This document shows, piece by piece, positions 1 to 64,000 of a stretch of 64,000 nt of DNA (position 1 is its first letter; every line of letters starts with the position of its first letter). The notes beneath the pieces were generated by a model. That model worked only from the letters and a program-made list of their open reading frames with translations. It ran no database searches and was not told where the DNA came from. The DNA comes from Adineta vaga (Eukaryota > Animalia > Rotifera). A program made the translations under genes and the position numbers. The stretch spans positions 3,844,001 through 3,908,000 of the forward strand of contig CP075494.1 in the NCBI GenBank assembly GCA_021613535.1. The letters run 5' to 3'.

Positions 1-3000
1 GATTTGGAGGTCCTCTGAACTGCTTTGAAATAATGAAGGCTTATATTGAAGCCGGCGCTGCTGGAGTTCATTTCGAAGATCAATTAGCTTCCGAGAAAAA
101 ATGTGGACATTTGGGCGGAAAGGTAATAAAAAATTGAATATATCAACTCGAATGTTGAATTTAAAATTATGTTCTTTTTTCAAAAACTAAATTTCAGGTT
201 TTAATACCAACTAGTGCTCATCTGCGAAATTTGAATGCAGCTCGTTTGGCAGCAGATGTTTGTGGAGTTCCAACAGTAATTGTGAGTCGAACGGATGCAG
301 AATCAGCAACACTATTGACTTCAAATATTGACGAACGGGATCAGGAATTCATCGATATTCCAGCTAGTCGAACTACAGAAGGATTTTTTCGTCTAAAAGA
401 AGGAACTGGATTACAACATTGTATTAGAAGAGGTCTTAGTGCAGCGCCATTTACGGATCTTCTTTGGTGGGAAACTTCGACACCAAATTTGGAGCATGCA
501 AAGGTATTTGCAGAAGCGATTCAAAAGGAATTTCCTGGAAAGATGATGGCATATAATTGCTCTCCATCATTCAACTGGCGAGCAAATTTAAGTCCAGAAG
601 CAATTGCAAAATTTCAGGTACGGTTCTGACAACGTTTTAAGTCTGTTGACACGTCAATTATTTCTAGAATGAACTTGGAGCTATGGGTTATAAATTTCAA
701 TTTGTCACATTAGCAGGATTTCATTCGATTAACTTCGGAATGTTTGAACTTGCTCGTAAGTACAAAGATCACGGAATGGCTTCGTATTCCGAATTACAAC
801 AAACAGAATTCAAATCTGAACAATATGGATATACAGCCGTGCGACATCAACGTGAAGTTGGAACGGGCTATTTTGATTTAGTAACTATGGCTGTTACAGG
901 TAAGCAATATTTACCGATTGAATAATCTGAAGAGAATCATAAATATGTTTTCAACCTTTTTACTTAAATGAGATAATATCTAAAGAAAATTTTAGGAGGA
1001 AAAGCAAGTACAGCTGCGTTGTCTGAATCGACAGAGGCCACACAATTCACCAAAGATGCAGAACCACTTCCATATGGTCTTCCAGTAACTCCTCTTCAAA
1101 CATCGACAGAACCATCCGATGTAAAAGACGTTTTGAAGTAAGTTTCTACACTGACTTAATACCCAAAATCGAATCCATTAAAAGAATTCGTCACTCAAAA
1201 TTCTGAAAAGCAGAAGTTTTATTGCTTTTTTTTGTAAAAAAAATGTTGTTCAAATAAAAAATGCGAATTAATGTTCAATACGATAATGTCTAATAGTATA
1301 AAACGGAACGCATCTGTGGATCATTCAGTACAACTTACAAAGGATTTACAAGAAGGTGATGATAAAGTAATCAATATCGGAACGATACAGTTTTTGGCAA
1401 CTTTACATCGACGATTTGAGAAAAAACGTCAACAAATCTTAGATGCTCGAAAATCTCGTCAGCTCATTCTGGATGCAGGATAGCGACTATTTTCTAACGG
1501 CGACCGAAGATATTCGACGATCAAACTGGAAAATTCGAGGTAAATATTGCAAATCTTCTAGTGTGATAAAATAGTCTGGTTCTAAAACGAACGTTTAGGA
1601 ACTCCAGAGGATCTTCAAGATCGTCGAGTCGAGATCACTGGCCCGTGTGATCGTAAAATGGTTATTAATGCATTAAATTCAGGAGCAAAAACCTATATGG
1701 CAGATTTCGAAGATTCGACGACTCCCACTTGGAGAAATTTAGTTGAAGGTCAAAAGAACTTGTTCGATGCTATTCGTGGTCAAATTTCTTATCAAGATTC
1801 TCAAAGTGGAAAACAATACAAACTTGGTAAAGAGTTTTTTGCAATCTCAAACTTTTTTCTCAATTTTCTATTTCTTGAAAATGTACCTTTTTCAGGACCA
1901 AAACCTGCTGTACTTATGATTCGACCAAGAGGATGGCATTTACCAGAATTGCACGTCCGGGTAGACGGCGAACCAATGTCTGGATCAATTTTCGATTTTG
2001 GCGTGTATGTTTTTAACAACGCAATAAAGTTAATCGAGAATGGAACTGGGCCATATTTGTATCTTCCGAAATTGCAGAACTATGAAGAAGCTGAGCTTTG
2101 GAACGAGGTTTTAAATGTTGCAGAAGATGTTTTGAAACTTCCTAGAGGAACCATTAAGGTAAACATTTTTTCGGACAAAAAAAGTATCTGTTTTTCTAAT
2201 TTCATATTGGAAGGTAACTGTTTTAGTTGAACATATTTTGTTGACCTATGAAATTGAAGAAGTTTTGTATGTTCTTCGCGATCACATTGTGGGTCTCAAC
2301 TGTGGCCGTTGGGATTATATTTTCTCATATATTAAAGCATTTCGAAATCTTCGTAAATTTCTGACACCAAATCGTTCAGAAATTCGAATGACAACACCAT
2401 TCATGCAAAACTATGCTCGTTTTGTCATTAAAACTTGCCATCAACGTGGAGCACATGCAATGGGAGGAATGGCAGCACAAATACCGATCAAATCTGATCC
2501 TGAAGAGAACGTCAAAGCTTTGAACACTGGAAAGAAGTAAGCAAAAATCAGAACAATTTCTTTATGTAGTTACTTCTCGATTTTAAGGATAAAATTAGAG
2601 AAGCTACTGAAGGTCATGATGGAACTTGGGTCGCTCATCCGGGTCTTGTCAGTGTAGCAGCCACAGCATTCAGTGATGCATTTGACACAAAACCAAATCA
2701 AGTAGATCGTTTACGATCTGATGTGAAATCCCTCGGCAGCAGATCTAATCCAGATTCCGATAGGACAGAGAACAGAAGATGGTCTTCGACATAATATCAA
2801 TGTTACGTTGGGCTATTTGGAAGCTTGGTTACGTGGAACCGGTAATAATATTTAAAATTACTTGAACGTCATCAGTTTGTTACGTATTTCTATCTCTTCA
2901 GGTTGTGTCCCTCTATATAATTTGATGGAAGATGCTGCGACCGCAGAAATAAGTCGCTCTCAAATATGGCAATGGATTCGACATCAAGCTAACTTAGACG

Positions 3001-3194
3001 ATGGTCGAATGGTTGATCTTCGAATGGTCGAAAACCTGATTAATGAGGAAAAAAGAAAATGGATTGCCAAAATGCAAAACCAAAATCGATTCGATGATGC
3101 CGCAGATTTATTGATGAAATTTATTAGTAACACTAATCTGAAGGAATTTTTGACTTTGGACGCCTATGAAAAATTGGTTCAAGAAGGATATTAA
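1..3194 (+). CDS. Bifunctional isocitrate lyase-malate synthase fusion (5'-partial, multi-exon); malate synthase half disrupted
   Basis: ICL motifs [34 protein letters not shown] and [11 protein letters not shown]. Exon 996-1137 runs past the ICL C-terminus (STEATQF) with no stop and splices in frame (intron 1138-1296) into MS. MS motifs [47 protein letters not shown] and [15 protein letters not shown] at 1481-1483 and frameshifts near 1490, 2529 and 2730. Confidence 0.9.
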
Positions 3195-3330
3195 TTTTTA
3201 TTATTGATTTTTTTTTCTTTCGTCGCTCACAACACAAGGTTTGAAAGATGGATCTTTCTTTTTCAATCTTATCTCCCGTAGAAGACTGATGATGTTATTA
3301 ATTATGTTGTCTAACATATACAGAAAAAGA

Positions 3331-5095
3331 TTAAAACGATAATATAATCGAATTCTTTCGTATATTATTGCGATCTTTCATTTGTTGTTCTTCTTCTTCG
3401 TCGTTAACTAATGAATTTCGTCTTGTTTTCACATTTCTTTTATGAAAGAAAATAACAACACTGGAAATAATATATAAGATCATTGTTATAATAATAGATC
3501 CTGTTAGAAGAGTTGGAAAATGATTCTGATTCATATCCATTAAAATACCTATCAAAAGAAGAACAATGTAAAAACTTGCATAGTTCAATATTATTTACCA
3601 GCTATCTTTTGTAGTATCAATGATCCTAAACCACATGCACAAAGTAGTGCTGCAAGTAACGGTGGAATAACATTGAGATTTTGAGTAAACCACGCAAATG
3701 ATAATGGAAAAAGTGGTGCAATAATGAATCCAGTTAAAGAGCCCAGAATAAAAAGTCCTCCAATTGTCAAACCAAAAACCCATACATAAATATTCCATAT
3801 AACAGCAAGAAATAAACCTGCACACCATGTGATAGTTAAACATATATAAACTGGTAAGAATATCGATAAAACAGCACAGACCAAACGACCAATCTAAACT
3901 TTTACCATGAAAATACAAAGAAAAAAATTGAAATAAACTTACTGAATATGACAACCAATAACATATGACACCCCAACTTGCATCATTACTTGAAATAGCA
4001 AATTTATCTTGTTTTAAAAATGAAAAATAAAATTTTGCAAAGATTTGATCAGTTCCACTAACAAAGAATATGTACATAATAAAGAGTAAAGAAAGTATTA
4101 AACCAAATGTAAAAGAACCATTTCCACATGTTCTTGGTGAATATTGAGGAAATTTCGTTTTTTTTATTCGTGTATCACATTGTAACGATACTGTTTCTAC
4201 GATTGCTTGGTCAATCTAAAAGAAAATATGTAAATTTATTTTTCAACAGATTTTAAACCTGTTGAATTTCATTTGGATTCGATTTCTCCAATTGTTTTTG
4301 TACGCAAAATATCAAATGTCCAAGACCGATTAGAAAACACAATATTCCGGAAATTAGATAAGGAGTTCGAATAGTCGTATTGAATGATGGGGAAGATAGA
4401 GTATCATTGCCATCATTTAGAAATGGACGAACAAGTAGATTGGCAGAGATCGCACCAAATCCATAACCTAAATGAACTATGTTCAAAGGTGTTGCAACAC
4501 GAATACTCCACATATCGATGAGAAGATTTGTACCTCCTACAAATAGAATTTCATATTGAATGAAAGAATTTTATTATCAAGAAGTATTTACCCATATTAA
4601 CAAAACTTGATGAGACACCTTGAAGAAAAAATATCGTACACATTGGTATTAACGAATGAATAAATGGTGTAATACACATAACTAAAACGAAATAAATAGA
4701 GAATTTGTGTAGAATCAAAATTGTTAATTTATTCATACGCAAAGTAGATAGAAAAAAGCCTGTGGTTAACATTAATTCTGAATAATTATTGGTAAAATTT
4801 TGAAAGATACCACAGAATATATTTGTTATTAAACCTCCAGCACTGCCCGATGCAAGTACTGAAGCTATACCATTGAATGTTACTTGTATATTATGAGCAA
4901 GAATAGTCATTGTTGGACCAATTATTTCACCACAGAGTCCCTAAATAAATAAGAATTTAAGAGTTTTATTCAATCAAACGGGTGAAATATTACTAGAATG
5001 AACCAACTAAGAACGAGTAAGATCGTTCTAATCAATTTCTGTAGTGTAATTGGAGGTTTTTCAGATAAAGATTCAATAGCTTTTTTCTCTGTCAT
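3331..5095 (-). CDS. MFS transporter (MFSD4/NaGLT1-like), multi-exon
   Basis: Hydrophobic helices in ORFs 4551-4910, 4253-4513, 3595-4077, 3591-3884 and 3331-3588. Motifs GLCGEIIGPTM, HLGYGFGAI and IAPLFP. Short GT-AG introns. Probable ATG at 5095. Confidence 0.8.
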
Positions 5096-5197
5096 AGTAA
5101 TGATGAAGTTTAAAATAAACGAAATAATCAATCGTGTGTTTTGATCCTATCCGTTACGTTCGATAATTTTCTTATCAATCCTATTCTCTTGCATAAC

Positions 5198-5218
5198 TAT
5201 ATATATATATATATATAT
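5198..5218. repeat. (AT)n microsatellite
   Basis: Run of alternating TA seen directly. Confidence 0.85.
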
Positions 5219-5370
5219 CTAATACATACGAGTTATGATGTATTATGTAAAACAAGTACATTTGTTCGTTCATCCTGTCTATCATTTATTACATAGACCT
5301 ATATGAATATAATCAAAGGAAAGACGAAAAAAAACGACGATTTCAAATCGCTGCGTATACAAGTCATTGT

Positions 5371-7426
5371 CTATCGAAGATGAAGAAGTTTAGGTATAGA
5401 AAAAAGATTCGATGCAGTAAAAAGAATTAAACAAAGACGATCAATAATCATAGCAACAAATTTCCAATCTTCCGATTCTTTGTTATATTTTTCTTGACGT
5501 CGAACACGGCGACTTAAAATAGTCAAATGAGAAGTGATAGTACGTAATTCTGAACGTATCATTTCTGTTTGATACATATTCAAAGCGTTCGATAAATCAG
5601 TAGAATGTTGTGGTTGAAGAACTCTCGTTGAATATGGATGTCGATTATTATCAAGGTTATCGACATTGATAATATTGTGATTCACTGGTGATAATTCTAA
5701 AATATCATCTAGTAATGCAGTGGATTGATATTTAGAATGATGTTTATTAACTGATCCATTGATATTATTTATATCTTGTTTTTTCGTATTCCATCGACAA
5801 CGTATTCCATGCCATGTTAAATCATGTCGAGGATGTTTCGTATGTAATAATCATGCCAAATAATAACAAATATATTTTCGAATCTAAATGGGTTTTTTTC
5901 TCTCTCTAAACTATCATGATGATGAAATGTACTCACCCATAAAGGCATTGTATGAGTTTGTGAGTTTCTAAAATGAACTGATATTACTAATACAGATGCA
6001 ACCACAGAAACTGTTGACATAGTCATAATACACATGAAATATTTCGAAATAATTGGTATAGTCGTGGAACTCGGTGGCATTATTTCAAACATAAGTAAAC
6101 TAAACATAATGACCGAAAGAAGAATAGTAATCTCTAGAAAAAAAACTCATAAAAAGAAATTTAAAAATAAAAATTCTTACATACGTAGTGTCAATTTTTC
6201 ACCACTGTCCGGAGCTAATAAAAATCCCAGAACTGTCATACAACTGATAAGAAAACATGGTACTACGAAACAAAAAGACGTATGATCGATTTATAAAACT
6301 GTTTTTATATTTACCGACAATATTAAAGAAATAATAGAGAGAACATCGACGAATACGAATCGTATACAGAACAAATGGATATAACGTTGGACAACAATCA
6401 TATTTGAGAACATTAACTACCGCAGAAAATTCTAAATTCACCTAACTAAATGAAAATATTCAAAAGTAAATCACATAAAACTACCTTCTAAACTCCATTG
6501 CCCATTTTTTATATAAGCATCCAATTGACCTTCATTACTCTCTGCTGTTAGATTGATTCCTAGATATAAAATGGAAGAAGAGGTAGAAAAAAAAGCATCC
6601 TATTGTACGCAATCACAAACCAGCATCATCAAATGTCCATGATCCAAATTTGAGTGTACAATGTTGCGTATCCTGAAAGAATATAAAACATAAAAATAAA
6701 TTACGAATTATTTTTTGAAACTTACAAACGGAAATGAAGCAATATTAAACGAACAAATAGGTTTGAAAATTCCCGGTGGAACATACAAGATATCACCAGT
6801 ATGTTGTACAACAGCATTGACTTTCAATGTACTATCAAATTTTTCATCAGCACTTAAAAGAAAAGAAAACGATGTCTTTTTTGTTATGTTCTCTTGTCAG
6901 AATATCGTTACCTGTTATAGAGAAGAATATCTGGTATCCAAATTTGTGTACTTGGCAATCGTATTGTTTGAATACCACCATAATCTTTTGGATTCCATTT
7001 TAAATTACAATCATTCCATGTCTACTGAAAACAATACATAGATCATATAGAATATTAGTCTATATATACATACAAGAACCATCCAACCACTGATGAGAAT
7101 GACCTCATTTTTTGCATCCTGTAAATATGAAAAGAATAAAATCGAATCAATGAAATGTGTAGTTACAAAATTAATAATTTGTTGTAAAGCCAAATTCATT
7201 CGAACAGGTAAGGTTTGTGTATCGTTGCAAACAGGTCGTTCCAGTGGACTGTGTTGCTTTCCTTTAAGTAAATATCTGAGTAGAAAACGTTGATGATGAC
7301 CTCCAACTAATTTTTAGCATGATTTGATGTTGTTTGAAAGAAATTTGTTAACTTACCTGTTATTTGGAAAACATAGGAAATGATAACGAGATATATTTTC
7401 CATTGCTGTTGTATTGTATTCATCAT
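5371..7426 (-). CDS. Nicotinic acetylcholine receptor alpha subunit (alpha7/9/10-like); in-frame TGA after TM3, possible pseudogene
   Basis: ERPV motif, Cys-loop [21 protein letters not shown], loop [15 protein letters not shown] before TM2 and [15 protein letters not shown] before TM4. TGA at 5853-5851 in YYLA*LL. Confidence 0.88.
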
Positions 7427-7476
7427 TGTGCTTGTAAGAGTGAGACTGTGATAGATAGTTGATAAACAAGGAATGA

Positions 7477-7743
7477 ATAATGTTATTAACATTTTCTTTG
7501 TAGTATAGAGAAGAAGAAGAAGAAGAAAAAGTTCTAATGTAAATAAATTAAACAATGCGCTGTTAAGTCTGATGTCGATAATTTGTAGACGAAAAGTTTG
7601 ATTTTATCATTCCTGACTTTTCTGTCTTGAAAAGAGGTTTAATGTTTTGTTATATATATATATATATATGGTTGAAAAGTCACAGATTTCCTTTTGATCA
7701 TTTCTTTTCAAACAAGTGTCCAATAGCCGAAAAGTATATATCA
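7477..7743 (+). repeat. Diverged ~250 bp direct repeat, copy A (nAChR 5' region)
   Basis: Shares ttaagtctgatgt..., tcattcctgac and tgtcttgaaaagaggtttaatgtttt with 10846-11085. Confidence 0.85.
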
Positions 7744-8622
7744 AATCAATAAATAATTGTGTGTTTGCTAATATTTACATTAAACTGAAGGTGTGGGTCA
7801 GTTAAAGTGAGAGGAGATGTGCATGAGGAGAGAAGCGAAGACGAATGAAAAATTCTTCATCAAACTTTATAAATTTATATTCCTCTTCACTCGCTGATAT
7901 CTTTTGAGGAGCGTCCGAAACCAGACGAAATAGTTCCAACTCAGCTTTACTACATTCATATCTACAGAATGTAAATTATCTATTACAACATACATTATAT
8001 TTAGAAACAAATAATTATTTTTTATGTTACAGTGTAAACTTCAATGTTACTAACGATAAAATGTGTGGTTTCAATAAAAGTAACGAAGAGGTCTTCGTGA
8101 CAAAAACTCCACTGGTTATCATAAGCTTCGATAAAATTCATTAAGTTTCAACTGTTGTTGTTTATCGGACAGTAACGTGCCACTCACGAATAGAAGTTAT
8201 TCATCAACCGTGATATCATGCTGGATAAGAACTGAAATTTAAGAAAAAGAGACACCACTTCTGAGAGTATTTTATTGACTCTCTTGATTGTATTATTGTA
8301 CTATTTACAGATCGTTTCTTCTACAGAACCCTCGTAAGGTTGAGAATACGGATGAATGTCGTCTGTTAAAGCACATTTACACATACAACCACACCCTCAA
8401 GATACACATTTGTTACGCACTTTTAGAGACAGATCGACAAAATCACTTTCTTTTTGTAATGAAAGATAATAAAGAGCTAGCTACAGAGTGGATACATTAA
8501 TATGATCACGATACAATATAGAATGAATGAAAGTCAATATTCACGACTATGTGTGGTATTTTTCTGCATAACTGTATGTCAATGTACTTTGAAACTTAGA
8601 TACATAAGAGCTGTTCTTCAAA

Positions 8623-9806
8623 TCATCGTACTCTTGTGTTCGTCAAATATTCCAAGATGATTGGACCACGAGTATGAGATTGGGCTGCTTGTGTAGCTAT
8701 GGATAAATCTCTAACAGTTCTTCGAAATGTTTCATCATTTGTTATTGGTTGAATACGATTAGTGTTAATTAATCGTCTACACTTGAATATTGAGCGTAAC
8801 GCACGAATTAATTCCTTTCGAAATGTGCGCGATGACATAGTATATAAAAAGAATGATGAAGCAGGAAATAAAAGGATCACTACTTCCGCCATGAAAAAAG
8901 CAAAACGTTCAATTGATATACGCTCTATTGGTTTATTCGAAATATTCAATGTTGCAGCATTGTAAATATAAAAGACCATGAGAGGTATGACTGAAATAAC
9001 ATAGACAATGACTTGAGTGAAAAGCATAACTAAAGCTTGTTGATCTCGTGAGCGATGGATATGATGTGCTTCATCTCTTTCTACTTGTAGATTGATTGTT
9101 GGTTGACGACGCTGCCGTTTAAGAGCGAGATTCTGACGAATTAACAGGGCACAACCAAACATGATGGACGTTGGCAGAACGCAGGAGGCCATGGTCGTAA
9201 AAATACTGTGGTAGAGTGCTGCAGCTATGCCACTAAAAATTCCACATGTACTTGCCCTTATATTATAAAAGATAAGAGTATGCACAGGCAGAATAAGCCA
9301 AACGATCACTATTACTACTACAACACGACGTGCAATATATACTCTTGCATAGTTTCGGAAACGTGCATTTGAAGATGAGAGTGCCAATCGATCAATACAA
9401 GCTGCAGTCAATGACCAACGATATGTCAAAGCAACAAATTGATTTAAGTAGATGCGTAATTTACAAAATGCAAGTATTGTTGTAATTGGATCGATGTTAT
9501 TTAGTGAATACAAACTTGGTCCAATACCGAATCCCAAATTAGCTATCATTGCCACGGATGATGCTAAGAAATCTATTAAAACATTAGAAATTCTTATACC
9601 GATAAATAGAGTCATGTACGAGAATAAAAAAAACATGAATATAAAGATGACTTACATGTGCAACAGGATACTGTTCGATAATGTCGTTGAGAGAAGAGAA
9701 GAATGTTTAGACAACATCCGACTATGCCAAGTATAAGATATACAGAATAAAGATAACGAGTAGTTTCCTGTTGAATAACAAGCAGTGTATTAGCCAACGA
9801 CGACAT
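8623..9806 (-). CDS. Orphan rhodopsin-like (class A) GPCR, copy 1; two exons (9806-9656, 9572-8623)
   Basis: Seven hydrophobic segments, GCCLNI in TM1, FCKLR, ACIDR (DRY-like), FFLYTMSSRTFRKEL. 83-nt GT-AG intron 9655-9573. Confidence 0.88.
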
Positions 9807-10845
9807 GTGTTCAACTGATATTCTATAAAAATTAAGCAAGATGCAAAATTTACTATACTACACAGTATTCATGTTCATGACTGATATCCGAACACAACCA
9901 GACATGATAAGCTACTCGAATTATAATTTTTTTCTTCTTACATAGTTAGTTGTTATATCTGTAAGAAAGAGAAATTGTCTGAATAGAAGCAACAGAAAGT
10001 AGAATGAGTTTTATATGCTATTTATTTATGTGCGTGTCGGAAAGGATGAGCAACTGACAAACATGATCTGTTATGTACGCACCGATGCCTCGCTTTTCAT
10101 ATTGCTCTGGAAGGATACGATGATGAAAGAAGAAAAGAATTGTCAGTAGATTATCTATCGCAATAATTTATTATTAACTCGCACTGATACTGCTCTCAAG
10201 AAATGTTACATATTGAAGAGAATATAAACTATAGCGATACTAAATATCGTTAAATGCATCCATGATAAATAATAGTGAGAATATTTGACATTCCCGATTT
10301 GACGATATTATCATGACGAAATGTATTTGTTATATATTAGTTTTCATTCAGAGTCTTTCAATTATACTCTTATTTTTTGATTAATAAATTTTAGATATCC
10401 GTATTAATTTCATCTATTGATGAAAACGATCATACAGAAACTACTAAGTACCAGAAAGAGTTCTGCAGCTGACATGATAGAATGCGTTAAAGAAAATAAT
10501 TGAATAAAAAAATATCAAAGCCTATGTATTTGCTTGAAATATACTTTCTTTGGCAGTGTAATTAAAAATAATATTTCTTATTATTTGAGAGAATCATTTT
10601 AGTTATATTCTCTTCTGTTACACAATGATGTTAGTTTTTGAACTGTTAAAAACACTCAAATTATTTTTAGGAATCACAAATTAACAGAAATTACCTTGTC
10701 AAAAAGAGAAAGTACTTTTTTAAACGAAAACTGTGTTTGAGTACGACTTCAGTATTATGAACAACCACTTTAATATAGAAATCGAGTATTTATTGTTGAA
10801 AATAAATATAATTGTTTGAACCTTGATACACAGATCCTCAAGATG

Positions 10846-11085
10846 ATAATGTTATCACTATTTTCTTTGTAATTTTTAGAAGAAGAAAAAAATTTATAAT
10901 GCAAATGAATCAAACAACGTGCTCTTAAGTCTGATGTTGATGATTTATAGACGAAGAAAAGTTTGATTTAATCATTCCTGACGTTTTGTCTTGAAAAGAG
11001 GTTTAATGTTTTATTATATTCATATATAGTTTAAAAATTATAGATTTCTTTTCAAACAAGTATTCAATGACTGAAAAGCATGTCA
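10846..11085 (+). repeat. Diverged direct repeat, copy B of nAChR upstream sequence
   Basis: Alignable by eye to 7477-7743. Confidence 0.85.
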
Positions 11086-11164
11086 CGACTACTGACACGA
11101 GATTAGATACTTCAAGGGTGAGTTGTCTTTATTTTCTCAGCATTAACCTAATCTGCATTTTGTT

Positions 11165-11743
11165 TTGATTACGAAAGCACTTTCACTTGAAGAGATGAAT
11201 TTTTCTATAATTTTGTATGACTTTAATTTGAATAAAAATAATATACTTCCGGCATATTCTTCTACCAAAATAGTTGTATTGCGTGGTGCTCGATTTTATG
11301 ATGATCAACCTGTTATTAAACAGTTAGCAAAGGAATTGAATATTTCATACCATTCAAGTTTATTTAAAGGAACAAGTTATTGAAACATTAAACTATCAAA
11401 TAACAATCATTCTTGTAATCGTTATCGATAATTTATCCTCAATATTTCGAAAACGAAAGAAGAAAATCTCCCACAAACTGTTTATAACGATGAGTCGCCT
11501 ATTAAAACATGATTTATGTCACTTCTCCGATCAGATTGGAATGATGGTGCAATTGATTCTTCGGTATTATCATTTAATTCACAATTTAATTTTGATAATA
11601 TTTGTTATCAAAATGATTCAACTGTTATACTAATGAAATTTTTTGTACAAAATATTCACATGAGTAAAACACAACGATATACACTTGATAAATTTCGTTT
11701 CGACCATACACATTATTCTTTCTTATATCGACGCAGATATTAG
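11165..11743 (+). pseudogene. Decayed coding remnant of unknown family
   Basis: ORFs 11165-11383 and 11516-11743 are in the same frame, and the sequence between them reads as protein-like with three in-frame stops. Confidence 0.4.
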
Positions 11744-11916
11744 CGATCGAAATATGTACTCTCTTTCTTTCTCGGTCGTTGAAAAAATGTTATCTTTAAT
11801 CGTACTTTTTTTCTATTCTGTTCTATTCTTTTTCTCTCGAATAACATATACGTTTCTAATCTTGAAACGCCTCATATATTCAAGAGATACGATTTTATCT
11901 ACACGCGTGCACAATC

Positions 11917-14289
11917 ATGTTTAAAGATACAGTTTTCATTAACAATTTATCCGTTGCTGCTGTAATCGGTAAAGATGCTTGGGATCGACCGACTCTACAA
12001 CCAATTCAGATATCGGCGAAACTCAAAACAGATTTTCACCAAGCATCTATAACCGATAATCTAAAATATTCCTTGAACTATGCTGTTTTATCGCAAAATA
12101 TATTGAAGTATATGAAGGCCAATGAACAGAAGAATTTCAAATCGTTAGGTAATATTGCTGAAAATGTTTGTCGTATTGTTTTGGATCCTGAGCAAGGCGG
12201 TGGTGATCAAGCAGAAATTATTGTTAGAAGTGCCAAGTCTGAGATTAGAGCCGACAGTGTGGAATATACGTCAACTAGAACACGAGATGATAAAGTTGAT
12301 ACAGTTTCGGATGAGATAAATGTCAACGGTTTGAAAGTATTGACAATTGTTGGCGTATTTACATTCGAAAGACTCAAGAAACAATATGTTATTATCGATT
12401 TGTCTATAAAAATGTCTTCTGAATCAAATATTTCTATTCATGAAGTTATTGATGATGTTGTTCAATATGTAGAATCTTCCAATTTCAAGACAGTAGAAGC
12501 ATTGGTCATGAAAATAGGTCAATTAATTACCCAAGAGTATAACATTGAAAATGTCTTTGTTAAAGTTACTAAACCAAATGCTATTCCTTTTACAGATGGA
12601 GTAGGTGTCAGTTCAATTATGAACAAAGCTTCATTCAATGATATAGAACCAATAACTACACAGAGTACTGTAATGGAAAGTACGCAATTTAACTTACCAA
12701 CTTCAAGTGATGATTCTACGTTTTCTAAAAAGAAAAATCATATTGCTTATATTGCATTCGGTTCCAATCAAGGCAATCAAATTAAAAACATTAACGAGGC
12801 ATTATATTATTTGGAAAAAGCTAAAATCAATATTTTATCTACTTCTTCTTTATATATATCCAAGCCAATGTATTATAAGGATCAACCTGATTTTTTTAAT
12901 GGAGTTATTAAAGTTTCATTTAATGATTTTTCTCCACATGATTTGATGAAGAAATGCAAAGAAATCGAGTATGAGTATATTAATAGAATCAAAAAGATCA
13001 ACAATGGACCAAGATCAATCGATTTAGATATTTTATTGTACGATGATATTATTTTAAATACCAATGATTTGATTATTCCTCATCAATCCATGTTGGAAAG
13101 ATCATTTGTCTTACAACCTTTATGTGAACTTCTTAGCTTCGATACTTTGCATCCGGTTACTGCTGAACCTATTCATCACCATTTGACTCAATTGTTAAAT
13201 AGTAAACCAGATGAAACACTCCAAGAATCATCGGATCTTTTACAAATTATACCAATTCCACGATTCGAATTAGATCATGATAAAAATCCTTTCAAATTTG
13301 ATCAATTAAAATACAAACATCCAACTTTGATCATGGGTATTATGAATATAACTCCTGATTCTTTTAGTGATGGAGGTGATAATTATAATGTTACTGCTGA
13401 AGAGATAGAAACCACTGCTTTACGTTTGTTAGATGAAGGTGCTACTATATTAGATATCGGAGGTGTTTCAACGAGACCAGGTAGTATTGCACCTAGTGAA
13501 GAAGAAGAACTTCGACGTGTTCTATCTGTGGTCAAAATACTCCGAAAATCTGAAAATGAGAAATTATCTACATGTCTTATTTCCATAGACACTTACAGGG
13601 CGAATGTTGCTGAGCAATGTTTGGAAGCCGGTGCTGACATTATTAATGATATTTCCATGGGATTATATGAACCGAAAATATTCGATGTTGTTGCAAAGTA
13701 CGGATGTCCATATATAATGAATCATACACGAGGCACGCCTTCAACAATGTCTACATTAAATAATTACGAGTCTAATACGAACGAAGATATAAATGAATAC
13801 ATGGTTGATCCTTTAAATTCTTCATTTAATGTCGAAAATTGGAACGTACAAGTCGCCAATTTGATTAATGGAATATCTCGAGAATTGGGATTACAAATAT
13901 TGAAAGCATTTAAGAGTGATGTAAGAAAATGGCAAATTATCATCGATCCCGGTATTGGATTTGCAAAGAATTTGTCACAAAACTTAAGTGTCATCAAACA
14001 TGCTTCGTTTTTCAAAAAATACTCAATGTTGGTTAATGAACGTTGTGAAGAAAATATTGAACAGTTTTACTTAACTTTCAATGGTGTGGCAACCCTTCTA
14101 GGTCCTTCGAGAAAGAAGTTCTTAGGTACCATTTGCGATGAACCTATTGCACGTGATAGAGTTATCAGTTCTGGAGCAACCATTATGGCATGCATACAAC
14201 AGAACACTGATATTGTCAGGGTTCATGATGTGAAAGAGATGAAGAAAGTGGTAAAAATGGGTGATGCTATTTATAAGTTCATTTATTAG
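11917..14289 (+). CDS. FOL1: Trifunctional folate synthesis protein (DHNA-DHNA-HPPK-DHPS), yeast type, intronless
   Basis: Two DHNA domains (SLNYAVL; FKTVEAL..VTKPNA). HPPK motifs AFGSNQG, DQPDFFNG, GPRSIDLDIL and IPH..MLERSFVL. DHPS motifs IMNITPDSFSDGG, GGVSTRPG, IINDIS, DPGIGFAK, GPSRKKFL and VRVHDV. Confidence 0.96.
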   Translation: MFKDTVFINNLSVAAVIGKDAWDRPTLQPIQISAKLKTDFHQASITDNLKYSLNYAVLSQNILKYMKANEQKNFKSLGNIAENVCRIVLDPEQGGGDQAEIIVRSAKSEIRADSVEYTSTRTRDDKVDTVSDEINVNGLKVLTIVGVFTFERLKKQYVIIDLSIKMSSESNISIHEVIDDVVQYVESSNFKTVEALVMKIGQLITQEYNIENVFVKVTKPNAIPFTDGVGVSSIMNKASFNDIEPITTQSTVMESTQFNLPTSSDDSTFSKKKNHIAYIAFGSNQGNQIKNINEALYYLEKAKINILSTSSLYISKPMYYKDQPDFFNGVIKVSFNDFSPHDLMKKCKEIEYEYINRIKKINNGPRSIDLDILLYDDIILNTNDLIIPHQSMLERSFVLQPLCELLSFDTLHPVTAEPIHHHLTQLLNSKPDETLQESSDLLQIIPIPRFELDHDKNPFKFDQLKYKHPTLIMGIMNITPDSFSDGGDNYNVTAEEIETTALRLLDEGATILDIGGVSTRPGSIAPSEEEELRRVLSVVKILRKSENEKLSTCLISIDTYRANVAEQCLEAGADIINDISMGLYEPKIFDVVAKYGCPYIMNHTRGTPSTMSTLNNYESNTNEDINEYMVDPLNSSFNVENWNVQVANLINGISRELGLQILKAFKSDVRKWQIIIDPGIGFAKNLSQNLSVIKHASFFKKYSMLVNERCEENIEQFYLTFNGVATLLGPSRKKFLGTICDEPIARDRVISSGATIMACIQQNTDIVRVHDVKEMKKVVKMGDAIYKFIY

Positions 14290-14380
14290 TATACAATAAA
14301 GAATTTACTCTTCTGTACTTTATCTGGCTTATTTTATATTGCCTTGATAGTTGCACTGTAAAAAAACTATATGAACTTTT

Positions 14381-15103
14381 TTAAGCATAAGAAAATCGTT
14401 TTACAAACCAAGAATGTTTGTAAGATTCCTGTCCAGTCATATTCACAAATTGTTCTCCTATCTCCACAAATCCCGCCTTCCGATAAGTACTCGATCCTGC
14501 CGGACTAGCAACTAAATACGCGCCATCCACCTCACCAGATTTTTCCTTCACAGCTGTCTCTATCATGTCAAGTCCCCACTTTACAAGGCGTGAACCGAGT
14601 CCCATACGTTGATATGCTGGAAGCGTTGCCAGTGCATCGAGCTCCCAATACCTGCTTTCGTAGTCTTCACCTACATACTTCTTAGTCAAAGCTCTGTATT
14701 CTGTCTTGAGTCGAAAGATAAGATCTCTATCCAATCCTTCTGAAACTTGTAGTTCTTCAATTTCTTGCGCAAATGCGGCGTCTGATTCAGATTTTGAATT
14801 GATTGAGTGTAGGAGTAAAGGTGCTTTCCATACAACATATGCCACCATCATCATATCCTTATCGGATTTGCTAGGATCGTCGAGCACTATTTTTGCCATC
14901 CTATTACGAGAAGCGTTTTTACCGCTGAATTGCTTTTCGGTGCCAATAGTTCCCGACGAGATAAATTCGGATTCGGAGACGAGATATGCTTTTTCTTGGT
15001 AAAGGGGATCTTGAATAGTAACGTGGTAATTGATGCGAAGCAACGATGGAATATCTGCAGGTATGGAAATTGGAAGGAGCTTGAATTTAGGAGCGGAAGA
15101 CAT
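14381..15103 (-). CDS. GNAT-family acetyltransferase, fungal-like, intronless
   Basis: Acetyl-CoA motif LATLPAYQRMGLGSRLV and YLVASPAG...YRKAGF. First ATG at 15103. Visibly more GC-rich than its flanks. Confidence 0.85.
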   Translation of the reverse strand: MSSAPKFKLLPISIPADIPSLLRINYHVTIQDPLYQEKAYLVSESEFISSGTIGTEKQFSGKNASRNRMAKIVLDDPSKSDKDMMMVAYVVWKAPLLLHSINSKSESDAAFAQEIEELQVSEGLDRDLIFRLKTEYRALTKKYVGEDYESRYWELDALATLPAYQRMGLGSRLVKWGLDMIETAVKEKSGEVDGAYLVASPAGSSTYRKAGFVEIGEQFVNMTGQESYKHSWFVKRFSYA

Positions 15104-15625
15104 GCTAAAATGTACTGCCACACCATAATACCTTTAATGAGTAATGTTGATGCACAGGGTTGAGTGAGGTCTGTGCTTATTTCGCTTTCATGTGAGTGAT
15201 GACGAGATCTTATCTGTAGATTTTTTTTTCGCAATCGATAAGAAATGAAAAAGGAAAAGAAAGTAACTTAAATATTTACTTTGTTTTCATTTTGCTTGGC
15301 CATATAAATTTATATATGATGTGTATATCTTGAGAATATTTATAGTCGAAATGAAAACATGAAAGTTCTGCATCTTTTAAAAACAATGTTATGATATATC
15401 CACGCTTACATTTTCTTTCGAGTGGTTGAAGAGAAGTGTATTATTAATAATAAAATAAAATTTCATTTGTTTCTTTTTTTCTTGCATTCTAATAGATCGT
15501 TGAAATTAAACGTTACAGTTTCAACGACTAGACCATGTTATTTTCGTCACGAAAATGTTTTATTCTTATTTTTCTATGAAACGATATCATGAACAATATT
15601 TTTACAAGAAATATATATATATACT

Positions 15626-15694
15626 TGTGGTGTGGGTGTGGATGGTGGTAAAACCAAGACATTCACACACCCACACCACACCCTCCATGGATGT
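15626..15694. repeat. Telomere-like inverted repeat hairpin (dispersed family member)
   Basis: tgtggtgtgggtgtg (15626-15640) and cacacccacaccaca (15666-15680) form a perfect 15-bp inverted repeat. Confidence 0.8.
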
Positions 15695-15739
15695 ATAAAA
15701 TGCGATTTATGAATTTTGGACTATACATTTGAAATCTAA

Positions 15740-18273
15740 ATTATAGTAACTGTTCTCACATCTGTGTTATTATCATCATAGAATTCAGATGAATCTATTT
15801 CATATTTTTTCTATTAATTTATTATCTTTGATAACTTTATGTTGAACTAAAACGAATAGAAGAAAACTTTATTCGATTTTACCATATATTTATCATAAAT
15901 TTTTGGATAATCAATGATGAGACAAAAAATAAGAATACCTACGAAAGATCATACAAAATGTTCTATGTCCTTTTGTGAAATTCCATTATTTTTATCATTG
16001 ATTGCTTCTAAAATATTGACAAGCTCTTGTAAATTTTCACCACGAACGTCATTGTGGAGGTTATTGTTCGATACATTACGTATTTCGTCTAAATTTGAGT
16101 GCCATAATCTATCTATAAAATCAAATAATTTCTAAATACAGCACAGAACATGATAGAAAAGTCATGAGTATTCACCTATTTCCGTGTCTGAAATAATTGG
16201 TAAAACCTCTTTTATATACAGTACAATCACTGCCATGAGAGAAATACATAAAATATTGGTCAATGTAATAATGAATGAATACATAGCCAAGTAACCTGCT
16301 TCTTCTGGCATATCACATGAATAAAGAGGCAAATACTCATTATTGATAAGTGGTGAACAATGGGTAAGACGAGGTACTGCTTTAAAAGGTGTCGTTTGAT
16401 TCACTTGTTGTATGGAATGACGAGCGACGTTGACTAAAGACGTAGCTAAGAGACTATAACTGAACAATAGACCTGTATTGACGGCAGGTGGTAGAAGAGA
16501 AGCACTGATAGCGACACCAACAAGAGAACCAAAATTGCCACTTAGAAAAGACAGAGCAGCTGCTGCACCCTATTTAATAGGTAATATTATTCAATTATCA
16601 AGAAATGTTGCTTTTCCAGAAGAAAAATAAAACAATGATCTTCATCATAGTGACTATAGAAGTATCATTTTTACAAAAAAAACCTACATGAAAGATTCCT
16701 TAAATATCTAAACCTTTCTGAAAATATTCACTTACGAAATGAAAACATACTTATTTGCTCATTATATTCGTCTATAAAATACTCACACTGGGCAATGCCA
16801 CCAATGCACCAAACCATAGACGTCGATAATCCCCTCTGAATCAAACAATAATCTTCATTTTCTTATTTTGAAATGTACAAATGTTACCTAATACGCATTT
16901 CATCGGTAGGAAATGACTCACTGGATCCCCAACTTGTTTCAGACCATGTTGTACAAAGTCCAAATAAGAAGCCAGTAAGTACACTAACTAAAAGTCCAGT
17001 ACACTCAGACTTGAAACCTGAATAACACAACTTCTTGTTGTGAATACGCACACCAATAACGAAACCCATTATTGGTCCCTATTAAAGATGAAATCAATAA
17101 ATTAAATTCAATTCTCAAATCAATCTAAACACATATTTACCATGAGAGGTGAGATGAGCATACTCGCTACGATTATCCTACATAGAAGAACTCTTTGTAT
17201 ATATAGTCTTTGCAAGATCAAAAGAATAAAAACTCACACAGTACTATTTTCCAATAATCCTAAACATGCAATTACAGATGCTAATACACAAAAGAACAAA
17301 TAATCAAATGTCAATAAACTTTGTTGTCGAATTAATCCAATAAGTTTATGAACATTTATACGAGCTCGAATACTTTTCTTAAATCGATGTATCGAATGAT
17401 TAGTAATTGACAATGGAGTGTCCAATGGTACATTGTTTTCCTCTTCATCTTCCGTTTCTTCATCTGTAGCAGGTCTCTGATTGATACTGTGCAATGTCTT
17501 TTGTTTCTCTACAAGTTTTCGTACTCCCAGTGCACAGCTGATTGGAAGAAAAAATACTTTTGTTCCATCTCGAATACCGATTTCAGCTCGACGTAATTCT
17601 TCCAAAATACCATCAGCTTGTGTACCCAAGTCAGTATAACAAAGAATGAGAAAACTTTTCTTGTTATTAGTAGGAATCCAAACTGTGTCACGCAATTTTA
17701 GTTTTCGAATAGTATGATGGCGAAATCGACTCGCAAGAGATTCATTACATTCCGGACATGGATACTCTTTGGTGTGCTGTCCAAGTGATACAGAAGATCC
17801 AATTGATCTTCGTTTAACTATAGAATGATTATTTTCATCCGATTTTTCATCCATTGATACATCTAACGTGGATATTGCATCATACTTTTTCTCTTCAGAA
17901 TCTTTTAATTTTGCTTTTTCATTAATACTAATGGTGCTCTAAATAGGAAAAGTAATTGGAGTGAAACAGCAGACTTCATACTAATCTTCAATTATCGAAG
18001 AAACAAAACTATTCTATCACGAAATAGAATACGAATTGAATGAACCAATTTTTCAACGGTTTTCTTTTATTGACTTTGGGGATATTGAAAAACAAAATGT
18101 AATTTGTACTGCATGTTTGTATAACTCAAGTACATTTCTTTCTAAAGAAAAACTGTGGTAAAGCTAACCTGCGATGTCGAATGTTTGTTAGACCCATTAA
18201 TTGCTTGATCGTCGTCGTTCTCGTTCGGAAAGTCGTTTGGAATAATAATAATACACACTTCTACACCAGACAT
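15740..18273 (-). CDS. DUF389 membrane protein, multi-exon (3' end approximate)
   Basis: LTFDYLFFCVLASVIACLGLLENSTV, IVASMLISPLMGPI, and AAAALSFLSGNFGSLVGVAISASLLPPAVNTG. Confidence 0.82.
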
Positions 18274-19886
18274 AATCACTATAATATCTAAATAGAAAAA
18301 TACCATCATGATGTTACTTTTCAATCTATTGATCTTAAGTATAAAATTTAGTACGAAAAGAAAAAGACGTAATTTTTACAAACTACTCGATGATTTTGTA
18401 GAAGCAACACACTTAAAATATCTCCCTATCATAAATAATTACTATGAAGGAGCATAGAGTATGATCAATGCTTCTGATCATTATATTAAGTAAATGAGGA
18501 TACTTGTTTTTTTCTCAGGTAAACTTAATTGCATTAAAAAAATGGTCAGAAATAAAAAATGAGTGCAGAAAAAAAGTATTTATTTATTTGGTTTTCTTCC
18601 TTTAACTCCAATATAGAAGAACAGATAAAAAAGTATGATACGAAAAATTTTTAGTGGATATACGAAAAGTAATCATCATCAATCAATCTGTAGTTTTTTT
18701 CATATCCATCTTATTTATTTCGTTCTTTTCTTTAATGTTGTAAATTTTTTGATCTTGTCTCCTTTTTCTGATTGAAGTTAGGAAAAAGTAATGATCGGTT
18801 GTGTCTCTCTTTGTTCTTCAAATTAGATTAATTTTTGTATATGCTACGTTTCATTGTCAAAACATTTCTTGTTTCTTATCGATTTAAAAAAGGTGATTTT
18901 GCACTATAATAGATTACAATAACTTACATGTTCCGCAGAGATGGACAATTCCGACTCAGGATTCGACGCTTTTTTCCGACTCCGATTGATCTCATGACTA
19001 GCAAAATAATGACAAAAAACTACATAGATGACCTTCAATAAATGCACTAAAAGAGAGAAAATAGAGATATATAAAGAAAAAGAGAGTTTTCACAAAATTT
19101 TCGTTGCGTTTTAAAATACACAAGTCTTTTTTCTACTGACTTGTTCATGTAAATTATATGAATAAGTTTGAATGTTAATGACCACAATGAAAGAATAAAT
19201 AGTTTAGACTTTCAATTCGCTGTCAAAAGTTTATTTTACATCTTAAACGTCTGTAAAGATGAATAGAATTTTTCCTATCGTTCGTGATTATTTTCGTTGA
19301 GCGAATTTCTTATTTCGTTGTCAAAGGTTCGTTATATATATCAAAAATTCATAAAACTATGTATACTTGTACCTATTATTCTTAATTGATGTACCGATAA
19401 AAGTACTTCAATTTTTGATTGTTTTCTCAAACTTTTGATTTCAAACTCGAGGATAGGTGTGAATGTTTTTTCTTATACATACCCACACTCTCAAGATGCC
19501 ATGACTGAAGAAATGTCTTATGATAAGAATGTAGATATAGAAAGAACATATATCTTAATCTGTAATACTAAGAATTGCATGAATAATATGTGATGATCTA
19601 TTATCGTGAATAAATCTCATATATATATATATATTGAGTTCTTGTTTTGTTCGCAATGTTATGACTATAAAATATAGAACATAACGTGAATTATAAATCT
19701 GAACTTCTATGATTGATTTGATAGAAAAAAATATGTACGAAATATTTGATAATTTTCTTTCATAACAGTTAGAAATTATCGATAAAGTTAAATTAAGTTT
19801 TCGACTGGACAAGGATAAGTTTATTTCTCGAAAGCGATTAGAATTATTTTGAAAAACGGCACACCCACACCCTCAATTTATATTCG

Positions 19887-21587
19887 TCAGTTTAAATAGA
19901 AAATCAAATATAATACAAGAAAAATAGTATTGATCATTGGAGACAATGTATTTGATCGAATTATGAATGAGCTATTCAATGTACTTGTAATCATATTTTC
20001 TACAGTACGATTTTCAATTGTAATAGAATATCTAGCTGTTGTATTAAATATCGATATCGAAGTAAAATTATTATTAGAAATGGTTGATTGTTTTTCTGAA
20101 TCATCTCTTATGCTCAATAGTTTGTATAAAAATGAGAGATTTACATGATGATCATAAATATCCAGTGTTTTTTCGAATATTCTTGGACTGATACATTCAT
20201 TAAACTGGCAGATGCAAACAATAGTTCTTTTTGTGATAAGATTTACTGGGACTGATTGTTGCACAGGAATAAATTTCGCAATAATTGTGGTAACGGCGAA
20301 TCCATTCATATGGCTGAGCATCAGTGGCTTGTAATCAAGAGAGCATGTAGAACTGTCAAATGCAGGCATATTGACATGCAATTTGATGCATATCTGTGTT
20401 TCACATGGCATTGATGGTAATGTAGAACTAATATAGCAATTTCCTATATAAGTAATAAAAGTTCTTAGAATCTGTTTCGATTTATTCAGAACAAGTTGCA
20501 ATTAAAGCGTCATAAAGAAAAGCATCGAAATAGTTACCTATATTAAACACAGATTCGCGCAGGATGAGAATATTTCCTATTACACGATATGAGACATTGG
20601 GAAAGTAGTTTCACTTGCTGGAAATTAGTTCTTACCCATTCCTAGAACTTCATCACTCGACAATAAACGAGATAAATTCGATCTAGATCGACTTTCATGG
20701 GTTTCCGAATCAAACCTTCCTCGTTCATCTGTATATCTCATGTTCTGCTGATAGATCAACTCCCATAAACACGACTGAATTTCGGTACAAAATTGATTCT
20801 AGAGCAGAACTAGTTCTGTAATGTTCAACATCACGGAATAGAATGGTTGCTCATTTAAACTAAAAAAACCTATTGATTTTGATTTCTTTATTATCTTTCG
20901 AACCGAAAACAATCGAGAAACATCGCTATTATCGATTCACAGGACAGGCTATTTGGAGTCGATTGAAATTTTTATCGATTTTCACGCATCTTACAACGTC
21001 TTTAAACTAGTTGTATCAATTTTGCTTAAGGTTTACTACTTTCATAATTAATCACTACTTACAACTACGCATTAGTGTAGTAGTATCTCAAAGAAATATA
21101 CTTTGTGTAATATATACATACCCTTTCTTCGTCCGTTGCTAGAAAGTAATTCTATTATTTTCATGCTCACTGTTCTATATTCCATTTCAATCATCCATGT
21201 AATATAATTAAAAACAAAATGACGATCACATTCGTTCGTTTCGCAAATATGTCTTAACTCAGTTTGCTGATGCATGTTAAAAATATTGTAAATACTTTCA
21301 TTATCGGCAAAAGCCATGTGAAATGAATGCTGTACCATATTAATTTCGATAATACTTTTAATATTAAACTGAATTGTTAATAACTCAAAACCTTGCATAG
21401 CGATTAATACGGAACAGTTATCTCGGATGTCAATAGCTTCTATTGCGTTAAACTTTTGTAGAAATTGAATGAGATCGAACTTAGCTAATATAACGTTAAA
21501 TATAGAATACGTTTCATTTACACACAGAACAGCATCGGCTTTTATTACTTGAAAAATAAGGATTATAAGATACAGTATAAGCTTCAT
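19887..21587 (-). CDS. Secreted/membrane-anchored Cys-containing protein of unknown family; exons ~21587-21121 and ~20443-19887
   Basis: Signal peptide, two similar C..NEC motifs (CETNEC, CQFNEC), an S/T-rich stalk and a hydrophobic C-terminus. GT donor at 21120, AG acceptor at 20445-20444. Confidence 0.55.
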
Positions 21588-22193
21588 TTATATTGAAAAT
21601 GAATAACAACTAATGAAATGCGAGCAATGTAAAATAGTATTACTTAGATCCATACCTTGAGAGTATTTATAAAGAAAAAGTAATAAATCATTTTATTACT
21701 CGTTGAGCAAAGAATCTATAATAATAATAAAAACGTCAAGGAAACAACTTTTAAGAAAAAAAATCCTATACATCAACTGGGTTACACCAGTGGCAATTCT
21801 ACTAGGATCTTGAATTCAACTATAGTTGCATCTACATATTTAGATGTGATCTATATACGTTTTATAAACGAGTTAGAAAACGTCTGGTACTTTCCACGAA
21901 TATAGAAGATTCAATTAACAGATAGATAGATAGATGAAAGAGTGCAATATTCTTGATTAACCTATGGACTTTTTTACTACTCGAATGAAAAACAATAAAT
22001 AAGTGTTTCAATCTTGGCATTATTTTTCAGTACCTCGATATTAAAAAATAATGACTATATCATGAATTTGTCAGCACACGTATTATTTGATAAATATAGT
22101 ATAAGAAATAAAAGACAATGTTCACACTTTATTAAACTCTATAAAAGACAGGAAAAGAACAACAATACAATAAAAATCTTAACCTTGGAACCT

Positions 22194-25100
22194 ATGTTGT
22201 ATTTATTAATATTCTTTATTGTAAAACTAGCGCTTATTAAAGCTTCACCAAATTATCATCTTTACTTTACTGATAGGACTACTAGTCATAAACTAAGATA
22301 TGATTGTTTATTTTATTCAATCACAGATAATATTGTTAATTATGAAGAACCATTCACATTTTCTCGTGAAACTATACCATATTGTATTAGTCCAGAGACA
22401 GCGTCAACTTCTTGGAATGATTCAATTGGATTAGGAACTGAGCTATCGTTTGAAATATTGCGTCAACAAAATATAAGTAGTCAACAGCTCTTTGATTGGT
22501 CTGCTTCTATGGATGTAATTGAACAATATGAGATTTATTTACAAAATCCGTATGAATCATTATCTACACAAACATTTTATAACTGTTCCACACCATGGTT
22601 TGGACCTGTATGTCAGTATAAGTTTAGTATACCACACACGTTTGCTGCTATTATTACTGCTATTTTCGGTGCTAAAAAATATGTTGATCGTATGCAGAAT
22701 ACGCATACATGTTATAAAATTTTAAACTGTATTCGTGAACCTTCATCATCTTGTCTTGATTGGCGTGAGATCTGTAATGGTGTTATCGATTGTACAAATG
22801 ACGGAGTTGATGAGAAATATTGTTATGAACTTGAAATGCAAGAATGTACTGAAAATGAGTATCGATGTCGTAATGGCCAATGTATTCCAAGTCAATTTTT
22901 TCATGATAATATTATTAACCCGGATTGTCTTGATCAATCGGACGAAAAATCTTCTCTTCAATATCCACTTATGTGTGACGGTGATCCATCATTTCGTTGT
23001 GAGGAGATAGTATGCAGGAATTTGTTTGAATTTCCTTGTGGAGATGGAACTTGTTCATCAGAAATTATGCCCTCCTATTATTTTGTATGCAATTCTGGTC
23101 GCGATTTCAGAATGACACAAGCTATGCTGGAACATAAATATAATTCTCATATTCGTGTTGCTTGTTGGATGGCATTAATATGTCATCTAAAGTACAATCA
23201 TATTTTCCCTTATATTAACTGTGGCGATATTTGTCAAGATTTAGATGGCTCATGTACTGATATAATTTCGCAAGAATGTCCGATTCATTTTATATTTCCA
23301 ATGAGTTCAATTACACCAAGTTACATATATTTCGCTTATACAAATGATCGTTCGAGCATAACAGATATACCCGCACCTGATTATCTGTGTTACGACAGAG
23401 AGATTTGTCCCTTTCTACCTTTTTCAATTATGATTAATAACCGTACTTGTCATGACTTTCAAAAACTTAATTACATTCCGTATTATAATTTACCAGGTAT
23501 AAATAATCAAACAGAAAAGAATTTTTTCCATGGATGTATTTCTTATGGGAAGATGGATAACGTAAAACTTTGTCAGAATCCAGCATTGTACCGTTGTATG
23601 AGTTCAGAAAAATGTATATCAAAACATCGACTTGTCGATGGTATTCAAGATTGTTTTCATGGTGATGATGAAACTTATAGTAGTAGTTGTATGCTTAATC
23701 ATCAACATCGATTTAGATGTACATCAGAGTTAAATCGATGCATTGCACCAATTAATGTAGGAAATTTCATATGGGATTGTTTAGGCGGTGAGGATGAAAT
23801 TAACAAACGCGGTACTGATCATCATAAGTCAATAACTTTTCCAATGTTTTGTGATGGATTTTTCGACATGCGATTTGATAGAAATGCTATCGAAACGGAT
23901 GAAACAAACTGTGAATCATGGCCTTGCATAAATCAGTATACACGTTGCAATGGTCATTCTAATTGTCGAAATGGTGCAGATGAATTGAACTGTGGTCAAA
24001 CTGTGTGTTCTCTTGATACACATCCATGTGTTTCGCCTATCACAAATCAATTAATATGTATAGGACTTAATAAGACTGGAGATGGGCACATTGATTGTCT
24101 TGGGGCATCTGATGAACGTTACATTTGTAGACAATCTATGAGTTTTAAGCCGACGGAACAATTTAACTGCTGGAATCACAGTATGTGCTTGTCAAGTGAA
24201 GCACTTTGCGATGAACAGCCTAATTGTTTATATGGAGATGACGAACAATTCTGTGAAAAAATTTATAATCCATTTGATATAAATACTCGATGTGATTCAG
24301 TATGGAATGGATATCGTTCAGCGAGTGAAGAATTTCTCTGTAGTCTTACTGATGAAGGTAAGCCAGAAACTGTATACTTTGCACTGCAAAACGTTACCGT
24401 TCAACCGTTGCCCAATATGATTTCTCCTATTCATACTCCATTTCTTGTTACGAAGCATCAAATGTCTAAACGACAAAATATAAATTTTATGGATTTAGTT
24501 TCTTATTGTAATCGAGGCATTGTTGTATATGAAAATGAAACTGAAAACAAAAAATGTCTTTGTCCACCTAGTTATTATGGAGAACGATGCGAGTATCAAA
24601 CTGATCGCGTAAGTATAACAATGCAAATTCAAAGTACTGAATTACGTACTATTTATTCCATTGTACTAATATTGGTCGATGATGTTGGACATATACATTC
24701 AGTAGAACAACATAGTTATTTGTCTATGCGTGACTGTGCAAATAAGATCAATACATATCTTCTTTATCAACATCATCATAAAGAATTGAATGGAAAATCT
24801 TATTTCGTACATATACATATATTTGATAAATTAACATTGAAATATCGTTTTAGTTGGTCATTTCCATTATTATTTCTTTTCTTGCCTGTACAACGTTTAG
24901 CTATACAAGTGATTGTTCCAAATCGTGAGTTTAAAAAAATAAGAAATTGTCCATTAAAATGTTTTCATGGTCGATGTCAACAATTTCTTAATAACTTAAC
25001 ATATTTCTGTCAATGTGATCGACATTGGTCAGGACCATTATGCTCTATTCAATCGAATTGTGATTGCTCAGATAATTCACTTTGTATTGGTTCGATTCAC

Positions 25101-26876
25101 AATCGATCTATTTGCATTTGTCCACTTTACAAATTTGGTTCATATTGTTATCTTACTCAATCAGTATGTCAACCAGAAACGTGTAAAAATCAAGGTACGT
25201 GTGTTCCGACTGATGAACGTATAAGCAATACGGAATTTACTTGCATATGTAAAGAAGGATACACTGGATTAAGATGTGAAAATATTGATATGCGTTTAGT
25301 GATTTCATTTTCATATGATATGATTATTCCACCTTCTATATTTGTACATTTTATTACTACATTTACTAATGCATACCCTCAACGAACAACAACCATCAAA
25401 AAGATTGGATTTGATCAAAACAGTGTAATTCTCTATAGATCTGATCCTTTTCACATGATTTTTGTTCAGTTTTCCAGTAATTACTATTTACTATACACTC
25501 AGAACGATAATAACAATTTAAAAAACTACAACCAATCAGTAATTATATTAGATTCTGTATCAACTAGTCAACGTTGTCCATCGATTAAAGATCTATTGAA
25601 TACAACGATATTTTCCTTTTCACGTTTTCGTTTTGTGAAATATTATCATTTACCTTGTCAAGAACGATCAACATTGAATTGTTTTTACGATGATATCTAC
25701 TTGTGTTTGTGTAATCTGGATAGACATGCAAATTGTTTCGAATTTGAACACAATATTACATATAATTGCAAAGGTATTGACTATTGTGATAATAAAGCAA
25801 TATGTCTTCAAAATAATCCAACTTGTCCCGACACAGTTGTTTGTTCATGTTCTGAATGTTTCCATGGTTCACGATGTCAGTTTACTACGAAAGGTTTTGA
25901 ACTATCATTAGATACTATTCTTGGTTATCATCTTCATCCTAATGTCGCTTTTATACGTCAACCACCAGTTGTTAAAGTAAGCATAGGATTAACAATGTTT
26001 ATATTATTAGCTGGTCTTATAAGTAATAGTTTGACAATAATAACTTTTAAAGTAAATAAAATTTCTAATGTTGGTTGTGACATCTATATTCCGGTTTTAT
26101 CAATTAACTCTATTATCATTGTAATTATTTCTACCATAAAGTTTTGGTTACTAATTGCATTAAAAATGACTTTTATTACTAACAGAATGGTTCTTAATAC
26201 TAATTGTATTTTAATAGAATTTTTATGCAAAGCCCTATTAAGCACAACTGATTGGCTCAATGCAAGTATTGCAATTGAACGAGCATATTCGGCTATTAGA
26301 GGTGTCTACTTTAAGAAAAAATTGAGTCGACAACGTGCTAAATGGATAGTTTTAATGGTTTATCTGGTGAATTTTACTAGTCTTATTTATGATCCTTTTC
26401 ATCGAGAATTGATTGATGATAAGGAAGAACAACGTACGTGGTGTGTCGTGAATTATTCAAAAATCTTACAAAATTTCAGTACATTTATTAATGTTTTCCA
26501 CTTTTTAAGTCCTTTTGTAATCAATATCATTTCAACAATTACCATTATTGTTGTTGTAACTAAACGTCGTTCTGCAGCTCAGAAAAATAATTCTTTTAAA
26601 GAACATTTACGTCAACAACTTGATCAACACAGACATTTATTAATCAATTCTTGTGTTCTAGTTATCTTGGGTTCACCACGTTTAATTATTTTATTTGTAA
26701 CGCGTTGTATGAAATCAGCAGGTGAACCATGGCCATTTCTAGCTGCATATTATATCTCATTTATACCATCATTTCTTTCGTTTTTTGTATTCGTTCTTTC
26801 GTCCAAAACGTATACTCAAAAGTTTGTCAATGTTATAAGAAGATTACAACGCAAAAATCGATGGCTCCGTCGTTAA
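22194..26876 (+). CDS. Large LDL-receptor class A/EGF-repeat 7TM GPCR, single exon
   Basis: Signal peptide from ATG 22194, many LDLa repeats (C..G..DC..G.DE), EGF repeats (CLCPPSYYGERC, CICKEGYTGLRC) and a C-terminal 7TM region with IAIER. Confidence 0.9.
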   Translation: MLYLLIFFIVKLALIKASPNYHLYFTDRTTSHKLRYDCLFYSITDNIVNYEEPFTFSRETIPYCISPETASTSWNDSIGLGTELSFEILRQQNISSQQLFDWSASMDVIEQYEIYLQNPYESLSTQTFYNCSTPWFGPVCQYKFSIPHTFAAIITAIFGAKKYVDRMQNTHTCYKILNCIREPSSSCLDWREICNGVIDCTNDGVDEKYCYELEMQECTENEYRCRNGQCIPSQFFHDNIINPDCLDQSDEKSSLQYPLMCDGDPSFRCEEIVCRNLFEFPCGDGTCSSEIMPSYYFVCNSGRDFRMTQAMLEHKYNSHIRVACWMALICHLKYNHIFPYINCGDICQDLDGSCTDIISQECPIHFIFPMSSITPSYIYFAYTNDRSSITDIPAPDYLCYDREICPFLPFSIMINNRTCHDFQKLNYIPYYNLPGINNQTEKNFFHGCISYGKMDNVKLCQNPALYRCMSSEKCISKHRLVDGIQDCFHGDDETYSSSCMLNHQHRFRCTSELNRCIAPINVGNFIWDCLGGEDEINKRGTDHHKSITFPMFCDGFFDMRFDRNAIETDETNCESWPCINQYTRCNGHSNCRNGADELNCGQTVCSLDTHPCVSPITNQLICIGLNKTGDGHIDCLGASDERYICRQSMSFKPTEQFNCWNHSMCLSSEALCDEQPNCLYGDDEQFCEKIYNPFDINTRCDSVWNGYRSASEEFLCSLTDEGKPETVYFALQNVTVQPLPNMISPIHTPFLVTKHQMSKRQNINFMDLVSYCNRGIVVYENETENKKCLCPPSYYGERCEYQTDRVSITMQIQSTELRTIYSIVLILVDDVGHIHSVEQHSYLSMRDCANKINTYLLYQHHHKELNGKSYFVHIHIFDKLTLKYRFSWSFPLLFLFLPVQRLAIQVIVPNREFKKIRNCPLKCFHGRCQQFLNNLTYFCQCDRHWSGPLCSIQSNCDCSDNSLCIGSIHNRSICICPLYKFGSYCYLTQSVCQPETCKNQGTCVPTDERISNTEFTCICKEGYTGLRCENIDMRLVISFSYDMIIPPSIFVHFITTFTNAYPQRTTTIKKIGFDQNSVILYRSDPFHMIFVQFSSNYYLLYTQNDNNNLKNYNQSVIILDSVSTSQRCPSIKDLLNTTIFSFSRFRFVKYYHLPCQERSTLNCFYDDIYLCLCNLDRHANCFEFEHNITYNCKGIDYCDNKAICLQNNPTCPDTVVCSCSECFHGSRCQFTTKGFELSLDTILGYHLHPNVAFIRQPPVVKVSIGLTMFILLAGLISNSLTIITFKVNKISNVGCDIYIPVLSINSIIIVIISTIKFWLLIALKMTFITNRMVLNTNCILIEFLCKALLSTTDWLNASIAIERAYSAIRGVYFKKKLSRQRAKWIVLMVYLVNFTSLIYDPFHRELIDDKEEQRTWCVVNYSKILQNFSTFINVFHFLSPFVINIISTITIIVVVTKRRSAAQKNNSFKEHLRQQLDQHRHLLINSCVLVILGSPRLIILFVTRCMKSAGEPWPFLAAYYISFIPSFLSFFVFVLSSKTYTQKFVNVIRRLQRKNRWLRR

Positions 26877-27430
26877 CCTTCTCTTACTTTGATATGGAAA
26901 CAAACTTTAACGAACGATTATATCGTATTTAAACGTGCTTTGAATTATTTATAGAGTTGCATCTGCATTCACACTTATCACTTTACAAAACCTTCTAGTT
27001 CATCTGAAAATGATGTCATATGAAAACCATTTCAGAGAAATATATTCGAAAATAAAGGGTGAATATGCTGAGTTAAAATCAAAATAGATCATTTTTCAAA
27101 ATCAGAGTATATGAATGTATATAGATATCTCAATCATTCTTTGAAAAGCATGACTGAAAGTGATGTGTTTTTTATATTTTTCTAATCATCATTTTGTAGA
27201 TAACGAATAGGACAAACTTTTTCTGATACATAGATTAAAAGCTATGAATTGTATTGTATTTAGTATTGGAGCTATTCTTCTGACAATCAATTGTCAATAT
27301 GACGATGCCACTATTGACATTATATTCTCTACATTAGAGGTCAAACAATGAAATTTAACCAAATAATCTCTATTTGAGTAATGCAATATTCAAATGTTAT
27401 CTACAGATTTTATTGATTTTTAACAGAAGA

Positions 27431-29279
27431 TCAAAACCAAATGAACATTTTTGATAAAGTAAGATGAACATAAAAAGCATATGGATGATATTTTAAATAA
27501 GTATTTTGAATAAGCCAATCGAATAATTTTTCTTTCGAAGCAAATTCTACATAAGAAATTTGTGTTGTAAAATGAAATAATTTTGATAGAAGTGATATTT
27601 TTTCATTTCGATCAAAAAGTCTTTTCAAACAAGTATTATATGAAATATGATCTGATGGAAATAATATTTCGAAATATTGAACATTAGGAAATTGATATGC
27701 AAAATCGATTAGTTCGTTTTCATCAGTTAAACGACGTTCAACAATTAAATGACGAACTGTTGGTTGAATACAAATTTGCGATGAAGTTAATATTGCTAAG
27801 AATAAAAATGAAGAAAAATGAATTCAATGATTGAGAATGTTATACTATCTTACGGAAATATTTTGTTAAAATAAGTTTTGAAATTCTTGATGGTAATTTC
27901 CTATGAACCATTGAACCAGTTGTGAGAGTTTTTGTTCGAATAAAATATTGATATAAATCATCGAATTCATTTGCTTTTGTAATTAATAAATGATCAATAT
28001 ATTGAGCACGTTTTACATCAGATTTAACTGTTGTATAACATCCACTTTGAACAAGTGGTAAACGTCGTTGATCATCTTTATTCGATGGCCATGGATAGGA
28101 ATACAAATGAATCCATTTATCTGATTCATTTATATAATTTACCGAATTCATTGACCATTGTGTAAAATTAATCAGAGATGTTATCTCTCTAATAATTCGA
28201 TGTGTCATTGTATAATCAAACGAATGAAGACGTGGAAAATATTCTTTAAGAATCGATTCAAGTAATGAACCATGACAAAAAGATGGATCAGGTGTATCGC
28301 GAATACTTAATGTTAAATCTATTAAATTCGGCATAAAACTGAATATGATCTTCAAATCATTGAAGAGAAGACCAATACGATGTTCAAAGAGACTAAATTT
28401 GGTTAATTGAAGACAAGTTGATGTTTTTATTGGAAAATTACAAGCTTCAAAGCAAATAAAATAATCAAAATACTATTTTGTTGATGTTTTCTTACCGAGT
28501 ATTCTTGGTTGAATCAAATGAATTATCATTGTTTGAACATTTGGAATAAGTCCATCCAATAGAATAAATAAATCATCGATTGTTTGAAGAAAAAGATTGA
28601 CATTACGAAGTGTTTGATGAGGTATTAATGATTTATTCAATATTATTCCATAATGATATTCTATAGAAATTGTATGAAGAGAAAACATTTCTGAATTAAA
28701 TAAAAATCGTGCAAGTGATATGTAACATTCTTCATTTACATCCGTATCGAATGCAAGACTTTCATCATCATCATCATTGATTAATTCTTGACGAATGTTT
28801 ATATGAAGAGATTCCAATTGAGATAAAATCCTTTCGTAAGAACGAAGAAATCGAAGATTGGCTTGTGAACAATGAATTAATTTCAATTCTTTTAAATAGT
28901 AGAAAATTGAATGTAGAATATCGAATGGTATATCAGAGAAAAAACGTTCTATTAAACAATTGATATGTTCGTTGCTTAAAACTAATGATTCAGGTCGAAA
29001 TGTAGTTGAAGAATAACACAATAAACTTCTAATATAATTATATTCATTATTGTTTATTTGATCAAATTTGATTTTCTTGTAATAATTACAAATCAGACGA
29101 TGAAGACGAAATTCTGCGTGTTCAGGTGTATAGAATGAAAAAAGAATATAAGCTGATGATAGATAACGACAAATTTGAAGAAGGATTTGATCCGATAGAT
29201 CAAGAAAAGTCGTTACATGATTATCAATATCCTTTGCAGATGTTGAATTTAATTTTAATAAAACAAAATCATCAATCAT
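27431..29279 (-). CDS. F-box-like/LRR-like protein, three coding exons
   Basis: N-terminal FLDLSDQILLQICRYL, degenerate leucine-rich repeats and LYSYPW. Short introns near 28495-28445 and 27850-27797. Confidence 0.72.
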
Positions 29280-30046
29280 CGCTGGAAATACAAGACTTTT
29301 TTAAAAATATAAATGTAATTTTAATATAACAAAAGAAACTTACTATTTTCCTCAGAAGTATGTATTTTTGTTTTCATATTGAAAAAAGATTTCAGAATAA
29401 TGTTTTCTCATTCACTATTTATAGTGGAACGAATGAAATTCTATTGGTGAACTTTTTTTACTAACATTGGTCACTATGAACGAGATTTCATATAATTGAC
29501 CTGAACACATATAGATTGACCTTATAGTATTGATGAACTTCATTTGTTTGAAAAAAAACGGTCAATGTTTCTGAGCAATTCAAAAATGTCAATCAGTAAC
29601 AACAAAACCACTCGTTTTCGTTTTTGATTTTCATATGTAAAGAAAACAAGAGATTTGTGTATAAAAACTAAATCAATATTAAGATGATTGTAATTCATTG
29701 TGAATTTGAATTTTCTTAAAATTTTAACTGTTAATTCAAGGACTTGTTCAACTCTTCCTTGTGATATAATCGTATTTCCAAACTATCATTAGATTCGAGT
29801 TTTTCGATCTTGATTAACATTTGTTTGATAAGTATAGCATCTTAAGAGAGAATATTGAACATCAACCAATTGACGATACTCTCTCACTCTACTATGAGAA
29901 CAGAAAGATGTCGTTAATTTCTGATGTATTTTTTTTAACCATGAGAATCATTGGTTGATGTATAAGCAGCTTGTTCTTTTTTTTCTGAAGGACAAACGTA
30001 TTTTTTTACATTTAATAAAACAAGGCAAAAAGAACAGTAAGAAATT

Positions 30047-32472
30047 ATGGCTGAAAAAGTCGAAATAGATAAATCAATTCTTGCACCTGATGATATTCAT
30101 GAATCTTTATTAAATGATAAAAGTGATGTTCATGTAAAAGTTGGTCCTGTAGCAAATTTTTCTGCCGAAGAAGAAGGTAACGTTGAAGGACTTGATGAAT
30201 TAATTCAATATAAAAAACCGAAAGAAAATCAAGAATTTATTGGTTTAACAAAAGAAGTAAGATTTTTGTTTTTTTTAATTACAAGAGAAGATTTTTATTT
30301 TTTCTTCTTCATTAAGGAATTAAAACTTTATATAAATAATCCAAAATGGAAACGTATTCGTTGGATCATTGCTATTTTATATATTCTATTACTTTTATCA
30401 CTTTTAATTGGAGCAATTGTTTTGGTTATAACATTACCACGTTGTCCACCAAAACCGAATCTTCGTTGGTATGAAAAAGATATTATTTATGAAATTGATG
30501 TTCCTGTTTTTCGTGATTCAAATCAAGATGGAATTGGAGATATCAAAGGTTTGATTTTTATTAAAGAACAAGAAAAAAACGATGATCCTTGATTCTTTTT
30601 TTTTCTTCAGGTGTCGAAGAAAAATTGAAATATTTTGAAAAGAATCGAATAAAATCTCTTCTTTTTCAATCATCAATATTTAATACAACAGATGGACGAA
30701 CTCCTTATGATCAAAATATTGATTTAATGACATTGGATACAAAAATTGGAAATGATAAAGATTTACAAGATTTTATCAAGATTCTCAATCGAAAAGGTTT
30801 TTCTTCGTTCTTGTTTTTCTTCTGCTTCTATTGACTTGTATTTTCAATTTAAATAGATATGCATTTAATTATTGATTTACCAATATCATCAGCACCACTT
30901 CGTTCTACAGTAAGTGTAATAAGAAAAACAAATTTAATCTTTTAAAATGAAGACAATTTGAATAAATAAACTTTTTAGAATCCATGTTCCAGAAATAAAA
31001 ATGATCTTGGTTGTCGTTTTCTTGAAACATATGATCGATTTCCATTGGATTTCAAAGATAAAAAGATTTATGAAGAAGCCAAAGTAAGATTTCTCAATAG
31101 AAAGAAATAATTTCTTAAAAATAACAAAATCAATTTTTAGTCTCGCATTGAATATTGGTTAGTAACAAAAAAAGTTGATGGAATTCGTGTTAATCTTCCA
31201 CTTGAATTTAATTCATCAACATCTTCATATGATATTTCTTATTCTACTATTCAACAATGGAATAAACTTCGAGAAGAAATTGAAAAGAAAACCAAACCAA
31301 AGTAAAGAAAAGATTTTCCCTTTTCTTTTTTGTTAAAGAAAAAAAATTCTTTGTTTTTTCTTTTGAAAAGATTATTTCTTTATGATGTTCCATTTGGATT
31401 ACAAAAGTTTATTACGAATGATGATTTAAATAAGAAATCAGGACATTCTTTATATTTATCAAATAATCAACAAAGATCAATAATTGATGCATCCAGTTTA
31501 AATACAAGAATTCAATCATTTCAAAAATCTAAATTATCACAACCACAATTTTGGCAGGTTGGTTTGATAATGATCTTGAAGGAATTTTTGATTTTTCGTT
31601 TTTAGCTCGGATCAAAACGAAGAAGCGATGATTTAGGAATTATTCAAGAAAATCAATTATCAAAAGAAATAGTTTTAACTCTGACAATGTTATTAGGTGG
31701 AACACCTGTTGTTCTTTATGGAGAAGAAATTGGTCTTGATCAAGTAAGTTTTAACATATACAGATCGTTGTTTTCTTATGAAATATTTAGAAAATCTATC
31801 CGTTAATGTCTTGGACACCTGATCGACCATCTGGAGGATTTTCAGATTGTTCAACAGATACATGTCGACGTCGTTTTTCATTTAATCGAAATGATTTACC
31901 AAGAACAAGTGTTAAAGTAAAACAATTCTATGTTAATTAAATATTCTATTCCTTCCTTTTCTTTCCTCAAGCGTCAAGAAGCATTCGGTGGTGAATCAAA
32001 AGATTCTTTATTGAATGTTTTTCGTCATTTATCTCAAATACGTCAAAGTGAATCATTTCAACATGGATTATTACAAACAGGTTGTGATCGACAATCCAAT
32101 CTATTCTGGTTTATTCGAGAAGCACCTGGACATCGAGGATATGTTGTAAGATGTTCTTTATTTAATAAACAAACAAATTTTCTATATTATTTTTCTAAAA
32201 AAAAATAGGTCTTATTAAATTTAAATCCAAATCATATAAATGATTTAGCTCATATTTCATTAAATCGTTTAACAGATGAAGATGTTCCATTACATATCGA
32301 TAATGAATATCAATGGCCAAAATTAACTCTTCCAAGGTCAAATAAAACGCATGTTGATTCGGATAATTTATTAATTAATTCTCAATCAATCAATATCTTT
32401 TCCTGGGCACCAAAACTTGTTAAACCAGACGTTTTATATAAACGCGCAAAACAACATCAACATAATTGTTAA
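30047..32472 (+). CDS. SLC3 heteromeric amino acid transporter heavy chain (4F2hc/rBAT-like), multi-exon
   Basis: GLTKEELK..WKRIRW followed by a TM helix, PRCPPKP..WYE, FRDSNQDGIGDIKG and LLGGTPVVLYGEEIGL (alpha-amylase-like). TAA at 32470-32472. Confidence 0.88.
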
Positions 32473-33884
32473 TCTTAACACAAACATTTTTCCCCTCAAT
32501 TATTTCCTTATCGATTCACATGATTTTTTCAAATTTAACATTTTTCCTCATCCTTTAATCATTTAATCTAATATCAGAAAATAGTTTCATGCATGAATAA
32601 AATATTTTTTCTTATCATAGAATTTCTATGATAAGAATATAATAATAGAAATAAATGGTAAATGGGAATATGGTTTTTTTAGCTTCCATATGTTCGAATG
32701 CTCTCTTCTTTCTATATTCTTTATTTCTTCAAAAAGAAGTATACGCTGATGGTGCATCATCGATCTACCCTTTATATGAAACACTCTAAATATGAAATAA
32801 AATATACGTTGATTCATGAAAAGATATTGTCTCAATACTTGTTGAAAATGATTGAATCGGTCGAAGGTATATAATTATGAACTGAATAAGTGTTCCGTAG
32901 AAGCTTAAACTCATGGTACGAATATTTAATAGAAGAATATCAACTGTTTTATTATTTCTTTATTTGATCGAAATGCATGATAAATTCATCAACGATAGTG
33001 TGCTTTAATTTTCGAACATTTGTTGCGATAAATTAGAAGAATAAGTTCTTTTAATCTCGCAATATTTCAATGAAAAAGTTGTAAAGGTTTGGTAGAAAAT
33101 TGTTCGTTATTAAATTCCAAAACAAAAAAGAAGAAAAAGATTAAAATAAGAAAGTTACTTTTTTCTATATGTTCAATGGTACACCATTGAAACAAAAATA
33201 TTATAAATGTTCTAAGAATTTTTGGGATTGTACGCATCTTTTATTATCTACAATCATCGTTCTTAAATTCACTAGGATGCATTTTGGCAAACCAATGTAG
33301 AAATTAAATTTGAAAAAAAAGACAAATATTCCAGTTTATAGTTTTAATTTATGAGAACTAACCTTAAAAAAAACCATGCTTCCGACGATGTATGAGAAAA
33401 TAAGATTTTACCTGATATAACTGGTAAATCACACATGAATAGAAAGAGAAAGTTATATCAATAAGTTAGATAAATCATAAATGGATTAACATAGTTCTGT
33501 AACACTCAGGAAAGAAGGAAAAAGTTTGTCTATTAATTCTATATAATTTCCAACTCATAGTTTCCATTTTTTTCAAACTTAAAGGTCTTTGACTATTTAG
33601 ATATGACTTATAAAGTATATAGAATTAAGACTTAATGCTTTATTTCTGATATTGACTAAGTCAGTTCATTCTCTATCATATATATGTGTGTATATTTACG
33701 GTAATAGTGCTATATCAAAAGTACCAGTCTTTTCCTAGGTAAGTACATGTGCACTTATGAAATTTTCATAGCTTGAATTACTTTCAAAAGTGAAACGATG
33801 TACTGCATAGATAAAATCTTCTATAAAATATTTCTTATTTTTAGTGAACATCAAAACTCTTGTAATTTTACTTCGTTAATCATT

Positions 33885-34268
33885 ATGATGATTCCATATT
33901 TCAAGTATTTAATATGTATTCTGATTTTATTTGGTCAATTTCTCTGCGTTGAAGCCACTTCATCGTCTGATATAGATAATTGCACTGTAGAACACGATGG
34001 ACAATTATTAAAAGAAGGTCAACATATGGAAATCAAAGGAAAACTTTATAAAGTGGAAAGTTGTGCACTTCATCGAGCTTATCATGCATGTGGAGCTTAT
34101 CTTTTACAAATGGTCAGTATTGCTTGTGAAATTATCAAAAATCAAAGACCCGTATTTTCAAGTGTTACACGTGGCCGTAGATATGCACGACGAAAGTTAC
34201 TTACTGAAGCTTGTTGTGAAACTATATGTACTGTTGCTGAAATGACACGTTATTGTCCTTCACATTAA
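33885..34268 (+). CDS. Insulin-like peptide precursor with N-terminal extension
   Basis: Signal peptide; B-chain ACGAYLLQMVSIAC; basic cleavage region RGRRYARRK; A-chain EACCETICTVAEMTRYC (CC-x3-C-x8-C). Probable 5'UTR intron 33739-33844. Confidence 0.88.
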   Translation: MMIPYFKYLICILILFGQFLCVEATSSSDIDNCTVEHDGQLLKEGQHMEIKGKLYKVESCALHRAYHACGAYLLQMVSIACEIIKNQRPVFSSVTRGRRYARRKLLTEACCETICTVAEMTRYCPSH

Positions 34269-34664
34269 GATAGTTTTTATAATATTAATAATATTTTTTA
34301 TGCAATATGTTTATTATTAAATAAACAAATCGATCTATAGAATTATAAAGTAATACAATTTTCGTTTCACTTGTTGTATATTGAATTGTTATTTTATCTT
34401 TGGTTCTGTTAATAAACTGAATTTTCATATCAAATTCTATTAGATTTAACATCAAAGCAATCTTATTAATTTAGATATCATGTGTTTTATAGATGATGTT
34501 ACTACTGCGGCATTTTTTGTTTGTTTTATTGAGATTCTAATGACAAACTGCAGAAGTAACGGTGACATTCACTACACTCTTACATTATACACAGATAATT
34601 TGTATACGCAATACAGAGAACGAGAATTACTTGATAGACAAACGTAGTATCACATCATCATAGC

Positions 34665-35863
34665 TTAGTTTATGTTTTCTTGTCGTCCTCTTGTGTTCGT
34701 CAGATATCCCAAGGTGATTGGACCACGAGTATGAGATTGGGCTGCTTGTGTAGCTATGGATAAATCTCTAACAGTTCTTCGAAATGTTTCATCATTTGTT
34801 ATTGGTTGAATACGATTAGTGTTAATTAATCGTCTACACTTGAATATTGAGCGTAACGCACGAATTAATTCCTTTCGAAATGTGCGCGATGACATAGTAT
34901 ATAAAAAGAATGATGAAGCAGGAAATAAAAGGATCACTACTTCCGCCATGAAGAAAGCAAAACGTTCAATTGATATACGCTCTATTGGTTTATTCGAAAT
35001 ATTCAATGTTGCAGCATTGTAAATATAAAAGACCATGAGAGGTATGACTGAAATAACATAGACAATGACTTGAGTGAAAAGCATAACTAAAGCTTGTTGA
35101 TCTCGTGAGCGATGGATATGATGTGCTTCATCTCTTTCTACTTGTAGATTGATTGTTGGTTGACGACGCTGCCGTTTAAGAGCGAGATTCTGACGAATTA
35201 ACAGGGCACAACCAAACATGATGGACGTTGGCAGAACGCAGGAGGCCATGGTCGCAAAAATACTGTGGTAGAGTGCTGCAGCTATGCCACTAAAAATTCC
35301 ACATGTACTTGCCCTTATATTATAAAAGATAAGAGTATGCACAGGCAGAATAAGCCAAACGATCACTATTACTACTACAACACGACGTGCAATATATACT
35401 CTTGCATAGTTTCGGAAACGTGCATTTGAAGATGAGAGTGCCAATCGATCAATACAAGCTGCAGTCAATGACCAACGATATGTCAAAGCAACAAATTGAT
35501 TTAAGTAGATGCGTAATTTACAAAATGCAAGTATTGTTGTAATTGGATCGATGTTATTTAGTGAATACAAACTTGGTCCAATACCGAATCCCAAATTAGC
35601 TATCATTGCCACGGATGATGCTAAGAAATCTATTAAAACATTAGAAATTCTTATACCGATAAATAGAGTCATGTACGAGAATAAAAAAAACATGAATATA
35701 AAGATGACTTACATGTGCAACAGGATACTGTTCGATAATGTCGTTGAGAGAAGAGAAGAATGTTTAGACAACATCCGACTATGCCAAGTATAAGATATAC
35801 AGAATAAAGATAACGAGTAGTTTCCTGTTGAATAACAAGCAGTGTATTAGCCAACGACGACAT
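34665..35863 (-). CDS. Orphan class A GPCR, copy 2; intron 35712-35630
   Basis: Near-identical to 8623-9806 at an offset of 26057 bp, with a different extreme C-terminus. Confidence 0.88.
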
Positions 35864-37046
35864 GTGTTCAACTGATATTCTATAAAAATTAAACAAGATG
35901 CAAAATTTAATCGGAAATGACTAGTTGATAGTAACTAATTCGAATTAGAAGACAAATACTAAATTTGTCACATTTTAGTAACAGTACTTCGCAGTCATCA
36001 TGCGTATGACATAAATTAGAACACAGTCAGATATGAAAAGCTACCATCGTACATAGTTGATAATGATATGTGATGAGTCTTATATATCTGACCGACAAAA
36101 AAAACTTCAAAAAAGGTTACTCATTTATATGTGCCGAAAGAAAAAGAAACAGAGAGAGAGAGAGAAAGAAGGAGTAAAACGTGAGCAACTTTAAACTCCA
36201 TCTATTTAATAAGCATCAGCACCTCGCTTTGCGTGATTATTATGCGAGAATAAAAAGGAAGAAATAATTTATCATTAACTATCACACTGATACCACTCTC
36301 AGAAAATGTTGTATATTTCAGAGAATTCATAAAAACCGATATCAATTATCTTTAAAACGTACATTGAGATCAAAGATGTATTTTATTCTATTTTAATTCT
36401 CCAATTATTAAAAACCGTTAAAAAGTTAATGAAGTGTTAACAGTTCTGTTAGGAGAAATATGTCTCTAATTAATGTATTTATGATGAGTAATAAAGACAA
36501 ATTGAGGAGATAAATAAGTTTTTCTAGTTGGACGAAGCAATGAATTGCCACAGTGTTTATATGACAATGTTTGACATTCGCGATTTGTCAATATTGTCAT
36601 TAAGTAATTCGAAAATTATCTAAATGTTCATTTCATTTCACGGGTAAATCATGTCAATCTCGTTCTAAGCATTATTAGTTTCAAATATTCATGAAAAATA
36701 TTACATAGAAGCGAAGAAATAATTTGTATGTGAATGCACGTGCCATATTCATCTTCTTTTTCAAGCCTTCGTTTGATGATTATCTTCATTAAGAACAATA
36801 CATTAATTATTTTCTATATAAAGGAATAAACATGGTGTGCGCAAAAGTGACAGTATTGGTATGGGTGTAGACCTTTCTCACTCGTGTTCATTCACCCTCA
36901 AGATGTCCTTGCTTACAGAAATGGCTAAGTAAGTTTCAGATTCGGACATCACTGCGTTGTACTCCTTGCGTAATATTTCCCTAATTGTTTCAATAGTAAT
37001 GAATTATATAAAAACAAATTAAAACAATGATATAAAATGTCAAAGT

Positions 37047-38138
37047 TTACAATAAAGTAGTCAAAAATGTTCCAGGAAGTGATACTTCTAAGAATTGAAG
37101 ATCATTTGATGTGTATGTAAAACGATATGGATGTTTTTCTGGTAGTACAAAGGTATCACCATCATTCAATTTTTCAATCATTTGTCCATCAATTTCAAGA
37201 GAAAGTTGACCAGTCAAAATAAATATAAAAACAAATTCAGCAGTATGTCTACATAGTTGAGATTGTACATGTCCTATAGTGCGGACAATTTTAACTGAAC
37301 CTAAATTTTGTGTTGCTCTAACAATTCCTGTATCTTGATATTCAAAACCAGGTAATCGCCATGATTGCCAATCGTTATTTTCTTGTATTCCATTAAATTT
37401 AATAAAACATTGTCCTTGAAAATCTCGATCAGGTCGTTCTATATCTGTTGGAAGTTGTAGTTGATGATCAATAAAAGTTTCATGTACAGCTGGACACGCA
37501 ACTTCGACTACTTCAAGACCTGGTGAACTTTCTAAAACACGATGCCGTATCAATGGTGGTTGTAAAACACATTGACCAGCATGAAGAATAAACGATGGAC
37601 CTTGATCTTCATAAACAAGATGTACCCAACCTTTATAAACATAAATTATTTGAAAACGTATTTGATGATAATGAACATGATCATTCACAGGTCCACCATC
37701 ATCGATTCGAATATGTGAAGCAATAAAACGGCCACCTTGACGATTTGGAATTAGATCACGATATTTCATTCCAGCACGTCCAATTATCCATTGAGAATCA
37801 TTGGTCATTCGGCTCAAAACAAAGGATTGATGAATTGGTGGAAGTGAAAGTTTTGATGACATTTTAATGAATTGAATTTGTGTTCCATTGGGAGCAACTA
37901 AATCATTATTGATTTCATTCGATTCTTCTTTTAATAATAATTGAAGAATCATAGGTGTTTGTTCATTATGTCGTTCTAATTTTATTCGAATTCCATAACC
38001 AGAAAGAACTACTTCGGATGGATCATCAGCTGGACGAATCATTTCAAGGCGAAATCCAAGTCGATCTTTGAAAAATTGAAGATTTTCATCCAATGATAAA
38101 CATCGAAGAACGATCTGAACTGATTGTATATTTTCCAT
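37047..38138 (-). CDS. Bacterial-type VOC/glyoxalase-like + double cupin protein, intronless
   Basis: N-terminal FFKDRLGFRLEMIRPADDP. Cupin motifs HVHYHQIRFQIIYVYKGWV and GQCVLQPPLIRHRV. Second cupin HTAEFVFIFILTG...GDTFVLP. Confidence 0.85.
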   Translation of the reverse strand: MENIQSVQIVLRCLSLDENLQFFKDRLGFRLEMIRPADDPSEVVLSGYGIRIKLERHNEQTPMILQLLLKEESNEINNDLVAPNGTQIQFIKMSSKLSLPPIHQSFVLSRMTNDSQWIIGRAGMKYRDLIPNRQGGRFIASHIRIDDGGPVNDHVHYHQIRFQIIYVYKGWVHLVYEDQGPSFILHAGQCVLQPPLIRHRVLESSPGLEVVEVACPAVHETFIDHQLQLPTDIERPDRDFQGQCFIKFNGIQENNDWQSWRLPGFEYQDTGIVRATQNLGSVKIVRTIGHVQSQLCRHTAEFVFIFILTGQLSLEIDGQMIEKLNDGDTFVLPEKHPYRFTYTSNDLQFLEVSLPGTFLTTLL

Positions 38139-38183
38139 TAAATATATCTAGAAAAAAAAAGCGAAAATTTTTTTATTTAAATT
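38139..38183 (-). promoter_or_regulatory. Intercistronic spacer: poly(A) signal + polypyrimidine tract + AG acceptor
   Basis: On the minus strand: TAA, then AATAAA (38177-38172), T9-CTAG (AG at 38149-38148), 9 nt, then ATG. Confidence 0.6.
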
Positions 38184-39017
38184 TTAAAAGGATGATGATT
38201 TCCAAATAATTGGAAAGCGTTGATGATCCATTGGAGCACCCGATGGTATTTCATCTCGTAAATCTGAAAAATCTGGCGATGTCATCCATGTTCTAGGTGC
38301 ATGCGTGACATCGTCACCTAGAAAACGAACAGAAAAAACGCGTCGTCGATTTTCATTGCCAATGGTTCCACGAGCACCGTGTAAAGTTAACATATGAAAT
38401 GCAACAACATCTCCTGGTTGAATATCCCATCCAATAATTGGATATGCATCACGATTTTCATCAATATTCGGAATTTCATCAAGAGTTCCTTCAGGAAACC
38501 ATTTTGCTTCCATATTCATAAATGTTCGTGGCATCAACCAACGAGAATGACGATGTGAACCAGGAATAAATTCCAGTGTTGATAAACGTGGCACTGGATC
38601 AACTGGAATCCAGAAACTACAAGTTTGCTGCCCATCAATATTATAATAGGGTTGATCTTGATGCCATGGTGTGATTTGTTGAGTATTTGCTTCTTTAACA
38701 AGTAAATGATCATGATAAAGACGACTAATCGAACTTTTCATTAATAAAGCAGCGACCTGTGCACATGGTGGTTGATAAATAAATTGTTTATAATATGGAT
38801 TTGTTTCCCATGTACAAAAATCCTCGACGAACTTTCCACTATCATCTTCACGACTTGCAATTTTAAATCGTGATGATGGATGAAGAAGATTCTCTTCAAT
38901 ACCTTGACGAATTAATTCAATTTCATCTTGATTTAATAATTGACGAATACATACTGCACCATTTTCTTCATATTCTTTAATAACTGATTCTGTTATCAAT
39001 GACTTCACTCTGTCCAT
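38184..39017 (-). CDS. Phytanoyl-CoA dioxygenase (PhyH) family Fe(II)/2-oxoglutarate dioxygenase, bacterial-type, intronless
   Basis: HDHLLVK, TPWHQD (HxD), WIPVDPV..LEFIPGSH, GDVVAFHMLTLHGA and RRRVFSVRF. Confidence 0.92.
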   Translation of the reverse strand: MDRVKSLITESVIKEYEENGAVCIRQLLNQDEIELIRQGIEENLLHPSSRFKIASREDDSGKFVEDFCTWETNPYYKQFIYQPPCAQVAALLMKSSISRLYHDHLLVKEANTQQITPWHQDQPYYNIDGQQTCSFWIPVDPVPRLSTLEFIPGSHRHSRWLMPRTFMNMEAKWFPEGTLDEIPNIDENRDAYPIIGWDIQPGDVVAFHMLTLHGARGTIGNENRRRVFSVRFLGDDVTHAPRTWMTSPDFSDLRDEIPSGAPMDHQRFPIIWKSSSF

Positions 39018-39319
39018 TTCTTTTCATATATTGAAATAATTTACTTTCATTCTCACTTCTTATCATACTATGTTATCAAAGCTCTTCAAACACATAATTT
39101 ATCTTTTTTGTTCTTCGTAAACGAAGATATGCTACTTGTCCGATTATAATACATTATTAAAATTCAATTTTTGTTTATAAAAGATATGATATGGCGGAAG
39201 CGATAAAAAGTTGATCGTTATGAAATAATCTTGAAGAAAAATAACCAATGTAGTATCATTCATATCTTTCTTTGTTTCTTTCATATCGAAAATGTCCATA
39301 ATATAGTCAATAGTGTAAT

Positions 39320-39660
39320 TGAACTACTTGCAGTAGAATTATGGCGAGAAATACTTGACTATTTCGATATGAATCATTTGGTGGCTTGAATAAACATATC
39401 GATGGAATTATTGATCAAGTACAACTGCATTTAAATTTTGATTATTTTATGAAGAACATTTTATCATCAGTCAATTTCACGAATGTTCGATCATTAAAAT
39501 TATAAAAACAAAACGAAAAGAAACATTTTTTCAATGTATCCTCTCAATTCATTCGTTCAACTTCGATTATTATCATTAGATTATATCAAATATTTATCGA
39601 TTGACTCTTTGTCTTTGACTGATTTGATTAAATTACTCCCTGCATTGCAATGTCATTGAT
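39320..39660 (+). pseudogene. F-box gene remnant
   Basis: Reads IELLAVELWREILDYFD, then GLNKHIDGII after a frameshift; resembles the N-terminus of 54597-56321. Confidence 0.55.
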
Positions 39661-40088
39661 TATCAGTTTTTTGGATTACTCTTCCTGAAGATTTTCGAAT
39701 TGATTTTTGTGACGTTTCGGTGGGCGATGCCCTCTTCGTCAGACTTTATTTTCGAAATTAGAGCGAGTTTTCACACACATATATATATCTTTTTTCTTTT
39801 TCTAGTATATTCTTTTCTTTTCTCATTTTTTCTATATAATAGCGGGTCGGAAGAAGATGATATCATATTAGTCACTTCAACCAGCTATCACCGTCTTGCC
39901 GACCCACTATCATATAGAAAGAATGGGAAAAGAAAAGAATATACTAGAAAAAGAAAAAAGATATATATATGTGTGTGAAAGCTCGTTCTAATTTCGAAAA
40001 TAAAGTCTGACGAAGGGGGCATCGCCCACCGAAACGTCACAAAAATCAATTCGAAAATCTTCAGAAAGAGTAATCCAAAAAACTGATA
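39661..40088. mobile_element. MITE/foldback element with ~200-bp arms and TA at both ends (Tc1/mariner-type target site)
   Basis: tatcagttttttggattactc... is the reverse complement of ...gagtaatccaaaaaactgata. Arms 39661-~39861 and ~39887-40088, loop ~25 nt. Confidence 0.9.
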
Positions 40089-40229
40089 TCCAATACATAC
40101 TAAAACATATTCCTCATGTAAAAGATTTGAATTTCTTTAATGTTATTTTTTTCGTTTTGCATCCTATATTTTCTGAACAAAAAACTAATACAACATCGAA
40201 AGTTTGTTAGTTTATATATGAATAAATTT

Positions 40230-41543
40230 TTATACACGATCATTGTAAATGTCTGCTACATACAAGTTGAATTGCTTATCGATAGTTAACGCACATGGGC
40301 TATTGAATAGGAACGAGCTGCTACCCACAACACCTGTGAAACCAGCAATTGTTGTACCATTCGAGGCATAAGGATGAAAAAGTTGTATACGTAGATTATT
40401 TTCATCTGCCACATATATATTGCCCAGTGAATCTAATTTCACATCTTTAGGACTATTGAGAAGTAACGACGTATTACCACTTATACCGTTGTCGCTACCA
40501 GCTATCAATGTCCAACTACTTGTACCTAAAACCCAACGAACAATATTGTGTGCATTACTATTGGCAATGAGAAGACTATTCGATGATGAGTCATAGAAGA
40601 GTCCTCTAGGACTGTTTAACTGTGTAGTATCCAAGCCATGTCTACTACCACCAGGAATAAGAGTGCCTGATAGAGCACCCACTAAATATTGCATTACACG
40701 TGCATTTCCCGAATCCCATACGTAAAGCGTACCCGTACTTGAATCAAGCGCTATACCCATTATTTGATTAAGTTGATCATTGGTCGATCCGCCTGTACCT
40801 GCAAATATGAACAGTGACACGTTTACAATACACATAAAAACAACTTTCTTTATTCATATTTGTTACCATTGCCTGAAATGCGTATGCCTGAAGATGAACC
40901 ATTACTCCAATAGACGATTCGATTATTCCAAGCATCTGCGACATAGACGCCTGCATTGGAATCAACAACAATTTGAAAAGGACCATACAAAGCTGATAAA
41001 TCATTGCCTGCCATACCATCTGATCGCCCTGCCACTGTGGTACCATTTGAAGCATTTCGCAACCATTTTTGAGCGCGATTATTAGCAAAATCACTAATGT
41101 AGATCGAATCTAATGGTCCCAATGCAACAGATATTGGCATATTGAGCTGTCCGGCAGCTACACCCACACCCACCCATGATTCCAGCCACTGTGATACCTG
41201 TTGTATTCCAACTGTATGAGAAGTTACTCACTACAATAAGTAATAAAATATTCATTAGGAATGTGAGTGCATAAAGTGAATGTTGAATTTTACTGACCTG
41301 CAGAAATTTTATTTGGAAAAGTAAGAACGCTTGATTGGTGCCGGAATAGGTGGCTGTAATGCAACTTGAATTGATAAAACATTCACAGGCACAATCAGCC
41401 CATGAACTGACATTGACTAGATCATATACGATCGAATTTGCATCACTTGAAACGAACTGAACATTAGGATAAAAGATGATTGCAACTCTTGCAGACGATA
41501 AATGATATATGACAAAGTAAAGCATGTTTTGTATCAACATCAT
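40230..41543 (-). pseudogene. PAN/Apple + NHL-repeat beta-propeller gene, disrupted
   Basis: CACECF...C..ATY Apple-like domain, WNTTGITVAG and NHL repeats (YISDFANNR, YVADENNLRIQ). Frameshift near 41175, and TAA in DRV*KF where Q is expected. Confidence 0.72.
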
Positions 41544-42223
41544 TTGGATAATTCAATTCTAGAAAATGTTTTTTTGCTTTAAGTAAAAAATATTATATCA
41601 TATTCTTCAACAAATAGAGAAATAAAATATGTTCTACTTATTATATATACACTTTGTATCTCGATGAATGTAGAAATCATAAAATAGATGTTATGTTTTA
41701 ATTAATTTCCTCTACATAAAGTACCCAAGATTCAAATGAATTTTTTGATAGTAGCTATTACGCCTTTTTATTTTTATTTTTCAGGTCAGTAAAACAACTC
41801 AAGCACTTATGAAATTAAATCTTTAATAAATAAACGGCAAACGGAAGAAACCGAATGATTGAGTATCATTCATAATGCTTTCTGTACTTGTTCTCATACA
41901 AAATCACAAATATTTCATTTTTATAACTTGGAAAAAATCAGGTGTATGTGAAAATGACTTGTTATACGCTGATAAGTGATATAATTGAAAATATCACACT
42001 GTCACACCTCATTTGGTTTGTTCTCTTACCTTTTTTAAGTAATTTGCATACAAGCAAGTTGGAAAATCTATCGACTCTTGTAAAAATGAATAATTTAAAC
42101 GGAAATTGGACATAAATGTCAGCACTGTTTATACTATATATAAACTATGCATAATAGAAATATTTTTTTATTCAAATGCTCCATTTCCGTTTGAAATAAA
42201 TCTTGTGTTTGGTAGAAGGTAAA

Positions 42224-43182
42224 ATGCTTTCTCACAATAATCAATTTCAAAATGATCATTCAACTGAACCCAAAAGAGTAGTTAGTCGTCTCATGCGACC
42301 ATTAGCGCTTCCGAAACAACATTTGGTAAACTCAGTAGATTTGCGTCAATGGATGTCACCAATTGAAAATCAAGGAGACATGTATACTTGGTGCGTATTT
42401 ACGGATTTTATTTGTTCTATAGTTATAAAATTATTTATTCGTTTTTATAGTGGTGCCCATGCATTTGCAGCTCTTTGTAATTATTTATTCAAACGATCGA
42501 TGAGTCGTGATATTGAAGTATCTCGTTTATTTATTCATTATAATGCTCAAATAATTGAACAACGTACATTTGGAGTTGAGGATATAGGAGTTCATCCACT
42601 AAACATTGCTTTAAGTTTAAGGAAATATGGCGTTTGTGAGGAAAAATATTGGCCATATGAAAAACATTTACTTAACAAAATGCCATCAGATCTAGCATAT
42701 GAACGAGCAAGTCGTTATACTGTTATTCCACTTCATATGACATTCGATATTAATTCTATTGAAACATGTTTACATAATCAATTACCAGTTATTATTAGTA
42801 TTAAATTACTTGACACTGCAGCACAAACTATGCAACATAATGGTGGTTATTTAGAAGTTCCTGACCTGGATAATACACTAATTGGAAAAACCGGTTTACA
42901 TGGTGCTATGGTTGTTGGATATGATAGAAAAAGACAATATTTTATTTGTAGAAATTCTTGGGGAAATCGTTGGGTAAGAGAAAATCAGAACATTCTCTGT
43001 TTTGATTTGACATTCATTCAATGAAATATATATTTTAGGGATATCGAGGTTATTTTTATATGCCATATGAATATTTAACTCATCCTTCTCTTATTGATGA
43101 TCGGAATGGTTTATGGTCGATTTTGAAAATAGTACGACGTACTAATACATTACCTACTGTTCGTCGATTTATTTTATCTTAA
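42224..43182 (+). CDS. Papain-family C1A cysteine peptidase, bacterial/xylellain-like; introns 42391-42450 and 42974-43038
   Basis: SVDLR..MSPIENQG. The catalytic Cys codon is split by intron 1 (TG|T). VSRLFIHYNA, GVCEEKYWPY, HGAMVVGYD, RNSWG..WGYRGYFYMPY. Confidence 0.88.
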
Positions 43183-44808
43183 ACTAAACCTCAAACAACA
43201 ATATTCTTTTTTAAGTTCATCGAACATAATCAAGATATTTTGCTTCGTTTTTAATCATTGACAATATACTCAAAGAATATTTTCACTTTTTCTTCATAAA
43301 ATAAAATAGGATGTAGGTGTAGATTGATAGACTGAAAAAACAAGCACTTGAGAAACTCGAATATTGCTTTGATCAATATGATGAAATACAAAGTTCTAAA
43401 TCATAATAAACCTCGTATTCAGTCTTCTAAAACGTCATGTTGTACAGTTTAACCTACAATAGAATAGATAGAGCGTTAATCTCATCGAAAATTATATTTC
43501 CAATGAGAATATGACATAGAGATGAAAAAACCTTACTTATCTGGTATTGACATTTTTTTTCTTAATTACGCCGACGAAATATTCGTATTCAAATGTCATG
43601 CATATAGTATTACACACACTCTGCTGAATTCTACAATATATTGGTACACATTTTAATATTTCTGATAATAAATGTCAGAAACGAACTGCAGTATCGTTTG
43701 GCATTTTCTTTCTCAATACCCAATGAGCACTGTTTTTCTATTATAATTTTCGAAAAATCAAAGATCTTATCTATCATTATATTTTTGATGAAAAAACTTA
43801 TTCATCTTTTATTACGAACCAGGATTTTATCTCAGATAGTTTTGCCTTGAATTGAGCTGGAAAAATACTTGACACACTATGCATTTTTTTGATGTCATAT
43901 ATCATTATATACAGTCTAATAAATTCTTCACAGCTCAGACTACGGATGATGTAAATAGAAATTGAAAAACAGCCATCAGAATGAGCAGCTTGAAAGGGAA
44001 AAAAATATTATTCTACTTGGAAACAGCGAGATTTTTTAAAAAGAGCGTGACGTTCTTTATTTTCTTTTTGAAGCACAATTCGAAAAATTATAATTTATCA
44101 TCTATTCAAAGATGACTTTTTAGTCGATAATTCAACGGAATTGATAGTAGTGTGTGAGAGTATTCTATCAAGTATCACCTCACTCATCCTCGAGCAATTC
44201 TAATTGGATGATGATTCGTTATAAAAATGAAACTACTTTATCTGACATGTTTTTCCTTCGTATAGATTCATTGAATCATGAGTAAATCATCAACCATCTT
44301 TTTATTTATTCTATTCAATTAAAAGAGCAAAAATACCTTGCTTCACGTCTGAAATCATATTAATATTTCATGGCATCATTATATTTCACCGACAGCAATG
44401 TTAAATCTCATTAGAATTGTTAAGCTTCAAATAATTCTTTATTCTTTTCAATTTCCATTCTAGGATGTTCGATAAAACTAGTAAGACATGAAAGGTAATC
44501 TAATTAGTATAACTTCTATGTTATTTCAATAAAGATTATCAAAAAAGACTAAAACAGATCGAATAATGATGGTTACTCGAAAGACACAAGTAATGCAGTT
44601 TATCAAATGACGAAAAACAGTTCTAGAGAGTTCTAATTTCTTTTAAAGTAAATTAGTGAACGCAATCTCTTTGTATCTGTGACGGTAATTTATGTGATTA
44701 CTTTATTATCAGTGGCACGGTTCAATTATGAAACTAAGAACGAGAAATATTTTTTAGATTATGTAAAAAAAGCTTGTCCCATATCAATCTTCTGTATTTA
44801 TTCGAAAT

Positions 44809-45954
44809 ATGTCATCATCTAACATAAGTTCGGTGGATATTATTAATCAAATTAAATGGCAATTGGTTGTATTTGTTCGATGTTGGACTACCATTCTTTT
44901 TACTTTTGGTTTAGTAGGTCATCTATTGAATATCTATGTATTTACACGTCCTACACTCTATTCGAATTCATGTGGCCGTTACTTTCTGGCAGCAACAATA
45001 AGCGGTATGTTGGTTGTACTTGAATATCTTTCAGTTCGTGCTCTTCAATTGGGCTACAATATTGATCTAATGAGTACGTCAATAGTCGCATGCAAATTTT
45101 TCTCATACAGTTTTATTCCTATAAGGTAAATTAATTTAATATGATACATCTTTGATACCATATATTCAATCTTTATATCTTCAGAACTTTACCTTCGTGG
45201 TTCATTGCTTTGGCATGTATTGATAGGTATATATATTCATTTTCTTATGTTTTACTGTCGATTTTGAGAGATGTAAACATCTGTCATATTCATCATGAAA
45301 TGTTTCTTTAGATATTTGAGCAGTTCAGTTTCTGTAAACTTACGTCGATGGTGTACTACTCGTATTGCTACTCGTCTCATATGGATTACAATATTATTTA
45401 TTGCTCTTATATTCAGTCATATGTTTGTGTTTTACACAGTTACACAATCAGAAGGATCCTGTGAAGCTAGTTCAACTACTTATGTGTTATTTTACGGCTT
45501 ATTGAATCTAATAATATGGACTGTTATTCCAATTAGTTGTATGATTATTTTCACTTTACTTACAATCCGAAATGTTCATCAAGGAAGAAACAGAATAGGG
45601 ATGGATGGTATCCAAAATGATCGACAACATGGTCAACTCAAAAAAGAACGACAACTCATTCGCATGACAATTGGACAAGCACTTTTACTTGGTTTACCGT
45701 CAGCGATCAACTCAATAACACATCTCTATATTGCCCCTGCAGGTGTTATAATGGCGAAAGATGATATCGAAAGAGCAATCATTATCAATGCCTATCATAT
45801 CATCGGTTTTATTTCTCTTTTCGGTCCAAGTATGAGTTTTTATCTATTTACGTTATCAAGTCAATTATTTCGTAAACAGTTAATATTATTATTTCAACAT
45901 AGACGGCTAGGACAGGTTCAATCACAATTGAATAGATCTAAACAAAATCATTAG
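44809..45954 (+). CDS. Orphan class A GPCR, three exons (44809-45125, 45185-45226, 45311-45954)
   Basis: GHLLNIYVF, ACKF, ACIDR|Y and FYLFTLSSQLFRKQL; GT-AG introns keep frame. Confidence 0.85.
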
Positions 45955-46604
45955 AAACTTCATTGTACATGTTGTACTGAGTGAAAAAAATCTCTATTGT
46001 CTCAAATAATCACATACACTTATCTTTTATGTCCATACAATTATAGTTGCTGTTGTTCTATTTCGTAATACTATTATCTTCTATTTATTATTCAATAATA
46101 ATTTCATTGTAATTTTCTTTGCCATTTATCCACATCATGATTGTATCATAGATACTGACATCATTGTTTATAGACTATTTAATGTACAATGTAGAATATA
46201 TTTTCTCTTTCGTTTAAAACAGTTTTCATCTGATTTAAGTGACTACTCGCAATCTTAATTAGAATTTCTTTCCAAAAAAAAAGTAATTCTGTTTTTCAAA
46301 CACAATAACTTTGAAAAGAGCGCAACATATATAGATAGGTGACTAGATTTTGATAAGAGATAAATACAACAAACATCACATCCAAATGGTTTGGATCAAT
46401 CATCAAACAATGCTAGAATATTCGAGCTGAAGCATCATAAAAGAAACACACCAGTCTAGATGTGAGCTGTAAGAACAAAAGATCATATGAAGTCGAACAG
46501 AAATGTTTTATTGGAATATGTCACTCATTAATATTTTGATTATTTCTTTTATCGAAGCAAAGTACAACATTAAAAGCAAAATATCGATAATAACAAAATC
46601 TTAC

Positions 46605-49600
46605 TCAAAATTCATTTACTGTTTGAACTCTACCATGACGAATAGTGAACCACTGGCATATTTTCCAATAAATACTTAAAACATGCCAGACAAACAACTG
46701 TAAACCAACAGTTAATCCACCATATAAACCAAGAAATGTTGTTAATATGTAAAGAAAACTATTTCTCTCTTCATAACTATAATGACATGTTAATGGTGCA
46801 CAATATGTGAAATAATTTGAATAATTACTAAAACTTTGCCATGTTTCAATGAATAATTCATCAATCAATGTACCAATTAAAACCGATGATATCGGATCGA
46901 ATCGAGTGTTTGTTGATATATTAAGAGCATCTGGCATCTTAGAACTACTAATAAAATTAGCTAGCTGATTTAAGCAAGTTGAACTATAAAAACATTCAAG
47001 TGTCGATAAACGAAGACCAAAAATCGGTAAACATCCAAAAACTATACCTATACAAAAATAGTCATTTTCTAAAACTATCTGAACTGATGGTATGAATCAA
47101 TTCATACATTTCGCTCAAGACATTTTACCTGGTAATTGTATCACGGTATCAAAACTAGTTAATAGAGATCTTGAACATGTTGATGATGTAAGACATGAAC
47201 ATGATTGACCACTTTCATTGTACCACGCGGGATTTGTTCTTACAATATAATCATTTCGTTCATTAGATGTAAAATAAAGCCAGTTCAATCGAAATCTATG
47301 TGATAATTGATTCCCATGAAATGTATCTATGATAAATTGATGTATCCAACGAAAATTAACGGGTATTTGATCAATTAAGTTCTCAATAAGTGAATCCATT
47401 TGAGTTTGAAACGAATAACGTGTAATTGTTTCAATACTAATAAAGTTTTGTGTATAAAATATTTCAATCTTTTGCTCAACTGCATCTTTTGCAAGAGAAC
47501 ACAATGCAGATAAAAGACGAATATGAGCAGTTAAGATCTTTCTATCAGCATTGTGTATATACTCGGACGGCGATTGTATACCCCAGAGTAATTTAATAAA
47601 ATCAAATGAAATAAAGCCACTCGAACATATTTGATGATATGCAGATGGTTGAACAAAAATAAATTGTGAATATGGAATTGCAATTTGTGAACATGGACAA
47701 GTGATTGTTGAAGGATATTGATTTTGTAATTGTTCATATGTTGAAATGTTTGGAAATGATACTGTTATGAAATAGGTTTGTGATGTAAAAGCAACAAAAA
47801 ATGAGATTATAAGGATTGAAATGATAAATAAAACAATGTAAGTACGAGTGGCAATATGCTGATGTTGAATTAAGATGATGTCATCAATTGTTGGAATATT
47901 TTCTACAGTTGAATTTCTCTGTTTCTTTCGATATACATTCATTTTTAGAATAGATTCTCGAATTTGGCTGATGAAAACTGATGATTTAAAGTTATTCCCT
48001 AAAAAGATGAACTATAAAGCATAATATTGAAAGTAACTTCTTCATACGTCTTTCATTTTGTTCTTGTGATCCACAAAAACGATGATATATTCGTCGAAGA
48101 AGTTTCACAATAAGAGGAACTAATATTCGAAGTGCAACAGATAAACCACCAACTATGCCAAGTGTTGTGGATATGATATAAGCTTTGTTAAAGCGTTCTT
48201 CATAACTATAAGTACAGTTTTTAGGTGCACATTCTTTATAAAATGAACTAAAACTAATCGTATGTGTCCAATCTTCAATAAATAATTGTCTCACAATGTC
48301 ATCCATTGTTGTGTTCGGTGGGAAACGACTCTTGACTGTTGGATCAAGCAAAGTAACATTAGCTACACGTGGATTTATTGAAATATCAAGGAGTCCCAAT
48401 GGATAACCATCTAATAGCATTTGAAAACATGAAGCATTATATATACATTCTAGTGTTGATAAAAGAAAAGAGTCAACACTAAGACAACTCACAACAAAAC
48501 CAGGTATAGGTTTATCTTGTACGGTCGAATTTCCATAACAGTAGGGCCCATTACAATAGAATGCTACAGAACGTGTGCATGTACTATTGATGCCACATGA
48601 ACAACCATTGTCATAATTGTTTCTTAGTATAACATATGCTGGTACGTCATCAGCGTCAGATAACGTTTGAAAACCAGTATTACCATTTCCATAAGTAACT
48701 AACTGATTAAGTTGAACTGAAGTTTGAATAAGTCCAAATAGAACAAGAAAAGAAGCAACAGTCTAAAATCAAATATGAATGCAGATAATTGCTTTATTAA
48801 ATGCTCACATCTACTCTCATGATTACCTGTTGTTCAAATTGTTGAATAACTGAAGATATTTGAATTTCAAATTTATCATTTGGTAGTACTTGTGCAATAA
48901 TAAATTGTGTCTTATTAAATACAGCAAGCTCATTAGTTACTGTTGTGTTAGCCATTATACATAACGTCTGAAGAATATAAAAGAATGTCATACCTGAAAT
49001 GCGAAAATCATAAGTTGTGTAAAAACCACCGTGGCTAACAGTCGAAGGATAAAGAAACCATGCATCATCTTTTACGAAATCACTTGAACACACTTGATGA
49101 AAACGTGCACTTATATCAATCATTGATGAATATTCTATGGAAATTTGAGTGCATGAGCAAACGAGTGTCGAAGGATAGTTCTTATATAATTGTTCATAAT
49201 CATCTATGGACGGATCTCGTACAATAACAGTTTGTATACGAGTTGATATTGAAGTGTAAAAAATCAGGACAAATATTCCCATACTAAATAATAAGATATA
49301 AACACGTGTTGAACAAAGTCCATCTTTGATCTGAGATTCAAATGGAAACATATTATAGGTCATTATTTGTTGTTGAACTTGTCGTAAAATTTGTAGGCAA
49401 CGATTTTTAAAACCTTAAATAATAATTTATTGAAAGAAAAGAACAAAAGAAAAATAATTTACTTTGATTTTGATTCAATTGAATATCTATTGATACATTA
49501 TTTCGTTCTCGTCGTCGATGTTTTATGTGTTGAATTCTGCGTATAAATTTGACAATATATGGAACAGATATGTATAAAACCATCTTCAAACCACCAAAAA

Positions 49601-50771
49601 GACTAATAACAGTGGTAATCACATACAAGAAATTAAATCGTCGATTGTAAGAATAAACACATGAATGCGGGGAACAAACTCGATAATAACTACTAAAATT
49701 ACTTATTTCGTTCCATGATTCGATAAATAATTCATTGATCAGAGTTCCTACGAATGTTTCCGGTGGAAAATCAGATAGTGCAAGTGGCGAAACTAATGAA
49801 AATTGAGGAATATAAGAACGAATAAGATCAATACAGGATTGATCATAAAAACATTCCAGTGACGAAGCAATTAAAGAAACGTATGGATAGCAACCAACTA
49901 AAATATTTGGTAGCTGAAGCATCAATGGTGCAAATGGATTAGTTGTTTGGAAAGTATTTCCATTAATAGCTTCTATGCGTTCGGTCGTATTATAAACACC
50001 ACTTGAAAATTGGCAGAAACTATCTGTTGAACACATGCAGTCACCTTCACTTACTCGATAAATTATTTGCCGAAAAGTAACTATTAATGGACTGCTTTCA
50101 ATAATAAAATTACTGCGTAGACCTGTATAGATATTATTTTTATAAATATTCAACCAGGTAAAATCAACTGTATATTTGTTATTAGTAACAGTTGTTGATT
50201 TAAGTTGATTAATAAGTGCTTTGTTTTGTATATTAAATACATCGTATGATAAAACTTGAGTAGTAATGAGATATTTTGAACCAAATTCTTCTATAATATC
50301 TAAAGCTTTTTGTTTCATATGTCGACAATACGAAGTAATTAATTGAAACTGAGATACTGCCATAACACGATAATCGAATGGCCAGTAATCACTTACATTC
50401 ATATCAAATAATGATAAAATAAATGATTGATTGATAAATTGACTTGTACAGATGGGATGAAATCGTGGATTAAATGAAATGAATTTATCTTGACGAATTG
50501 AACTTTGTTTACAAACACAAGAAAGTGTATTTGAATAGCGATTAGAAAGATCATTGAAAGTGTTTTCGGATGGTGTTAGAACAGTAACAGTATCAGTTTG
50601 AAGACTAATACTGGTAAAAATTATAATTGTAGTAAAACTAATTGTCATCAGAGAAATAAATATTCTTGTCGAAAGTAATTGATCGACAAGAGATAAGGCT
50701 TCATCTTCATCATAAATATTTAATTTCTTAATACGATCAAAGAATCGATTGTGCGACAAGGTATCTGTCAT
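46605..50771 (-). CDS. ~1300-aa membrane protein of three tandem TM-Cys-rich ectodomain-TM repeats; five exons
   Basis: Each unit has TRxxI-TM, CxCxQ, HxxCSS, CxC...C, S(T/S)LECxY, LFIExW, CxPxxCxYSY and TT..G(L/I)xGGL-TM. Introns 49462-49414, ~48826-48763, 48047-47999 and ~47128-47048 join the ORFs in frame. Confidence 0.85.
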
Positions 50772-51927
50772 TGCAGATATTCGATGACAATATTGTTTAT
50801 ATGGAACAAAAAGAAAAAACGTCGATATCTACAATAGAAAATTCTCTCATTATATATATAATATGTTGTTAATAATACATCAATAAACATGGAATATAAT
50901 GAGACGATTTAATTATTGAAACAAGTGCTTTTTAGAAATATCGAAATATTTCTATGACGTTTGTTTGTTTTATAAACGGTAGAAATTAAATGTAAAGTAT
51001 AATTTCGCCAAATAAAATTTTAAATGCAAGTATATATTCAACAGTAAAGCAATAGAATAATAAAGAATGACTTATTTCAGTTATAGAATAGATATTGATG
51101 AAGAAGTATATGTTCTCCTGCTTTATTTATCTTTCTTTCTGAATTCATTCTCATTTGGATATTTCATTCAATAACGATAATAATCTATTATGTTGCGGAA
51201 AAAAACCATCTATTTTCTATTTGATGATCACATGTATATTTTTCTCAAACTAAAAAACGAGAATTTTATTCATAATATCTATTTCGTAACTATTCCACAT
51301 AAATAAAATATTGTATAGTACACAGAAAAATCTAGTTTTACCATTGTATTTCAAAGACCTTTAATCGCTTACGACAGCGTTAATTAAAAATTCTAGTTTT
51401 TTTTATTGCGTTTTAGAAAATAATTAAATTCTCATATTCCGTAACAATAGTTTTCTATTTCATAGAGTGTGTGGGTCTGGGTTTGTTGTAAGAGTATGGG
51501 AGAAGGTATGAGACATGGGTCTTCTTTGCTTCTTTACTCATAGCCACACCATCAATATTTAGAAATTTTTTATTCTTTAATAATGATCGATTTATATAAT
51601 ACAGAACAATAGATGACAGTCAAATAATTTGAATAAGGAGAACGAGAACCGTCACTGAGCTCTCCATACGTGTACTTATCATTTAAGAGGTGTGAGTGAA
51701 ATAGTCGATCTACTCAACACTCCCTTACTCACGTTTTAGATGAGGATATTTTTTCATCTTATTTGTCAAGAGAGAAAAAGAACGAAAATTGTGATTAAAT
51801 AAAAGATTTTATTTCTTTTCTATTGAGAACAAAAGTCTTCTTGAATTAGTAAAAGAAACATTATAGTTATTATAAATCAATTCAATATTCTCTGCTTTGG
51901 ATTGAAAGAATGTAATCATACATCCAT

Positions 51928-52470
51928 ATGAATTCACGACATACACTAGCGCCTGCCATTAGTATCGATAAGTATATGAAAGAAAACTGTTTACCAAAGG
52001 CAATAAATGATGCAAAAGAAATATCAAGAATATTAGAATAAATCTGGTTTGAAATTTAAGACAATGAAGGAAAATTAAACTTAACTCATAAAGAAGTGCG
52101 CCGTATTTTAATTGATGTTGTATATTCTATTCTGCTGATCATGGAACGCAATGGGAGGTAAAAACAAAGATTCAAATTGTCGAATTCTCATCTTTTTATT
52201 TCGTTACTTCAAGGTTGAAAACTATTTAATTCCACGCGATAATTTTAGAAAATAGATTGAAAATGATCATCTAACAAAAGTTTGCTTCAGTGGTTATGAT
52301 TTAAGAAAATACGATATTGATGATCGACAACCCTTTCTAACAGTATTTTTGTTAGAGGGTGAGGGTGAGGATAGTTTTCTTGAGAGCAAGACTGATGGAA
52401 GACAAAGGCTCTCACCTTCATACCGTTAGTACGTTTATTGGCAATTTCAACAAGACAAACATGTATTAAC
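51928..52470 (+). pseudogene. Caspase-like (peptidase C14, p20) gene remnant
   Basis: Reads LAPAISIDKY..CLPKAINDAKEISRIL, KLNLTHKE, ADHGTQWE and ENYLIP, with stops and frameshifts. Confidence 0.6.
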
Positions 52471-52521
52471 GAATTGTCAGATGATCCTGCTCATTATCTT
52501 GTCATTTGATCTTTCAACGAA

Positions 52522-53257
52522 CCTTGTTCACTTATAGGTGTTGGCCACACCCACATACATAAAAATAGTCATATTCTATCTCATTTACTTTTTAAATCGG
52601 CATCATCGCTCTTATTTGTTTGTCTCTTCTTGACTCTCTCTGCTAATTGGTTTGATCTTTTCATTTCTTTGATGTTATTCCGTTTTCCATTTCCGAAAAA
52701 ATGATAATTATCGAAGTGCGATGACATAATTAAGTATTTTCGAGCATAATACCAACTGTGATCGAAAACAAATCTCATTCTTCGAATTAAATTTATTTAA
52801 CGAACTCATGTGTACAAAATCATTAGACAAAAAAAAACAATCGTCCAACAGCTTTAATGATTTTACTCAACAAAATCATGAAGTAGACACTGATGAATGT
52901 TTCTTGTATATTAGATCAAATATAAATATCTTCATTCTCATTATGCAAATATCAATTTGGGGAATGGGGTATTGTTTCGATATATTTGATTCGAAGAATG
53001 AGATTTATTTTCGATCACAGTTCGTATTATGCTCGAAAATACATAATTATGTCATCATTTCGATAATTATCATTTTTTTAGAAATGAAAAACGGCGTAAA
53101 ATCAAAGAAATAAAAAGATCAAACTAATTAGAAGAGAGAGAGAGTCAAGAAGAGACAAATAGATAAAAGCGATGATGCCGATTTAAAAAAATAAATGAGA
53201 TAGAATAAGACTATTTCTATGCATGTGCGTGTGGCCAACACCTATAAGTGAATAAGG
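52522..53257. mobile_element. Foldback/MITE element with ~280-bp imperfect terminal inverted repeats
   Basis: ccttgttcacttataggtgttggccacac... pairs with ...gtgtggccaacacctataagtgaataagg. Arms ~52522-52800 and ~52978-53257; no clear TSD. Confidence 0.88.
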
Positions 53258-53469
53258 CTCATTATTTCTGATTCTATCAGAATTGAACTGTGATACATGG
53301 TTACTTTTTATAAATGCCATTATAAGACTTGTATCAAAAGTATTTCAGCACAGTAATTCCAATTTGTTTTTGACAGATGAATAAAGATTAGAATGATGTA
53401 GATGCAACGTTTTTTTTCGCATGTCATCACAGATATAGTTGCACATCTAAACACTTTCAAATCATTTCA

Positions 53470-54492
53470 ATGTCATCAGCATCGTTAACGCTTGCGAGTA
53501 TTCAATTTAGTATTTACGCTGGCTTACCAATTTATGGTTTTGGTATGATCGGAAATTTGATTAATCTTTGCCTTTTATTTTCTACTCAATCGAATTCATG
53601 CTCGTTTTTGTTATTCATCTCATCATTCTTCAATCTGATTTCATTATCATTTGGTCTTCTCCCACGAGTGATATCTTTAGGTTTTGGTATTGATGCATCA
53701 TCAACAAGCATTCTTTGGTGTAAAAGTCGTCTTTTTATGTCTTACATTGGTAGTTTTGGTTCTGTCACATGCATTTGTTTCGCTTCTATTGATCGCTTTT
53801 TAATATCATGTCGAAATGTGAAATGGCGTAATCGAAGTAAACTGAGTCGAGCAAGAATCGCTATTGCAGTTGCTACTTTAATAATTGTTGCACATAATAT
53901 TCCATATTTACTTTTCTATACAATCATTGAAAGTAAAACTGCTGCAGGAAATATAACAACAAGATGTTCTGTAGTTAATACTGATTTTGTACTGTATGGA
54001 AACTATATTATTCGACCTGTTCTTCTCAGTATATTACCCGGTACAATATTAATTCTAACCGGTTCACTCACCTATCGTAATCTTACTTCTATCACTGTTG
54101 CTCATCTTCGTGGTACATTTCAACGAAGTTTAACATCGATGATACTCTTACAAATCATTGTTGTAATCATTCCAATTATACCTTTTGCAACAATTAATCT
54201 CTACCAAACAGTAACATCATCTGCGGTGAAAACATCTGATCGTATAGCACAAGAAACCTTGGTTAGCAATATAAGTAATATTATTCTGTACGTTAGTTAT
54301 GCATCCAATTTTTACATATATCTCATATCAGCACCATTTTATCGTCGAGATTTTATACGATTTATTTCCTGTTCGTACGATCAAAATCAGCACACTAATC
54401 GCATCGGACCAGGAACAAGAGATCAACTTGAAATGAATACAGTTTTTATAGTAAAACATTTACCACGATCTGTTCAACCGGCAATGTATTAG
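53470..54492 (+). CDS. Orphan class A GPCR, intronless
   Basis: GMIGNLIN, WCKSR, ASIDRF and NFYIYLISAPFYRRDF; seven hydrophobic segments. Confidence 0.9.
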   Translation: MSSASLTLASIQFSIYAGLPIYGFGMIGNLINLCLLFSTQSNSCSFLLFISSFFNLISLSFGLLPRVISLGFGIDASSTSILWCKSRLFMSYIGSFGSVTCICFASIDRFLISCRNVKWRNRSKLSRARIAIAVATLIIVAHNIPYLLFYTIIESKTAAGNITTRCSVVNTDFVLYGNYIIRPVLLSILPGTILILTGSLTYRNLTSITVAHLRGTFQRSLTSMILLQIIVVIIPIIPFATINLYQTVTSSAVKTSDRIAQETLVSNISNIILYVSYASNFYIYLISAPFYRRDFIRFISCSYDQNQHTNRIGPGTRDQLEMNTVFIVKHLPRSVQPAMY

Positions 54493-54596
54493 ATTCCACG
54501 ATATATATTAATTCAAATAACATCTGGACATTTCTTTTCCTGACAATTTCAGTATTAAAAAATTTCTTCTCTTTTTCGATTGAACATCAATATTAC

Positions 54597-56321
54597 TTAT
54601 CGAGTCTTTTTGAGAAATTGAAAACAGTTATGAATATGTTTGATTTGATATTTCTTTGCAATTCTGTCCATACTTAACAATTGAAGCATTTTTTCCAAAC
54701 CCGCAAATGGCATATCTTGATTGAAAAAAACAGTCTGATCAAAATTCAATAGGAAAGATTTCAAATTTCTACACATTTCTAATAATTCTCGAACAAGACG
54801 TAAAACATATTTGTATATATCATCGACATCAGTTGTGATCAATTTTATTTCCACATGTTGAATATTCGAAAAATGAATATAATCTGTTGTCGTTCGTTGA
54901 CCACGAAAATAGGCATCAAGTTTATATAAATATACTGTTCGATTCGATGTCGATGCAACTGATTGAGCTTGATAAGTTAACATCAATTGTTTTGTATTCG
55001 GAACAACATTTGTTAACCAATGTTTTATATTCTGAAGATATTCACCTCGACAATGAATAGTTGTAATACTATCTAATGTCGTATTTATTTCAGTTGTGTT
55101 CATTAGTTCTGCATTTAAAATGATTGTTGTTAAATTAGGCATTTTTATTTTCAATTGTGCGATTAAATTTGAATTCACATTGATACATTCAGATAAATTG
55201 ATTGATATAACGTAAGACCATGTAGATGGAAAAGTTAACAGTGCTGGATCACTCGATCGAACTTGATCGAAATCAATAAAATTATTCATTTTATTGAAAT
55301 GAAATGGTAATGTAAATAGATACTTTCCATGAATTCCAACTGACCAGTGATGATCCAACCAAAATTGGTTTTCAAATGTCGATAGCAAAACATCGACATC
55401 TGTAGGTTCCTTATCGAATGTTGCATAGAGATGAAAGCTTTTCAATTGTGTCATTGATAGTAATAATTGTTTTTCAAGCATAGTACCATTAAAGTGATTT
55501 TCTTTCGTTTCAATATAATTTAAATTTAACGATAAACGAATCAAAGAAGTTGAGAATTGTTTAATAAAATTTGTCATAACAAGAAAATTCTCTCTATGAA
55601 GTCTGTTGTTTTGTAATGTAAGAAGTAATGTTTTTAATTTGATTTTTGTCAAATTGTTACTTCTTTTCGTTTGATCACGAAAGTATAATGAATGAAGACA
55701 TATATTCAAATATTTTAAATTCGGTGTATAATCAAATATAATCATCAGATCTTCCATATTTGCTATAGTTAATATTAATGATTGAATGTTTACATAATTG
55801 CAAGTATTTACGAGTGAATATGCATATAATTGTGGTAATAATTCAAATATTTTTAAACAATTTTGTTGATGAAACACTGCTCGAAATATTCCACGTACTG
55901 CAGTGGAATCTCCTCTGTTTAAAATTTCACATTGAATTTTAAGTGTCGTTAATTTCTGAAATTGTTTCGTTTCCATTATTGAAACTAATTCATTAGAATA
56001 GATTGGAAGTGAAGAAGAAATAATTAATGATTTCAGATTGGAAAATGCATTCAATGAGAAAAAAGAATCAATATTTGTAATAGTTAAATATTCTATTTGT
56101 GATGCAATGAAGGGAAGAATTGTTTGCCAAAAATCGAAATCATTTGTTGGTGTTTCGAATTTGTTCAAATATTTATAATGGTTCAATAATATACAATTAT
56201 ATCTTTGATTTAAATAAAAGAATGCGTAGAAAATATCATTACATGATAGATAATCAAAGATTTCCAAGATAATTTCCGTTGCTAATTGTTCGAAAAATGT
56301 TAAACAATTCTTTTCAGCCAT
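54597..56321 (-). CDS. F-box/LRR-like protein, intronless
   Basis: FEQLATEIILEIFDYL..FFYLNQRYN, leucine-rich segments, FWLDHHW and LFTLPF. Confidence 0.82.
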   Translation of the reverse strand: MAEKNCLTFFEQLATEIILEIFDYLSCNDIFYAFFYLNQRYNCILLNHYKYLNKFETPTNDFDFWQTILPFIASQIEYLTITNIDSFFSLNAFSNLKSLIISSSLPIYSNELVSIMETKQFQKLTTLKIQCEILNRGDSTAVRGIFRAVFHQQNCLKIFELLPQLYAYSLVNTCNYVNIQSLILTIANMEDLMIIFDYTPNLKYLNICLHSLYFRDQTKRSNNLTKIKLKTLLLTLQNNRLHRENFLVMTNFIKQFSTSLIRLSLNLNYIETKENHFNGTMLEKQLLLSMTQLKSFHLYATFDKEPTDVDVLLSTFENQFWLDHHWSVGIHGKYLFTLPFHFNKMNNFIDFDQVRSSDPALLTFPSTWSYVISINLSECINVNSNLIAQLKIKMPNLTTIILNAELMNTTEINTTLDSITTIHCRGEYLQNIKHWLTNVVPNTKQLMLTYQAQSVASTSNRTVYLYKLDAYFRGQRTTTDYIHFSNIQHVEIKLITTDVDDIYKYVLRLVRELLEMCRNLKSFLLNFDQTVFFNQDMPFAGLEKMLQLLSMDRIAKKYQIKHIHNCFQFLKKTR

Positions 56322-56748
56322 ATTTCAACAAATATTTCTTCTTTCTTTTGCAATGACATACTGATACAAAAAAAATGAGTCATATCTGAACACATATGGT
56401 CATGATATTATTATTACATTCGAATCTTTATTAAATACGTTTACATCCTATTGAATATATTAAAGTAAGATTCTTTTCATTTTTTATTTAGCTATGGGAT
56501 ATAAAAAGTATATAGTTAGATGTCATTACTTGACAGTCACAGACATTGTTTTTTTTTCTTTATACTTTATTAAAGAGAGAAAAACAATGACTCGAATTTT
56601 ATTTCAAATCATCAATTTAACAATATTTAGTTACTTTCACCAAATAGTATAACTATAGAGTATCCACGCATGAGTTAATCTGGGTTAGTATTGTAATTCT
56701 CAAACCTGTCTACGTATTTATGCATACACCCATTAAATATCTTCAAGT

Positions 56749-58062
56749 TTACAGTTTATGTTGATCAATTTGGCCATTGTGTTGGTTCTTCACAGCAATT
56801 ACTAGTTGATATATTGCCTGCTTCGATGATGTTTCTCCAGAAGGATCGTAGCCAAACACATGTAAATCATGCTGTTTGATGAGTTGCTCGAGCTGTGATG
56901 CATCAGGATAATGATCAGACATGATCTTGAGCTGAATTATAAGACGTGCCAATGTTTCACTCTCCGCAAGCTTCATGTTGTATTCCGTTTCATCAAATAC
57001 GTCGCTGTATAAATAGTAAAATTTGATCGCATCGAAACATGTGTTTCTGATAGAATGCAGCCTGTTGATCTCGAGAGAGCACTTTAACGTTAGATGGTGT
57101 ATGAACTGAACCATAACGAAGATACTCTATTGTCACAAGAATAAAACGGGTTGCGTTCTTAACTACAGTCTTATTTGTCACTTCCTGAGGTATCTCTTGT
57201 GTTTGATGACAAGTACAACAAAGAAGGTTTCTCATAAAGTATCTGCCTCGGGAATGATACGATATTAAATTAACTTTAGAAGATGGATTCTTGATATATC
57301 GAACTTCAGCTTGATCAACCATTTCCTTTATTTCGCTTGATACTGTAATCGACATAATGTCTTCCACAGGAAGTATTAGAATATCTTCATCTCGTTCAAA
57401 TTTCATTTTATCTTGAGTTTCCGCTCGTAATATTCCTCTATTCTTCGATTGATTTGAATGTGGCAGTGTTCCGATAACATTACATTGCAACTGAGTTTGT
57501 TGTTTAGATTTTTTCCATGTATGCAACGCAAGAATCGGCGTCGTTTGTGCATCTTCATCTGTGCGAACGCCTAAATAATTCAAATATCCGTAAATAAAAG
57601 AGCATCTGATCGGAGATTGCCTTTTTTTCCAATTTTTCTAGCTCAAAGGAAAGGTCACGTTGCGAACCCATATTAAATCTAAAATTTCTAGTTTTTCTGT
57701 TGTATCTTAAAAGAAAGATTCAGAATTAAGTTGTTCTCTTTATACAAGCAACGCGTATCAGTATGGCAGATAAGTGTCTTTCAATTTTGCATCTGTTGAT
57801 ATTTGGCTCAAAATTTCTAGAAAAATTGTCGAGATTTTTGGAAAATACTTTTTTTCTAGCAGCTTTTAATATAAAATCTCAGTTCGTATTATTATTCAAG
57901 CAATAATTTACTGGTTTTTCAAATTCAACTATACCTGCATACAATCGAGCAAATCCATATGGAGTTTCTTTAATTGGTTCGGCAATGCTATTCGTAGTCA
58001 CGACAAGTGGTCTCGGTTGGTTGCTGTTTCCTCCAACTTGTGGTGAGAGGGCCATTTCCCAT
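56749..58062 (-). pseudogene. Gene of unknown function with a frameshift near 57035 (pseudogene or sequence error)
   Basis: Exon ~58055-57935 splices to 57570 (A|GVRTDEDAQ). Overlapping ORFs 56993-57583 and 56749-57114 read as one protein across a frameshift. Confidence 0.45.
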
Positions 58063-58679
58063 AATTAATCTAACAGTTTATTCCAGTCTATAGATGATAA
58101 AGTGAATACATGATTACTAAATATGAATGAAAGGTAAAAATTTAAAATAAATGACATTTAATGGAGTGTTGACAAATGTACGTCTTATATAAGGGCATTA
58201 TCTAAAGTGTCAAAAAGCTTTTCGGCTAAGACTATGATACGTTCTAAATTGGTTTGTGCACAAGTTGCTTACAGTAAGAGTTATTTAGTATTGAAACTTA
58301 ATATATGTATTTGACAAGGGGTTTTGTCGAGTTTATTCATATAAAGAATATATTTTTGTGGGTAATATATGCGATTAATATGCATGTATTCGTTGCAGTA
58401 GAATATTAAATTTTCAAGATGAATGCTGCTTTCTGAGCAGAACTGAATAAAAGAAAATCACAGATAGGTTTATGCCGAACATTCTTTGTTTTTGATATAA
58501 AATGGAATGATATAGGGAAAAATAACATTTATTCAAAGTCATAAATTGCTTTTAAATACAAAAGAGAATAATAGAATATTTCAACAGTAATTGCCTTATA
58601 AGAAAAATCGATTAAAATCATCTGTAACACTAATGTATCGAAATTGCAGCTGGTGTACGTCAGGGAAATAGTACCTAAT

Positions 58680-59760
58680 TTCTTTTTTTAAAGAAACGAT
58701 TATGTTGAAGATATTGTCGAATCATCGTTCGATAATGAAGAATAGTTTTTCGAAATTCTATCATATACAATTGTGATGGTATTACAAAAATAACGAATGA
58801 TAACATCAATTGAATGAATGAAAGTATATAACTAGAAGTATCGGAGTAATGAATAAATGGCGATGCTATTGAAATTGTTTATGTAAAATATCTTTAGAAT
58901 TTCGATTTCGTTGAGCAATGAATTGTTATTCGATATTTAGTAGAAGAATGACAGCCATTGTTCTTTCAATCGTGACACATGTATATAACTATTGATCAAC
59001 ATTTAAACAAATTCGAAGAAGAAAATCCATCGAATAACAATGTATTTGTAAAAATGATCGATTTGTAATCATATTCATTTGTGTTAAAATTAATATCAGA
59101 AATTTCAGTCCAAATAGAAACGTCGTTAATAAAGTTGTTATGGATGAAAATAATAAATATAAACCACAACCAACTTGAAGTATAACTTTATTTTGAAAAG
59201 TAGTTAAACACAAAATACTATTGATAAAACCTATAATGAAACAAATTATAGTTAATATCAAACTAACTTTGACAATAGTTGATTGTCGACGATGATTTAC
59301 TAACATTTTGAATCGTATATAAATAATAGTTTTTCTTAAGATCTTCTAAGAAAACTAAATGAAAGATGTGCGACCAATAAATCATTATTGCAACATCTTC
59401 TTCTACATGATAAAGTGTTTGAACAATAGTTCTCAATGGTTTCACATTATTCATCATTTGGAACACATCGACCACCATTTTAACACGTGGAATTCTCATT
59501 TTGATGACATATCGAATTGGTAAGAAAACATCGAGGACCAAATTTATTTATTGGACAAACACAGATCGATCGATTATTTGCAGTAATACCAATACACAAT
59601 GAATTGGATGAACATGTACAGTGGTGTTGAACGTGACAGAATTGGGCTGACCATCCTTGATTACATTGACAAAATGTTTCTTCTATATTCGCATATCTGC
59701 GACATTTGCCATGTTTACATTGTTTATTTAAGGGTGATTCGAAAATATTTGAGAACTTTT
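58680..59760 (-). pseudogene. Decayed EGF + 7TM GPCR fragment, paralogous to 22194-26876
   Basis: SICVCPINKFGPRC, NGGRCVP, VGCGLYLLFSSI and CYSMDFLLRICLNVDQ*, with many stops and frameshifts. Confidence 0.8.
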
Positions 59761-60133
59761 AGTGCTTATTCGTGTTTGACCTTCAAAGATTATAGATGTT
59801 GAAACTTTTGTTCATATATCAACTTGTAGGACAACATTGAATTTCTTAAAAATAATTTTCTTTCTTTGCTCATGAAGCACCGAAAAATTTGTTTTTCAGT
59901 AACATCTATATTTAAATCACACATTCACATCTTCAACATTCAAATGACGATACTTGTATTGATTTAGAATATATGATAAAAATTTGAATAGAAAAATATT
60001 GTTCAATGGTAAAAATCACTCGCAAGTAAAAAAGATAAAAAAGAATAAATCAATCATAAAGAAATAAAAGACTATATGTATAATATTTTCTTCTATGCTT
60101 CATCATGTTTAACGAGACGCTTTCAATGGTTAA

Positions 60134-63100
60134 TCAAGATTCTAAATCTTTATTATAACTTTTACCAAACTTCTCTCTATATGCTTCAACAAGAAGATTT
60201 CCTTTGGAATTTCCACCAACATTATTTAGAATAGTTTCTGTAACTAAATCTGTCAACATAGCAGAACCTGCACTAGAATTAATATCCAACATTTGACATT
60301 GTCCACCAGTACGTGTTGCAAAATTTTCAAATTCTTTTTTCGCTTTCCTGTCAACATAATAAGCATGTATTGGAATGTTATTCGATATTAATTTTTCTAA
60401 TTCAGCTGTATACCCAACTAGTTGGGCAAATGGAGTGTCTAACCAATATAACTCTCCAAAATGTTTTCTTTTCTCTTTTATCTCTTTTCTAGTATTCGGC
60501 TTTGCATCACCTATTAAAATAATTTGTGAAACATGTTCTTTTTCATTCTCTTGATTAACATGCCATAAACCAATTTCAATCGCTTCGTTTTCCCATCCAC
60601 CTTCTGCGTCGATAGTACTCATAAATCTACGTAAATTCTCTGCTTTTGTTTCCCATGAGAAACATTGAAGAATCTTATTTACTGGACTATTATAATTTCG
60701 ATAGACAACAAATTGCATTTGAAAACAATCTGAATCAATCTGATGTTCACTCAAAATACTCGAAGCACGTTCATACATTACTTGTACTGTGTTTTTACAT
60801 TTCTGTAATAGTTTTGTCATTGAACCTGTAGCATCCATTAGACACACAGTTCGTGAAATTGAAGTATTCATTTCTGTTCCTTTATTGATTTCAATTAAAA
60901 ATCTTCGAATAAAATTCATTTCTTTTGATCGAAGACTCGATAGAAATTTTTGAGAACGTTGATGTTTTTCTTTCGCTAATTCGACATATTTTCTATTCGC
61001 CATAACGACTTTGAAATAAATCAATACGTTTATCATGTAGAAGATTATAAACTTCTATATCTTTTCTCATATTATTTATGTCATTTATTTTTATAAGAAA
61101 TTTTTCAAGATCTTGATCTAATAGAATCATACTATAAGAACCTTGTTCACCTTGTCTAGCTGTTCTACCTTTGATTTGTTTTTCTTCAGAAACTTCTTCA
61201 GACAAAAAGGTTTGAATGACATGTGTACCTCCACTCATAACGACACTTTTTTCATGACATATAAAATCTGTTCCTCGACCAAACATTCGAGTAAATAAAG
61301 TTATTTGACCAGATGAAGTAGCACGCTGAATCAAATATTCTTTTTCATCGAAAGATGCTTCTTCTGTAAGATATAATACAGAATCTCTGATCGATGCTAA
61401 CTCATTAGAATTATAAAATTCAATTAATTTTTGTTTCGATTCAAAAAATATCAAAATAGCTCTTTTCTCTGATTGTGTTCCTATTAATCTACAATTAATC
61501 TCTCTTTTGATCTGATTAAAATAATTATCATTATTCTCAATTATAATGTCATCTTCCGGTTTAAATCTAAGATTATTATCTCCAAATACTGATGGAATAT
61601 AAGTATATTTCAAAATCTTATAATCATTCTGTATCATGTTCTTCTCTGAATCACTCAGAGTCTCTAATGTTCCTGTTACTCCAATAATGTACTGAAATTC
61701 AAGAGGTATTTCAGTATAAGAAAAACTACCACAATTAATTCTAATACTAACATTTGCTTGTAAACTTTCCTTTGTAATACGGCCCTTCTCATGTTCACAA
61801 AAATAAGCAAATAATGTTTTATATCCATAGACTGCATTATAGACGATATTATCTTGTTCTTTATATGCAATTCGATCATTCTTAACAATATAATCATGTG
61901 ATTGGAAATTCTGTACGTCGACTAACATATCTTTGATAGCTTCATTAATTAATACTTCCCAGTCTGAATATCTATTACAACAAGTCTTATATTCATTTGT
62001 TTGTTTAATTTGGGTTAACGTTAATTTTAATTTACGTTGTGTCCAAATCAGATTCACAAGAGATGTTATACTAGAATCTTGTAAACTAATTGATGGTGTA
62101 TAAATATTTCCATAAAATTCTCGACTGAAGAAAACATCTACCTCATCTATTAATAGTATCTTAACACGTGTATTCCTCTCTTTCTTTTTCATCGAATTTA
62201 ATTGACTATTATTACAAATTAATTGTTCTACTATTTGACGAATATCACAATTTTCATTGATAATATCTTCGCAAAGTTTATTGAATGTATTATAGTGAAT
62301 ATGATTCAATATATCTAAGGAATCAAATAATGATCGTAATGTTGAATGATCTCTATGACTTAAATATTCACTATATGATGCACAACGAACATCAAAGCCA
62401 AGCAATGCTAGAATACAAGCAGTTACACCTAATACAATCGATTTTCCTTCACCTGTTCCAACTTCAACTAAATTATTCATTAATTCTTCTTTTTTATCTC
62501 CGATACCTAACATACGAAAGATTGCGATTACTTGAGCTGCATGTGGCTGAAAAAGATAGTGATTTTTATCGTTTAATCCTTCAACTTCAAAATAATATTT
62601 CGCGTTTTGCAAAGTCCAAAGAGCAAATACACGAGCGACTAGTTTTAATGCTTTATCTCTAATAGTTGCAGTCCACTTAATATTATTCTTAATTTGTATC
62701 GTACCTCCCGCGATTATCTGAATATCTGAAATCAACGAACCTAATTCCATCTTAGGTCGAAGATATTGATGAATTAAACTATCGTAAGTCTCACGAAATT
62801 CATCATAACGTTTTTTTAATAGATTTTTCTCGATCTCATTACCTCGAATCTTGCTTAGAACATATTCGACTTGATATTTTTGAGTTTTTTCATTGAATAG
62901 ATTTAAAACATAACCTTGAAATAGTGTATGTTCAGAAATGATACGTTGGCCTATACCATGACTATCTTCATTTAGAATTTTACCTAATCTTGTGAACATT
63001 AAAAAATCATGTTCAGTCTTATAATTATTTAATATTTCATCGATTTTCTCATTGATTTTTGTTTTTAATAATGGAATATTAGATCCAATAAGTTTAATAC

Positions 63101-64000
63101 TTTTTAAACTCTCTGCTACAATCGATAATGACTTTTCATTTTTTATTGAACATTCTAACCCATGAATTTTATCAAGAATTCTACTCTCAATGTTTTCAAT
63201 TATTTCTTTTACTTCATTATTCATCAATTTCATTTCTTCTTTAATTGCGATTAAATTCGAATAACATAAATTAAACGAATTAAAATCTGCATTAGCAGGT
63301 GTCAAGTCTTGTAAGAATTGATTCAAAAACGTTTCAATATCTGATCGAATCATATGAACTTTTTTCTCGAATGATATTACGCACGTTTGTTTAATTTTAT
63401 CGATATCAATTTTTATATGAAACTCACAAAAGACTTTTGCTTGACTTAAAATCGAAAATTTTTCATCTAATATTCGATAGAATTCATGACGTGATTTACT
63501 TAATTCTTTTGTAGCATTATTCAGAAGTTCTTGATTGATTAATTCATCTCCTAACTCGACAATTCTTTGTGATATTAATGATAACAATTCTAATGGAGAC
63601 TGTAGTTTTTCTAAACTTACGATAATACAATCGATATATGTACTTTCTTTTCTATATACCATAATCAGATTTAATTTTACTGAATAAATTATTCCATGTC
63701 GATGTCACTTGTAGAATTTTCAAAAGACGATCGATATCAACTATTTTCAACGCATCATCACGTTTTATTTGATATTTATTTGAATATTCTTTCATTTTGT
63801 TTGTCAATAGGTTGAATTTATGAATGAAATCGTCTTGAGAACATCTTCTCAATCGATCCGCGAAGATTATCAAGAAATTTCATAAATTCCATCAAATAAC
63901 AAAAGGTTTTCTGTATTTTTTCGATATTCTCCTGATTCTCGGACGATAAATGAAGATTAGAAAGACGATTGATAAAATATTGATATTTATCTTCAACTAT
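60134..64000 (-). CDS. SecA-like SF2 ATPase with C-terminal VWA domain (5'-partial; frameshifts near 61000, 63660 and ~63870)
   Basis: Walker A VGTGEGKS, IDEVD, GVTGTL, FTRMFGRGTDF and QIKGRTARQGEQGS (SecA-type motifs). VWA motifs MDATGSM, GGWENEAIE and ILIGDA. Confidence 0.8.

What the first reader, a model, noticed from the sequence alone, without database searches (positions are those of the whole stretch)
37047..39017. Bacterial-type two-gene operon possibly domesticated by poly(A)/trans-splice signals in a 45-bp spacer
Seen: intronless PhyH dioxygenase and VOC/double-cupin genes are co-oriented 45 bp apart. The spacer reads TAA-aattta-AATAAA-aaattttcgc-T9-C-TAG-9 nt-ATG, has no GT donor, and leaves no room for a promoter. 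Known: bdelloids perform spliced-leader trans-splicing, and nematode SL1-type operons put the upstream 3'-end signal directly against a pyrimidine tract and trans-splice AG. Inference: a co-transferred bacterial operon is expressed as a eukaryotic polycistron and encodes an uncharacterised two-metalloenzyme pathway. This would be a route for whole operons to become functional after HGT.
Basis: partly seen in the sequence, partly recalled or inferred. Interest (0 to 1): 0.82.

Follow-up and report, generated by a model that had tools for sequence, protein, structure and literature searches.

The report
Foreign-gene pair packed like a rotifer operon
Two bacterial-type enzyme genes in a bdelloid rotifer sit 45 bases apart and give two separate messages whose ends almost touch, which looks like a small spliced-leader operon, but nothing supports the idea that they arrived together as a bacterial operon.

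Summary
On the minus strand, an intronless PhyH dioxygenase gene (38184-39017) is followed after 45 nt by an intronless VOC-like/bicupin gene (37047-38138). The spacer reads TAA, 6 nt, AATAAA, 10 nt, T9, C, TAG, 9 nt, ATG and has no GT.

The genome is Adineta vaga-like: 100.8 Mb in 6 contigs, with 59 spliced-leader (SL) gene copies.

Both genes are old bacterial-type acquisitions. Each forms one bdelloid clade that includes Didymodactylos, and both are under purifying selection with host-like codon composition.

RNA-like contigs from three studies cover only the two genes. The PhyH message ends 10 nt after AATAAA. The cupin message starts at the TAG. The 13 nt between them are never covered. 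The pyrimidine-tract/TAG/ATA acceptor is kept in A. ricciae (27-nt spacer) and in A. steineri, where the genes are unlinked.

This fits a poly(A)/SL-resolved dicistron of the Ciona or C. elegans SL1 type. However, neither the SL, a poly(A) tail, nor a dicistronic precursor was seen.

The "co-transferred bacterial operon" part is not supported. None of 160 bacterial or metagenomic loci has the co-oriented pair, the nearest bacterial relatives differ, and most bdelloid lineages have the genes unlinked.

This scan had already noted several SL-operon candidates elsewhere in this genome.

The parts
38184..39017 (-). PhyH-family Fe(II)/2-oxoglutarate dioxygenase gene, intronless, 277 aa; upstream cistron
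   Evidence: ORF. Pfam PF05721, 89 bits. The HxD...H iron triad aligns with the solved MysH structure. dN/dS is 0.07 against A. ricciae. RNA contigs cover it in 4 runs.
39018..39042 (-). Minimum 5' UTR of the PhyH message. The sequence is purine-rich with no acceptor-like tract, so this gene probably has its own transcription start, with about 1.2 kb of intergenic DNA upstream.
   Evidence: The X2 contig reaches 39042. Sequence read. The next ORF upstream ends at 40230.
38172..38177 (-). AATAAA poly(A) signal of PhyH, starting 7 nt after its stop codon
   Evidence: The X10 PhyH contig ends at 38162, 10 nt downstream. AATAAA close to the stop is also present in the L014 and Rotaria orthologues.
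38151..38161 (-). CT9C pyrimidine tract. It is the only part of the unit never covered by RNA contigs. Inferred to be the polypyrimidine tract of the acceptor and perhaps a U-rich downstream element for 3'-end formation.
   Evidence: Positions 38149-38161 are uncovered in all four runs. Coordinates.
38148..38150 (-). TAG: candidate (trans-)splice acceptor; the exon would begin at 38147
   Evidence: The X10 cupin contig ends at 38148 and the X1 contig at 38143. T-tract+TAG+ATA is conserved in A. ricciae and A. steineri upstream of the same ATG.
38139..38147 (-). 9-nt 5' UTR of the cupin message
37047..38138 (-). Three-domain gene (VOC-like N-terminal domain plus bicupin), intronless, 363 aa; downstream cistron
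   Evidence: ORF. Two Cupin_2 hits. Glyoxalase hits in 11 of 17 relatives. AlphaFold model has pLDDT 86 and its best fold matches are quercetin 2,3-dioxygenase and oxalate decarboxylase bicupins. dN/dS is 0.20.
36968..37046 (-). 3' UTR of the cupin message (about 79 nt, no canonical AATAAA)
   Evidence: The X10 contig spans 36968-38148. Sequence read.

Best explanation
Two bacterial-type genes were acquired before the bdelloid radiation: a PhyH Fe(II)/2OG dioxygenase and a VOC-like/bicupin protein of unknown substrate. In the A. vaga/A. ricciae lineage they lie head to tail, 45 nt and 27 nt apart. They are expressed as two separate mature mRNAs. The PhyH mRNA is cleaved about 10 nt after the AATAAA in the spacer. 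The cupin mRNA begins at a conserved pyrimidine-tract/AG acceptor 9 nt before its ATG. The most likely mechanism is that RNA polymerase II starts upstream of PhyH and reads through both genes. The downstream cistron then gets its capped 5' end by spliced-leader trans-splicing at 38147, as in Ciona operons and C. elegans SL1-type operons. Shown here: the anatomy, expression of both genes, the positions of the RNA ends, the conservation of the acceptor, SL genes in the genome, and the foreign origin of both genes. Inferred: SL addition at this site, polyadenylation, and co-transcription. The tight packing is best seen as an arrangement made or kept by the rotifer, not as an inherited bacterial operon.
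For: Anatomy. Four runs from three studies cover only the two genes and nothing in the flanks, so they behave as RNA. X10 has one contig at 36968-38148 and another at 38162-39015. No run covers 38149-38161, and no joints were reported at the spacer. The genome holds 59 copies of the 22-nt SL sequence against 0 in the reversed control, each followed by a GTAAAT donor. The acceptor motif is conserved although synonymous sites are near saturation (dS 0.65-1.0): A. ricciae has TGTTTTGTAG|ATAAA-ATG and A. steineri has TTTTAATTGTAG|ATAT...ATG. PhyH itself has no acceptor-like tract and has 1.2 kb of upstream DNA. The literature describes the same junction anatomy for Ciona and SL1-type operons (PMC1488885). 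More than 50% of bdelloid mRNAs carry the SL (PMC1925144 citing Pouchkina-Stantcheva 2005). Foreign origin: each gene forms a single bdelloid clade (support 97-100) among bacterial sequences.
Against: No SL letters, no poly(A) tail and no contig bridging the spacer were seen in any of the four runs. Only assembled contigs were available, and contigs cannot prove ends. A TAAATAAA at -31 of the observed 5' end could act as a TATA box. Operons have not been reported for rotifers (PMC7986045). The genes work unlinked in most other bdelloids, so co-transcription is not required for their function.
Confidence: 0.5

Rival explanations
1. Two independent, very compact transcription units. The cupin gene has its own promoter inside the 3' part of PhyH and the spacer. 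Either a capped start lies near 38148 (TATA-like TAAATAAA at -31), or a short outron is then SL trans-spliced. The genes are neighbours but are not co-transcribed.
For: TAAATAAA (38179-38172) sits 31 nt upstream of the contig end at 38148. No dicistronic contig was found in 4 runs. Contig depths of the two genes differ up to about 3-fold in some runs (a weak measure). The cupin gene is expressed from its own upstream region in species where it is unlinked.
Against: The TATA-like element is not kept at that distance in A. ricciae, whereas the acceptor is. A/T-rich octamers are everywhere in a 30% GC genome. The A. ricciae spacer is only 27 nt. The 5' end coincides with an AG preceded by 11 pyrimidines.
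Confidence: 0.3
2. One reading: both genes came in on one DNA fragment as a bacterial operon and were then fitted with poly(A) and trans-splice signals.
For: Both genes are bacterial-type, and each forms a single bdelloid clade that includes Didymodactylos. The order and orientation PhyH>cupin is shared by A. vaga, A. ricciae and a divergent bdelloid-like metagenome contig with a 523-nt spacer (L014), so the linkage is old. Of 50 cupin-bearing bacterial genomes, 23 also hold a PhyH relative, 6 of them at 52% identity or more. One genome has the two genes as convergent neighbours (L026).
Against: None of 80 bacterial cupin loci (+-10 kb) has a co-oriented adjacent PhyH. None of 80 PhyH loci has a cupin gene; 61 of them have at least 1.5 kb downstream. 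Legionella PhyH loci, and two loci of close bacterial/metagenomic cupin relatives, lack the partner gene. The nearest bacterial PhyH relatives are Legionellales-like (62-65% identity). The nearest cupin relatives are a mix of Acidobacteriota, Alphaproteobacteria, Actinomycetota and Polyangia (50-53%). The genes are unlinked in Rotaria, Didymodactylos, A. steineri, L185 and L187, with no pseudogene remnant of the partner.
Confidence: 0.12
3. The AG at 38148-38149 is a cis-splice acceptor. The cupin mRNA would then carry a short non-coding first exon located inside or upstream of PhyH.
For: The acceptor motif is conserved. Contigs stop at the AG.
Against: No joint to 38147 appears in any of four runs, and no loose end at 38148. 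The spacer has no GT. An assembled contig would normally carry a cis-spliced leader exon.
Confidence: 0.05

Closest known systems
Ciona intestinalis operons without intercistronic DNA, and C. elegans SL1-type operons (PMC1488885)
   Same: Same-strand genes. The upstream 3'-end signal (AATAAA, as in SL1-type operons) lies directly against the pyrimidine tract and AG of the downstream gene. One SL serves both monocistronic and operonic genes. The first cistron is not necessarily trans-spliced.
   Different: Here up to 13 nt may remain between the two mature RNAs. SL addition and the dicistronic precursor are not shown. The phylum has no published operons (PMC7986045). Both cistrons are of bacterial origin.
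Horizontal operon transfer of the enterobactin (ent) operon into Wickerhamiella/Starmerella yeasts (bioRxiv 10.1101/399394)
   Same: Clustered, co-oriented bacterial-type genes are expressed in a eukaryote after gaining poly(A) sites.
   Different: In the yeasts the donor operon is known and synteny with bacteria is clear, and no trans-splicing was found. Here bacterial synteny is absent and the donors look different, so en bloc transfer is not supported.
Bdelloid foreign genes in general (Gladyshev 2008; Flot 2013, as cited), and the proposal that SL trans-splicing eases expression of transferred genes (PMC6053224)
   Same: Intronless bacterial-type enzymes with host-like base composition, expressed, and kept across bdelloid families.
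   Different: What is unusual is the pair's operon-like packing, not its foreign origin.
MysH, an Fe/2OG dioxygenase of mycosporine-like amino acid biosynthesis (PDB 9pze, 9c9n), and bicupin dioxygenases/decarboxylases (quercetinase YxaG, OxdC)
   Same: PhyH aligns end to end with MysH and keeps the HxD...H triad (E 1e-24). The cupin model matches the bicupin fold.
   Different: Sequence identity is low. NCBIfam hits are far below their cut-offs. The extra VOC-like N-terminal domain has no counterpart in the matched bicupins. Substrates are unknown.

Membership tests
SL-resolved eukaryotic operon (Ciona / SL1 type) | Same-strand genes separated by under about 100 nt | tested here: met
   45 nt in the window and 27 nt in A. 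ricciae.
SL-resolved eukaryotic operon (Ciona / SL1 type) | The organism has SL RNA genes with a splice donor | tested here: met
   59 copies of the SL sequence against 0 in the control, each followed by GTAAAT.
SL-resolved eukaryotic operon (Ciona / SL1 type) | The downstream mRNA carries the SL joined at the acceptor | tested here: inconclusive
   RNA contigs end at 38148 and 38143, at the conserved acceptor, but carry no SL letters. Only contigs could be laid, not raw reads.
SL-resolved eukaryotic operon (Ciona / SL1 type) | The upstream mRNA is polyadenylated just before the acceptor | tested here: inconclusive
   The PhyH contig ends at 38162, 10 nt after AATAAA. No A-tail is visible in the contigs.
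SL-resolved eukaryotic operon (Ciona / SL1 type) | A polycistronic precursor exists | tested here: inconclusive
   No contig bridges 38149-38161 in four runs. Contigs drop rare forms, so absence is not shown.
Horizontally transferred bacterial operon | Both genes are of bacterial origin | tested here: met
   The only named eukaryotic hits in the top 120 are bdelloids. The bdelloid clades have support 97-100 among bacterial sequences.
Horizontally transferred bacterial operon | The genes are adjacent and co-oriented in bacteria | tested here: not met
   0 of 80 cupin-anchored loci and 0 of 80 PhyH-anchored loci have the co-oriented pair. One is a convergent pair and one has the genes 8.5 kb apart.
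Horizontally transferred bacterial operon | Both genes have the same donor lineage | tested here: inconclusive
   The nearest named relatives differ: Legionellales-like for PhyH, mixed phyla for the cupin. The sister groups are unresolved. A sample of 401 genomes of one class gave no PhyH hit and was uninformative.
Horizontally transferred bacterial operon | The linkage is kept across the recipient clade | tested here: inconclusive
   Linked in A. vaga, A. ricciae and L014. Unlinked in Rotaria, Didymodactylos, A. steineri, L185 and L187.
PhyH (PF05721) Fe(II)/2OG dioxygenases | Profile match above the curated cut-off and an intact HxD...H triad | tested here: met
   89 bits against a cut-off of 22. 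WHQD and the distal His align with those of MysH.
Bicupin metalloproteins | Two cupin barrels, with conserved His ligands in at least one | tested here: met
   Two Cupin_2 stretches. H156, H158 and H199 are invariant in 17 sequences. The fold matches quercetinase and OxdC.

The most novel reading that the evidence does not exclude
A bacterial two-gene unit entered the bdelloid ancestor on one fragment. It has been kept as a polycistron ever since in the Adineta vaga/ricciae line, with a poly(A) signal and an SL trans-splice acceptor inserted between the cistrons. This would be a route by which whole operons become functional in an animal. The two metalloenzymes would act in one still-unknown oxidative pathway.
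Probability: 0.1. Interest if true: 0.85.

Novelty: new member of a known kind. Interest (0 to 1): 0.45.

Why it matters
If co-transcription and SL addition are confirmed, this would be an animal operon built from two genes of bacterial origin. It would lie in a phylum for which the searchable literature reports trans-splicing but no operons. That would show that SL trans-splicing lets a foreign gene be expressed without a promoter of its own, an idea so far only proposed (PMC6053224). The stronger claim, that a bacterial operon was transferred whole, would matter more but is not supported here. As it stands, the finding is one more candidate in a set of SL-operon candidates that this scan has already noted in the same genome. 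Its distinguishing feature is its foreign gene content.

Tried and rejected
1. Direct SL evidence. Only one read-laying run was allowed and all four runs were assembled contigs. No SL or poly(A) letters appeared, so the key test stayed open.

2. The 'joint' 39596>37003 reported by the read tool. It comes from two 18-nt AT-rich exact matches to exons of an unrelated, highly expressed bHLH-like gene on another chromosome (C4:873 kb), with an intron between them. I take it for chance, not a rearrangement or circle junction.

3. Bdelloid contigs from the metagenome scan. It returned only bacterial-type PhyH loci, which I used as a synteny test instead.

4. Testing whether Legionellales carry the cupin. 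A sample of 401 genomes of one class gave no PhyH hit at all, so it was uninformative.

5. Hidden paralogy as an explanation for the patchy linkage. Adineta monophyly in the PhyH tree is not rejected (p-AU 0.25), so paralogy is not needed, but the linkage history remains unresolved.

6. Pseudogene remnants of the partner gene at unlinked loci. None were found even at E up to 5.

7. Alignment of non-coding flanks between species. There is no homology outside the coding regions.

8. Function from curated families. NCBIfam hits are far below their cut-offs.

Full report
**What is there**

Both genes lie on the minus strand.
- The upstream ORF (38184-39017, 277 aa) is a PhyH-family protein (PF05721, E 6e-25).
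- The downstream ORF (37047-38138, 363 aa) has two Cupin_2 hits.
- 11 of 17 relatives of the downstream protein also give a weak Glyoxalase/VOC hit in the N-terminal ~100 residues.
- An AlphaFold model of the downstream protein (pLDDT 86) matches bicupin enzymes such as quercetin 2,3-dioxygenase and oxalate decarboxylase.
- The PhyH protein aligns end to end with the solved Fe/2OG dioxygenase MysH and keeps the HxD...H triad.
- NCBIfam gives no hit near a cut-off, so both substrates are unknown.

- stop TAA, then 6 nt
- AATAAA (38177-38172), then 10 nt
- CT9C (38161-38151)
- TAG (38150-38148), then 9 nt
- ATG (38138)

Simple motif counts in the window give 0.005 (T7+...AG), 0.04 (nine pyrimidines + AG) and 0.10 (AATAAA) expected occurrences per 45 nt.

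**Whose genome**

The window is part of a 100.8-Mb assembly in six contigs with about 30% GC. The closest named proteins are from Adineta ricciae (87% and 77% identity), followed by A. steineri, Rotaria and Didymodactylos. This is a bdelloid rotifer, most likely Adineta vaga.

It matched 59 places at 1 or 2 mismatches; 42 of them differ only at the first base. The reversed control gave none. The matches are often in divergent pairs, and in the copies I read the sequence is followed by a GTAAAT donor.

**Foreign origin**

In the top 120 hits of each protein, the only named eukaryotes are bdelloids. Everything else that is named is bacterial.
- Each family forms a single bdelloid clade: PhyH has 22 rows (SH-aLRT 97; 98/89 in the careful tree), and the cupin has 28 rows (support 100).
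- Both clades include Didymodactylos.
- Against A. ricciae, dN/dS is 0.07 and 0.20, with dS 0.65-1.0. GC3 is 12-17%.

These are old, ameliorated, functional acquisitions. The pair is single-copy in the haploid assembly.

**Expression**

Only one read-laying run was allowed, and all the runs held assembled contigs. I laid four runs from three studies on 36300-40300.

All four cover the two genes. They leave the flanks (36300-36700, 39114-39480, 39660-40300) at zero depth, apart from spurious AT-rich matches to unrelated transcripts. They therefore behave as RNA.
- In run X10, one contig spans 36968-38148. It holds the whole cupin CDS, 79 nt of 3' UTR, and a 5' end at the G of the TAG.
- A second X10 contig spans 38162-39015. 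It holds PhyH and ends 10 nt after AATAAA.
- In X1 the cupin contig ends at 38143.
- In X2 the PhyH contig reaches 39042.
- No run covers 38149-38161.
- There are no joints at the spacer and no loose ends there.

So the mature RNAs are separate, and their ends lie within 13 nt of each other inside the spacer. No SL letters, no A-tail and no bridging contig were seen. Contigs cannot prove ends and they drop rare forms, so SL addition and a precursor are neither shown nor excluded.

**Comparative evidence for the acceptor**

- In A. ricciae the genes are adjacent with a 27-nt spacer. It has lost AATAAA (an AATATA overlaps the stop) but keeps TGTTTTGTAG|ATAAA-ATG.
- In A. steineri the cupin gene has no PhyH within 4 kb, yet TTTTAATTGTAG|ATAT lies 22 nt before the same ATG.

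Synonymous sites are close to saturation between A. vaga and A. ricciae, and non-coding flanks no longer align between any of the species compared. Retention of T-tract+TAG+ATA therefore argues for a functional acceptor that predates the tight packing.

PhyH itself is preceded by purine-rich sequence and about 1.2 kb of intergenic DNA, as expected of a first cistron with its own start.

**Mechanism**

The junction has the anatomy described for Ciona operons and C. elegans SL1-type operons. There, the upstream 3'-end signal abuts the trans-splice acceptor of the next gene (PMC1488885).

A functional acceptor 9 nt before the ATG needs a pre-mRNA that starts upstream of it. The spacer is only 27-45 nt and also holds the PhyH 3'-end site, so that start must lie in or upstream of PhyH.

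I put co-transcription from the PhyH promoter at about 0.5. An internal or spacer promoter gets about 0.3. One version of that rival uses TAAATAAA at -31 of the observed 5' end as a TATA box, although it is not conserved at that distance in A. ricciae. A cis-spliced leader exon is unlikely, because no joint was seen.

**Origin of the pair**

- Of 80 bacterial loci anchored on the cupin gene with up to 10 kb on each side, three hold any PhyH hit: a 41%-identity convergent neighbour (L026), a 52% relative 8.5 kb away (L043), and a distant paralogue.
- Of 80 metagenomic loci anchored on close bacterial PhyH relatives, none holds a cupin gene. 61 of them have at least 1.5 kb downstream.
- Legionella PhyH loci, and the loci of two close cupin relatives, show unrelated neighbours.
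- The nearest bacterial PhyH sequences are Legionellales-like at 62-65% identity. The nearest cupins come from Acidobacteriota, Alphaproteobacteria, Actinomycetota, Polyangia and others at 50-53%.
- 23 of 50 cupin-bearing genomes hold a PhyH relative, six at 52% identity or more. All of these are unlinked except L026 (41%) and L043 (52%) noted above.

Within bdelloids the PhyH>cupin order is shared by A. vaga (45 nt), A. ricciae (27 nt) and a divergent bdelloid-like contig, L014 (523 nt). The linkage is therefore old. But it is absent, without pseudogene remnants, in Rotaria, Didymodactylos, A. steineri, L185 and L187.

The PhyH tree does not reject Adineta monophyly (p-AU 0.25). The history of the linkage cannot be resolved. 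En bloc transfer remains possible at roughly 0.1.

**Literature and earlier notes**

A 2021 methods paper states that operons have not been reported in rotifers (PMC7986045). My searches found no later report for Adineta.

The yeast ent cluster is the documented case of horizontal operon transfer. There, trans-splicing was looked for and not found (bioRxiv 10.1101/399394). The idea that SL trans-splicing could ease expression of transferred genes has been proposed, with rotifers named as an example (PMC6053224).

This scan's own notes list several SL-operon candidates elsewhere in this genome. Some report SL-joined reads and the same 'one message ends where the next begins' pattern. I did not test those. 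They raise the prior but are not independent evidence.

**Verdict**

- The evolutionary half (a co-transferred bacterial operon) and the 'two-enzyme pathway' are not supported.

The finding is best described as a candidate two-gene SL-type operon made of old foreign genes, awaiting raw-read or RACE confirmation.

Noticed in passing
G000 C5:9.88-9.93 Mb and 10.91-10.93 Mb, C2:8.68-8.69 Mb; loci L179-L184: SL RNA genes occur in clusters. They are often head-to-head pairs with SL starts about 154 nt apart, and some variant copies have one internal mismatch.
   Followed up: partly
window 37003-37020 and 39579-39596; L188 (G000 C4:872251-875280): The read tool reported a 'joint' between these two places. 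It comes from two 18-nt AT-rich exact matches to neighbouring exons of an unrelated, highly expressed bHLH-like gene on another chromosome. I take it for chance, although two such matches bracketing the gene pair are curious.
   Followed up: yes
L026 (uncultured bacterium MAG, contig CAYYXU010000029.1) 916-2944: This is the only bacterial locus of 160 in which a PhyH relative (41% identity) directly neighbours the cupin gene. The two are convergent, 149 nt apart.
   Followed up: no
L187 5001-9396 (bdelloid-like metagenome contig): Here the PhyH orthologue is followed after 200 nt by a co-oriented 1127-aa zf-MYND/DUF4470 gene. This is a different tight downstream partner.
   Followed up: no
window 38184-39017: The closest solved relative of the rotifer PhyH is MysH, the dioxygenase that makes palythine-type mycosporine-like amino acids (sunscreen compounds). 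This is a lead for substrate tests only.
   Followed up: partly
window 34665-35896 and 40230-41543, minus strand: The flanking genes on the same strand are a 7-TM receptor-like ORF and an NHL-repeat gene in several exons, each more than 1 kb from the pair. No RNA contigs were seen over the first 70 nt of the NHL gene in the four runs.
   Followed up: no
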